Source: Podarcis pityusensis (Eukaryota). From it: DNA of 64,000 nucleotides. This document shows, piece after piece, positions 1 through 64,000 of this stretch (position 1 is its first letter; every line of letters starts with the position of its first letter). The position numbers and the translations under genes were made by a program. The stretch lies in NCBI GenBank assembly GCA_964106645.2, contig OZ067040.1. One strand, given 5' to 3'. A model generated the notes under the pieces. The model was given only the letters and a program-made list of their open reading frames with translations. It did no database searches and had not been told where the DNA came from.

Positions 1-39
1 TGTCTCTCCGGGTTTTCAGGAAGAGGACATTTCCGCCCC

Positions 40-110
40 TACCTGGAGATGAAGGGAACTGAACCTGGGACCTTGTAATTGCAAGGCAGAAATCCTGCCT
101 CTGAGCTACT
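40..110 (-). mobile_element. tRNA-derived SINE head fragment (Squam3-like)
   Basis: Reverse complement reads gtagctcagaggcag...ggtcccaggttcagttcc. Confidence 0.55.
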
Positions 111-392
111 GAGGCACTTCGCCAAATTCTGTGACACAGATTTTGCGCAGAGATGAACAGCTGACCACTGTCATGGGCAAAACTGGTTGCCTGGCATGGG
201 GAACTAAATCCAGTTCCCTACTCCTACTCTAGAGTCAGCATAGGGGCATGCACCGTTCCTTCCAACTGTCGTCTTCTACGACTTATGCGACTTCCTGGCA
301 ATATGCCACCTGTTAGGTAGATATGATTCGAGGAACAGGGCAGAAGTGTGACATGGTTTCTGAATTCTACTTTGCTGGCTCTCCAGCTGGTC

Positions 393-990
393 CATATGCA
401 GAATTAGCAAGCTTAACTAGTAAAATTAGAGAACAAGATGAGACGGCTTTTAGAGGGTATTGGAAATGTGTGTAGATTATTTAAAAACCTATTGTAAACA
501 TGCGAAAACGCTAGCAGGTTTGGAGAAACTCAGCAGTAAAAGTTACTCTGAGAATAAGGTGGAGGGAGGAAGGTATAGATTCATGATAACATGCAGCAGC
601 AATAGATAATTTGAGGAAACCGTGGAAGGGTGGATGGGAAGTCGACCCTCAAGGAAATAAATACAGTCGTACCTTGGTTTTCGAACAGCTTAGTTCTCAA
701 ACGTTTTGGCTCCCGAACGCCGCAAACCCAGAAGTGACTGTTCCGGTTTGCAAACTATTTTTGGAAGCCGAACGTCCGACGGGGCTTCTGTGGGTTCCGA
801 TTGGCTGCAGGAGCTTCCTGCAGCCAATCAGAAGCCGTGCTTTGGTTTCCAAACGTTTTGGAAGTCAAACGGACTTCCGGAATGGATTCTGTTCGACTTC
901 CAATGTACGACTGTATTGGAAAACGTTTGAGCAATTGTATTTTATTTTAGGAGAAATTATGAACAAAATTGAAACAGAACAAAAAAGAAT
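393..990 (+). mobile_element. L1-clade LINE 3' fragment, interrupted by MITE 664-913
   Basis: YAELASLTSKIREQDE resembles the ORF2 end YAELDRLTGRIRDQDD of the copy at 46967-47818; A-rich end. Confidence 0.65.
664..913. mobile_element. Tc1/mariner-type MITE family A
   Basis: TA|CAGTCGTACCTTGG...GTACGACTG|TA. Confidence 0.85.
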
Positions 991-999
991 CTGAAGGCA

Positions 1000-1177
1000 T
1001 TTTAGTGATCAAGGTTTAATATATAGTTTTTTTAACTGCCGCTATATCTGAATTGTCTCTGTTGTACTCAATTGCAATTCAATGTATCCCTGTTGTGTTT
1101 TATGATTTTCCTGATATTGTAAGTGAACCGGAACTGGTCTGTGACCGTAGTAATAAAATTCATTCATGCATTCATTC
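1000..1177 (+). mobile_element. unclassified retroelement 3' end (second copy 24690-24865)
   Basis: Shared ...ggtctgtgaccg..taataaa + microsatellite tail. Confidence 0.55.
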
Positions 1178-1305
1178 ACCTCCATGTGGTTTGGAATTCT
1201 TCTAATTTGTTGCTGCGTGAAGAAATACCGTCCATAAATCTTCCCACATTCAGTAACCCTTGTCACAGGGCCATTAAAAAAACGGACCTCTCTGTCTTTT
1301 AACAG

Positions 1306-1608
1306 GACAACTTTGGGTTTGACCTCCCCGCTGTGGAGGCTGCCACAAAGAAGCACGAAGCCATCGAGACGGACATTGCCGCCTATGAGGAAAGGGTCCA
1401 GGCGGTGGTGGCTGTGGCTAAGGAGCTGGAGGCTGAGAACTACCACGACATCAAACGCATCACGGCCAGGAAAGACAACGTCTTCCGCCTATGGGAGTAC
1501 CTCCTGGAGCTGCTCAGGGCACGCAGGCAACGGCTGGAGATGAACCTTGGTCTGCAGAAGATATTCCAGGAGATGTTGTACATCATGGACTGGATGGATG
1601 AGATGAAG
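1306..1608 (+). CDS. SPTBN1: beta-II spectrin coding exon 1/25 in window ([18 protein letters not shown]...MDEMK)
   Basis: aacag| acceptor, |gtaatt donor, 303 nt; translation matches beta-II spectrin repeat region. Confidence 0.95.
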
Positions 1609-1749
1609 GTAATTGGCAGAAGTGGGGAACAAATAGGCTCAGAAAGAAGGTTGGACCTTCTAGACTGTAATTATTTAGCAATTACCTAGGTTTTTATTTA
1701 AACATCTTTTTAAAAATGAAAAGAGCCAAGCCTCACGACTAAGGATGTA

Positions 1750-1990
1750 CCGTATTGGCCCGAATATAAGCTGTACCCAAATATCAACTGCACCTTTAAA
1801 ATGGGGGGGGGGGGAGGGAGCTACGCCACGCCACTTTGCTGGCGGCCTTCCCCCTTTTTGCGGTTCGGGGGAGGCTTGGGAGCCGCCATCGGGATGGGCT
1901 CTGTTGTCCCGCACCACTGAAATCTCAAAATACACCTCTCTAATGAAAAAGCCAGCCGTAAAACACAAAGTTTGCCCCCAGGAACTCTAG
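1750..1990. mobile_element. partial TA-CCGTA-type Tc1/mariner MITE
   Basis: ta|ccgtattggcccgaatataag left end; right end not found. Confidence 0.45.
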
Positions 1991-2029
1991 AAAAATGGTG
2001 GTTTTGACTGGGTGGTTTTGTGCAAACAG

Positions 2030-2183
2030 GTGTTGCTGCTGTCTCAAGACTATGGCAAGCATCTCCTCGGAGTAGAAGACCTATTGCAGAAACACACACT
2101 TGTCGAGGCTGACATCTCCATTCAGGCCGAGAGAGTGAGAGGGGTCAATGCATCAGCCCAAAAATTTGCCACAGACGGAGAAG
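2030..2183 (+). CDS. SPTBN1: exon 2/25 (VLLLSQDYGK...ATDGE)
   Basis: aacag| ... |gtaagt; phase 0 to 1. Confidence 0.95.
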
Positions 2184-2480
2184 GTAAGTCTGTTATAAGA
2201 AATGGCAGCTTGGGCTGGTAAGTCCTTGTTTACTTATCCTTTGGTGGAGAGCCACTTTTAAGCTCTTTGTTGGCCCACAAGTGTAATAAACTAATGTTAT
2301 GTAGACCAAGGTGCCTCTACACCCCAATAAAGCATTTGTCCAGAAGATTTGTGGTTCACTGTGCCTCCTCAGCCCCAACTTTTTCTACCAGCAGTCAGGA
2401 GGCATGAGCTACTATACCATGCCCCATTTCCCCCTATTGGGCATGCTGTAATCTGGGAGATTCCCATCGTGGACAACATA

Positions 2481-2722
2481 CAGTCGTACCTTGGATCTCA
2501 AACGCCTTGGCTCCCAAACAAATTGGCTCCCAAATGATCAAAACCTGGAAGTGAGTGTTGTGGTTTTTGAACGTTCTTTTGGAAGCCGAACATCCTCCGC
2601 AGGTTCCGATTGGCTGTAGGAGCTTCCTACAACCAATCATAAGCCACGCTTTGGATTCTGAACATTTTGGAAGTTGAACGGACTTCTGGAGCGGATTCCG
2701 TTCGACTTCCAAGGTACGACTG
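2481..2722. mobile_element. Tc1/mariner-type MITE family A
   Basis: TA|CAGTCGTACCTTGG...CCAAGGTACGACTG|TA. Confidence 0.88.
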
Positions 2723-3150
2723 TACGTACGTTCCACTTTGCATGTGGCTCCTTGGGAATTTCCTACAGCAGAGCATGTGGGGTGGTGGCACTTCTCTCTC
2801 ATCACGTTACAGAGGAAAGTAGTGGGCGAGGCAGGGTGGGGATATAGGAGCACCTGCGTGAAAGGTGCAGGATAATGACAGATGCAATGCGGGATGGGTG
2901 GGTTTGGACCTGTTTGTGCGCTTCTTGGGGAAGTTCTGGCAGAAGAACGATAAGTGGGGTCTCCGAACACGTTCCAGCAGTCTGAATTGCCTCGACATGT
3001 AAGGCATCCCAGAAGATTGCATCTGTTAAATTGAATCTGTTTGGTCCTCAGCGCCCATGAGCACACGAATTATCTTAACATCATCTGCTGAATATAATCT
3101 GGTCTGCTCTGCAGTCTGACTTTCCATATGCCTCTTGTGCCTACCAACAG

Positions 3151-4021
3151 GTTACAAGCCTTGCGACCCGCAAGTTATCCGAGACCGAGTGGCTCACATG
3201 GAGTTCTGCTACCAGGAGCTGTGTCAGTTAGCGGCCGAGCGCCGAGCTCGCTTGGAAGAGTCCCGGCGCCTCTGGAAGTTCTTCTGGGAGATGGCTGAAG
3301 AGGAGGGCTGGATAAGGGAAAAAGAGCAGATCTTGTCGTCGGATGATTACGGAAAAGACTTGACCAGCATCGTCCGCCTTCTCAGCAAGCATAAGGCGTT
3401 TGAGGACGAGATGAGCGGTCGGAGCAGCCACTTCCAACAGGCCATCAAGGAAGGCGAGGACATGATAGCCGAGGACCACTTTGGATCGGAGAAGATCAGA
3501 GAGAGGATCGCGGACATCAAGAACCAGTGGGCCAATCTGGAGCAGCTCTCCACCATCCGGAAGAAGCGACTGGAAGAAGCTTCCCTCCTCCACCAGTTCC
3601 AGGCAGATGCCGATGATATCGACGCGTGGATGTTGGATATCCTCAAGATTGTCTCCAGCAGTGACGTGGGCCACGACGAGTATTCCACTCAGTCCCTGGT
3701 GAAGAAACACAAAGACGTGGCGGAGGAGATTGCAAGCTACAGGTCCATCATGGATTCCCTGCACGAACAGGCCGGAGCCTTGCCGCGGGAGCACGCGGAA
3801 TCAACAGATGTGCAGAGCAGGCTGTCCGGAATGGAAGAAAGGTACAAGGAGGTGGCTGAGCTCACGCGGCTTCGTAAACAGGCCCTGCAGGACACCTTGG
3901 CCCTGTACAAGATGCTCAGCGAAGCGGATGCCTGCGAGCTTTGGATCGACGAGAAGGAACAGTGGCTGATCAACATGGAGATCCCTGAGAAACTGGAAGA
4001 CTTGGAGGTGATCCAGCACAG
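3151..4021 (+). CDS. SPTBN1: exon 3/25 (GYKPCDPQV...EVIQHR)
   Basis: aacag| ... |gtgaga; ORF 3135-4025. Confidence 0.96.
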
Positions 4022-4138
4022 GTGAGAGGCTAAGGGCTGAGATGGGCTCCGTCAGGTACTTGCAGCTCAGCGCCTGATACTGCTTAGTTGTCGGCACTCT
4101 GCTCATGCTTCCTTTTCTTCTTTTTACCCCCTCTCTAG

Positions 4139-4276
4139 ATTTGAAAGCTTAGAGCCGGAAATGAACAATCAGGCGTCACGGGTTGCTGTAGTGAACCAGA
4201 TTGCAAGGCAGCTAATCCACAATGGCCATCCGGGCGAGAAGGAAATCAAGGCGCAGCAAGATAAGCTCAACACAAG
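4139..4276 (+). CDS. SPTBN1: exon 4/25 (FESLEPEMNNQ...DKLNTR)
   Basis: polypyrimidine + tag| ... |gtgggt; phase 2/2; not in ORF track. Confidence 0.95.
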
Positions 4277-4475
4277 GTGGGTTTAGTGATGAATGCAGTA
4301 CTGGTTCTTTCCCATTTACTGTACAGATTTATTATTATTTTATTATGTTTTAAACAACAAAATAAAAAGTAAAAATGTGAGTGGGGAAAAGAAAGGCATA
4401 AGGATCAACAATTACAATTCTATATACGTATGCTTATTTAATATATAAATATTATAATTATCCAAATACATAATA

Positions 4476-4769
4476 CAGTAGTACCTCGAGTTACAAATGC
4501 CTCAGGTTACAAACGCTTCAGATTACAAACTCCGCTAACCTGGAAGAGTTACCTCAAGTTCCGGAGGTCCGTTCTTAACCTGAAACGGTTCTTAACCTGA
4601 AGCACCACTTTAGCTAATGGGGCCTCCTGCTGCAGCCACGCCACCGGAGCACGATTTCTGTTCTCATCCTGAATCAAAGTTCTTAACCCGAGGTACTATT
4701 TCTGGGTTAGCGGAGTCTGTAACCTGAAGCGTATGTATCCTGAAGCGTATGTAACCCGAGGTACCACTC
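4476..4769. mobile_element. Tc1/mariner-type MITE family B (copy at 54954-55179)
   Basis: TA|CAGTAGTACCTCG...CGAGGTACCACTC|TA. Confidence 0.8.
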
Positions 4770-4786
4770 TACACTTAATCTTAACT

Positions 4787-5026
4787 CAGGGGTTGGCAAG
4801 GTTTACCTTGCCTGGGCCGGTTCACTCCAGCAGAGATTCCTCTGGGCTGGAATGTGCGCACACACGAGCGAGCGCGCCTGTGATTTTCCTGCGACACAGA
4901 AGCCGGTTTAGTGCAGTGCGTGGGAGCTTGCCAAGCAGGCAGCTCGGTTTGGGGGTGGCTTATGGGCCAGTTAAACGACCCCTGTGGGCCGCTTGTTGCC
5001 CATGGACATTAGTTTGCCGACCCCTG
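4787..5026. mobile_element. hAT MITE
   Basis: TIR CAGGGGTTGGCAA/TTGCCGACCCCTG; exact 8-bp TSD TCTTAACT. Confidence 0.88.
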
Positions 5027-5137
5027 TCTTAACTGCTTCAGGTTGTTTAGAATTACAGCTATTAAAGTGGGGGAGCAAAGTTCCAAAATCAAAATGAGGA
5101 AAAGGGTCCGCCTGAGACTCTTCCATGAATTGTTAGT

Positions 5138-5255
5138 ATCATAGAATCATAGAGTTGGAAGAGACCACAAGGGCCATCGAGTCCAACCCCCTGCCAAGCA
5201 GGAAACACCATCAGAGCACTCCTATAGAATCATAGAATCATAGAGTAGAATCATA
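5138..5255 (-). mobile_element. CR1-type 3' tail fragment
   Basis: (atcataga)n octamer repeats + gagttggaagagacc. Confidence 0.65.
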
Positions 5256-5488
5256 GTTATTTTCTTTATTCAGATACTCCAGCAGTTATACTGTGGCACA
5301 GTTCACAATAGGAACATGACTTACAGTTCACAGATCAACAACTCCTGCCGTATGTCTTTAAACTTATTTGCGAGCTGAGGGAGCTGAGGTACCTCATATA
5401 CTAAAGAGCACATTTGGCAGTTTGGGAAGGAGGAGCCGTGATAAATGTTATGTTTCTCCATCTTACCTCCTGTATTTCTCTGTACAAG

Positions 5489-6245
5489 GTGGAGCCAGTT
5501 CAGAGAGCTTGTTGACGTGAAGAAAGAGGCCCTTCTCTCAGCCCTCAGTATCCAGAACTACCACCTTGAATGCAACGAAACCAAGTCGTGGATCAGGGAG
5601 AAGACAAAGGTCATTGAATCCACCCAAGAGCTTGGGAACGACCTGGCCGGCGTTATCGCTCTTCAGAGAAAGCTGACTGGGATGGAGCGCGATTTGGTCG
5701 CCATCGAGGCCAAGTTAAGCGACCTGCAGAAAGAAGCCGAAAAGTTGGAATCGGAGCACCCCGACCAAGCTCGGGCCATCCTGTCGAGGCTCGCCGAAAT
5801 CAACGACGTTTGGGAAGAGATGAAGACGACCTTGAAGAACCGCGAGGAGTCCCTTGGGGAGGCCAGCAAGCTGCAGCAGTTTCTGCGCGACCTGGACGAC
5901 TTCCAGTCTTGGCTGTCCCGGACCCAGACGGCCATCGCCTCGGAAGACATGCCGAACACGCTGACGGAGGCCGAGAAGCTGCTCACGCAGCATGAGAACA
6001 TCAAGAACGAGATCGACAATTACGAAGAGGACTATCAGAAGATGAGAGACATGGGTGAGATGGTGACTCAAGGGCAGACGGATGCTCAGTACATGTTCCT
6101 GCACCAGCGCCTGCAGGCCTTGGACACTGGATGGAACGAGCTGCACAAGATGTGGGAAAACCGGCAGAACCTTCTCTCCCAGTCTCATGCCTATCAGCTG
6201 TTCCTCAGAGACACAAAGCAAGCAGAAGCCTTCCTTAACAACCAG
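5489..6245 (+). CDS. SPTBN1: exon 5/25 (WSQFRELV...AFLNNQ)
   Basis: aag| ... |gtgagc; ORF 5445-6518. Confidence 0.95.
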
Positions 6246-6276
6246 GTGAGCAGGTGTCATGTTAAGAAGGGGAGGG

Positions 6277-6458
6277 GGGAGGTCCATAGCTCAGTGGTGG
6301 AACATTGCTTTGCAGGCAGAAGGTTCCAGGTTCATTTCCTGTATCCCCAGTCAAGGCTGGGAATGTCCCCTGCCTTAAACCCCAGACAGCTGCTGCCGGT
6401 CAGAGTGGACAATGCTGAGCTAGATGGACTCAGTGTAAGGCAGTCCCCTATGCTTCTA
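6277..6458 (+). mobile_element. tRNA-derived SINE (Squam3-like)
   Basis: tagctcagtggt A-box, ggttc B-box-like, body ending ggcag..cctatg. Confidence 0.65.
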
Positions 6459-6462
6459 TGTA

Positions 6463-6716
6463 CAGTGGTACCTCTGGATGTGAACGGGATCCATTCCGGA
6501 GCCCCATTCGCATCCTGAGTAGAGCGTAACCTGCGACTGCATGTCTGCGCGTGCCCAGGTCTCGATTCGCCGCTTCCGTGCATGCGCATGACATTTTGAG
6601 CGTCTGCGCATGCGTGAGTGGCGAAACCCGAAAGTAACATGCTCTGTTACTTCCGGGTCACTGGAAGTAACTCGAAAATACTTAACCTGAAGCTACTTAA
6701 ACCTGAGGTATGACTG
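6463..6716. mobile_element. Tc1/mariner-type MITE family C
   Basis: TA|CAGTGGTACCTC...GAGGTATGACTG|TA. Confidence 0.82.
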
Positions 6717-7600
6717 TACTATCTGTCTAGCCTATCAAAGGTTAGGACAGTCACGTAATATGAGCAATTCTGGGGCCTATTTGCCATGCATGGTGTCTGA
6801 AAGAGGTTTAAATACCAGATCTAACCTTCCACTGTAAGTTATTTCCTTGTAGCAGCACATACATTTTGGTACCAGCAAAACTAATTTGTTATCTGCGCCC
6901 ATGGTGTAGAGCTCAGAAAACTCAAGAAGCAGTTTCCTAATTGATCCTCAAGAGCTGCTTCACAGAACCATTTTCTTACAAATTAATCTTCTCAAGTTGA
7001 TCTATTGGCTGCATTCTCCAGACCATGGTTCAGGCTCCTCTTCTGCCCCTTCCCTCTCTGGCATGCCTTAATAGAAGATGTCCTGGTTTCTCAGACCATA
7101 GTTTGCCGTGAAGCTTCAGTCGCTAGACTGTGGTTTGAGTGAACCTAGCAAACCGCAGTTTGGTCCTGATTTCCAGTTCTGGTTTGGAGGGATCACTCAA
7201 ACCACGGTTTGATGGTTCAGACTTAATAGCAAACCATGGTTTAAGGGAATCAGGAAGTCTTCTAAAAAGGCATGACAAAGAGTGGAGAAAGGGGAAGAAG
7301 GAAGGGAAGTTTGAATTTGACACTTGTTCCCAGTCATCTCTAAACCGTGGTCTGGAGGATTGGGAATAGAGCATCTGAATGTAACCAGTGATACGTGGCA
7401 TGCTTTTGTGAATGCTCTAACATACCCCATAAATATGTGAAGATGACTTGCCCACTCTGGGCTCAACACAGATTTGAAAAGTTTTCCGGGAGGTGTAGTG
7501 CTGCTCCCTTGGCATACAATAGAGAATTCACAGAAGTGATATTTCTGCCAACAGTGTCACTGTTGGAAAGGCTTCACTGTAGCTGTTTTAATCATTACAG

Positions 7601-7803
7601 GAATATGTTTTGGCACACACTGAAATGCCCACCACTTTGGAGGGGGCAGAAGCTGCAATCAAAAAACAGGAGGATTTCATGACCACAATGGATGCCAACG
7701 AGGAGAAGATCAATGCAGTTGTAGAGACCGGAAGGAGGCTGGTTAGCGATGGCAACATCAACTCTGACAAGATCCAAGAGAAAGTGGACTCCATTGATGA
7801 CAG
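7601..7803 (+). CDS. SPTBN1: exon 6/25 (EYVLAHTEMP...SIDDR)
   Basis: tacag| ... |gtagac. Confidence 0.95.
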
Positions 7804-8894
7804 GTAGACTTTGCTGAGAATATTTAGTGAGTTGGGCACCAGGTCTACACTCTCCCCATTTCCTTATTTGTGTTTGTCTGTTTTTACAAAATGTACATGC
7901 GGCTTTATATCCAAATTATCCAGTGCACAATTAAATTATGGCTGTCCAGTTTTACTTGACCAGTGTTACCAGGCCAGACCTTCCCTCAAGGGAAGTCCAG
8001 GGCGAATGCCAGCTGTAGGTCCTGCTATGGTGCTGTGACCCCGGCAGCTACCCAAGGGCAGCAGGTACACATGCCCTTTATAAGGCTGCTTGGGTTGTTC
8101 TAGAAAATGTTGGCTATGAAAGGCTCTCAGATTGCACCGTGAGCAGCAGACCTTCTCGGAGCATAAGCCGTTGCTTCAGGACCGCTAATTGTAATGGGAG
8201 GTGTTGACAGATGCTATCAACGCCACCTCATAATTGCACCCAACACATCTCCTGCACCGATTGTCCCTGCCAAGTCTGTCTAGACTTAGGAAGTTAGCCG
8301 TGAGCAGTGCACACCCCCAGCCATCCACAGCACTGTCTGTTAACCGCTGCCAGATGGAAGTGTGAGAGACACAGCAGGACGAAGGGTTGACATTGGCCCT
8401 TGAGGCTGCAGCACTCTGGGATGTCAGCTGCCGCGCCTCATCACTTGAGTAGCAAAGGAACATGTCTGCATGGAGAACATCCGAGGTTCTTCCTTGGGCA
8501 TCTTCGTTTAGAGTAGGGATGAAGAGCCCAAGGGCCTCATTCCCTTCTGGGCAGCTGCTTGAGGGGCCACCTGTCCTATGGGGAGGGGGGCCAGAGACAG
8601 AAGGCGGCAGAACAACAAGTGAAAATGGTTACCTTTTGGCAGTGGGCTAGTTCCTACACATGCTGAAATCCAGGGGGGGATCAGATTTCAAGGACATATT
8701 CCAGCCAGGCAAAAAACACGGGGTGAGCCAGTGAGCAGTGTGGTCTGGGCAGTGTTCTGAAAGTCAGACAGAGGCCTGGAGGGCCAGATTCAACAGCAGG
8801 GCCTGAATTTTTCCAATCCATGAGTGACCTTGGATAGCTGCTGCCCCAGATCAGGGTGACACGCCTCTGAATACTGGTTACTTTTGATTACAAG

Positions 8895-9349
8895 TGGAAG
8901 AGTGGGAGCGGCCGCCGGGACCACATAACACTAGCCCTGAGAGATCTGCATTGGCTCCCAGTACGTTTCCGAGCACAGTTCAAAGTGTTGGTGCTGACCT
9001 TTAAAGCCCTAAGCGGCCTCGGTCCTGTATACCTGAAGGAGCGTCTCCACCCCCATCGTTCAGCCCGGACACTGAGATCCAGCGCTGAGGGCCTTCTGGC
9101 GGTTCCCTCATTGCGAGAAGTGAGGTTGCAGGGAACCAGACAGAGGGCCTTCTCGGTAGTGGCACCCACCCTGTGGAACGCCCTCCCAGCAGATGTCAAA
9201 GAGAAAAATAACTACCAAACTTTTAGAAGACATCTGAAGGCAGCCCTGTTTAGAGAAGTTTTTAATATTTAATGCTGTACTGTTTTTAACACTTGATTGG
9301 GAGCCGCCCAGAGTGGCTGGGGAAACTCAGCCAAATGGGCGGGGTATAA

Positions 9350-9392
<43 letters not shown>
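8895..9392 (+). mobile_element. L2-clade LINE 3' end with (TTA)n tail
   Basis: LHWLPVRFRAQFKVLVLTFKAL...RAFSVVAPTLWNALP motif typical of L2 ORF2 C-terminus. Confidence 0.85.
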
Positions 9393-10889
9393 GTGCAATT
9401 CCTCTCAGGTTGTGGGCTTCCCATAGGCATATCCAGTTGGTTGTTAGAGGGCCTCTGGGTTGATCTGGCAAAGCTCTTCTTGCGCTCTTGGAGTTGCCAG
9501 TGCTCAATGAGATGGACCAGCTCTCTGTCTTGGTATAAGACTCCTTCCTCTGTCAGCTACCACCTATGTTTCTCCCTCACAAAATGGCCGCCAAAATGAG
9601 GAAACCAGAAGGAAAGGGAGGCTCACAAAGCTTGCCGCACGAGCCTTTGCCAACTTAGTGCCCTCCAGATAATTTTGGACCCCAACTCCCATCAGCCCCG
9701 GCTAGCATGGCCAATGACTGGGGATGATGGGAGTTGTAGTTCGGCAACACCTGAAAGATACCACTGTGGGTTGCCTCTGGATAGGGATGACCAACTTCTC
9801 CTGCGATGGAGCAGAAGTCTTCTACAGCACCGCCAGGCTGCAGTTTCAAGTTTGGGTTGCTCGTTTTAATGTTGTGACTGCGTCTGGAAAGACGTTAAGC
9901 TTTTGGGGGGGAAACAACGACACATTTTTATGGATGTTTTTCTTTTTTTAAAAACCACAGCCTCCGCTTACATAAGCCTAATCACCTGCAAGGCAAGTTT
10001 AAGGCTGTTACTTTCTTTAGGGATTATAGAAACCGCTGGAGCTGGCCTTGGTGAAAGTAAGTTTATGGGGTGCTGAGTCATAGCAGTGACTTATTAAAGA
10101 GCCTTTGAGGAAAACTTGTCTTCTGTGAGGAAGCCTCGTAATGTGTAATGGGATCAGAAAGAGGCTTCAAGTTTGGTCAAAGCATGTTAACTTTAATGTG
10201 GTTAAAATAAAAAAATTTAAAAAATTAGTTGGACCCATTTTTGCCCTGTACAACAGGAGAGAAATCCTAATTTGATTAGCGCAGGGGAAGCTGGCCCAGT
10301 CTCTGTGGCTAAATCCAATATAGCTCAAATGATGTACAGGAAATAGCATGACCACTGTCTGTAACCAGCATGGTTTTACAATCTAATGTTCTCTTCCCCT
10401 ACAAAAAAAAGGAGCGTGTGTAACCACATGGACCTCATATTTTCTTTCTAGAAGTGAAATGCCATTACAGTGCAGCAGGTGAGAGTTTTGGAGCCTTGAA
10501 CAGGGAGAGGGGCTGGTTTCAAATTCCTGCTTGCTAGGTGGCCTTTGGCAAGGTACCATCTCTCTGCCCAGCCTGCTTCACTTCTAGCACATACAACGAG
10601 AGCCGGTGTAACCAAGAGAGGAAGCTGCAAATCACAGAGTCCTGGGTTCAAATCTCACCGGAATTGAGAAGGCAGCCTTAGTTAGACAGGATACTCTCTG
10701 GGGCTCAACATGTCTTCAGTTGCCGTGTAGCAGTAATAATATGGATGTACAGGGCAGGGTTATTACTAACAGGATAATGTCTGCGAACCTTCTGATGTTG
10801 GAGACCGCAATGTGCCTCTTGGGAACACTCTTCCCCATTTTCACAGACTGAATAGGAAAGAGAGGAGTTGTAGTCCGAAACGTCTAGAA

Positions 10890-11113
10890 CAGGCACATCC
10901 AACAGGTAGATCGTGATCTACCAGTAGATCATTGGACGTCTGTGGTAGATCACTGGTAGATCACTGGCTCCCCCCAAAGAATCTCAACAACTTCGGTTCC
11001 CCTAAAAAAAGCTCAACATTTTTGCCCTGCACCCCCCAAAAAAGGGGGATAGATCACTGCCAGTTTATAACTCTGTGAGTAGATCGTGGTCACTTGGGAG
11101 TTGGACACCCCTG
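10890..11113. mobile_element. hAT MITE
   Basis: CAGG..TCCAAC/GTTGGACACCCCTG; TSD gtctagaa/ttctagaa. Confidence 0.7.
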
Positions 11114-11863
11114 TTCTAGAATACCTGAGGCTGGATGTGTGTGTGTTTCTGGGTGTGTTTGGTCTTGCAAGGTGAGCTTTGTGAGCTTCCTTGTACAGGG
11201 AAGTTTTTAGTGTTTGATGTTTTCTGGCGATTTTCTATTTTGCTGGAAGCTGCCCAGAGTGGCTGGAGCAACGCAGTCAGGTGGGTGGCATATAAATAAT
11301 AAAACAACCCCCTCCAATTCTGGTTTCAAAGCACAGGAAACTGATGTGAGGACATGTCGCCTACTCGGGAAGGGATCATGTCTCAGTTGTGCCCCCCACT
11401 CAGCTCCTTTCTGAGGGGAAAGTGTTTTGGCTGCCCAAAAACTATAGCTGCATTAGTAACGTTTCAAACGGCTGTCTCTCTTAAGGAGTGCAGGAATTCT
11501 TTTTAGGAAATATGTATCTCATTTTTCCAGCATCCATAGTTCTGCAAACTGCTGCCCCTCCCCAGAACAGACCTTAAATACAAAGCCCCATCCTTTGTTG
11601 ATGTCTCTTGCATTATTCTGGACGGACAACTCTCCATAATGCTTTGCTTCATTCTGTTGTGTGTGGGAAAAGTTCTGAGGCCTGCCATTGTGTCCTTCTT
11701 TTCAAGGAGTGTTGTCCCCGATTAGAGGATGTTTGGAGAGTCCAAAAGATGGAGAGATATGCAACAGAGCTTCCATTCAGGCAGCGTATAATAATCAAAA
11801 CCACAAAAGTCCTCCAGAGTTTCCACATTTAAGAAGTTCCTTCCTTGTTTTTGTTTTCAACAG

Positions 11864-11954
11864 GCATAAGAAGAACCGGGAGGTGGCCAGTGAGCTTCTG
11901 ATGAGATTAAAAGACAACAGAGATCTTCAAAAGTTTCTTCAGGATTGCCAAGAG
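11864..11954 (+). CDS. SPTBN1: exon 7/25 (HKKNREVASE...LQDCQE)
   Basis: aacag| ... |gtatgt. Confidence 0.95.
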
Positions 11955-12262
11955 GTATGTTTTTTTTGAGGGAAAAGAGTATTTGGCAGAAAAGGCCCCT
12001 CATATTCTCCTTGAACAAAGCTGGCTTAGAATCACGCTCTTTCTCTTTGGGTTTCCATTTGTCTTTCATCTCTGATCCATTAACTTATAATAGATAAGAG
12101 CCATCATCCCTGAAGCAATTGATTACCTACCCTCTAATGGCAGCCAGTTATTAGAGGATTTCCCTGCCTACCTTTCTTGTTAGCGGTTAAAGAAATTTTG
12201 TCTCTTTTTATTTTTAAAAATGGGATATTGTCCACCCTGTGGACTTGATCCTGGAGATTAGG

Positions 12263-12767
12263 TGTTGTTGTTTAGTCGTTTAGTCGTGTCCGACTCTTTG
12301 TGACCCCATGGACCAGAGCACGCCAGGCACTCCTGTCTTCCACTGCCTCCCGCAGTTTGGTCAAACTCATGCTGGTAGCGTCGAGAACACTATCCAACCA
12401 TCTCATCCTCTGTCGTCCCCTTCTCCTTGTGCCCTCCATCTTTCCCAGCATCAGGGTCTTTTCCAGGGAGTCTTCTCTTCTCATGAGGTGGCCAAAGTAT
12501 TGGAGCCACAGCTTCACGATCTGTGCTTCCAGTGAGCACTCAGGGCTGATTTCCTTAAGAATGTATAGGTTTGATCTTCTTGCAGTCCATGGGACTCTCA
12601 AGAGTCTCCTCCAGCACCATAATTCAAAAGCATCAATTCTTCGGTGATAAGCCTTCTTTATGGTCCAGCTCTCACTTCCATACATCACTACTGGGAAAAC
12701 CATAGCTTTTACTATACGGACCTTTATTAGCAAGGTGATGTCTCTACTTTTTAAGATGCTGTCTAGG
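12263..12767 (-). mobile_element. Bov-B (RTE) LINE 3' fragment
   Basis: LDSILKSRDITL...DAFELWCWRRLLRVPWTARRSN...GVTKSRTRLND, (CAA)n tail. Confidence 0.92.
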
Positions 12768-13292
12768 TGGTAAAGGGTAAAACAAAAATTCCCAGATGGA
12801 CATGATCTAATGTGAATCCCCCCAAACCCCGCCGCTCTGTTCATGGAAAATAAATCTGTATATGGCAGAATGCAAAGTCCACAGGTGACTACCTTCTTAT
12901 TGTCTCACTTTGTTAAGAAAATCCACATGCATTTTTCATTCAGATCGAAGAGAGTCTTCTTGGTGCGTTGCCCAGAAATGAGAGGTTTTTCATGAGAAGC
13001 AGCCCCAATAAGCCAGAGGGCTGCAAGGAAATCCCACCCTCCCCATTGCACCCCACACCTCTTTCCCAGGGTGGGGCTGGGAAAGGCTTTAATCTGTCTG
13101 AGATCTTGACAGCTGCCTCCTGCCAAGAGTTGACAGTGCAGGCTGGGTGGAATAGCATGAGGCAGCTCTCTGTGATCGTAGAATACGAGTCGTCCAGACC
13201 TTTCAGAGCCTGGGACAGACGGGGCAAAGGGTAGAAGAGAAGGAATGGTTCAATCCCTGGCATCTCCCAGTTGAGCTGAGAATATCTCCTGT

Positions 13293-13851
13293 TGTCAGGG
13301 CAGGTGTTGGGAGCAGGGCAGCAAGGCCAGCAATAAATCATAAGGCACCTGTGAAGTTAAGGCTTTGTTCAAAGAAACACAACAGCTCAGGCCTAAAGAG
13401 TCTTCCTGATAGATCTTGCCCAAACGAGGAAGGTCTCGGTCTTCCCACAGCTCTCTTAAGTCACCTAGTCCCCCAGTTCCTTCCCAAGCAATCTGAGACT
13501 CAGACACCTTGTCTGTCTTCGCTGCGCCCTCTTCATACCTTTTTGGGTTCTGGGAGACCAAGCGGATGGGGGAGACAGCCTGGCTTCTCCACCAGCCTGC
13601 CTCTGCCTCTTGGCCCCTCTCCTCTTCAACTTCTGCTTCTGCCTCCAAGTCTGAACTGCCCTCTGCCACAGCCTCTTCCTGCTCACTAAACCCTATTACC
13701 TCTTCAGCTTCCAACACCTTCTTCCTCTGGTCACTCATCGTCATCCCACCACCAATCCCCTAGCTCTGAGCTTTCTTCCCCTGGGGGTTCCCTTGGGGGT
13801 TCCCCAGCGGGCACCTCCCACCGCTCCTTGGCATCCAGCCAGTCTGTGACA
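13293..13851 (-). mobile_element. solo LTR nested inside a Squam3-like SINE (13245-13930)
   Basis: TGTCA...TGACA termini; SINE halves join across it; degenerate TSD cctgt/tctgc. Confidence 0.6.
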
Positions 13852-14493
13852 TCTGCCTGCAACCTCTGTCAGTCAGCATAGACTGTACTAAGCTATCTGA
13901 GCCAGTGGCCTGACTTAGTGTGAGCTTCCTATGCTCTTATCTCATGGTGTTCCAGGACAGGAGCCTGAGAAAGCATCTTTCCATAGGTCAGGATAATATG
14001 GCACCCAGTAGGAACATGTTGCTGCCCTGGGGACAGAGGCCTCAGCAGGAAACTCCTTGGTCCATGAACAGGCCTCTTTGTTATCTTCCTCTGAAAGGCA
14101 GATTCTTCTAATTCCGGAACATTTCCCCTTTTATTGCCGCCCTTAACGAGCCTTTTATGAAGTGACCTTTGCAAATGTTCGTGAATGAATGAAAAATGCC
14201 CTTTGTCGGCCAAAGCCAGGGGCGGCTGGACTCGCCATCCTGCTCCGCTCTGCCCGCCTTAGGCGAGGTCCTCTCCGCGTGGGAGACTTCTGCTGCAAGC
14301 AGCAAACTGTGCACATATTTTCCTGTTGGGGCAGTTGGCTAGAGAGATGCAAAGCACACAGCTTTTTCTGAACACGCCACATGCTTTCCTTAACCTTAAA
14401 ACGGGAAGAACAGCCAATGGGTTTGGGGCCTGCTGATCTGGGCTAGGTTCGTTGGCAATAGCAGGTGGTCAGCAGCCCCAGGCAAAGGCAAGA

Positions 14494-14733
14494 GCCAGTG
14501 TGGTGTAGTGGTTAAGAGCGGTAGACTCGTAATCTGGTGAACCGGGTTCGCGTCTCCGCTCCTCCACATGCAGCTGCTGGGTGACCTTGGGCTAGTCACC
14601 TTCTCTGAAGTCTCTCAGCCCCACTCACCTCACAGAGTGTCTGTTGTGGGGGAGGAAGGGAAAGGAGAATGTTAGCCGCTTTGAGACTCCTTTGGGTAGT
14701 GATAAAGCGGGATATCAAATCCAAAAACTTCTT
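14494..14733 (+). mobile_element. tRNA-derived SINE (Squam1-like)
   Basis: gccagtgtggtgtagtggttaagagc...ggttcg boxes; tail ...gataaagcgggatatcaaatcc. Confidence 0.75.
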
Positions 14734-15609
14734 CAAGAGCTGTGGCTTTCTTGTATTGAACCTAATGCAAGGATGCCCAATACATCTCAAGTGCTGAATG
14801 CTAGTAAATGTGTAGACCGTCTTACGTTGGGTCAAGCCACTGGTCCACCTAGTACTACCTACTCCAGCCTCCACCAAAACTGGTTATGTTCTACCTTCAC
14901 TGTTGGAGGCAACATGCCTCTGGGTATCAGTTGTTGGGCATTGCGAGTGGTAAGAGTGCTGTTGCACTCTGGGTCTACTTTTGGGCTTCCCATTGGCAAT
15001 TGGTTGGCCACTATGAAGACAGAATGGGCCATTATCCTGTCCAGCAGACTCTTCCTAAATGTGCTTCAAATGTATAGTACATATGCAGCCAATGTCTGCA
15101 GTGGGGAGACTACTCTACTTGTGTCGGTTGCCCACCAGTTTAGCATCCTGGGGAATCTCAGAGTTTTAATCATCCTTGGGTCCCCAGGTGTTTATGAACT
15201 ACAACTCACACCATCCCTGGCAAAGTTAGCCAATGGCCAGGGAGGGTGGAAGCTGGGGTCCAATAACACTAAGGAACCCAAATTATGCAGAGAGTGGAGA
15301 AGATGACCCACTGCAAACGTTCACCCTTCAACACAAGGAGAATGATGGAGACAGACATGGCAGTGCAACAGAGGTAGCAGAGTCGCCATGCTTATCCCCA
15401 ACTCTCCATCGCAGGAGAGGCGTAACACCCAAGGAAGGTCGCTGCATTCTGTCATTCCCTTTCCACTCAGAGCAACAAGAACGATGGGAACAAATCATAT
15501 TCTTCTTAGAGGAGGGGAGGTTTATATGGTTGGAGGAGCCACCCCTGAGGCATCCGCAGCCACAACACAAAAAATACCCCTCTTCTTCTTCTCCCCTTCC
15601 CCCCCACAG

Positions 15610-15756
15610 CTGTCGCTCTGGATTAATGAGAAGATGCTTACAGCGCAGGACATGTCTTACGATGAAGCGAGGAACCTGCACAGCAAGTGGCTGAAACACC
15701 AGGCCTTCATGGCAGAGCTTGGTTCCAACAAAGAATGGCTTGACAAAATTGAAAAG
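15610..15756 (+). CDS. SPTBN1: exon 8/25 (LSLWINEK...LDKIEK)
   Basis: cacag| ... |gtgagc. Confidence 0.95.
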
Positions 15757-16547
15757 GTGAGCGCGTGTGGGGGAAAAGCTGTGCAAAAGCCCACAAGACA
15801 TCCAAGGAACTGTCTCTGAGGTGCCTGCTTTTTGTTTGTTTGTTTGTTTGTTTGTTTGTTTGTTTTTAAATGCTCATTTTATGCTTCACAGCATTTGGCT
15901 TTGGAGACACACGGCGCCATTTTGACTGCCAAGCCTTTGGGTTAATATTAGTTTGATGTGGCATAAGAATTCCTCCCGAATGTGTCGAGGCAGCGCTGTG
16001 AATTTGTACAATTTCTTCTGTTGTGCACAAAGTGTTTTGAAATCCTCACCGTACCGACTTGCCTGCGGTTACCTTGTGAGAGCAGTGACAGTGAGCTCTG
16101 TTTTTCACCTGGGCAGCTAAAGGCTGGTGTTTTCATGCATATGTAGGAGCCAGGCTACTACACTCATGGAAGTTTCCAGGCTGCAGTGAGGCCTAGCTGA
16201 TTTAGTAAGAAAAGAATGCCAGCTTTGGGCTTTAAAGTCCTTGGCTGAAGTCTCATCCCAGCCAGGAATCCCCTCAGTCACCGCAGAACAGCTGTCCTCT
16301 CAGCTTTCCCTCCAGCCATTAATGTGGAGAGAATGACGTCTACCTGCTTCACAAATCTGCTCTTTGAATCAGCGAGGTAACAGCTGATTCATGTTATTTT
16401 TTTAAAAACTGGTTTTTAATTTCAAGTAACAAAACATACCCTTAGTTGTTATACAGAAAAGAAAGAAAGAAACATTAACATCCACTTGTTTCTGATCCCC
16501 AGGCTGTTCTAACCCACAAAGCTTAAAGGGTTTCTGTTTGTTTGCAG

Positions 16548-16811
16548 GAAGGGATGCAGCTCATCGCTGAGAAACCCGAAACGGAGGGAATCGTGAAAGA
16601 GAAGCTGACGAGTTTGCACCATATGTGGGAAGTGCTTGAAAGCACCACCCAGACGAAAGCCCAGCGGCTTTTCGATGCCAACAAGGCTGAGCTGTTCACC
16701 CAGAGCTGTGCTGACTTGGATAAGTGGCTGAATGGCCTGGAAAGCCAGATTCAGTCAGACGACTACGGCAAGGACCTCACCAGCGTCAATATTCTGCTGA
16801 AGAAGCAACAG
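16548..16811 (+). CDS. SPTBN1: exon 9/25 (EGMQLIAEK...LLKKQQ)
   Basis: tgcag| ... |gtgaag. Confidence 0.95.
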
Positions 16812-16969
16812 GTGAAGTGATCGGAGCAGCTTCTTTCAGCGAGGAGAGGTGGTTGGAGATAGAGAAAGATATGAATATATGCATTTCCTTGTTTCTAAAA
16901 TTAAAATTACACAACTGCCTTTCCAAACACCAAGCACCCAAGGTGGCTGAAATCCCTCACTCTTGAAGC

Positions 16970-17009
<40 letters not shown>

Positions 17010-17010
17010 A

Positions 17011-17460
17011 CCTCATACCTACGGGACCGCCTCTCCTGGTATGTCCCACGGAGGACCTTACGGTTTTCAAACAAATACATCTTGGAGGTCCCAGGCCTCA
17101 GTAAGGTTAGGCTGGCCTCAACCAGAGCCAGGGCTTTTTCGGCTGTGGCCCCGATCTGGTGGAACGCTCTGTCACAAGAGACTAGGGCCTTGCGGGACTC
17201 GACATCTTTCCGCAGGGCCTGCAAGACAGAGCTGTTCCCACCAGGCCTTTGGCCAGGGCACAGCCTGACCCCCTCCTTTGGCAATCCTCACAGAACTCTA
17301 GCCCAATGGTTGCCATTAATTTGATTTAAACTGATTTTATAACGAAATGATTTTAGAATGTTGTATTATTTTACTGTTGTTAGCCGCTCGGAGCCCGGCT
17401 TCGGCTGGGGAGGGAGGGATATAAATAAAATCTATTATTATTATTATTATTATTATTATT
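17011..17460 (+). mobile_element. L2-clade 3' end, subfamily 2
   Basis: RAFSAVAPIWWNALS motif, (TTA)n tail; related copies 30501-31100 and 54588-55303. Confidence 0.8.
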
Positions 17461-17561
17461 ACTTCTACTTATTTACTTGCCCTTCACCCTAAGGTCTCAA
17501 TGCAGGTTGCAACATTAAAATACAAAATTGAAACACAGAAAACATAACATAAAAACAACAG

Positions 17562-17650
17562 GTATCTGAAAAAGTGTGCATGCACACGAAAGCTTATACC
17601 CAGAGCAAACTTAGTTGGTCTCTAAGGTGCTACTGGACAATTTTTTAATT
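17562..17650. mobile_element. Penelope-like terminal fragment
   Basis: Matches the arm of the 24200-24427 element. Confidence 0.6.
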
Positions 17651-17884
17651 TATTATAACAACAGCAACACACTTTCCTAATAGTACAACCTTCTCCCACC
17701 AGGTGCCCTCTTGATGTTTTGGGCTACACTCCTTCACAGCCCCACAAGTTGATTGGGGCTGATGGAAGCTGGAGTCAAACAACCTCCAAAGAGCACCAGG
17801 TTAGGGAAGGCTGCTGCTGCAGCAGCATCGCACTGGAAGAGAATGGCTAGTGAACATGCACATTTCCTCTCCCTGCCATTTTAG

Positions 17885-18109
17885 ATGCTTGAGAACCAAA
17901 TGGACGTCCGCAAGAAAGAGATAGAGGAGCTGCAGAGCCAGGCCCAGGCGCTGAGCCAGGAGGGCAAGAGCGCTGACGAAGTTGACAGCAAACGCTTCAT
18001 CGTGGAGAAGAAGTTCGTGGAGCTGCTGGAACCCTTGACCGAGAGGAAGGCCCATCTTCTGGCCTCCAAGGAGATCCACCAGTTCAACCGGGATGTGGAG
18101 GACGAAATT
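17885..18109 (+). CDS. SPTBN1: exon 10/25 (MLENQMDV...VEDEI)
   Basis: tttag| ... |gtgagt. Confidence 0.95.
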
Positions 18110-18398
18110 GTGAGTTCCAAAGTTGACTTGCTGAGAAAGTGGATAGAGAGAAGTTTCTCCCATAGTAATGGAACCTGATTTCATCCAATGAAATTGAGTG
18201 GCGGGAGATTCAGGGCAGACAGAAGCAAGTTCTTTATGTAGCACATAATTTTCACCCACCAAGTTAAAAGGAGATGAGAGTCACAGAGGATAAGATCACC
18301 AGTGGCTACTAGCTGCAATAGTTGGGTCTGCCTGTTACCCTTCATTTCCCGTGGATATACCATTGAGTTACTTTGCCATCTTATTTCCCTCCTTCTAG

Positions 18399-18488
18399 TT
18401 GTGGGTTGGAGAGAGGATGCCCATTGCCACATCGACAGATCATGGTCACAACCTCCAGACTGTACAGTTGCTCATTAAGAAGAATCAG
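18399..18488 (+). CDS. SPTBN1: exon 11/25 (LWVGERMP...LIKKNQ)
   Basis: tctag| ... |gtaagt; 90 nt. Confidence 0.95.
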
Positions 18489-19271
18489 GTAAGTGGCTAA
18501 ATCTGCCTGGATCCAAAGTAGTACAGTGATTCCCAAATGGGCAGACGATCAAGGGAGGCCTTTAGGCATGCTTTCTCTCATAATACTAGGGATCACCCAA
18601 GAAAGTAGAGCAGGTGGACAGACGAAAAGAAGTACTTGTATCACTTTGACCCACAAACACGCAAGTAGAGCCCAGAAAGCACATTTGCCATTTTTGAAAT
18701 CTCCCTACCCCCACCTCCTGGGCACCTGGCCACCTCCTAGTCTTTAGTGTACACTTTGCATTGTGGTCAGATTTGGCAAAAGTGTTGTGCCCTTTTTACG
18801 GATTATGAGACCGGTGGTACAGAGATATCGCCCAGATCTCACCTAAGACATCAGTGGCAATGCCAGAGGTTGAATCCTCTCTTCCCAATGTCCCCCCAGG
18901 ATGGATGATGGTGGTGGTGGTTGTGATCAAGTGTATTACCCACCCTTCACCAACAGGTCCCAGGGCTGGTGACAACAATTTAAAATTCAGAGTTAAAAAC
19001 AGTTAAAACAAATTAGAGTCACAGGAGGAGGGTGGGCCCTAAAAACATACATTTCAGGTGTCCAAAGGCCAGGGTAAAGAGATCCAATTAAAGCAACCTG
19101 CCCTGTAAGTTACGCTTGTCATTGGGTTCTCCTGCATGCAGACTCTACTGCCATGGACAGCAGGTGCTAAAACTCAAGGGATGGCACCTTGGCACCATTT
19201 ATGTGGAAAGACAGTGTGCAAATATAAATAACTATCTGTGGTCCCAACACACATCTTATTAAATATTAAAT

Positions 19272-19409
19272 CAGTGTTTCCCAACCTGGGGTCACCATCT
19301 TGTTTTTTGGACTACAACTCCCATCATCCCTAGCCAGCAGGACCAGTGGTCAGGGATGATGGGAATTGTGGTCCAAAAACAGCTGGGGACCCAAGCTTGG
19401 AAAACCCTG
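19272..19409. mobile_element. short hAT-derived hairpin MITE (many related copies, e.g. ~9660, 17700, 39620, 43310, 51830, 53010, 61410)
   Basis: TIRs + exact TSD TATTAAAT; internal actacaactcccatc / gatgggaattgtggt inversion. Confidence 0.8.
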
Positions 19410-19737
19410 TATTAAATGATAACACTGTAAGATGCAAAAGTCACCCTGGAGATACCAGTCTCTGTGGCGAGTGTAACATAAAGGCCCAAAGGCCTTTGAG
19501 TTGTCCTCTAGTTCCTTCCCCCTAGTAGTAATGAGTCCTTTAGCCCGCTGAAATTTATGCCGCTGGGCCAAAATGACTGATGGAAGCACAGGTACCGTCA
19601 GAACATTTTGTGCTCTCAAATTCTCTCACACAGCATTCTGGGAGTCTGCCCTCCTGGCTGACTTCCCGTTGTCTTTCTTCCCAAAGTGTTTGTTCGATGA
19701 GCTATTTCCAACCCGAGTGTTGAATTTCCCACATTAG

Positions 19738-20016
19738 ACACTTCAGAAGGAAATCCAGGGGCACCAGCCTCGCATCGACGACATTTTCGAGAGGAGCCAA
19801 AACATCATTACAGACAGCAGCCTTAATGCCGAAGCAATCCAGCAGCGGCTCGCAGACTTGCAGCAGCTGTGGAGCCTCCTGATAGAGGAGACGGAGAAAC
19901 GCCACAAGCGCCTTGAGGAGTCCCACAAAGCCCAGCAGTACTACTTTGACGCCGCGGAGGCTGAAGCCTGGATGAGCGAACAGGAACTCTACATGATGTC
20001 AGAAGAGAAGGCCAAG
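19738..20016 (+). CDS. SPTBN1: exon 12/25 (TLQKEIQGHQ...SEEKAK)
   Basis: attag| ... |gtaagt. Confidence 0.95.
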
Positions 20017-20309
20017 GTAAGTTGGCGTCCATGTAGACGCGGCCTATGGGCAGCAGGGGACATCCGCACTATCGGTTTATGCCAGTTTGGAAACCAGGCT
20101 AATTGACATGGCTTCGAAGGACTCTGGGAACTACCATTTTATGAGGGGCGCTGCAATTTTGTTGCCAAATATCCCATATACCCTTCATAGAGCTATGGGT
20201 GCCAATGATCCTTAGGACTGGTTCAACATAGGCATGTACTGTCAATCTGATTTCTGTACACTTGATTAGAAGCACACATCCCAACCATGTTCTCTCATAT
20301 AATAATGAT

Positions 20310-20630
20310 AATAATTTATTATTTATACCCCACCCATCTGGCTGGGTTTGCCCAGCCACTCTGGGCAGCTTCCAACATAATAAAACATGATAAAAGATCA
20401 AACTTCCCTAGACAGGGCTGCCTTCAGATGCCTTCTCAAAGTCAGATAGTTGTTTATTTCCTTGACATCTGCTGGGAGGGCGTTCCACAGGGCGGGTGCC
20501 ACCACCGAGAAGGCCCTCTGCCTGTCCCCTGTAACCTCACTTCTCGCAGGGAGGGAACATCCAGAAGGCCCTCAGAGCTGGACCTCAGCTTCCGGGCTGA
20601 GCGATCGGGGTGGAGACGCTCCTTTAGCTA
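20310..20630 (-). mobile_element. L2-clade 3' fragment (also 11190-11300, 30115-30450, 52850-53000)
   Basis: Reverse complement of the 8895-9392 family. Confidence 0.75.
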
Positions 20631-21059
20631 TACTTGCATGTATGATTCGGTTATCAGACACCACAAACACAACATACCATCTCAAACACAGTGCCTTGGG
20701 TTGGCGTTGGTTCAGTTACCAAGGTCATCAAGTGTACAGCAATCTAATGCAGGAAAACTCAACAGATATGCAGTCAACTCCCCACTTTAGGCGCATTTGA
20801 CTCACTCACGACCAAATCTTTGTGTGGCACTAGGAAATAAAGAAATAAATTTGATTTAAACGGTGAAAAGGTGCGAAAATGGCAAAAGCGGCTCGAATAT
20901 GATCTCAAAAACTGCAAAAGTGGTGCAAAAAGAGAAGGGAAAATGGCTAATAAGTGCTGCTGGGTTTTCCAAGGGCTTCTAGAGGTTTAGAAGACGTTTA
21001 CTGGCTTTTTAGATGGTGTTCCCTACTATACGTGATTTTACTTACATGTGCGGTCTCTG

Positions 21060-21210
21060 GGAAGTTGTGGACTCTCCTTCCTTGGAGGTTAGTAAGCAGA
21101 GGTTGGACGGCCATCTGTCATGGATGATTTAGCTGAGTTTCCTGCATTGCATGAGGTTGGACTAGATGACCCTTTGAGTCCCTTCCAACTCTATATTTCT
21201 ATTATTCTAC
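21060..21210 (+). mobile_element. CR1 3' end
   Basis: ggactctccttccttggagg...ggttggactagatgaccc...ccttccaactct. Confidence 0.7.
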
Positions 21211-21913
21211 CGCCCAACACCAATTGGGGTCCCATATGTTTTTATGAAATCCTCCCCAGAGAGTTGCAGAGGTAGACTGAGATAAATGAGTAACAGTTAT
21301 TGCCTAGCAGAAATCACTTTCAGGTTTTATAAATAATTTGACTGATGGAGAAGTTTAATGCGCAGTTCTAAGCATCATTTAGCCCAGAATCCATCTTCCA
21401 GTAGTCAGTGCCTGTTTCTATTTTTGCTGCTTTGATTGAAAGGTTCAATTTTTCTACATTTCTATTTTTCTCTCTGTGTGTGTCCCCCCCCCCCTTTCTG
21501 TGGAAAGTCTGACGTCATTTATGTTTAATGACACAGAAATATCCAGCAAGAACTGCTACCTAGGCACAGTCAGAACATGTCAAGGTTCTGTGAGTTTACA
21601 AAATACAGCTACGGCAAAACAGTGCGACTGTACAGGGTAGCTGGAGTGAGCCAGCCAGATACCTGTAATTTCTTCCCCCAAACTCTTGTGCTTCTCAGTG
21701 CGCACTTGCTGAAGTCGGTTTTAGAACATGAATGAACCACTTAAGAGAAATCAAGCCCCATCTTCTTCCTTCGCTGCCCTGTCTCTTACATGCTTTATAT
21801 GCTGTGGATTCTCAAGTTTTTATTATGGTGGAGCAAGAAGGCCCTTTTTTCTAGCCCTAGTTTGTGAACACTTTTTTCAAACAAACAAACAAAATATCCC
21901 AGGTTTGTTTATA

Positions 21914-22163
21914 CAGTCGTACCTTGGATATCGAACACTTTGGTACTTGGACGTTTTGGCTCCCGAACTCTGCAAACCCAGAAGTAATTGTTCCAGTTTG
22001 CGAACGTTCTTTGGAACCTGAACATCCGACTGGGCATCCGCGGCTTCCGATTGGCTGCAGCAGCTTCCTGCAGCCAATCGGAAGCTGCGCTTTTGTTTCC
22101 AAACGTTTTGGAAGTTGAACGGACTTCCAGAATGGATTCCATTCGACTTCTAAGGTACGACTG
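21914..22163. mobile_element. Tc1/mariner-type MITE family A
   Basis: TA-flanked CAGTCGTACC TIRs. Confidence 0.87.
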
Positions 22164-22260
22164 TATTTGAACTCCTCTACTTGGTTCATGTTGACTTGCC
22201 TTGGTTATAGGTCCTATTATAATGGCAACCTAACCTGCCACTATCAGCTAATTCACAACC

Positions 22261-22914
22261 GTCTTTTCTTTTTTAGAATAATTTTTATTGAATTTCCCAT
22301 TTTACAATTTCAAATAAACATTTTACAAACTTTAAAATATCCAGTGACTTCCCTTCTTCTCTTTCCATGATTCATTTTATACATCCTACATCCCTGCATA
22401 TTTTACTATAACCATTCAAATCAATTTCCCACTTTTACATCCATCAAAAAAAAATTACTCTTGAATTTATCTTAATGCTGCCAGCATTTTCAACTGTATA
22501 CAAGTATTTCCCACATATTCAATAAATGCTTTCCAATCTTCTTTAAACATATGTTCTTCTTGCTCTCTTATTCTATATGTTAAATCTGCAAATTGCTCAT
22601 ATTCATAAGTTGTTGATCCTCTTTAGTTGGGACCTCACTCACTTTCCATTTTTGGGCTAACAAAAAATGGGCCATGGTAGTTGCATACATAAATAACCTT
22701 TTCTGACACCTGGGAATTTCAGTCTGAGTTATCCCCAACAAAAAGGACTCTGGCTTTTTGGGGGAAAGTAGTTTCAAACATTTCCCCCCAGTTCATTATA
22801 AATCATTTCCCAATACCTTTTTGCCTTTTTACATGTCCACCACATGTGGAGGAAAATTCCCTCCACTCTTTTACATTTCCAACACTTATCTGATTCTGTT
22901 TTATAAATCTTAGC
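22261..22914 (-). mobile_element. L1-clade LINE 3' fragment
   Basis: KPESFLLG...LFMYATT ORF2 motif; TSD-like cagc(t/c)aattcacaacc on both flanks. Confidence 0.78.
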
Positions 22915-23558
22915 CAGCCAATTCACAACCTGCCTTTTGTCTTGGATCCGTTTCCTTGTGTTTGCCTTTTTTCCCAGTGGCTTATATCTTTTCTGGAGCT
23001 TTCAGCCATTTCATTTGGATAGATGCCCCTCTTTTTCAAACTTCCTGAAGTCAGGAAAGGGGGCTTGTAGCCTGATTTGAAACCCCTGCGTTGAAAAGAT
23101 CAGGATGCTGAGAGTGTTCGATTTGCCTTTGGCCTGGTACAGCAGAACTCTTCTCGTGTTCTTACCTCCTTCAGTAATTTATGGCAGTTAGTAGGTGGCC
23201 CAGCCTTTTGGCACATATGCCACCTGTCAAGGCTAGAGTGCCGCTCAAACAGGAGTGGCTTGCCTAGTGAGGTTGCGCTGCATTGCAATAGCCTCCTGGT
23301 GGCAGCGTCACTCCTGTTTACCAGAAGGTGGGGGGAGCTTGGCAGAGGCACGGTAGGACTGCAAAGAGATACCAGTCAGAGTGCCAGATTGGCTCTGCTG
23401 GTTCATCTGTGCCACCCTGACCTCGCCACTGCCTGTCCCAGTAAGTGGCACTGATGCCAGGAAGCTCTTTTTGCATCTTCACTCTGCCCCCCTCCAATCT
23501 GGGACGTGGAACTGCAATGTCACGTGAGTGAGATGAATAAACACCCTTTAATAAAATA

Positions 23559-23561
<3 letters not shown>

Positions 23562-23613
<52 letters not shown>
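23562..23613. repeat. (GATA)n microsatellite
   Basis: Direct reading. Confidence 0.95.
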
Positions 23614-23614
<1 letters not shown>

Positions 23615-23666
23615 AAAAATAAAATAAAAGAGAATGGGAACGATATATCTATCAAAATTACAAATA

Positions 23667-23912
23667 CAGTCATACCTCTTGTTACGTTTGCTTCATGATA
23701 GGTTTTTTCAGGTTGCATCCCGGGGTGACCTGGAAGTACCAGAAAGGGTTACTTCTGGGTTTCACCACTCGCGCATGCGCAGACACGCAAAATGACATAA
23801 CGCACAGAAGCGGCAAATCGCGACCCGAGCGTGCACAGACACGGGTTGCGTTCCTTTCAGGTTGCAAACGGGGCTCCGGAACGGATCCCGTTCACAACCA
23901 GAGGTACCACTG
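23667..23912. mobile_element. Tc1/mariner-type MITE family C
   Basis: TA|CAGTCATACCTC...GAGGTACCACTG|TA. Confidence 0.82.
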
Positions 23913-24199
23913 TACCTAAATACAGACTGCCATTTACCCTTGCTAGATTCAATGTGCTGCCATCTGCCTTATTGCAGGGCAGATTCGAGGGTAAACCATA
24001 CATGGAAGGAGTCTGCCCCTGCTGATTGATGGAGGTAGAAACTTGTCTTGTTACACTGTCGTTTCTATGGGGATATACGTTTGGTACTTATCATCCCTGC
24101 TATACAAAAATCTCCAAATGGGTCCGAACTTCAATGTCTAAAATCCCTGGTAGAGGACAAGGATCCAGAGATTACGCGAAGGGTGGCCACATTCTGTGT

Positions 24200-24427
24200 T
24201 ACAGATAGGTAGCCGTGTTGGTCTGCCATAGTCAAAATAAAAAAAATTCTTCCAGTAGCACCTTTAAGACCAACTAAGTTAGTTCTTGGTATGAGCTTTC
24301 GTGTGCAAGCACACTTCTTCAGATACACACAGGTGTATCTGAAGAAGTGTGCTTGCACACGAAAGCTCATACCAAGAACTAACTTAGTTGGTCTTAAAGG
24401 TGCTACTGGAAGAATTTTTTTTATTTT
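24200..24427. mobile_element. Penelope-like insertion containing a perfect 95-bp inverted repeat
   Basis: Arms 24234-24328 and 24333-24427; 12-bp TSD CACATTCTGTGT. Confidence 0.8.
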
Positions 24428-25103
24428 CACATTCTGTGTGACTGCCATAAAACCTAGGGAACAAACTGTGCTACCATACTGACTAAGGCCTTAAATGGCA
24501 ATTTTAGGTTACTTTTTTTTCTTTTCTTTTTTTCTTTTTTCTTTTATTAAAATAATTCAACATTAATACATACATATTACGAATATACAGACAAACATAC
24601 ATTTCATACATTCCTTAAAAATATTCATACATACCCACACTCAATCCCACACATACTTCCTTTTCCCACCACCAATTTTAGGTTATATGTTAGTGATTAA
24701 GATTTAACTTACATATTTTTAACTGCTGCTATATCTGTATTATCCCTGTTATACCCGATTGCAAATTCATATGTATCCCTATCGTGTTTTATGACTTCCC
24801 TGATATTGTATGTGAGTTGGAAATGGTCTGTGACCGAATAATAAATTTATATTATATTATTATACTCTCCCCCCCCCAGAGCTGCTCCTGGACCCTAGCG
24901 CACTCCAGCCCTCTTTCCACCCTCTCTTATCTTGGTGTGGGTCTGCCTCTGGATATTACTGAGTTGGGAGCAGACAGCAGCATGACGGAGGGGCAGCCCT
25001 GCGTCTGTGCATGTTAGTGGACACCTCCTGCAACTTGTCTCATTAAAATGATCGGTGCCTTAAAATCACCAATAAAAGACAGAAGTTTTAAAATGCCCAA
25101 GTA

Positions 25104-25357
25104 CAGTCATACCTCGAGTTGAATGCGCTTTGGGTTGAGCATGTTCGAGTTGCGCTCCGCAGCAGCTCGGAAGTAACAGAGCACGTTACTTCTGGGTTTT
25201 GCCGCTCGCGCATGTGCAGACACTCAAAATGACGTCATGCGCGGAAGCGGCAAGATTCGACCCACGCATGCGCAGGCGCGCTGTCGTGTCTTGCGTTCCG
25301 TTCGGAATGCAAAGGGGGCTCCGGAACGGGTCCCGTTTGCATCCCAAGGTACCACTG
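25104..25357. mobile_element. Tc1/mariner-type MITE family C
   Basis: TA-flanked CAGTCATACC/GGTACCACTG. Confidence 0.82.
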
Positions 25358-25694
25358 TATAAGTAAAAATAGTTTAAAATATACATTATAATATGCATTG
25401 TGGGTGGAGTGCGGTTTCAGGCTATTACAAACATTCTATCTGTGCAAGCATTTCAGCTGGCCAGGCAGAACAATTTCCCCTTCCCCTCAGTCCCTGTTCT
25501 GGGGGTTCTCTGACACACACAACCGAACCGATTTGGGGGGTGCACGGGGAAGAAGGGGGGAGCCCCATTGTGCAAGCAGAAGCTTCTCCTGAAAGGGTTT
25601 GTTAGGTGAAACCCTCCCTATTTATGCACACCAAGATGACTCCCTCCACCATGGTGTCATGCAAAGAAAATGACATTCTCTCTCGCCACTTTAG

Positions 25695-25825
25695 GATGAA
25701 CAAAGTGCAGTTTCCATGTTGAAGAAGCACCAGATTTTGGAGCAGGCCGTAGAAGATTATGCTGAGACCGTGCACCAGCTATCCAAGACTAGCAGGACTT
25801 TGGTGGCAGACAATCATCCAGAGAG
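25695..25825 (+). CDS. SPTBN1: exon 13/25 (DEQSAVSML...DNHPES)
   Basis: tttag| ... |gtgact. Confidence 0.94.
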
Positions 25826-26652
25826 GTGACTCTTACTGTTTTATATTTGTAGTTTGCCGTTTCCCCAAGGAATTTTTAAGAACTGCCATGCTGGATTTAA
25901 GTCCATCAGGCGTAGTTTCCTTTCTGCACTCCCCATCCTGGCTAACCAACAAACAAATGGTAAGCTTAGACTATGGTCCAGTAAACACATAACTAGGAAC
26001 AATGGTGCCCCACTATGTGAATGATGATGCTTTTGCACACCAGAGGAGAACTGAAAGCTTCAACTTCTACTTTTAAACTAAGCCCAGTTTCCCATGACGT
26101 TTGTTCTCAGGAAACCATGGTTTGCCTATGCTATGGTTTCAGAACAAGGTTGGATCTGGAGCTAAGGTATGCTCTCAGTAACCATAGTTTAAACAAAACA
26201 GTTCCTCAAGTTTGGACATCATGGGGAACTGTGCTTAGTTTAAACCTTTAAGCTGATCAGTTATCCAGTAGTGCCAGGCTTCTGTCAGACTACTGGGAGA
26301 AATAATATTAAACCTGAGCAACAGAGCTGCCAATGGGAACATACCACACAAATAAATATTTAACATTCCCTATCCTGTCTGCAAATAAATGATGCCCAAA
26401 AAGTGTTTTTTATATTTTTAGATGCTTTTTGCTGTGCTTTTTACGTTTAATACCCCTTTTAGCCTCCAATGAATCCTTTCAGGTGGGTTACAAATTCCAA
26501 TAATAAGAATAAAGAAACACATATTTAGTTATTAAAAAGAGAAAAGGAACGAAGGTAGAATTCAGAGTATTGCTTGCACGCTGTCCACTGACCTGCAGGA
26601 AAGTCCCAAAGAAGGGTAAGATGGAGGTGTTTATATCAAACAGACAAAGGTA

Positions 26653-26899
26653 CCGTATTTTTCGCTCTATAAGACGCACCAGACCACACGACGCACCTAG
26701 TTTTTGGAGGAGGAAAACAAGAAAAAAAATATTCTGAATCTCAGAAGCCAGAACAGCAAGAGGGATCGCTACGCAGTGAAAGCAGCAATCCCTCTTGCTG
26801 TTCTGGCTTCTGGGACAGCATTCACTCCATAAGACGCACACACATTTCCCCTTACTTTTTAGGAGGGAAAAACTGAGTCTTATAGAGCAAAAAATACGG
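26653..26899. mobile_element. Tc1/mariner-type MITE family D
   Basis: TA|CCGTATTTTTCGCTCTATAAGAC...GTCTTATAGAGCAAAAAATACGG|TA. Confidence 0.85.
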
Positions 26900-28994
26900 T
26901 AATCAGTTGTTCAAGATGAACAGCTGTATAAATCAGAGACGATTGTCCCCTGAAAAAGGAAACTGGAGGCAGGGAGCGCCAAATGGGGAAAAAAACCCAA
27001 ATGCAGTCCGACAAAGGAAATGGTAAATAATTCATGAGTACATATATTTGACAGCTGATGCTGGAATTCAGCATAAACTGGGCAGAGAAAACTGGGAGGA
27101 AAAGGGTTCATGGAGAAGGTTAATTTCTCCTCTGTCCTGTTCTGCACGGATCCAGAAACGATTTGCAAACTTGCATGTGCTCCTAAATTGTCGTTCACTG
27201 GACAGGAAATAAGCGATGCATCGATCAAAATTGCATTGCATTTCCTTTGGAAATTTAAACACACTCAGGCTGCGGAAGAAGCCTTTCCAGTGATGTGAAT
27301 GATCTGTTTATCAATAGCATTCATCGCTGGCGGAAATCCAGGACATCTGAGCCTTTTCCTCTGGGTCATGGGAAAAAGTCGTAGAATTGGGCTGTCAGGT
27401 CTGGAAAGTATCTTAGCGCACATCTCCCGGGCTTGTCTTTTTAAAACAAACAAAACTGGAAACTGTCAGATTTTGTGAACTTTGTTCTGGTGTCCTAGCT
27501 CCACTACAATCGATGAACTAGATTGGGGGCAATAGGCTGATGTTTCCCACAGGCCAGATTTCACCCCCGCAACAAATTTACTGAGCCGCCAGCTTCCCAA
27601 ATATGACAGCATGCAGTACTGGCAGATTGCATCAATAACTGGAAAGGTGGAAGGCAGGGCAGGGGGACCTTTTGCAGAATGAGGGCCACATTGTATCATA
27701 AGCAATATCTCAGGGGCCGCATGGGTGGGGCCAGAAGGAAAAATGGGCAGAGCAAAGGATTTTACTCGTAGGCTTGTGCAGTAGGCTATATTCCAGCCAT
27801 GCAAAAGGCAGAGCTTTTTCCATAGAAACATTTCTCCGTCCAGGCAAACAAGAAGCATTGTCTAAGATGAAGGACATATTCCAGCTAGACAAAAGCAGTC
27901 AAGGATGCTGTAGAGCAGGGTTAGGAAAGGGCCGTGGCTTGCGGTGGGGGGGTCATGGACTGGTAAGAGTCCCAAGGATCAGGTAGAGAGACAAGGGACC
28001 ACATTTGGCCCCGGGCCTGACGATCCCCATCCCAGGTGTAAGAGGCAAGTCCAATAAGGTGTGATAATTATTATTTACAACTAATTCTAGATGTCTGTTT
28101 GGCTTTGGGGGAATCAACAGGCTGTGAAATGTGTGAGCACATGCAGAAAAATACCTATTATAACCATGCCACTAAAAATCCAAATCATCCCAAACAATTT
28201 GACAAACAGAAAAAGCCTAACAACGCGGCTCATGCTCTTCTGTTACTGTTACAACGTAAAAATAATAATAAAGCGAAATGTTTTTAGTAAACCCCACCCC
28301 CCAATCCACCTGTCTTTTAGTAAAACCACTGAAAAGCAGAAAGGGTTAAGACTCTAGGAATTAAGAAATACAGGTTGCATGCTTCTTTGAGAATATAGCT
28401 TAAATGTGCCTGCATGAGAAAACTCTGTTTTTTTAACTGGTAAGTAAACACACCACTAAAATAAGAAAAATTCAATTTGTAAGCAATTTCACCATATATC
28501 TGTGCTGGCAACACATGTAACCAGCACTTGCTTAGGATCATGTACCTGAAATCAGTGAGCCAAATGAGTGATCCCATTTATATCTAAAGCAAATAAACAA
28601 TAAATTTAGTCATTCAGCAGTTAGACAGACACAGATTGCATCTCCCTGGAGTCACCAGTGTGACCCTCCAAGGTACCTGCCAGTACCACCAACGGCACCT
28701 ATGAAAGGTCGGCCCCTCAAATATCCCCTCAAAATATCCACAGGGCATGAGAGACTCTCCATTCTTCCTGCTAAGTTCCTGTTTGCACTGGCTCAGCTTT
28801 TCCTTCCTTGTACATTTCACTTGTTGCCCAAATTGTACATTCACCCTCCCATCCATTCTGAGCAGATGAGAGGGGCAAAGAGCTTCTGTCTGTGTATGGC
28901 AATGGCTGGGGTGCCATGCCTGTACCATTTTCTATTCTTTACAGTGTGGCAGCCATTTTGTATTATGCCACATCCTAGCAGTGGCCATTTTGTG

Positions 28995-29263
28995 TCAGGT
29001 TGCCATACATCTGGAATTTCCTGGACGTAACCAGAATACTGCCGTCGGAAGTAGTGTCTGAGCGGAAGGCGCTTGAATGTCCAGGAAAATCCGGACATAT
29101 GGAAACCCGTATTGGTGATTTCCCTCAAAAATCGCTCGAAAACCTCCTCCTTTTTTTGTGAATTTGCCAAAGAAGCTCAACAACTTTGGGCAGGGAAAGA
29201 AAAAATAAAAAGCTGAATAAGTTTTCTGTCCAGATTTTCACTGTTTGAAACATGGCAACCCTA
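28995..29263. mobile_element. hAT MITE (TAGGGTTGCC-type TIR)
   Basis: Ends tcaggttgccat / atggcaacccta; TSD attttgtg/attttgtc. Confidence 0.7.
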
Positions 29264-29399
29264 ATTTTGTCCCTAGCGTCCACGGCGCTTTTGTAGTAGA
29301 AAGAGGAACTGTGCCTCCAAATAAAATAGTATGTTTAAAAAAAATTTTAAGTGGATGGATTTGACTCTCTTCTCATACATTCCCTTGTCTTCCCCTCAG

Positions 29400-29604
29400 T
29401 GAGCGCATTAGCATGCGGCAGTCCAAAGTGGACAAGCTGTACGCAGGCCTGAAAGACCTAGCTGAAGAAAGGAGAGGCAAGCTCGATGAGAGACATCGGC
29501 TGTTCCAGTTGAACCGCGAAGTGGATGACTTGGAGCAGTGGATTGCCGAAAGGGAAGTGGTGGCCGGATCCCACGAGCTGGGACAGGATTACGAACATGT
29601 GACA
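29400..29604 (+). CDS. SPTBN1: exon 14/25 (ERISMRQSK...YEHVT)
   Basis: ctcag| ... |gtaaga. Confidence 0.95.
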
Positions 29605-30500
29605 GTAAGATGATCAGACGACTCTTCCCATTTTTTCAGCTTTCCACAATTTGCAGGTTTTTCCCTGTATTTCGTTAGTATGCAAGGCAGTCTACAGGTA
29701 ACATCCATAATTGGAAAGGCCAGTTGGCCACAGTACAAGAAATGGAAACCACACACACACACACACACACACGAATGAGAATTGGTGTGGTGTAGTGGTT
29801 AGAGTGTTCTGGGAGATCAGGGTTCAAATCCTCATTTAGCCATGAAGGTCCACAACTGATCTTTGGCCACTCACTGATACTCAACCTAACCTACCACGGA
29901 AAGTTGTTATCAGGACAAAATGGTGGCAGGGACCACGCACACCACTTTCAGCTCCTTGGAGCTAGGTCATTTTACCCAGCGCTTGTACGGGGAGCAAAAA
30001 AAAAGGTCTTTTGTGGTGCAAGAAGCAATGATCTTTGACCCTTGCTGTTAAATTGTACAAAGTGTCGCAATCTGACAATTAATACAGGCAATGGGAATAG
30101 TCTCGATAATAACAGTTTATTACTTGTACCCTGCCCATCTGACTGGGTTGCTCCAGCCACTCTGGCCAGCTTCCAACAGAATATAAAGGAACACAACAAA
30201 ACATTAGATATTGAAAGCTTTCCGATACAGGGCTGCCTTCAGATGTCTATGAAAAGTCATATAATTGTTTAGCTCTTTGACATCTGATGGAGGGGCATTC
30301 CACAGGACAGGTGCAACTACCAAGAACGCCTTTTGCCAGGCTCCCTGAAACTTAACTTCTCACAGTGAAGGAACTGCCAGATGGTCCTCAGAGCTGGACC
30401 TCAATGTCTGGGCTGGACAATGGGGGTGGAGATGCTCATTCAGGTAAACAGGTGTACATCATTCACATAGACGCATGCACATACATATGTATAGATACAT

Positions 30501-31048
30501 GGCCTAGGACCCTCGTACCTACAGGACCCCACGGAGGACCTTAAGGTCCATAAATAGCAACACCCTAGAGGTCCCGGGCCCTAAGGAAGTCAGATTAGCC
30601 TCAACCAGAGCCAGGGCCTTCTCAACATTGGCTCCGGCCTGGTGGAACGCTCTGTCTCATGAGACCAGGGCCCTGCAGGATCCGATTTCTTTCTGCAGGG
30701 CCTGTAAGACAGAGTTGTTCCACCTGGCCTTTGGCTTGGAATTAATTTGATTCCCTCCCCCTCTTTCTTTTTTCCTTTCTCCTTCTGTGTTGGAACTCCT
30801 ATTTGGGGACTTCCCTGGCTTTTTTCTGGCCCATGTAGGACCAGTCTGGATAGTTAGCCTTGGTCAAGACTTGACGTTTTTATCCCCAAATTTTTTTTGA
30901 TTGAGTTTCCACTGAAATGAGGCTACATTTTAATGTTTTAATGTATTTTAATCTTGTTTTTAAAGCTGTATTTCAATCAATTGTTTTTATATTTGGTGTT
31001 AGCCGCCCTCAGCCCGGTCTTGGCTGGGGAGGGCAGGGTATAAATAAA

Positions 31049-31087
<39 letters not shown>

Positions 31088-31100
31088 TACTACTACTACT
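30501..31100 (+). mobile_element. L2-clade 3' end, subfamily 2 variant
   Basis: Homologous to 17011-17460; (TTA)n tail. Confidence 0.75.
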
Positions 31101-31274
31101 AACATCCATATATTCCACATATCTGACTCCTGTTTCTGGTACAGTCTCGTGTTGCTGATGTCAGTCTCTTTTCGAACATCACTGATGCTGTAATGTATTG
31201 TTACCCAAGCAAGCTGGAAAGTGGCCTTCCACTTGATTTGGAACCCGTTTCCTTAACGGCCTCTCTCTTTCCAG

Positions 31275-31649
31275 ATGTTGCAAGAGCGATTCCGCGAATT
31301 TGCCCGGGACACCGGCAACATTGGGCAGGAGCGTGTGGACACCGTCAACCACATGGCCGATGAGCTCATCAACTCCGGACATTCTGATGCCGCCACCATC
31401 GCCGAGTGGAAGGATGGTCTCAACGAGGCCTGGGCTGACCTCCTGGAACTCATCGACACAAGAACACAGATCCTCGCCGCCTCTTATGAACTGCACAAAT
31501 TTTACCACGATGCCAAGGAGATCTTTGGGCGGATACAAGACAAACACAAGAAGCTGCCTGAGGAGCTTGGGAGGGACCAGAACACGGTGGAAACCTTGCA
31601 GAGGATGCATACAACGTTCGAACACGACATTCAGGCCTTAGGGACACAG
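31275..31649 (+). CDS. SPTBN1: exon 15/25 (MLQERFREF...ALGTQ), ankyrin-binding repeat region
   Basis: tccag| ... |gtgtgc; ORF 31275-31691. Confidence 0.95.
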
Positions 31650-32211
31650 GTGTGCATGCTGAGACAGTATTTCTTAGCACAGGCCCCTTAATGCAGGGAT
31701 CTACATGGTTTCAGGTGGTCAAGAAAGAAGATTGTGCATTGATATGGGCTGCCAGCAGCTCTCCTTTGTTTTCTGGTCTTCTAGGGTGGTCCTCCATGGC
31801 TGCCCACCAACCTCGATCTACTTTTAGCTACTCCTCCCTACCTGCCACCTTACAATTAGCTAAGGGGGTAGCACATAGCAAGCTTCCTCCTCCATAGACT
31901 CAATGCTGCCCTTGTGGAACTCGGCCGCCCCTGCTGTTGGGCAGAATGAGACAGTGCCTCAGGTGGCAAATGCTGGGGGTTGGGTAGTGGTGGTAAAGTG
32001 TCGGAGGGCACAGCTGTGTTTGTGTGCCACACAGCCATCCCTGTGCCACCTAAGCTGGTCTGTTGCCCTCTGTCCCCATGTTCAAGTAAGATTCATCAGT
32101 CAATCTGATTGGCTTCCGTATGTGGAATCAGGCGAGTGCCATCTTGTCCTTTGCCTCAGGCAGTAAAATGACTTGGGCTGGTCTTGGTTGCCCATATGTC
32201 TTAAAGCTTAT

Positions 32212-32659
32212 TGTTATGTCTGCCGGCGTGGTTGCTCGAGAGTGGACAGGCAAGACCCCCACTGGTCTTTTCAAAGGCTTTATTATCGGTGCAAAAACAT
32301 TCACAGTGCAGGATGTCTTACTCAGTCACTAGCAGAATCCGGGAGTGGGCGGTCCTTAAACTTTCCCCAGCAGAGTAGTCTTTTGACCCCCATCCTACGC
32401 CTCCCCTCTCTGCGCGTAAACCGACTGCGCAGAGAGGGGGTGGGCAGAGGGGGACCTGCCTCCTCCCCCCCCCCCGCTTTGTCCATGCTCAGTGCTGTGG
32501 CTCTCCCTTGCATCCTCCGAGCCCTGCGCCCCTTCCCCACTGGAGGCGTGGCTTCCCTCCTCCGCGGAGGAAGTGCTGCTTCGCACAATCTTTGGAGGCT
32601 CCCTGTAACCCAACTGCCCTCCCACCTCTCGCCTCTGAGCTGATGGCAGTTCCCTGACA
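32212..32659. mobile_element. solo LTR
   Basis: TGTTA...TGACA termini with exact 5-bp TSD CTTAT. Confidence 0.75.
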
Positions 32660-32873
32660 CTTATCTTCGCAGTCATAAGGGCTAGGAACTTGGTGGTTGG
32701 TTCTTGTTTTGAAATAAAAAGCCAAGGTGGTCAGGAAGCTGAATTCTGTTACATTCTGCAACATTGCTCATCTCCCAGGTTTTGCAGCCTAGTTGCAGCC
32801 CTGGCTATAATTCCATAGCAGGCCTTCCAACAATCGCGTTGGCTGATGGGCTTTCTCTTTCTTCCCTCGCCAG

Positions 32874-33118
32874 GTAAGGCAACTGCAAGAAGATGCCGCC
32901 CGCCTCCAGTCTGCTTATGCTGGAGACAAGGCCGACGATATCCAAAGGCGTGAAAATGAGGTTCTGGAAGCGTGGAAGACCTTGCTTGATGCCTGCGAGG
33001 GACGCAGGGTCAGGCTGGTAGACACCGGGGACAAATTCCGCTTCTTCAGCATGGTCCGAGATCTCATGCTTTGGATGGAGGATGTCATTCGCCAGATCGA
33101 AGCCCAAGAGAAGCCTAG
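32874..33118 (+). CDS. SPTBN1: exon 16/25 ([10 protein letters not shown]...AQEKPR)
   Basis: gccag| ... |gtaatg; 245 nt, phase 0 to 2. Confidence 0.94.
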
Positions 33119-33126
33119 GTAATGTG

Positions 33127-33562
33127 CAGGGCCGGATTTAGGTTTGATGAGGCCCTAAGCTACTGAAGGTAATGGGGCCCTTTATATTTCCAGCTGTCCT
33201 TTGTCAACAACAAATTGCCGCTGTTTTTGTGTGTTGAATATATGCTATATGGTAATTTACTGACCTAATAGGTATCTAAAGCCATTTGCACATTCAGAAT
33301 GTAGGCACCCTATATATAGAAATGAGCAAACCAGTGATATTTTAGGGAGCAGGTTAGCAGGCGGGGCCCATTACTTACATCATAGGAAGGTTACACAACA
33401 CAAAACACTGTTACTGTATGTAGGTTTTGTTTTATTTGTTTTTTATCTTACATTTTGAAAATGTACATCCAGGTGTTTTTTTCCTTTAATTTTTTTGTGG
33501 GCCCCCAAGAGAGTTGGGCCCTAAGATATAGCTTGTTTAGCTTATGTGTAAATCCGGCACTG
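33127..33562. mobile_element. hAT-like MITE family E, copy 1, at splice donor
   Basis: TIR CAGGGCCGGATTTA/TAAATCCGGCACTG; exact TSD GTAATGTG (33119-33126, 33563-33570). Confidence 0.92.
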
Positions 33563-33919
33563 GTAATGTGGAACAACAAGCCAAATGTTTAGCGCTAGGC
33601 CTCTAGCTGTGTCCGTGTGGCTGTTGCTGGTGAGGCCTACCTAGCATTCTTGAAGCATAATGTTGGGATTGAACTGGACTCAGGAGGCTTCAGTTCAGAT
33701 CCGTTCTCAGCCAGCAACACACTTGGCTGCTAACTCTCCACCTCAGTCTTCCTGTCTGTAAAATGGTTATGAGCCCCACCTACAGGTGGAGGTTGCACAC
33801 CTGAGGATCACAGGCTTACTGCCTCCATGAGAACTAGGCTTCAGTTTCTGTTGGCGGTGGGCTGCAAAAGCATTTAATAAACCGAGCGTGTGACTTTCTG
33901 AACCACCATTTCGTTTCAG

Positions 33920-34058
33920 GGATGTTTCCTCCGTAGAACTGCTGATGAACAATCACCAGGGAATCAAAGCAGAAATAGATGCCCGTAATGACAGCTTTAC
34001 AACTTGCATTGAGCTGGGCAAATCGTTGCTGGCGAGGAAACACTATGCGTCAGAAGAG
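33920..34058 (+). CDS. SPTBN1: exon 17/25 (DVSSVELLM...YASEE)
   Basis: ttcag| ... |gtacag. Confidence 0.94.
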
Positions 34059-34219
34059 GTACAGTGTGCTTGCTCTCTGCAACTATGCAGGAGTGGTGGT
34101 TGAGAAAACAACATATAAGGATCACCGTTTCAGACCTAAGGACCATCTATATTAATTGAATCTAGGTTTTGTTATGTATCTTGACTTCACCAAAGTGCTT
34201 TGCATTCCCTTCTGTTGAC

Positions 34220-34470
34220 CCTACTTAATGGACTCTATCTGTCCTGGCGATCTAATGTATCCTATTTTATTGATCTAATTTATCCTATCCCATCAATCTA
34301 ATCTGTATCCTGACTTCCTAATATAATCGATCCCTTTTTATTACTCTATCCTAGCTAATCTATTGTGTCCTGTCCTATCTAATATGTCATACCTATACTA
34401 TTTTATTCTATCTAATTAATCCTATTGTTCTATCTCTATCGCTCTGTCCCATGCTATCTAATCTAATCAA
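34220..34470. repeat. degenerate TCTA/TCCTA low-complexity tract
   Basis: Repeated atcta/tccta units. Confidence 0.6.
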
Positions 34471-34816
34471 TTTACACGCCAGCTCTGCTCATACACGCTA
34501 CTGAAGCGTTCTCATAGTTCTCCTCCCCTCCTTCTCCTCCACGGACAAAACAAACCAGAGTCTATTGTCGCATCATCCCAGACCAGGGTTCATGTTGTTT
34601 TCCCCCACCCTCCCAGCAAGCCCCCCCCCCCGCCAGACCCAATGGACACTGTCCCCCGGTGACTTCTTGCTTAAGTCTGGGTGTGAAACACAGAGCCTGC
34701 TTTTCCTAACACGATCCCAGATGCCGGATGCAGCTCTGTTAAAGTCAATATAAGACAGAAGAAGAAGAAGAAGCCTGTAGTACAATGCTAATATTCCATT
34801 CTTTTATTCCTTCCAG

Positions 34817-34901
34817 ATCAAGGAAAAGCTATTGCAGCTCACAGAGAAGAGAAAAGAAATGATTGACAAATGGGAAGACAGATGGGAGTGGCTGAGACTG
34901 A
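34817..34901 (+). CDS. SPTBN1: exon 18/25 (IKEKLLQL...WEWLRL)
   Basis: tccag| ... |gtaaga. Confidence 0.94.
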
Positions 34902-35742
34902 GTAAGACCCCCCCCTCCTTTGTCTGTCTTATTAGAGCAATGAGATCCCGCGTAGTTTTTTTAAGGCGGCAGTCTTTCCTGAGTGTTGTTGGCATTTTTT
35001 TAATACATGGCCAGGAGTGTATGCATTTGCCGTTGTTGCAAAGCTGGCGATGTGAACACAGAAGACATATGGCAAGCACAAAGACAGCCACTTAAAAGCC
35101 ACCTTTGCAATTAAGCAGTATATAAATTAATAAACAACAACAACAATAGTACAGAATGGGAGACTGAAACAAAAGGGCGTATCAGTAGGGTTAAGGGAAC
35201 CCAAAGGCTTGCAGAGATACACCCAAGAGGAAAGAACCCAAAACAGCCAGTGTGGGGTGTGGGCATGCTCAGTAGCCATGGAGTGCTGACTTAAGTGTTG
35301 GAGGAGTAGGGAAAAGTTGAAAGCCAGGGCCCTCCGTATGGTGATGAATTCCAGCTCCCATCAGCCCCAGCCAGACTGCCCACTGGTCAAGGGTGATGGG
35401 TACCCAACAACAAATGGAGAGCTATAGGTTCTCCACCCCTGGTCTAGATACATGGAGTGTCCATTCAACGCAACATGGGACCTTAGGGAGAAGGACAGAT
35501 CATTGATGATGATTTCTGGCTTCCTTTGTCCACCATGGGGATGCCCCTGGGTGAAAATATATTGGTGACACTTTAGGACATTCCCAAAGGATTGGTTTAG
35601 TACCAACCTGATGAAACAGGAGCCCCAAGAGCTAGGAGAAAGGTGCCATGTCTTTAAGAAAGTGCCTGCCTTAAGAGGCTAGGCCTATCATTGCACAGTG
35701 CTTGCCGGCCCTGAGCACCCGACGTTTCTGCCTTTGGCTTAG

Positions 35743-35939
35743 TTTTGGAAGTGCACCAGTTTTCGAGGGACGCCAGCGTCGCCGAGGCCTGGCTGCTGGG
35801 GCAGGAGCCGTACCTGTCGAGCCGCGAGATCGGGCAAAGCGTGGACGAAGTAGAGAAGCTCATCAAGAGGCACGAAGCGTTCGAAAAGTCCGCCGCAACT
35901 TGGGACGAGAGATTTTCGGCGCTTGAAAGACTTACTACG
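35743..35939 (+). CDS. SPTBN1: exon 19/25 (ILEVHQFSR...ERLTT), tetramerization region
   Basis: cttag| ... |gtgagt. Confidence 0.94.
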
Positions 35940-36256
35940 GTGAGTCGCAGGAGCCATTTCAGGGACGCATGTGCACACACACGATGGCTTTGTTCTAGCT
36001 CCAGTTGCTGGGAGTCACAGAGCTAATACGTTACAGAGCTAAATTTAGATTCTGGTAGAAATAAACGGAATGATTTCCTGTTTTCTGCGGGCGGGGGGAA
36101 TAATTCACCTTTTTTCCCCTGAGCCAATCCAATCCAACAGCTAATCAGGTTCTTGCAAGAGTGGCATTTTGAGGGAGCTAACAAGGATCTAAGATGGCCG
36201 ACGTTTCTGAGAATGGAGGGACCCTAAAGTTTCACTGTTTCTTCTCTGCTCCCCAG

Positions 36257-36360
36257 TTGGAATTGTTGGAAGTACGTCGACAGCAAGAAGAGGAAGAGAG
36301 GAAGAGGCAGCCTCCTTCTCCGGAGCCAAGCCCCAAGACCGGAGAGGAGTCTCAGCAATG
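36257..36360 (+). CDS. SPTBN1: exon 20/25 (LELLEVRRQ...EESQQW)
   Basis: cccag| ... |gtaagc; ends phase 2. Confidence 0.93.
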
Positions 36361-36368
36361 GTAAGCAG

Positions 36369-36808
36369 CAGGGCCGGATTTAGGTTTGATGAGGCCCTAA
36401 GCTACTGAAGGTAATGGGGCCCTTTACATATCCAGCTGTCCTCCTCTGTCAACAACAAATTGCCGCTGTTTTTTGTGTTGAATATATGCTATATGGTAAT
36501 TTACTGACCTAATAGGTATCTAAAGCCATTTGCACATTCAGAATGTAAGCACCGTGTATATAGAAATGAGCAAACCAGTGAGTGATATTTTAGTGAGCAG
36601 GCTAGCAGGCGGGGCCCATGACTTACATCATAGGAGCCTACGCAACACAAAACACTGTTGCTGTGTGTAGGTTTTATTTTATTTGCGTTTATCTTATGTT
36701 TTGGAAATGTACACCCAGGTGTTTTTTTTCCTTTAAATTTTTTTAGGGTCCCAAGAGAGTGCGGCCCTAAGCTATAGCTTGTTTAGCGTATACGTAAATC
36801 CGGCACTG
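36369..36808. mobile_element. hAT-like MITE family E, copy 2, at splice donor
   Basis: Same TIRs; exact TSD GTAAGCAG (36361-36368, 36809-36816). Confidence 0.92.
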
Positions 36809-37132
36809 GTAAGCAGCAGCATTGGGTAGTCCATAGAAGTTATCGGAAGCCTTTTATATCTGCCCAAGGCCTGGATTTCCTTTGGGGCAATCTTCCAAGG
36901 GCCAGAGGCAAAAGTGGGCAGTGAAATCCCACATGGCTGCCAAGGCAACCTCACAGGAAAGAAGTGTGCGCCCCCAGAATGTGTCACAGAGGCCAGGCAG
37001 CTCACCAGGGTTTTCTTCAATGTTCCTGGATGCCCATGGCAAATGGCCTGGTCTACAGTGTTGCTCCTGCGCTGCTACTTTGCAATCTCTTCCTCACTTT
37101 CTCTCTCTCTCTCTCTCTCTCTTTCCCAACAG

Positions 37133-37196
37133 GGACGGCACAAAAGGAGAGCAGGTATCCCAGAATGGTTTGCCACCAGACCAGGAATCTCCTCGG
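37133..37196 (+). CDS. SPTBN1: exon 21/25 (DGTKGEQVSQNG...ESPR), long-isoform boundary
   Basis: (CT)n tract + aacag| ... |gttagt. Confidence 0.92.
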
Positions 37197-37283
37197 GTTA
37201 GTTACCGCTCCCAAACCTACCAAAACTACAAAAACTTTAGTGGCAGATGGACGGCTAGTGACCGGCCTCGTTCTGGACATTGA
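37197..37283 (+). CDS. SPTBN1: alternative short C-terminus (betaII-Sigma2) VSYRSQTYQNYKNFSGRWTASDRPRSGH* by donor read-through
   Basis: In-frame continuation resembles the mammalian Sigma2 tail as I recall it (VSYRSQTYQNYKNFNSRRTASD...). Confidence 0.9.
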   Translation, partial: VSYRSQTYQNYKNFSGRWTASDRPRSGH

Positions 37284-37862
37284 AAGACGCAGAGCGGTTT
37301 GCAGAAGGCCACGGGCTGCTTTTTCTCCCCTGTTCCTCCCTGGTTTGCCGGCCCTCCAAATTCCCTTTACTGCTTCTCTCCCACTGCAACCACACACCCC
37401 GCCGCATTCAGCTTGTGTTCAGTTGAGTTGCCATCACACCCAGCCACTCGCTCCAGTGCCCATGTAGGCACCCTCTATTTCCTCAACTCTAAATCCTTTG
37501 AACGCCTTCAAGGCTCCCCCCACCCCACCCCGGTTGCACTGCGACTGTCTCAATGATCTTTTGTTGTGAGTTTTTCGTTTTGTTAATAGCTTTTGAGATT
37601 TCTGCCGCTAAAGCCGCCCCGTTTGTGTGAGTAATTGAGATGTAATGAGATCTCATCGTTGCGGAAGACGAGAAATAGAGACCGACAGGTACGATGTCCC
37701 TAGCTGTACTAACGGTTTTGAGCCAGGAAGCCAGCTGTGATATCGGCAAATGCCTTCAGGCGCACGATCCAGTCCTACAGACAGAAAGCAGTCGGCAGAT
37801 GTGGATATGTAAACTGGGGGTGTGGAATTCAGGGTCAGGGAGAACCATCTGCACCAAAAGAG

Positions 37863-38245
37863 CAGGCGTGGGGAACCTTTTTCATCCCAGGGGCCACACT
37901 ACGCTCTGCACAAACTTATGAGGGCCGCATGCCCATGGTAAGCAGTCCGAGAGGTGAACAGCAGGCAAGACCAGAGGGAGAAGTGGGTGGAGTAACAGAT
38001 ACAGCTGTTAGTACAGTGTGCTGGCTGCAGCCTGGTCGTGCAAAAGTCAGACATTTATCAACATGCATCCACAGTTCTCTGTCCTCTATCCAAAGAGGCA
38101 TTATCACAATTCAAGGCCAAACTCCAGCCAGGCAACAGCATTACAGGGCCAGTGAGGGGACATGGCTAGGAAGAGTGCTGAGGGCCGGTTAGAAAGCCCT
38201 GGAAGGCCACATTTTGGCTCTTGGGCTTGAGGTTCTCCACCCCTG
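37863..38245. mobile_element. old hAT MITE within putative Sigma2 3' UTR (related remnant ~27655-28015)
   Basis: caggcgtggggaacc / ggttctccacccctg ends. Confidence 0.55.
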
Positions 38246-38680
38246 ACCTAGAAGTTAGTAAGTTGTTGAACATTCCAAGCAGTGTGAACCCAGCAACCGC
38301 CAATAAAGCTTAAATGGAAGGACGCTACAAAATTCGTAGTCAGTGTGATCTTACTGTCTCGGCAACCTGTTCCAGTGTTCCTCTTCCCTAGCCAGTGAGT
38401 TGGTTATTTGGTGCATAAACCCCATTGAAAACCATGGGACTCTCTTAGTCCTTTTAAAGTGTTCCTGGAGGGGGGTTTGGAGGGGGGAGAGAGAGAGAGA
38501 AATCCATGCAGATCATGTGAGGCTGAACACAGGACGTCCCTCTTCACCTCATGTGCTGTGTCTTCTTCACAGCATCTTTCAGGCTGCCCTCCTGAACACA
38601 GTTACTAGGGAGCAAACCTTATTGCGCTCTGTGGGATTTAATTTCCAAGGAAGCATGTTTAGGAGTGCAATCTGCAGTAA

Positions 38681-38709
38681 AATAAAATAAATGCCAAAGG
38701 GCCATTAAA
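38681..38709 (+). terminator. candidate poly(A) signals for Sigma2 isoform (AATAAA x2, ATTAAA); another AATAAA at 38302
   Basis: aataaaataaa...gccattaaaa about 1.4 kb after the Sigma2 stop. Confidence 0.4.
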
Positions 38710-41700
38710 ACTGGAGTTTTAATAGTGTGAGCATCCCTTGTTCCTGTTGCTGGGACTGTTTGTTCCCAGTTTCCCCCTTTTCCAAGTTAAGTTAAGCCCT
38801 GGGGGGAAGAGGAACCTTGAACATCTGCCTTCCCCATCCCTCCTAGCATTGCCTCCACAAGGCACATGTACATATATCAGGAAAGGAAGCACCTTCATTT
38901 TCATATGCTCACCTGTCACGCACAGATAAAGAGGATGCTTGCATTTCCCATGCGCTGGCCCTCAACATTCTACCTGGGGAGCTCAGTGCTTTGATGCCCA
39001 GCTTGTTTTTCATCCTACGGCAGGGGTGGGGGACGCTTTTCAGCCCAGAGCAACATTCCCTTCCGGGCGGGGGCAGAGGCACTTGCCAGCGGTGGGAGGA
39101 GCCAGAGGCTAAAGTGGGTGGGGCAATGAGTGAACATTTTACCTCTGCACAGTAGGCTAGTTTCTACATTCTCTCTCACACACATACACCCCTCTCTGTC
39201 CTCCACCCAGGGAAGCAAAAGGCATTGCCAGAGTTCGAGGACACATTCCAGCCAGGCACCGACCGACACTTGGCGCTGCTGGGTCTAAGATTCTCCCCAC
39301 ACCCTACTAGGCTGCAGAGACCTTGGCTTTTTCCATGACTTCAGCCCTTCACATTCCTAGAAGTGTAAGGGGGAAAGGGGGGAAGAGTAGGAAAACGTAT
39401 TAATAGTGAAGGGAAACAGAAGGTGCATCCTCTTTGTTTGTTTAATTATTAGATTTCTATCCCACCTTTACTCCAAAGTGGCATACATGATTCTCTTTCC
39501 CTTCCTCCCCTTTTAATCCACCCAACAGCCCTTTAAGGTTGCACTAGGTTGAGGGGCTTATACCTTTAAGGCTGATGCATAGCCCATATCTGAAACCTCT
39601 GCTCACTGACTCTCAAACCAGGGGTGGAGAAACCTGTGTCTTCTGCAGATCTTGCTAGACTCTGCGTCCCATCGCTCTGACCACTGGCTGTGCTAGATAA
39701 GGTTGATGATGGGAGCTGAGTCTTAACAGCACCTTAGAGAGCCAAAGGTTCACACTCCCCTGCTCTCATTTCCCCCCCTACGAAAGGAGAAGTGCAGGTT
39801 AGGGAAGAGGAAAGGAACCCTTAACAAGCGTGAATCTGCTATTACACGTTAACAGTTTTATTACATTTGTATCCCACACAAGGAACTCAGCCTTGAGGTA
39901 GATTAGGCTGAGAGGTACTACTCAGTTACCTTCTCGGTTGAATGGGAATCTTAATTTGGGCTCCATAGATCTAAACGTCAACCCTCTAGCCCACGCTTAG
40001 CCAGATGTTGTTGATCAACAGCTCCCATCATCCCTGATTATGGCAGGGGCTCATGTTTGAGCCCATCAATTTCTAGAGGGCAGCACAGTGACTACACCTG
40101 CTCTAGACACTTCCATTCTGTGTGAAGGTGGAGAACAGAGGATGGTGACCATAGTATCAAATTACAGATTTTTGGGTAGTGGTAGGGTGGCAACTGTCTT
40201 CTCTTCAAGGAATTCTGGGGAATGTAGTTCCGTGAGGGGGCTAAGGCAGTAGCAAAGGCTGTAGCAGAGACTTGCTTGGCTTATTTAGAGAGAATTAATG
40301 ACAGTTGAATTGGTATCTACTGTGAGTCTATCTGCTGCTACTGTAGGAGGAGGAAGGTGAGGTGTTTGAAGTCCTCAGTGAAACCCAGGGTTCATCTGGC
40401 AATCTTCACCTCTGAATTAGGACCATCAATCCACATGAAAAGACACATTGAAAGGGTAGAGAAATTCCACACTTTCAAAGGAGGGTGGGAAATTCTCTTT
40501 AACCTTACTTGATTGTGGGTAGCGATAAAGATTGCTAAACGTACGTTCTGGGGTTGCAACTTCAGATTCAGTAATTTTACACAAAAGTGGCATTAAGATT
40601 TTTTGTTTACATAAACTTGGATTGTAGCATAGTCGATGGGCGGTTGCCTCAGCTGGTAAAGGTAAAGAATAATTGGCATTTGTTAGATGTCTCCAAATTT
40701 ATTTGTAGTTTTGCCATTTTCCAATGCGGCCTTGATTTCCTCCCATGAAGAATTTCTGCTGCAATCTTTACCACCGGTATAAGGGTTAGTTAGTTATTAA
40801 CCTTTATAATTAGCAAACCACACTTGATAAATCTAGTTTCCCTTTGCTGAACCTCCAAGTCTACATTAAGGTGTACCGGTTATCAGTTTAGTTTCTCAAA
40901 GTGTACCTGGCAACATTTGTGAGGAGTGAGAAGGCTAGGATTTTATTCTTCCATGCAACCATGTCTTTCTTCATTATCATACATGTCTCTCTCTCTCTCT
41001 TCCTCCCCCTCTCATCAGGATATCACCGTATAACTTCTTAATTCATGCTCTTTAGATTTCCTTATATCAATGTGTTGACATGTTTTGGTGCTTCCTTTAC
41101 ACCAGTTCTAGGTTGCTGCCCCTCAAAGTGCATTAAACCCTGCAGGAACCAGAGATGCCTTTTTGACCCTTGGCCAGGCAAAGGGACTGTTCCAAACCTG
41201 TTCTATCCTGTAGCCAAAAATGCCTAAGGGATGCTCAGTTTCCTCATATAATGGCAACATAGAGCTCTAGCATTCAGGGGAAAACTGGAGGGAAAGATAC
41301 CTCAAACCTGAATCTCAGGCAGCGAAGGACACTGCAGTCCTCTCTGTTAATAGCTGCCTACATTTTTTTGGTTCCGAAAAATTGTGGCATTTCACAGAAC
41401 AACGCGTGGGTTGTCATTTCCTTGCGCAGATCCCTTGATTCCTCATCTCATAGTACAGAGGCTCAAGGAGGTGGACGACTGAATGTAGATCTTGATTCAT
41501 GCACTTTGAAAAGCAAACTCTGGGGGAGCGGGGATGTATTCCATGTTGCGTCCCCCGCTGCTGTGTTGCATCAGGATTTAAATACCTCAAGAATCAGCTA
41601 ACAAACTCAGCTGACTTGCAGTTAACCTTCCAATGATGACAACGTGTATTCATAACATGCTTGTGTTTATCTGTTGTTGTTGTTGTTGTTGTTGTTAACC

Positions 41701-42186
41701 ATTGTCACCCATGGTGTTTTGTCTGCATGCTCAAAGCATGTTTCCATTAAAGTTTTGTTTAGCTCTTATTATTTCCCCCCGTGTGTCACCATGCATCATT
41801 TGCATACATGCTTGTTATTGTTGTTGTTGTTGTTGTTGTTGTTATTCTGTTCATTGCGGAAACCGTTTCTGAAAGCAGGCTGCAAAAATACTGAAAAGCA
41901 ACCCAACAGCTTTGTTCATAATCTTAACAAGATGGCCGTGCTGCAGCGAGCTAAAGCCAGATCCGCAGCAGTCTTTGCTTGCATGAGCACAAGTGCCTTC
42001 CCTATGCTTCTTTCCCTAGTCTCTGCCAGTACAGGCAAGCAAGCCCTGGGCAACCCAGGAGTCGGATGAGCAGCCACGGAAGTTGCCAGAAACAGGCAAG
42101 AATACAGAGGCTGTGTGTCTGGCTCTCAGGTTTCCCTCAGACTTGACCCACCTGTACTGCTAGGAAGGTGGCATTACCACAATGCA

Positions 42187-42682
42187 CCGTGTTTTTCGCT
42201 CTATAAGACGCACCCGGCCATAAGACACACCTAGTTTTAGAGGAGGAGAACAAGAAAAAAAATGTTCTCTCCCTCTCTGCTCAGTGCCTCTCCAGCAAAG
42301 CGGGAGGAGAAACGGAGCCCCTTCCATTTCTCCTCCCGCTTCGCTGAAGGGGTGCTGCGCAGAGAGGGAAAGCTGCGCAGCGGCTCTCCAGCAAAGCAAA
42401 GCCAGGAGAGCAAGAGGGATCGATCCCTCTTGCTCTCCTGGCTTCAGGGATAGCCGCCCAGAGCCTCCTGAGCGCAGCAGGAGCGCTTCCGCTGGGCTGC
42501 AGAGGCTTCGCGTTGCTTTCGCCGAAGCCAGGAGAGCAAGAGGGATCGGTGTGCACCGATCCCTCTTGCTCTCCTGGCTTCAGCGAAAGCTGCGCAGGCT
42601 GCACTCTCTCCATAAGATGCACACACATTTCCCCTTACTTTTTAGGAGGGGGAAAGTGCGTCTTATAGAGCGAAAAATACGG
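42187..42682. mobile_element. Tc1/mariner-type MITE family D, longer copy with internal palindromic repeats
   Basis: Same TIRs as 26653-26899; gccaggagagcaagagggatcg / cgatccctcttgctctcctggc hairpins twice. Confidence 0.8.
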
Positions 42683-43132
42683 TGTAATATTGATGGCCTG
42701 GTTTGCAAATATAGTTGATTCTATTCCACAAAATTCCTTTATTTTTCCCAGTTGGTGGAATCTGAATGGAGGAGCGTCCACCCAGAGCCTGGTCCTTTTT
42801 GGTGAATCGGGCACTGCCCCACCAACCTTGGTCTGCCCTCCTTGTTCCACCACCAATTGCCCTACTACTTGCAGCTAGGCCAACGGGGCCTGAACTGCAT
42901 GTCACCTTCATCCTCTCCTGCCTCAGTGCTGCACTTGTAAAACTCAGCCGGGAGGAAGATGGGGACAAAAGTTGAATTAGTTGGCTCTTGCCTCCCATTG
43001 GCTCTGGCTCTGCCTGTCTGGGCTCTGGGTCCAACTTCTGTTGGTGTCCCCACTTTCTGCCCTGCCAGTCCCAAGGGGCACCAGGCCCTGCTGGCTCCCA
43101 CAAGTCTCTCTTTTTACATTCCCTGCTCTAAT

Positions 43133-43302
43133 GCAGCCTGGATAGCTCAGTTGGTTAGACCATGGTGCTGATAACACCAAGGTTGCAGGTTCGATCCCTG
43201 TATGAACCAGCTGCATATTCCTGCATTGCAGGGGGTTGGACTAGATGATCCTCAGGGTCCCTTCCAACTCTACAGTTCTATGATTCTATGATTCTATGAT
43301 TC
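43133..43302 (+). mobile_element. SINE with tRNA-Ile-like head and CR1-type tail
   Basis: tagctcagttggttaga..gctgataacaccaagg..ggttcgatccc then CR1 3' end and (ttctatga)n. Confidence 0.8.
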
Positions 43303-44140
43303 TCTACCAGCCTTTCCCAACCATTGTGCCTGCCAGATCACTTGGACTATGACTCCCATCAGCCCTAGTCAGCATGGCGATGGTCCGAAACATCTGGAGG
43401 GCACCAGGTTGGGAAAGCCTGCTCTATACCTAGAGACCTCTGATTTAACGTCTCTTGGCCACTCATTCAAAACCTCCAAGGAAGCGAATTCAAGTGTCTC
43501 TATGGAAACTCTGGTTCCATTATTTGATTTCTCTTTTACTAATCCTAGGAAGTTTCCCCTAGTTTTTGAGCAAAGCCTACTTTCTCCTCATCTCTCATCC
43601 CCAAGTGAGAGTAACCATAAAAAACACAAAACTAAGAGTTAACATGGTGGGGGGAGTTACGCACATTAAATTTAGTTCAGGATTTGGGTTCTCTCCTGGG
43701 ATATTAAGTTATTTCATAAGGGGAGAGGGGGGTTGATACTGTGCCAGCAAAACTTGACCATTGGAGCCTGGACTGGTTCTTGGTTCAAAGGATTGGGGTG
43801 AGGTGAGGTGAGCTGTTAAAAAAAAAAAAAAAAGGCTCTGGGTAGCTTGCAGTGCAATCCTGTAAATGTCTACTCAGAAGCAAGCCCCACAGAGTCCAGT
43901 AGTTCCTATTTCCATATAAGGGAGTATAGGACCGCAGCCTTAAAAAACAGCAGAATCTGATGCATATTTATCCAGCTGTAAATCCCATTGTTTCCAGTGA
44001 AGTTGAGTTCACTAGGAGTAGGATTGTGGCTGAAAGCTGGGAGGGAACGGGTGCATTGAGCCTCCCAAAGGAGGGAGTTTCAAACTTGGGTGCCACTACC
44101 TAGAAGGCCTTAGCCCATGGATGACTGGAGGCCTTTAGTA

Positions 44141-44495
44141 CAGTGGTGCCTCGCAAGACGAAATTAATTCGTTCCGCGAGTTTTGTCGTCTTGCGATTTT
44201 TTTCGTCTTGCGAAGCACGGTGTCGGGAAAGTTTTGGAAAAGCTTCAAAAATCACCAAAGTCTTTAAAAACCTCAAAAAAGGCTACCACACCGCGTTCTA
44301 TGAGTTGCTCCTCGAAGTCAAGTCGCAACTGTATTAACGGTGTTAAGAAAAAGGAAACAAACTTGCAAGACGTTTCCGTCTTGCGAAGCAAGCCCATAGG
44401 GAAAATCGTCTTGCGAAGCAGCTCAAAAAACAAAAAACCCTTTCGTCTAGCGAGTTTTTTGTCTTGCGAGGCATTCGTCTTGTGAGGTACCACTG
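44141..44495. mobile_element. Tc1/mariner-type MITE family F
   Basis: TA|CAGTGGTGCCTCGCAAGACG...CGTCTTGTGAGGTACCACTG|TA. Confidence 0.85.
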
Positions 44496-46092
44496 TATTT
44501 GGCCAACATACTGGAATGGGAGTCAATGCTACCAGCCACCTTTCCCAGGGATCAACCCAAACAGTTGTAGCAAAAGTGGAAGATGTACAGCTTGCTGCGT
44601 AATAATTCTGCTGCTTCTGAATTGTCTGAATCCTGGCCGGAGCAGCAAAAAATGTCTTTTAATTACTGTGTCCTTGGCGAATCCTTGCTTGTCCTCAATG
44701 TGAAAAAAATTTAAAAATGGCGCAGTGTTTGTAATCTACTACTAGAGCATTGAGCGGTGCTGGGCTTTAGTAACTTGCTAATAACCACAATCCCTATACT
44801 CCTCTGCGGGCTGATACCAGTGGCTTTTCTGCGGCACAGAATTCCAAGTCCCGACTCCTTTAATCAATGTTATCCGTCCCGCCTGGGACTGAGCCACTGT
44901 TGCCAAAGATTAAAGTTTCAGGATTCCGGTTGTAAATGATTTGGGTGATGAAATGGCTGCTGAAGACATCACGGATCTGCCCAGTCAGAGCTGGCCCCAC
45001 TAGGCATCTCAGTTACAGTACAGCAGGCATCGAGACCAGCAAGGCGACAGATGGCCAAGGCCTTGGTTCTATCTTTGTCTTGGGGGTAAATAGACGTGTG
45101 GAGTTGAGTGGTTGTAGTGTTTTCCTGGCTCCTTTAACACCCAATCCGATCCACCCGATTCCAAAGTCCGACGATAAGAGACTTTGAGATAAATTAACGT
45201 TTTAACTGTCCACCCTGCCTCGTTCCACCTTCCTCTCCCCTCTAAACCTGCCTGTCTTTGACGATCCAAGCTCTTCTAACTAGGACGGGGGACACGATGA
45301 CATTGCATGCTGCCCTCGGATATTCCCCACCAGTTTCTGCATGTTGTCTTCTGATTATGTTGTCACCTTGGGGATGGGTGTGATGGAGTGGGGGAATTTG
45401 CAGGTGGGTCCGGGTCACATCGGGGTGCTTCTGTGAATGCTGTTAGCAATACTCTTTCCACTGGCTTAATGCATCTATAGAGGTACTGCACAGACCCAGC
45501 GGCAGTAACGTTGTAGATGCATTGAAAGGCGGCTGACGTGAATCAGTTGGCTTTCTCTTCCTTTTTCACGATCTTTCTGAACTTAACAGAAGTGAGATTC
45601 TTACTGTTGCAATATTGGAACAGTCAAAAACGCTTGCGGTTGACAAGTGCGGCCACAATCCTGGGCCCAGTTTCTTATTCCCAGTTACGGAACAGCAAAG
45701 AATTGCGTTCTCTATAGCCTCTTAATAGAGAAGTCCTTGTTGCATGTACAGTTTGCCTTTGCTCAATCATGGCATTTTAAGGATTTGATCAGCAAAGCCA
45801 AGAGCGGTAAAACTCTCACAGATGGGTTACCCTCTCCCTTTCTCCTGTTCCTTCACCTCTATCAATTGGGTACTAATCTAATGATACCGTTCTAATTCCT
45901 CCAGCCCTCTGTTTCTTCAATGGGGAGGGGGCGAGAGTAGTTTTACTGGAACCCCCTGGGCTTTTGTACACAGCTTGGGGCCAAGCCTTGCAAACGGAAC
46001 ATTTAAGATGTTCTTTGATTAAACGAGAAAGTGCTGCGTGCAACAGCCTTGCCGCCGGACAGTGGCTTACGTGTCCCACTCTTGTTTCTTAG

Positions 46093-46331
46093 ATGGGAGA
46101 GTCGAGGGAAGCCAACGAAATGGTCAATGGAGCAGCGGACCAGAGGACAAGCTCCAAAGAGACCAGTCCCGTCCCTTCGCCGACTGCCGATCGCAAAGCC
46201 AAGGCTGGCCTCCAGGCCCAGACAGCCGCCACCCTCCCGGCCAAAACGCAAGAAGCCCCTTCCACTCTGATGGAGGGCTTCTTGCATCGCAAACACGAAT
46301 GGGAGTCACACAACAAGAAGGCTTCAAACAG
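46093..46331 (+). CDS. SPTBN1: exon 22/25 (MGESREANEMVNG...HNKKASNR), start of PH domain
   Basis: cttag| ... |gtttgt; MEGFLHRKHEWE PH beta-1 motif. Confidence 0.93.
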
Positions 46332-46334
46332 GTT

Positions 46335-48488
46335 TGTTAGGTTTGCTCCGTGCTTCTCCACCTCTGGAGGATCCCCAGAGCTCCAGTATGTTCTTCCTTC
46401 GTGGTATACAAGTGGGGGTCATCGCCGCTTCATCACTGGATTCCCCCCCCCCAAGTTTCCCCTTTATCCTCCTTCCCCCACCCCTATTTCCTTATTTCCC
46501 ACCAACCTCTTGTTAGAGACTTGCCACCACTAAGGCTTCTGGTCCCAGACCCCCCGATTCCCAATATCATTTGTTTTCTTGTTCCCTCCTTACTTGCTCA
46601 AAGGGCGAGGGCTGCCCCCTCCAAATATCCTTTTCTCCTCTCCTCTTCCTTTGGACGCTGCTTTATTTTTTTTTTTTTTTGCAAGTAAATTTTTATTCAG
46701 AATTTGTACAAAAAAAAAAAAGAAAAAAGAACTAACAGATACAAAAATAAACATTTTAACATAAATTATTCATCCTATTTTCATTCTATACAAAAAGAAA
46801 ACATACAATCATACAAAAAATAATAATATAACCGTTAGGCTCTCCTTAGCCTTTGACTTCCCTTCACCCTTTTGGTAAGTGTCAAATAAATCTCGGATTG
46901 CGTAATTAGTTTATTAAAGTTTATAGTTATTAGCTGATAAAGTTTTTCTAATACCGCCAGTTCCTCCTATATATCCGTTCCAATATATTTCCAAAATTTA
47001 CTCCAATTTTTTTGAAATTTCTGGTCGTCTTGGTCTCGTATTCTGCCTGTTAATCTATCTAGCTCGGCATAGTTGATCATTTTGACCTGCCAGTCACTTA
47101 TGTTAGGAATAGTTTCTATTTTCCAGTTTTGTGCCAGCATAATTCTTGCGGCTGTGGTGGCATAGAGAAATATTTTTTTATCTTCATTTTTTATTTCCTT
47201 ACCCATTATTCCCAGCAAAAAGGCCTCAGGTCTCTTGGGAAAAGTATATTTAAAAACTTTTTTAAGTTCATTATAAATTGCTTCCCAAAAAACCTTCACC
47301 TTGTTGCATTGCCACCACATATGGTAGAGGTCTCCCTCCACTTCACCACATTTCCAGCATGTCTTATTTTCTGATCTATAGATTTTAGCCAATTTTGCCG
47401 GCGTAAGATACCATCTATAGAGCATTTTCCAAACATTTTCTCTCAAACTCGTACAGGCCGTAAATTTAATATCTCTATTCCACAATTTCAACCACTTTTC
47501 AAACTCGATGTTATAACCGAAGTCAATTGCCCATTTAATCATTGCCTCTTTGACTTCCTCGTCTTTTGTATGCCATTCCAGTAATATGTCATATAATTTA
47601 GACAATGTTTTGTTTTTGCCTTCTATTATTTCTATATTGAATTTTGATTTCTTGTCCTCAAAGCCCATTTTTCTTTTATCTTGTTTTAACATATCATTCA
47701 CCTGATGATATTGTAGCCAACCGGTGAATTGATCCTTTATTTCCTCATACGGTTTAAGTTTAAGCCCTTGTTCTGATTTTCTTACCAAATCTTCGTAGGT
47801 GGCTGTCTTCCCTTCCATGTTATTTTTTTTTTATTGTTAAGACCTCTACTGGTGAAATCCACCATGGTGTTTTTCTTTCGAGAAGGTTCTTATTTCTTTC
47901 CCAGACCTGATATATTGGTCCTTTGGACGCTGCTTTAGAGGGCGCTGTCCCGCTCTGCACTGTGGCCAGGCTCCACGGGGGTGTAGGACAAGGTGAGGTT
48001 CGAGCTGGAGGCAGGGTCAGGCTGTGCCCGGGGAAACACGGGCCCCTGAAGTTGCTCCAGCAAGGAACGAGCTGAAACGAGGGGCTGTACCCCTGCTCCC
48101 TCCTCCCGCCCGCGCCCCTGTTCCGCATGCAGCTACTCAGCTCGCTACTCCCCTTCCCAAACGTGTTTCTCTCTTCTGTTCCGCGGTCCCACTTTGCACC
48201 CCTGTTTTCACTTCCACCCCGTGCCTGTGCCTCCTCGCCTCGCCTTCTGTGCAACCTCCCTTGCACACAGGCACCCCCCCCCCCGATAATCTCCTGCATC
48301 TTCCTCCTCCCATACATTGCAACCTCCGAAGTATCCACCTCGTGGTCCCTGTTCCTGTTTGCTGCTCACTCTGCAAGCAGGGCGGAATGTGTGTCCCAAA
48401 AATTCCTCTCTGCTCTCCTGCATTTCTCGGCTTTCCTCTTTCTGACTCTTCCTGGAGCCTAAGAATATCCTCCCTTAGTGTTGTCACT
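46335..48488 (-). mobile_element. possible degenerate LTR-like element split by the L1
   Basis: Composition like the solo LTR at 13293; TGTTA start; no TSD found. Confidence 0.3.
46666..47918 (-). mobile_element. 5'-truncated L1-clade LINE (ORF2 C-terminal cysteine-rich domain)
   Basis: 283-aa ORF with CWKC..H..WWQC; poly(T) at 46666; 19-bp TSD TCCTTTGGACGCTGCTTTA (46647-46665, 47919-47937). Confidence 0.9.
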
Positions 48489-49304
48489 TCCTCTCTGCAT
48501 GGCTGAAAGGAGAGGGGTGACCACCAGCCATCCTGTCCTCATTTATGGCAGTGGCCCTCCTGCAAAGACTTACACAGATGGGGTGAGCATTCCAGATTCC
48601 TGCTCACAAGGATTCACAGCCAAACTCAAAACTCCTCAAGGATTTTTGTCGTCAGGTGGCATGCGGATAATATAAATAATCTGAATTGATTTATCTCTTG
48701 ATAGATTTGATTTTGGTCCCCTTCTATCTCAGATGCTTACAGCATCACACACTCTCCCCACCCCCTTGGTTTTGCTGGCTATTTTCATCTTGAAATGTCG
48801 AGGTTTTAAGTGGATTGGTGGTTTTCATTGCATCGTGTCAGAATCCTTTTTGGATCGAAAAAGGCAAGATAGAAATAACCAAGTAAACAATGTTGAATAA
48901 ATGATGCATCCAAGTTGATAGCTTTCAGGCTTGGCAGCTTCCCCTCTGAAAACACCCAGCATGTTTACTTCCAAATAGTGCTGCTATTTATCTACCCTCT
49001 CTCAAAATATCAGCGCTGGGTACAGCAATATAGAAACATTTTAGAAAACCATTAGGCACAGCACATAAAATCATTAAGATGCAAAAACCCTAATGGCATA
49101 GCATTGAGAAATCTCTTCTGTTTTTGCAAGCAACCTGTTCTCTCTGTCTCCCTCTCCCTTTTATAACAGAGCTGTGTCGTGCAAACTTCTTGCCCATAAA
49201 CCGTTTTATCTTCTCGCAGAAAAAGAGCTTTGATTTGCTTATGCAATGCTGCAGCATTAGAAAAGCAAGGAGGAAGCTGCGCTTATCCGTGACGGCGGCC
49301 TTAA

Positions 49305-49511
<207 letters not shown>

Positions 49512-50239
49512 TAAGGCACCTCTTCCTGCAGGAGAAGGAGAGAGAGAGAGAGAGACTTTTCCTTTTCCCCACAGGGATGGGAACTGATAGTTCCCAGGCT
49601 CCCTGCACCAGCGGTTTGCAGACATTATCCACATCCACCGATCTTCTGAGCAACTGCATTCACTGTAGGAATAAGGGAGGCGACAGGAGGTTGAATGCAG
49701 GTGAGCTGTGCAGAAGCACGCTGGCAACTGTGCTCCAAGCAAGCTGCCGGCTAGCTCTGCCGAGGCTCCTTTTATTAGCAGAAGTCAGCAATTGGAAACA
49801 ATAGTGAAACCACCCTGAACTTAACATATTTCCATGTACGCACATTGCTAGTGTTAGCAAATACACGTGTCAGCAGGTGCTTCCATTGAATGTTCCCAGA
49901 TACTTGATTACGTCTGTGTTCCCTGCCATGCTCCAGCCAAGCGTTATGTCTAGTAAACAAATCTGCGAAAGGACAAAAGGTCAGGGGGGGGGGAACCCTG
50001 TTTTCTAGGCAAGAAGGCAAAAGGTCAGGGAAAGCAGGCGCAACACTCCTTGACATACTGTTGCATGTCTGGTGCAAGGTTTGCCTTCGCAAAGCGGAGC
50101 GTTACCTCCACAATTCACAGCACAACCCCTGGGTGCTGCAGATGACATGGCCCTCTAGAAATGTCCCGAGATCAGTTCACAGGGGATATCTGGGTTGGGC
50201 CTCGTTCTTTCCCTTTAATTCCTCTCTTAAGGACTTTAG

Positions 50240-50551
50240 GGGACGCGGGTGGCGCTGTGGGTTAAACCACAGAGCCTAGGACTTGCCGATCAGAAGGTCG
50301 GCAGTTCGAATCCCCCCGACGGGGTGAGCTCCCGTTGCTCGGTCCCTTTTCCTGCCAACCTAGCAGTTCGAAAGCACATCAAAGTGCAAGTAGATAAATA
50401 GGTACCACTCCAGCGGGAAGGTAAACGGCGTTTCCATGCGCTGCTCTGGTTCGCCAGAAGCAGCTTAGTCATGCTGGCCACATGACCCGGAAGCTGTACG
50501 CCGGCTCCCTCGGCCAATAAAGCGAGATGAACACCGCAACCCCAGAGTCGG
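50240..50551 (+). mobile_element. Sauria SINE (3' truncated)
   Basis: gggacgcgggtggcgctgtgggttaaacc... consensus. Confidence 0.88.
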
Positions 50552-52526
50552 GCTCCCCACAAGCATCTTAATATCCTCAGCTCTTCTACTTGCAACGGTA
50601 CCGCTACAGTGATTTTTGATTCTCTGTGCTGGAGGCATCAGAGAGGGTAGCATCCCTGCATTTCAGGGGGTTGGACTACATGACCCTTTGTGTCCCTTCC
50701 AGCTCTCCAGTTCCATGAGTCTATGATCTTTAGCATCCCCACCACACCAGCCACAGGTTTGTGACTTCAGCAGCAGTACCTTTTGGGTCCTCGTTCTCCC
50801 CCTGCCCTCACCGTTTGGCTTTCCGAGCACAGACAGCAATAGCTTGTCTCCCAAGCGGCAGGGCAGCCTAATCCTTCTTCAAAGGTTTATAGTACGCCTC
50901 CCAAGTGTGCTCCTGCGTGTATCCCTTCCACGGCACCTTGCATTAAATGGTTCAGCATTACCTTAGCCCTAAGCAGACAAGGCAAAGCAAGGAAGCCTTA
51001 TCTAAGCAGTTCACAAAGGCAGGGAGAGATTATTACGCTTATTAAAATAGCAGAGAGCAACAGAGAGGCACCCAACCCATAAAGCAGGGAGGCAATTGAT
51101 GCTTTCGGAAATTGTGAAGGTTCTTCATTGCAGCCAAAGATAGTCTGAATGAACAAGGATTTCTAGTTCTTGCATCTCATTGAGACTGAGCATCCCTTCA
51201 GTTTCCCCTGCTGAACCATAGTTTAGCATTATGTAGATGAGCCTGAACAAACTCAGCCAAAGGGTTGGACTTCTGCACTCCCCCATCTCCTCCCACCAGT
51301 CAGCAGGAGGACCTCTGCTTTAGATCTCAAATCTCATCAGCTCTTGCCACCATGGACAATGGTCAGGGAGAGCCACCAATTCCTCCCACCCCGGTGATCT
51401 TCGGGTTATGTGCAAACATGACCAACCATCTTTTTTAAAAAATGGAAAAAAGAAGAAGCTGGGATTTTCTGCACACACAACACCACGTCTTTCTCAGTGT
51501 CCACCAAGCCATGATCATGTAGGTGCAGCTTAAATTTTTTTTAAAAAAATTCTTCAGGCAGTGACAAAACACTGCAAATACAGGAGTGGGGGAGGCTGGT
51601 TTGTAAGAACAGAGAAAGCCACACCAATTGAAAGCGAGTCTTGGATTCTCCAAACATCCATAACATCCATATACTTCTGCCAAGTGCACAAATGTTTAAA
51701 CCATTTGGAGGACCAACATCTCCTACAGGGACCTGTCTGCCCATGGGGAGAGGACCATCTCTATGTCCTGCTGCCGCTAGATGCCTGGCTGGTGATGCCC
51801 AGGTTTTGGAACTCCTGCCGGAAGGATCCGCTTGACTCCCACCATCTCTTGCCCATTGGCTATACTGGCCAACGCTGGTGGGAGTTGTAGTCCCAGACAT
51901 CTGGAGGGTACCAGGTTGGGGGAGACTGCTATAAGGGGCCCTTGGTGGGCTTCCTAGAGACATTTTATTCGCCACTATGGGAAATGGATGCTGGACCACA
52001 TGTCCAGATGTTTGGGACTACAACTTCCATTGGCCATGTTGGTTGCGGATGATGGGAAGTGGAGGCCACAATGTGGAGGCCACCACTTTGGTTTCCCCAA
52101 TAGGCTCTTTTTATGTCCTTACTCGGGAGTAAACAAGCACATGAACTTTTCTCTGGCTATGGTTTTATAGAGAGCAGTGCCTTGTAGGATCTTTCTGCAG
52201 AATTCAAAGAATAATGCAGGAAGCATGTTGCATTTGCTTTCCTGGGACTGCCACAGTCGCCCAGCCTTGTGTGGCAGCTGGCATGCCAAAGGCAGTGGCA
52301 GGGCTGCACCTCAAAATGGGAACATGTGCTCCATTGGGATGGAGCACACAAGGACGTGTCGGGGTACGCACAGTGCCTCTAAAACTGGGGTGGGCAGTAC
52401 ATCCGCCAACAACGAGCCTTTCGCGGGGTTACTGGTGCAAAAAGAACGAGGTCCGCAGTTCCTGTTGCTCCCGACTGGTTGGCAAGAGCAGCTTCTTTAT
52501 CCTGATGTTGTCGTTCTGAATTTCAG

Positions 52527-52569
52527 GTTAACTGACGGCAATGAGTACCTCTTCCAAGCCAAAGACGAT
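52527..52569 (+). CDS. SPTBN1: exon 24/25 PH domain (LTDGNEYLFQAKDD)
   Basis: ttcag| ... |gtaagt; 43 nt. Confidence 0.93.
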
Positions 52570-52679
52570 GTAAGTTTCTGTCCCTTGTTGGGTTCTTCTT
52601 CTTTTTCTAAAGTCATGTTGGTGCTACTGGTGTCTTGCTGTCACCGCGATCTCCTGAAGCCGCATTCTGCATAAAGCAA

Positions 52680-52835
52680 TAGGACATTGGAAGCTGCCAT
52701 ACACGAAATCATCAAACTCACTACTGTCGATACTGCTGGCATTCCAGACAGGGCACCTCTCCTGGCCCTCCCTGGAAATGCCAAAGATTGAACCCAAGAC
52801 CTTTTGCATGCAAATCATGTGCGTTGAGCAGCAGC
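52680..52835 (-). mobile_element. Squam3-like SINE
   Basis: Reverse-complement similarity to 6277-6458. Confidence 0.55.
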
Positions 52836-52859
52836 CCTTCCCCTTTTGAAATAATAATG

Positions 52860-52891
<32 letters not shown>

Positions 52892-53338
52892 GATATTTAT
52901 ACCCCGCCCATCTGACTAGGTTTCCCCAGCCACTCAGGGCAGCTTCCAGGAAAATATAAAAACAATAAAATGGCAAGCATTAAAAAGTTCCCAGCACAGT
53001 GTCTACTGAAGTGTTTTCCAAACTTGGATCTCCAGCTGACTACTAATTCCCACCATTTCCGACCACTGGACCTGCTAGCTAGGGATGATGGGAGTTGTAG
53101 TCCAGCAAGAGCTGAAGACCCAAATTTGGGAAACACTGGGCTTCTGGCTTGACAGACACCTTCGCTCTCCGCATATATGTTATGATATCGCAACGCCAGA
53201 CAGCTTTGGAATTTCTGTTGTGATGGGCACACACGTTTCAGGGGGTGCTTGCAGAATTTTTGCGGTGATGAGAGTGGGGGACGTAGTCTAAGCTCTACAG
53301 TCTCCACTGACCTTTATTCCAAGATAACCAACCCCTGG

Positions 53339-53695
53339 AGGGACGCGGGTGGCGCTGTGGGTTAAACCACAGAGCCTAGGACTTGCTTATCAGAAGGTCG
53401 GCGGTTAGAATCCCCACGACAGGGTGAGCTCCCGTTGTTCGGTCCCTGCTCCTGCCAACCTAGCAGTTCGAAAGCACGTCCAAGTGCAAGTAGATAAATA
53501 GGTACCACTCTGGCGGGAAGGTAAACAGCGTTTCCGTGCGCTGCTTTGGTTTGCCAGAAGTGGCTTAGTCATGCTGGCCACATGACCCAGAAGCTGTACA
53601 CTGGGTCCCTCAGCCAATAAAGCGAGATGAGTGCCGCAACCCCAGATTCGGCCACGACTGGACCTAATGGTCAGGGGTCCCTTTACCTTTACCTT
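53339..53695 (+). mobile_element. full-length Sauria SINE
   Basis: (ACCTTT)n tail; 14-bp TSD TAACCAACCCCTGG. Confidence 0.92.
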
Positions 53696-53808
53696 TAACC
53701 AACCCCTGGGGAAATCTCAGGAAGCCCTGGAGTCTCTTGCAGGTTGGAGTGGGGCTGTTTAAAATTTATGGTGTGAAAGTTGCCTTAGTTCACCAGAATC
53801 CCTTAAGC

Positions 53809-55271
53809 CAGTGGTTTTTAACCAGTGTGCCGTGGCACCCTGGGGTGCCTTCAGTGATGGTCAGGAGTGCCGCAAGCAACACTGGCCTCTGTCCCTCTTT
53901 CCTTCCCTCCCTCCTCTGATGCCCTCTCGCGTGTCTGCCTCCCAAAGGCTTGTGTGGCTGTTTGCTGCAGCAGCCCGGGCTACCAGCTCCCCAGGTGAAT
54001 GGTGCCTCTGGGACTGGCCAGGGGGCGCTGGTTGCCAGGAGCTGAGGCAGCCTTAGAGTAAACAGGCAAGCGGGTGAGGGAGCCCAGATGGTCAGTCCAC
54101 CAGCACTTGCTGTTGGAAATGGACAGACAAGTGGGAGGCCGGGCAGGCAGGCACTGGCCTTTGTTTTGCTTGCTGTGTGCGAGGCCTGCCTGACAGCATA
54201 GTGCCCGGTGCTGAAGGGGAACCTTTCCACCATGCAAGCCCAGCAGCGCCCACTGCTGCTGCCCAAAGTAAGGTGCCGGCCTCTCGTTCTCCTTTGGCCA
54301 GTCTCCGTTGGGCCACTAAGGCTGGGGCCATCCTCTTCCCAGGCCACTGTGAAGAGACAACTCTCTTTGGGGTGGGGTGGCTCAGAGACCAGTGGCGGCA
54401 GCAGCGGCTGCCCAGAGGACCCCCAAGGAAAGGAGAGGAGGCTGAGGGAACGCTCCACAAGAGAGGGTGTTCGAAAAAGGGTGAGAGGCTGTCAGCTCTG
54501 CAGGCAAGGGGTGATGTAACTGGGCTCCTGAGTCCCACAGGGGTGCGGCAGGAACATAGTACCCCCTGGCCAGTCCCAGAGGCACTTAGGACCCTCGTAC
54601 CTACAGGACCGCCTCTCCTGGTATGTCCCACGGAGGACCTTACGGTCTTCAAATAAAAACATCTTGGAGGTCCCAGGCCACAGGGAGGTTAGGCTGGCCT
54701 CAACCAGAGCCAGGGCTTTTTCGGCCGTGGCCCCGATCTGGTGGAACACTCTGTCACAAAAGACTAGGGCCCTGGAGGACTTGACATCTTTCCGCAGGGC
54801 CTGCAAGACAGAGCTGTTCCACCAGGTCTTTGGCCAGGGCACAGCCTGACCCCCTCCTTCGGTAATCCTCACAGAACTCTAGCCCAATGGCTGCCATTAA
54901 TTTGATTTTGAATTGATTTTAGAATGAATTGATTTTAGAATACATTTCAATTACAGTGGTACCTTGGGTTAAGCACTTAATTCGTTCCGGAGGTCTGTTC
55001 TTAACCTGAAACTGTACTTAACCTGAAGCACCACTTTAGCTAACGGGGCCTCCTGCTGCTGCTGCGCCGCCGCCGCACGATTTCTGTTCTCATCCTGAAG
55101 CAAAGTTCTTAACCTGAGGTACTATTTCTGGGTTAGCGGAGTCTGTAACCTGAAGCGTACGTAACCCGAGGTACCACTGTAATTGATTTTATGTAAACTG
55201 TGTTACTTTTATTGTGGTTAGCCGCTCTGAGCCTGGCTTCGGCTGGGGAGGGCAGGATATAAATTTAAAAA

Positions 55272-55304
<33 letters not shown>

Positions 55305-55588
55305 GTACAGTGGTACCTCTGTTTTCGAACGTAAGCTGTTCTGGAAGACTGTTCGACTTCCGAAACTTTCGAAAAGTGAGGCGCAAAGGGCAGCCTGCAA
55401 ATTGAGTAGAGAAAATTGAAAAAAAAAAAAAAAAAAAACCTCAGCAAAAGCCATTGACAGAATGCATTTAGTTCCGGGTTTTTTGGCGTTTGAAAACTGA
55501 AACGTTCAGCAACGGAGACTTTCGAAAATTGAGGTACCACTGTAGTTGGTTACGGGAACCATGGGCACAAAAAGGTTGAGAAGCTCTG
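53809..55588. mobile_element. hAT element hosting nested L2 and two MITEs
   Basis: Ends cagtggtttttaacc / ggttgagaagctctg; exact TSD CCTTAAGC (53801-53808, 55589-55596). Confidence 0.75.
55308..55542. mobile_element. Tc1/mariner-type MITE
   Basis: TA|CAGTGGTACCTC...GAGGTACCACTG|TA. Confidence 0.82.
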
Positions 55589-55690
55589 CCTTAAGCTATT
55601 TATTTTCAAAGCGTGGGAAGGCCTGGGGCTCCTTGAAATCTCTCTCTCTTTTTAAACACCTTCCTGTCGTGCCTCCCCCACCCCCCACAG

Positions 55691-55903
55691 GAGGAAATGA
55701 ACGCATGGATCCAGGCCATTGCCTCTGCGATCTCGGACAAAACCGAGTTGTCCACAAGCACACACAGCACCCCAGCGACGAGCCGCGCCCAGACCCTGCC
55801 AGCCAGTGTGACAATAACCAGCGAGTCCAGTCCTGGCAAGCGGGAGAAAGAGAAAGAGAAAGACAAAGAGAAGAGATTCAGCCTTTTTGGGAAAAAGAAG
55901 TGA
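55691..55903 (+). CDS. SPTBN1: terminal exon 25/25 CDS (EEMNAWIQA...RFSLFGKKK*)
   Basis: cacag| acceptor; C-terminus matches betaII-Sigma1; TGA 55901-55903. Confidence 0.95.
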   Translation, partial: EEMNAWIQAIASAISDKTELSTSTHSTPATSRAQTLPASVTITSESSPGKREKEKEKDKEKRFSLFGKKK

Positions 55904-57235
55904 ACTCCCTCCTATCTTTTACACGCTGCACCTCTCTCGACCGTTCCAGTGGAATTCCAGCATGCAAGCTCAGAACCAATACATTACTCTCTGTGCCTAA
56001 TGTTCCTCAATGTGATTTAATTTTTTTAAATTTTTTTATTTATAGAGCATTTAAAACAAAACAAAAAATACACAAAAAGATTCTAAAGTTACAAATACGT
56101 CTGAGGTGCGTTGGGCAGCTTCTGAGTAAAAGAGAAGAGCCAGGTTTTTGGGTTTTTTTCCTTTCGTTGTTTTCCTTCCTTTTCTTTCTCTGGTTTTTTC
56201 TTTCCTTTTTTTCTTTTTAACGAGGTTAATGTAGATTAGATCTTTACTATTTAAACTGTTCCTCGATTTTTTGAGGCTGTCTTGGAAAAAAACAGTGCCC
56301 CACCCCGCCCCAACCCATCACTATTTTAGTGTTATTGGAATACAAGGTGCTTGCAAAGTTCCTAAGCCCACACAGACAGACACGCAGAAACACACAGAGA
56401 CACTTTTTCCACTTCCGTCTGAGGTTGTCGTGCTGAGCCTTGGCTACTTGGTTCTCCCCACTGCGAATCTAACCCTGGTAAATGAAATGGTGGCATATAT
56501 TCTTCTACCGTGACAAAAGAGTGCAGCTCAACATTTAACGTACAGGCCAAAACCATTTCTATATCCGGGCATCTTGTTTATGTGAACTTAAACATGGACG
56601 TGATGCTTTCTACCCCCCCCCCCCGTCACCGCCCACCCCCTGCCAAAACCCCACATCCGGCAACGACAGTTAAGAATGTTGGTATTGGGAAAAAAGAAAG
56701 AAAGACTTAGCATACTGATAACGGTTTTAAATAATCTGTAATTTTGATTTTTTTTTTTTTTTTTTTGCTGAAATACATTATATTGTATGTTTCAGATAAT
56801 TCTAGTAAAAAAAGTATAATAAGGCTAGATGTATAATTAAAAAAAAAACAAAACCCTTTAAAATCATCGATTAAGTGTAAAAGTGGAACTGAAGCATTTA
56901 CTGGAAGAAAAAAAAAACAAAAACAAAAAAAATGTTACTCCAATGGTTAACTTGCTTGTCAGCAGCTACACTGTGTTATAATTTTGCTACATTACCTTTT
57001 GCTCTTTGATACATAGTGTGCATTTCTCTGTCACTGTAACTATTGTAATGAACAATTTTCATCTTACTGCACAATCAGAAAAAAAAGAAATACATTTAAT
57101 AGGAATGACTTCTCAATGACTGGGCCTGTAGTCAGGATAGTACTGGAACTGGCTTTCGGTTGTATGGAACTGTACCTCTAGACTTTTACCCTATCTGTTA
57201 AATATATGCTATGTCATTAAAATGCTTTTAAAACT
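55904..57235 (+). other. SPTBN1: SPTBN1 long-isoform 3' UTR; ATTAAA at 57216-57221
   Basis: TE-free AU-rich stretch after the stop, ending at ATTAAA just before the first SINE. Confidence 0.7.
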
Positions 57236-57319
57236 AACCCTGGTATGTTCAGATTCCTCCTTCCTGCTTCTCCCTTTAAAAAGTGGGTGGAGGAACCAGA
57301 TATTGATTTGGGGAGGGGT

Positions 57320-57652
57320 AGGGTGCGGGTGGCGCTGTGGTCTAAACCACTGAGCCTAGGGCTTGCCGATCGGAAGGTCAGTGGTTTGAATCCCCACGAT
57401 GGGGTCCCTGCTCCTGCCAACCTAGCAGTTTGAAAGCACGTCAAAGTGCAAGTAGATAAATAGGTATCACACTAGCGGGAAGGTAAAGGGCGTTTCTGTG
57501 CGCTGCTCTGGTTCGCCAGAAGCGGCTTAGTCATGCTGGCCACATGACCCGGAAGCTGTACGCCGGCTCCCTCGGCCAATAAAGCGAGATGAGCGCCGCA
57601 ACCCCAGAGTTGGCCACAGCTGGACCTAATGGCCAGGGGTCCCTTTACCTTT
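57320..57652 (+). mobile_element. Sauria SINE (internal deletion)
   Basis: Homologous to 53339-53695. Confidence 0.88.
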
Positions 57653-60600
57653 ATTATGGAAGGTCTTGATGAAATCTTATTTGGATGAACATGGGAAGCT
57701 GGGATTAGGTAGATTCCCACATGAGAGGAGAGTGGCACGGGGGGCGGGGGGGCGGAACAGATATTTCCTTTGGGTACAATCCTTTGTGAAGCAGTAAAAT
57801 TGGAAGGGAAATCAGGCATTCATACTTGACTCTAATTGAAACACAAACTATGTGCACTTAATGACCAACAAACATTATATATAACCTTCCAACAGTTTGA
57901 CTTCACCCCCAAAGGCACCCTCCTCCTTTGTCTCCCAAAATAGATAGATGCCAACCAACCAGACTATCTGCTCTTCCTTATAGATTCAACCTCCCAGGAT
58001 CCTAGCATGTCCATTGTCACCTCTGCTTTATATTATAATGAGTGTGACCAGCTGGCAGTGGAATTCACAAACAAAAAGATTTGACACCCTTTGCAAAACC
58101 TGGCATTCTGATCTTTTCTTTCTCCCTTCCCTTCTCTCCCCCTGCATCTGGACTTGTGGCTTTTGAGCATGGGAAGTAGCATTATACAGAGTCAGGCCAT
58201 TGACCCAACAAGCTCATTGCCATGTACACTGTGCCTTGCAACCTATCACCACCCCAAACCTTGCTATCTTCTTGGTAAGGCAGGTACTGCCTCAAAGCTG
58301 AAAAAGTTCCGTATTTACCTTTTTTGGCCAAATTACATCACGAGAATTAGGGTGCGCATTAGACTGGATGGCGCATTTACATCCGCCATCTAATTCTTCT
58401 TTGGTTTCAAGCTTTTGAAAATTGAGGTGCACATTAAATTCAGTGGTGCATTACATTCGATACTGTACAGTAATGCTTATTTTCAACTTCAGCTAAATCA
58501 CACAGTTTAGTTCTGCCATTGGTTCTAATGCAGAGACACAGTGCAATCTAGCAATTTGTTCCAAACATGGCAGCTGTGATGCACAGAAGCAGATCCATGC
58601 CTCCACATCTGTGACTTTACTCCGTGGGAATTAATAGGTAAATTTGCCAGCACAAGAGTATTTTGAACTGCAGCTCCTTTCCTTAAGGTTGCATGCACAC
58701 AATACAGTTAAAGAACATCTCTTGCCGCCACAAGAATCATGGGAACTGTAGTTTATTAAAGCTGCTGGGAACTGAAGCTCTGTGAGGGCTTAGCTATGGT
58801 CCCTAAGTATCTTTCAGAGAAAGCTGCTGTTTAAAACAACCTTCATTTAGCTGATTACAGGGCTGGTGTGAAGTGAACTGTTTTATCTGCAGTAAGAAAG
58901 AAAAGGCGCTTTTACAAAATGCAGGGTTTTTAAAAAAATGTTTTAGTAGTTGCCCTTTCTCCATGTATTTATACTTGATTCATTGCACCTTAGACATGGT
59001 GCTAAGTACCTGGAGGGCAATACAAATATTAGCAGATTTGGATTTCCCCACCCTGCAAAATAACATGGGTGGGATTCATCTAATTAACCCCACCAGCAAA
59101 AGCCCTGTGCAAGTGCTTCTCTCATTGGCTGAAATTGGCTCGGGGTGTGTGTGTCTGGAAAACCACTAGAATAGAGGAGGGGAGTGGGGTGGTTCCATCT
59201 GACAAGCTGATGCACATGTGCAGAGATTGAACATTTATAATAGTCTTCACATACACCATGCATCATGTTCAGATGTTGCCCATCAACAGTTAGCATCCAG
59301 ACTGCAGACAGAGCAAGGACACACTGGTCATGGTCTTTTCTACTGTTGTGAGATTTTTCCACTTAAATTATAATATTTATACATTTGCATATTGCAATCA
59401 CCAGGCCGCCTTCTAGGCTACACCCTTCACTGGTCTTACTCTATGCTCTTCTTAGGTGCTTTTACTCCACTCAGATGTGTTCCTGAACTAGCGTAATACT
59501 GTTTACTTGCAAGGATGGAGGGTGGAAAATGCCTTGCTCCCTGGCACCTTTAGCTAAACTATTTCTAGTGGGAACTTTGTCAGCTTCCCCAAGCCTCAAA
59601 GATCCACTTCAACGTACATCAAAGAGTAATAATACCACTTTTCTTCATTCCGTAACCAACAGCCGTTGGCCCAGTTTAAAAATAAATAGAATCACCTTTT
59701 GTATCATGCATCTCTCTCTGTGTGTGCTACTTTGGCACATTACCAGAGCAGAGGAAGCCCTAATGAACAAAGCATTTATGCTCTGAAAGCTCTGTTGCTG
59801 TTTATAGAAAGCTCAGCCATAGCAACCAAGAACAGGAGTGTCCCAACAGATCTTAACTGCCATGAGAGCTGTACTGGTGGTGTTGGTGGGGAAATAGTTC
59901 CTAGAGCAATTAGCTCGACATCCTCCTGCTCTGTTGAAATTCAACAGCTTAACTACATAATGCAGAAGGGTTTTAATGTGAAATGTAACCCAAATCAGTA
60001 CGATGGGGCTCTGGCGCTCCCCTCGCTTAGTCTCCTAGGAAATCAAAACACTGCTCTACACAGAATTTCACTAATGTGTAAGCGGTTCAGAGGAATATTA
60101 CCCTGAACAAATAAAGTTATCAGATCATTTCAGCAAAACATTTCACACTGCACCTGTCCGAATAATAGAAGCTGCAATTCTATGCAGATTTCATGCCCAC
60201 CCCCAGTATATTGACTTTTAAATCAACATTGTTTGGAATTTCTACATAGCATGACTTGGAAGTGCATTGTGCCTTTTTTTTTTTGAAACCACTGGGCACA
60301 GGAGCAAGAGAAATAATGCCTAATTTTAACAAGGTTATGTTCCTTACCAAATGTGCATCGATGAATCATCTAATCTATAATAAAAAAAAACCTCCAGGTT
60401 TCTTTGTAGGTTTGGTTGTGGGGAAATTTTCCATTAGAACTGCTTGGTGCACGAACAGGAAACCAGTGCGATTATTAAGTAAGGACTGTAACCTGGGCTC
60501 CAGGGAAACAAATCATGCCTCTGTATCAAGTAAAATAAAAGGTGGGGAGGGGGAGAGCATTGGAGGAGCTGCAAGTTGCCAGAGGGAAAAATAAGATGGA

Positions 60601-61025
60601 AGGAAGCTGGAGAAAACAAATACCAGCCTTCCCAACCTGGTGCTCTCCAGATGTTTTGGACTATACACTGCCAGGCAGCCCTAACTGACATACAGGCTCC
60701 CTGTGACTCCTAGGAAATCCAACAGCCAACAGGGGCAGACCTGTTTAGTTTCAGGAGTAGATCAGTGCCAAGTGCCCTTAGAAGGGAGGGGGGATTTCCC
60801 CCAAAAATGCCACTGTCCACCATGGGAAAAGTATCAGAGGCTGCTGGTCAGCAGCAGGTGCATCCCAAGCCTACCTGAGGAAGGTGAGGCTGTGAGCTCA
60901 GTGGGGAGGTAGTTCACACCCCAGCCATCTCCAGGGCACATGGCAGCCTTGGCCAACCTGCTGCCCTTCAGGTGTTTTAGACTACAACTCCCATCAGCCA
61001 CATTTAGCAGAGTCGTAATCAGATG

Positions 61026-61313
61026 CGTTCGAATCCCTGCGACGGGGTGAGCTCCTGTTGCTCGGTCCCTGCTCCTGCCCACCTAGCAGTTCGAAAGCAC
61101 GTCAAAGTGCAAGTAGATAAATAGGTACCGCTCCGGCGAGAAGGTAAACGGCGTTTCCATGCACTGCTCTGGTTCGCCAGAAGTGGCTTGGTCCTGCTGG
61201 CCACATGACCGGGAAGCTGTATGCAGGCTCCCTTGGCCAATAAAGCGAGATGAACACCGCAACCCCAGAGTCGGCCACGACTGGACCTAATGGTCAGGAG
61301 TCCCCTTACCTTT
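61026..61313 (+). mobile_element. Sauria SINE (5' truncated)
   Basis: Homologous to 53339-53695. Confidence 0.85.
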
Positions 61314-62092
61314 AATCAGATTTGTAGCGCTGGGGTGTAGAGCCGATGGGAGGGGTAGTCCAGAACACCTGGAAGGTGGCAGGTTAGGAAAGGTTTCTCA
61401 AAATTAGACTCGCAGATGTTGTTGGACTCCAACTCACATCATCCCTGACTATTGATCCTGATAGCTGAGGATGATGGGAATTGTAATCCAACAGCAGCAG
61501 AGAACCCAAGTTTGAGAACCCCTGCCTTATGGTATGCTTTGAAGCTGAGCTCTCACCTCCTCCTCACTGGTTTGGGGACAAAAAAGGCCCCATATATATG
61601 CAGTAATGTGTTGGAAATCTTGTTGCTAAACTGAACCAGAGCTTGTAAAATTACAAATTCATTGAAAGCTTTATACCAGCTACAAAATGTGCAAAGAGCT
61701 CACCATAAAACGTACATCCGAACCAACAGAATAAATTGTATACTGGCAAATGCAGGTTGCATAATTAAAGTGGGTTTGCTGCAACAGGCTCACCCCCCCC
61801 CCACCAAATAATGACCTTTGTTTGCGGTTCCCGTAAATAAATCAGAATAAATACTCATTGGAGAGGATCTCACTTCCATGAAAGCGGGCACAGAATTGCA
61901 GCCCAAGCCCCACTAAATTTAGGGTAAAGCTGAATTATAAGTAAAGATCAGGCTAAATCGGGAAGCTTTCCGAGCCTAAAAATATGCCACACACGGACAA
62001 GAAACTGAAGCGGCGCAAGGAGCGCGCAACCCCTGTGCACATTTACTCAGAAGTAAAATCCATTGTGGTCAGCGGTACTCCGACCACAATGC

Positions 62093-62958
62093 AGAATTCA
62101 TCATGCGAAAGGCTGGGCTGGATGAATCCCAAACCGGAATTAAGATTGCCGGAAGAAATATCAACAACCTCAGATATGCAGATGACACAACCTTGATGGC
62201 AGAAAGTGAGGAGGGATTAAAGAATCTTTTAATGAGGGTGAAAGAGGAGAGCGCAAAATATGGTCTGAAGCTCAACATCAAAAAAATGAAGATCATGGCC
62301 ACTGGTCCCATCACCTCCTGGCAAATAAAAGGGGAAGAAATGGAAGCAGTGAGAGATTTTACTTTCTTGGGCTCCATGATCACTGCAGATGGTGACAGCA
62401 GCCATGAAATTAAAAGACGCCTGCTTCTTGGGAGAAAAGCAATGACAAACCTAGACAGCATCTTAAAAAGCAGAGACATCACCTTGCCAACAAAGGTCCG
62501 TATAGTTAAAGCTATGGTTTTCCCAGCAGTGATGTATGGAAGTGAGAGCTGGACCATAAAGAAGCCTGATCGCCGAAGAATTGATGCTTTTGAATTATGG
62601 TGCTGGAGGAGACTCTTGAGAGTCCCATGGACTGCAAGAAGATCAAACCTATCCATTGTGAAGGAAATCAGCCCTGAGTGCTCACTGGAAGGACAGATCC
62701 TGAAGCTGAGGCTCCAATACTTTGGCCACCTCATGAGAAGAGAAGACTCCCTGGAAAAGACCCTGATGTTGGGAAAGATGGAGGGCACAAGGAGAAGGGG
62801 ACGACAGAGGGCGAGATGGTTGGACAGTGTTCTCGAATGAGTTCTACCAGCATGAGTTTGACCAAACTGCGGGAGGCAGTGGAAGACAGGAGTGCCTGGC
62901 GTGCTCTGGTCCATGCGGTCACGAAGAGACGGACACGACTAAACGACTAAACAGCAGC
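62093..62958 (+). mobile_element. Bov-B (RTE) LINE 3' fragment with RT motif
   Basis: 245-aa ORF with NINNLRYADDTTLMAE RT motif and Bov-B C-terminus. Confidence 0.93.
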
Positions 62959-62959
62959 A

Positions 62960-63560
62960 AAACCCATTGTGGTGGGCGGCGCTCCGAGTCCAGAATTGAA
63001 TCTTATTCAGTTTCCCTTTTATTCACTGCGCGCCATCCCCTCTCCAAACAAGCCACCCCCGCTAGGAAACCGCCCAGAGGCATCTCGCGCACAGACGGGG
63101 AACGAGCCAAGCGCGGAACAGCTCAGCCGGGCGAAGCGAGGCGCGGCCCCTTGCGCTCGGCACCCTGGGACATGGAGTCCCCCCGCGCGCTCTCCCCGCG
63201 GCGGCCGACGGGGCTTGGAACTGCGCTTCCCGTGAGCCTCTTGGCCACAGGCGGCTTGGCTCGGCGGGCGGGCGGGCGGGCGCGTGGGAATCCGCGGGGT
63301 TTCCAAGGGGATGCGCCAGATGCTGCTGCTGCTGGTGAGGCGATGGTGACGCAGCTGCGCTTTCCCTCCCTTTCCCGCCGAATGATGAGGCGGTTTCTGG
63401 CCGGGGCTGCCTAGGAGACGAGCGGAGGGCAGGGCGGGGACGAGGCGGCGTGACGCGCGGGGGGGGGGGGGAGAGCTGAGGCGGCCGAGGAAGAGGAGGA
63501 GGAGGGCGACGAAGGTCCATTCGCCTTGTCGTGCGGTCTCCTGCTCTCCTCCTCTTCTCC
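62960..63560. promoter_or_regulatory. CpG island, probable promoter/first exon of next gene (EML6 by mammalian synteny, unverified)
   Basis: Very GC- and CpG-rich; GGGCGG boxes; TGACGC CRE-like half site. Confidence 0.65.
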
Positions 63561-64000
63561 TGGGCTCCAGTCTCATAGGCGTCCCTTCTGCTCTTGACAG
63601 GTGACAGTCAAAATCACTGTCTTGTGACGGGGGGGGAGGGGGCGTCGTCGTGATTATTATTATTAGTATTATTGGTGATAAGAATCCTGGATTCTCTTCT
63701 TTTTTCCCAAGTAAATTTTTATTATTTTCTTTAGATATTCTTTTCCTAACAATCCTTCCTATTACCATATATTCCCTTTGACTCTGCCGAGTCTTGACTT
63801 CCCTCCCTCCCTTCAGTTGGTATATTAATCACATCTTATCGTGTACATTAGTCTAAGAATCCTGGATTCTCAGCTTTCCTTAAACGAAGTTTCTAGCGTT
63901 TGAGGAGTCGCTCCCCTCTGTATATATATTTATGAGGCATAGCTGTCAACGTTTCCCTTTTTTTAAAAAGGGAAATTCCCTTATTCCGAATAGGGTTCCT

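What the first reader, a model, noticed from the sequence alone, without database searches (positions are those of the whole stretch)
33119..36816. One hAT-like MITE family inserted twice exactly at 5' splice donors, duplicating the donor as its TSD
Seen: two ~440-bp copies (33127-33562, 36369-36808) with the same orientation and TIR CAG(G/T)GCCGGATTTA. In both, the 8-bp TSD is exactly intron nucleotides +1 to +8 (GTAATGTG after the exon ending 33118; GTAAGCAG after the exon ending 36360). Flanks differ and the copies have diverged, so they look like independent insertions rather than a local duplication. I saw no other copy of this family in the window. The other hAT TSDs here (TCTTAACT, TATTAAAT, CCTTAAGC, ttctagaa) are AT-centred and unrelated to splice sites. 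Inference: with only about 25 donors in 64 kb, two of two exact hits suggest a transposase that targets exon-intron junctions, either by a G|GTAA sequence preference or by tethering to splicing/chromatin marks. Such an insertion would be tolerated because the proximal donor is preserved.
Basis: partly seen in the sequence, partly recalled or inferred. Interest (0 to 1): 0.9.

Follow-up and report, generated by a model that had tools for sequence, protein, structure and literature searches.

The report
Transposon twice duplicating spectrin splice donors
Two copies of a small cut-and-paste transposon sit in a wall-lizard beta-spectrin gene exactly on the first eight bases of two old introns; this is real and hard to put down to chance, but whether the element seeks out splice sites could not be tested here.

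Summary
Two 436/440-bp hAT-type MITEs (33127-33562, 36369-36808) share orientation and TIRs (CAGGGCCGGATTTA / CAGTGCCGGATTTA) and are 90% identical. Each is flanked by a perfect 8-bp duplication that is exactly intron +1..+8 of a beta-spectrin (SPTBN1-like) exon: GTAATGTG after 33118 and GTAAGCAG after 36360. Contigs from other, more distant species carry the same exon ends with uninterrupted introns, so both elements entered old donors of short introns (357 and 324 bp before insertion). No third copy is in the window.

With 24 mapped donors, two of two hits has p about 1.5e-7 under uniform insertion. It is 8e-4 if the element needs GTAA and 8e-3 if it needs GGTAA.

My best reading (about 0.45) is a hAT family whose target motif starts G|GTAA-like; hobo's motif starts GT. 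Such a motif would lock the 8-bp cut onto donors, perhaps helped by local reinsertion. True splice-junction tethering gets about 0.15 and coincidence about 0.2.

The decisive genome-wide target logo could not be made. The scan has a similar, unchecked note on other DNA of this genome (s1-733823, a hAT MITE duplicating an MPRIP donor).

The parts
32874..33118 (+). Beta-spectrin exon A ([12 protein letters not shown]...RQIEAQEKP, last codon split AG|G)
   Evidence: The open frame and acceptor ccag|GT are seen. tblastn with beta-spectrin P0004 supports it. ORFs of other species all end at ...EKPR.
33119..33126 (+). Proximal TSD copy GTAATGTG, which is intron +1..+8 and the presumed working donor
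   Evidence: Searches show the sequence. Orthologous empty sites begin GTAATGGG, GTAAAGTG or GTAATATG right after the same exon end.
33127..33562 (+). MITE copy 1, 436 bp, with TIRs CAGGGCCGGATTTA ... TAAATCCGGCACTG
   Evidence: It has no long ORF and no Rfam match.
33563..33570 (+). Distal TSD copy GTAATGTG, a duplicated donor preceded by the element end CTG
   Evidence: The sequence that follows (GAACAACAAG) continues the orthologous intron of L005 (GACAACCAG).
33920..34058 (+). Exon B (G|[22 protein letters not shown]...); the intron from 33119 to 33919 is 801 bp, 357 bp without the insertion
   Evidence: It is conserved in L002 and L006-8.
36257..36360 (+). Exon E (LELLEVRRQQEEEERKR...ESQQ, last codon split TG|G)
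   Evidence: The alignment to L002/L003 shows the same exon end CAGCAATG|GT.
36361..36368 (+). Proximal TSD copy GTAAGCAG, which is intron +1..+8 and the presumed working donor
   Evidence: The orthologous site reads GTGAGCTG.
36369..36808 (+). MITE copy 2, 440 bp, with the same TIRs and orientation as copy 1
36809..36816 (+). Distal TSD copy GTAAGCAG, a duplicated donor
37133..37196 (+). Exon F (DGTKGEQVSQNGLPPDQESPR, donor CGG|GTTAGT); the intron from 36361 to 37132 is 772 bp, 324 bp without the insertion
   Evidence: One search gives the frame and splice sites. The block is 86% identical in L002/L003.

Best explanation
Two independent cut-and-paste insertions of one non-autonomous hAT (Ac/hobo-like) MITE family entered a wall-lizard beta-spectrin (SPTBN1-like) gene. 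Each time the transposase made its 8-bp staggered cut across the first eight bases of an existing, old, short intron. Gap repair then duplicated GTAATGTG or GTAAGCAG. One donor copy still abuts the exon, with -3..+8 unchanged, and should keep working. A second donor copy lies about 440 bp further in.

I propose that both landed there because this family's target motif begins with a G|GTAA-like half-site, so the cut locks in register with the intron's GT. Exon-intron junctions are the most regular source of that motif in transcribed DNA. Reinsertion near the donor site (hAT 'local hopping') may explain why the only two copies in 64 kb lie 3.2 kb apart in one gene.

What is shown: the elements, their hAT hallmarks, the TSDs, the exon ends, the old empty sites, and the poor fit of uniform insertion. 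What is inferred: the sequence preference, the local hop, and that the proximal donor is the one used.
For: - The elements, TIRs and perfect 8-bp TSDs are in the sequence.
- The exon ends and the age of the introns are confirmed by uninterrupted orthologous sites in L002-L008.
- There are 24 donors in 63.1 kb of pre-insertion sequence. Under uniform insertion p squared is 1.45e-7. It rises to 8e-4, 8e-3 and 0.028 for models requiring GTAA, GGTAA and GGTAANNNG. A sequence preference therefore removes four to five orders of magnitude of surprise.
- The natural target motif of the hAT element hobo from 1,198 insertions is GTNCGNAC, and hAT/P motifs span about 14 bp (PMC3276498; PMC3706591). A GT-first half-site is thus a known hAT property.
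- Other hAT families in this window use different, TA-centred targets, so target choice differs between hAT families.
- The same genome has another first-reader note of a hAT MITE duplicating a donor (s1-733823). I could not check it.
Against: - There are only two sites.
- Everything the two targets share (G at -1, GTAA) is also what donors share, so nothing shows a preference independent of donor status.
- Even under a GGTAA-only model, two of two has p about 0.008. The other 72 of the 79 GGTAA sites in the window are not donors, and none of them was hit.
- The two donors are not the best consensus matches in the gene. They score 2.5 and 4.9 bits on an approximate donor matrix, against up to 8.7 for other donors.
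- Known hAT target motifs are weak and palindromic. These two TSDs are not palindromic: they end TG and AG, not AC.
- Both copies have the same orientation relative to transcription. A symmetric sequence preference does not predict that, although the chance of it is 0.5.
Confidence: 0.45

Rival explanations
1. True splice-junction targeting. The transposase, or a host partner it binds, is guided to 5' splice sites of transcribed genes by something more than the DNA motif, such as contact with splicing or transcription machinery or exon-edge chromatin. Integration then falls at intron +1..+8 in one orientation.
For: Two of two copies sit at donors, in the same orientation, and none of the 72 non-donor GGTAA sites was hit. 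Sequence-only models still give p between 8e-4 and 0.03. Fixed TEs are normally depleted within 50-100 bp of exons (PMC3088655), so finding both copies 8 bp from an exon goes against the usual pattern. A further donor-duplicating hAT MITE is noted elsewhere in this genome (s1-733823, unchecked).
Against: No DNA transposon is known to do this. Single-base precision is hard to get from chromatin or machinery contacts without reading the DNA. There are two data points, chosen by a reader because they looked striking. Nothing in the 440-bp element, which has no ORF, bears on the transposase, and the autonomous partner was not found.
Confidence: 0.15
2. Coincidence. The family has no preference beyond the general hAT liking for T (or GT) at the start of the TSD. 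Two old insertions happened to land on donors, and a reader scanning many windows picked them out.
For: The scan covers 654 windows of this genome and some 250,000 windows in all, so rare coincidences will be seen somewhere. A GT-first bias as in hobo locks the register once an insertion falls near a donor. That raises the per-insertion chance from about 4e-4 to a few in a thousand.
Against: Only five or six hAT elements with recognisable TSDs are in the window. The chance of at least two of them at intron +1 is about 2e-6 per window, or about 1e-3 over the 654 windows (my arithmetic). Both hits also belong to one family that has no other copy here.
Confidence: 0.2
3. Selection after random insertion. 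Insertions next to the donor were kept because the duplicated distal donor or the element does something useful, for example regulated unproductive splicing of spectrin. Copies elsewhere in the gene were lost.
For: Use of the distal donors would read straight into a stop (AGG TAA and TGG TAA), so a poison isoform is conceivable. The scan has a separate note on this (s1-736025).
Against: It needs two rare events each followed by positive selection. Intronic insertions elsewhere are near-neutral and would not be purged, yet none is present. No expression data could be obtained. The element's RNA fold is unremarkable (z -1.4).
Confidence: 0.05

Closest known systems
hAT superfamily MITEs and their Ac/hobo-type autonomous elements
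   Same: They share the 8-bp TSD, short TIRs starting CAG(G/T)G (YARNG), small size with no ORF, and GGCCC-type subterminal repeats. hobo's natural target motif GTNCGNAC also starts with GT (PMC3276498).
   Different: Known hAT motifs are weak and palindromic and show no link to gene structure. Here both TSDs are non-palindromic, start GTAA and coincide with intron +1..+8.
Introners (transposons that create introns, with the TSD supplying a splice site)
   Same: A DNA transposon's target duplication ends up providing a splice-site sequence (10.1101/2022.06.06.494994 and PMC12130899, listed).
   Different: Introners insert into exons and become the whole new intron. Here the introns pre-exist in other species, the element fills only about 55% of each intron, and its ends (CA...TG) are not splice sites.
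Dada transposons (sequence-specific DNA transposons in U6/U1 snRNA and tRNA genes)
   Same: They are a precedent for a eukaryotic DDE cut-and-paste element with a strict, oriented, single-base target choice. Their transposase is distantly related to hAT/P/MuDR transposases (PMC3706591).
   Different: Dada makes 6-7-bp TSDs, lacks TIRs and targets multicopy RNA genes, not splice donors.
[D1,2] stwintrons of Hypoxylaceae fungi
   Same: They are sequence-similar mobile intervening sequences found nested inside 5' donors (PMC12403724).
   Different: They are spliceosomal introns that split the donor between +1 and +2, and they have no TIRs or TSDs. The lizard element lies between +8 and +9 and is a DNA transposon.
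Exon-proximal 'underrepresentation zones' for TEs in mammalian introns
   Same: They give the baseline expectation for TEs near exons (PMC3088655).
   Different: DNA transposons are depleted within 50-100 bp of exons there. Here both copies lie 8 bp from the exon.

Membership tests
hAT superfamily (non-autonomous member) | 8-bp target site duplication | tested here: met
   GTAATGTG and GTAAGCAG are each perfectly repeated at both ends. Orthologous empty sites carry a single copy.
hAT superfamily (non-autonomous member) | Short TIRs beginning 5'-YARNG | tested here: met
   CAGGGCCGGATTTA and CAGTGCCGGATTTA match at 13 of 14 positions.
hAT superfamily (non-autonomous member) | Mobilised by a transposase with hAT dimerisation and BED domains that shares the TIRs | not testable with these tools
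   No autonomous partner is in the window, and no lizard genome could be searched.
hAT superfamily (non-autonomous member) | Ac-type target consensus nTnnnnAn | tested here: inconclusive
   T is at position 2 in both TSDs. A is at position 7 only in GTAAGCAG.
MITE | Under about 800 bp, no coding capacity, several homogeneous copies | tested here: met
   The copies are 436 and 440 bp. The longest ORFs inside the element are 45-49 aa. Two copies are 90% identical. The genome-wide copy number is unknown.
Introner | Insertion into an exon creates a new intron made of the element, with splice sites from the element ends or TSD | tested here: not met
   The introns exist, without the element, at the same exon ends in L002-L008. 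The element occupies 436 of 801 bp and 440 of 772 bp of its intron.
Dada-type target-specific DNA transposon | 6-7-bp TSD, no TIRs, one fixed site in a multicopy small-RNA gene | tested here: not met
   The TSD is 8 bp, TIRs are present, the targets are in a protein-coding gene, and no Rfam RNA lies in 32800-37300.
   Only two copies were available.

The most novel reading that the evidence does not exclude
This lizard hAT family integrates preferentially, and in one orientation, into the first eight bases of introns of transcribed genes. It would recognise 5' splice sites either through an unusually long, asymmetric donor-like target motif that evolved as a safe haven, or through contact with the splicing or transcription machinery. 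It would be the first splice-donor-seeking DNA transposon in a vertebrate and a systematic source of duplicated donors.
Probability: 0.2. Interest if true: 0.85.

Novelty: new member of a known kind. Interest (0 to 1): 0.5.

Why it matters
If the family really prefers donors, it would show that a cut-and-paste transposon can use the one intronic position next to an exon where an 8-bp duplication leaves the splice signal intact. Such a family would add a second, in-register donor to many genes at once, which is raw material for alternative or poison isoforms. It would also sit between ordinary intronic TEs and the introners that create introns in other eukaryotes. A transposase with a long oriented target motif would interest people who build targeted gene-delivery tools. 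If the genome-wide test is negative, this is simply two ordinary hAT MITE insertions in a striking place.

Tried and rejected
- **Sequencing runs.** There is therefore no RNA evidence on which donor is used, no copy-number estimate and no read-based target logo.
- **Protein search from inside the element.** The longest open frame in the element (33386-33589) runs through the 3' TIR into the TSD. I searched it in the hope of recovering ORFs called on other copies. No candidate was found.
- **DNA pattern scans.** Scans for the 5' end, and for both ends with a gap, found nothing in metagenome contigs or viral contigs. Two calls were formatting slips (34, 35).
- **Exact look-ups of window ORFs.** None is on record, so this species seems not to be in that collection. 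One of these queries began with a GTG codon and may have failed for that reason alone.
- **TIR strings in paper full text.** Only chance primer matches turned up. Literature searches for a donor-preferring transposon found none.
- **Rfam and RNA fold.** There is no Rfam match in 32800-37300. The RNA fold of copy 1 is not unusual (z -1.44).
- **Rejected: local segmental duplication or gene conversion between the two sites.** Each copy has its own TSD on both sides and its own flanks.
- **Rejected: introner or new-intron origin.** The introns are old.
- **Rejected: shifted exon end.** The orthologues end at the same base.
- **Noted but not pursued.** A 9-bp TSD is possible in principle, because G precedes both TSD copies. 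The symmetric CAG...CTG ends argue for 8 bp.
Full report
**What is there**

Reading the two places shows the same anatomy twice. An open spectrin coding stretch ends, and eight bases starting with GT follow. Then comes an element that starts CAGGGCCGGATTTA and ends TAAATCCGGCACTG, and then the same eight bases again. An unbiased scan of the window for 8-bp direct repeats that bracket inverted ends returns exactly these two elements plus one unrelated hAT MITE.

The elements are 33127-33562 (436 bp, TSD GTAATGTG) and 36369-36808 (440 bp, TSD GTAAGCAG). They lie in the same orientation. They are 90.3% identical with gaps counted; K2P is 0.089, and only 3 of 21 transitions are in CpG context. BLASTN with word size 7 finds no other copy or fragment in the 64 kb. 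The 8-bp TSD, the CAG(G/T)G ends, the small size and the lack of ORFs make this a non-autonomous hAT element. There is no Rfam match, and the RNA fold is unremarkable.

**The gene and the donors**

The plus strand carries the 3' two-thirds of a beta-spectrin gene.
- A 267-residue exon product finds spectrins in the representative library.
- A 2355-residue beta-spectrin (P0004) aligns colinearly along the window from 1.3 to 55.9 kb.
- ORFs of other species over exon A carry Pfam Spectrin, and two are named 'spectrin beta' by their source.
- The last exon ends ...RFSLFGKKK. From my own knowledge that is how SPTBN1 ends, so I call the gene SPTBN1-like.

I mapped 24 donors by inspecting HSP ends.
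- Exon A is 32874-33118 and continues in exon B at 33920 ([14 protein letters not shown]).
- Exon E is 36257-36360 and continues in a small exon F at 37133-37196 (DGTKGEQVSQNGLPPDQESPR).
- The two hosts are therefore short introns: 801 and 772 bp now, 357 and 324 bp before the insertions.

**Empty sites**

The protein collection holds ORFs called on Logan contigs of other reptile-like species (exon nucleotide identity 83-88%). I fetched contigs through them.

For copy 1, the exon ends at the same base in all of them and the intron runs on without the element:
- L005: AAG|GTAATGGGGACAACCAG
- L004: AAG|GTAAAGTGGACATT
- L006-8: AAG|GTAATATGAAAT

Joining one TSD copy of the wall lizard to its distal flank gives TAG|GTAATGTGGAACAACAAG. 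This aligns straight across the insertion point with L005.

For copy 2, L002 and L003 read CAGCAATG|GTGAGCTGGAC.

Both donors and both introns are therefore old. The elements entered between +8 and +9 and duplicated +1..+8. None of the 37 kb of fetched orthologous DNA contains the family.

**Is it more than chance?**

On the window with the insertions removed (63,108 bp), a uniform insertion hits a donor in register with p = 3.8e-4. Two of two gives 1.45e-7.

Only five or six hAT elements with readable TSDs are in the window. By my arithmetic, the chance of at least two of them at intron +1 is about 2e-6 per window and about 1e-3 over the 654 windows of this genome read so far. Pure coincidence is therefore unlikely, though not absurd for a scan of some 250,000 windows.

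If the element needs a motif, the numbers change:
- GTAA occurs 351 times on both strands and 10 of those sites are donors, so p squared is 8e-4.
- GGTAA occurs 79 times with 7 donors, so p squared is 8e-3.
- GGTAANNNG occurs 30 times with 5 donors, so p squared is 0.028. This motif is fitted to the two sites.
- An approximate donor matrix (frequencies from memory) at the score of the weaker site gives 221 sites with 18 donors, so p squared is 7e-3.

**What it most likely is**

A target-sequence preference removes most of the surprise and has precedent. The natural target motif of hobo, from about 1,200 insertions, is GTNCGNAC, and hAT and P motifs span about 14 bp (PMC3276498; also stated in PMC3706591). 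A family whose half-site is G|GTAA-like would lock its 8-bp cut onto intron +1 whenever it lands at a donor.

The other hAT families in the same window use TA-centred palindromes (TCTTAACT, TATTAAAT, CCTTAAGC), so target choice clearly differs between families.

hAT elements are known, from established knowledge of Ac/Ds, to reinsert near their donor site. That would explain two copies 3.2 kb apart in one gene and none elsewhere in 64 kb.

The insertion is tolerable because the donor signal (-3..+6) is unchanged through +8. This is an inference, since I have no RNA data. Use of the distal donor would read AGG TAA or TGG TAA, an immediate stop.

**Why the question stays open**

What the two targets share (G at -1, GTAA) is just what donors share, so nothing separates 'likes the motif' from 'likes donors'.
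- Sequence-only models still leave p around 0.001-0.03.
- No non-donor GGTAA site was hit.
- The two donors are only middling matches to the consensus (2.5 and 4.9 bits, against up to 8.7 elsewhere).
- The TSDs are not palindromic, unlike known hAT motifs.
- Both copies point the same way.
- Fixed TEs are normally depleted within 50-100 bp of exons (PMC3088655).

These points keep a real junction-targeting mechanism alive at about 0.15. Another first-reader note in this genome reports a hAT MITE that duplicated an MPRIP donor (s1-733823). I could not see its sequence, and by itself one such event is about what chance predicts over 42 Mb.

**What could not be done**

The decisive test is a genome-wide target logo with motif-matched controls. 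A protein search with an open frame that runs out of the element through its TIR found nothing. DNA pattern scans of metagenome and viral contigs were empty. The window's own ORFs are not on record. No paper holds the TIR sequence.

**Comparison with known systems**

The element passes the structural tests for a hAT MITE.
- It is not an introner: the introns pre-exist and the element is only part of each.
- It is not Dada-like: Dada makes a 6-7-bp TSD, has no TIRs and targets RNA genes.
- It is not a stwintron: those have no TIR or TSD and split the donor at +1/+2.

I file it as a new member of a known kind. Its placement is striking and cheaply testable, and if general it would make it a new variant.

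Noticed in passing
window 33166-33179 and 33249-33259 (same motifs in copy 2): The MITE itself carries two donor-like motifs near its 5' end, AAGGTAATGGGGCC and ATGGTAATTTA. The first is almost identical to the empty target site of copy 1 as seen in another species (L005: AAGGTAATGGGGAC). The second shares ATGGTAA with target 2. This could be chance (about 0.2 GGTAAT sites expected per element), or a hint that the transposase binds GGTAAT-like DNA both in the element and in the target.
   Followed up: partly
window 33366-33377 against 33169-33180: There is an internal long-range inverted repeat, GTAATGGGGCCC paired with GGGGCCCATTAC. GGCCC recurs five times near the ends (GAGGCCCTAAG, GGGGCCCTTT, GGGGCCCATT, GGGCCCCCAAG, GGGCCCTAAG). 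These are likely subterminal transposase-binding repeats.
   Followed up: no
window 32870-32879: Exon A begins CAG|GTAAGG. The acceptor is directly followed by a strong donor-like sequence, the layout of a recursive splice site. It is a top-scoring GGTAAG site that carries no insertion, as expected because an insertion there would break the exon.
   Followed up: no
window 4787-5026, 19272-19409, 53809-55588: Three other hAT MITEs have Charlie-like TIRs (CAGGGGTTGGCAAG, CAGTGTTTCCCAACC, CAGTGGTTTTTAACC) and TA-centred TSDs (TCTTAACT, TATTAAAT, CCTTAAGC). All three are deep in introns or in the 3' region.
   Followed up: partly
window 37133-37196 with conserved flanks 37117-37278: The small exon F and about 80 bp of intron after it are 86% identical to a distant species (L002/L003). 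A second conserved non-coding block lies at 37565-37713 (75%). The ORF hits P0151-P0156 come from this region, not from a gene.
   Followed up: partly
window 33119-33570: TSD plus MITE copy 1 is 444 nt, a multiple of three, whereas copy 2 adds 448 nt. Both would give an immediate in-frame stop if the distal donor were used, so any such isoform should be a nonsense-mediated decay (NMD) target.
   Followed up: no
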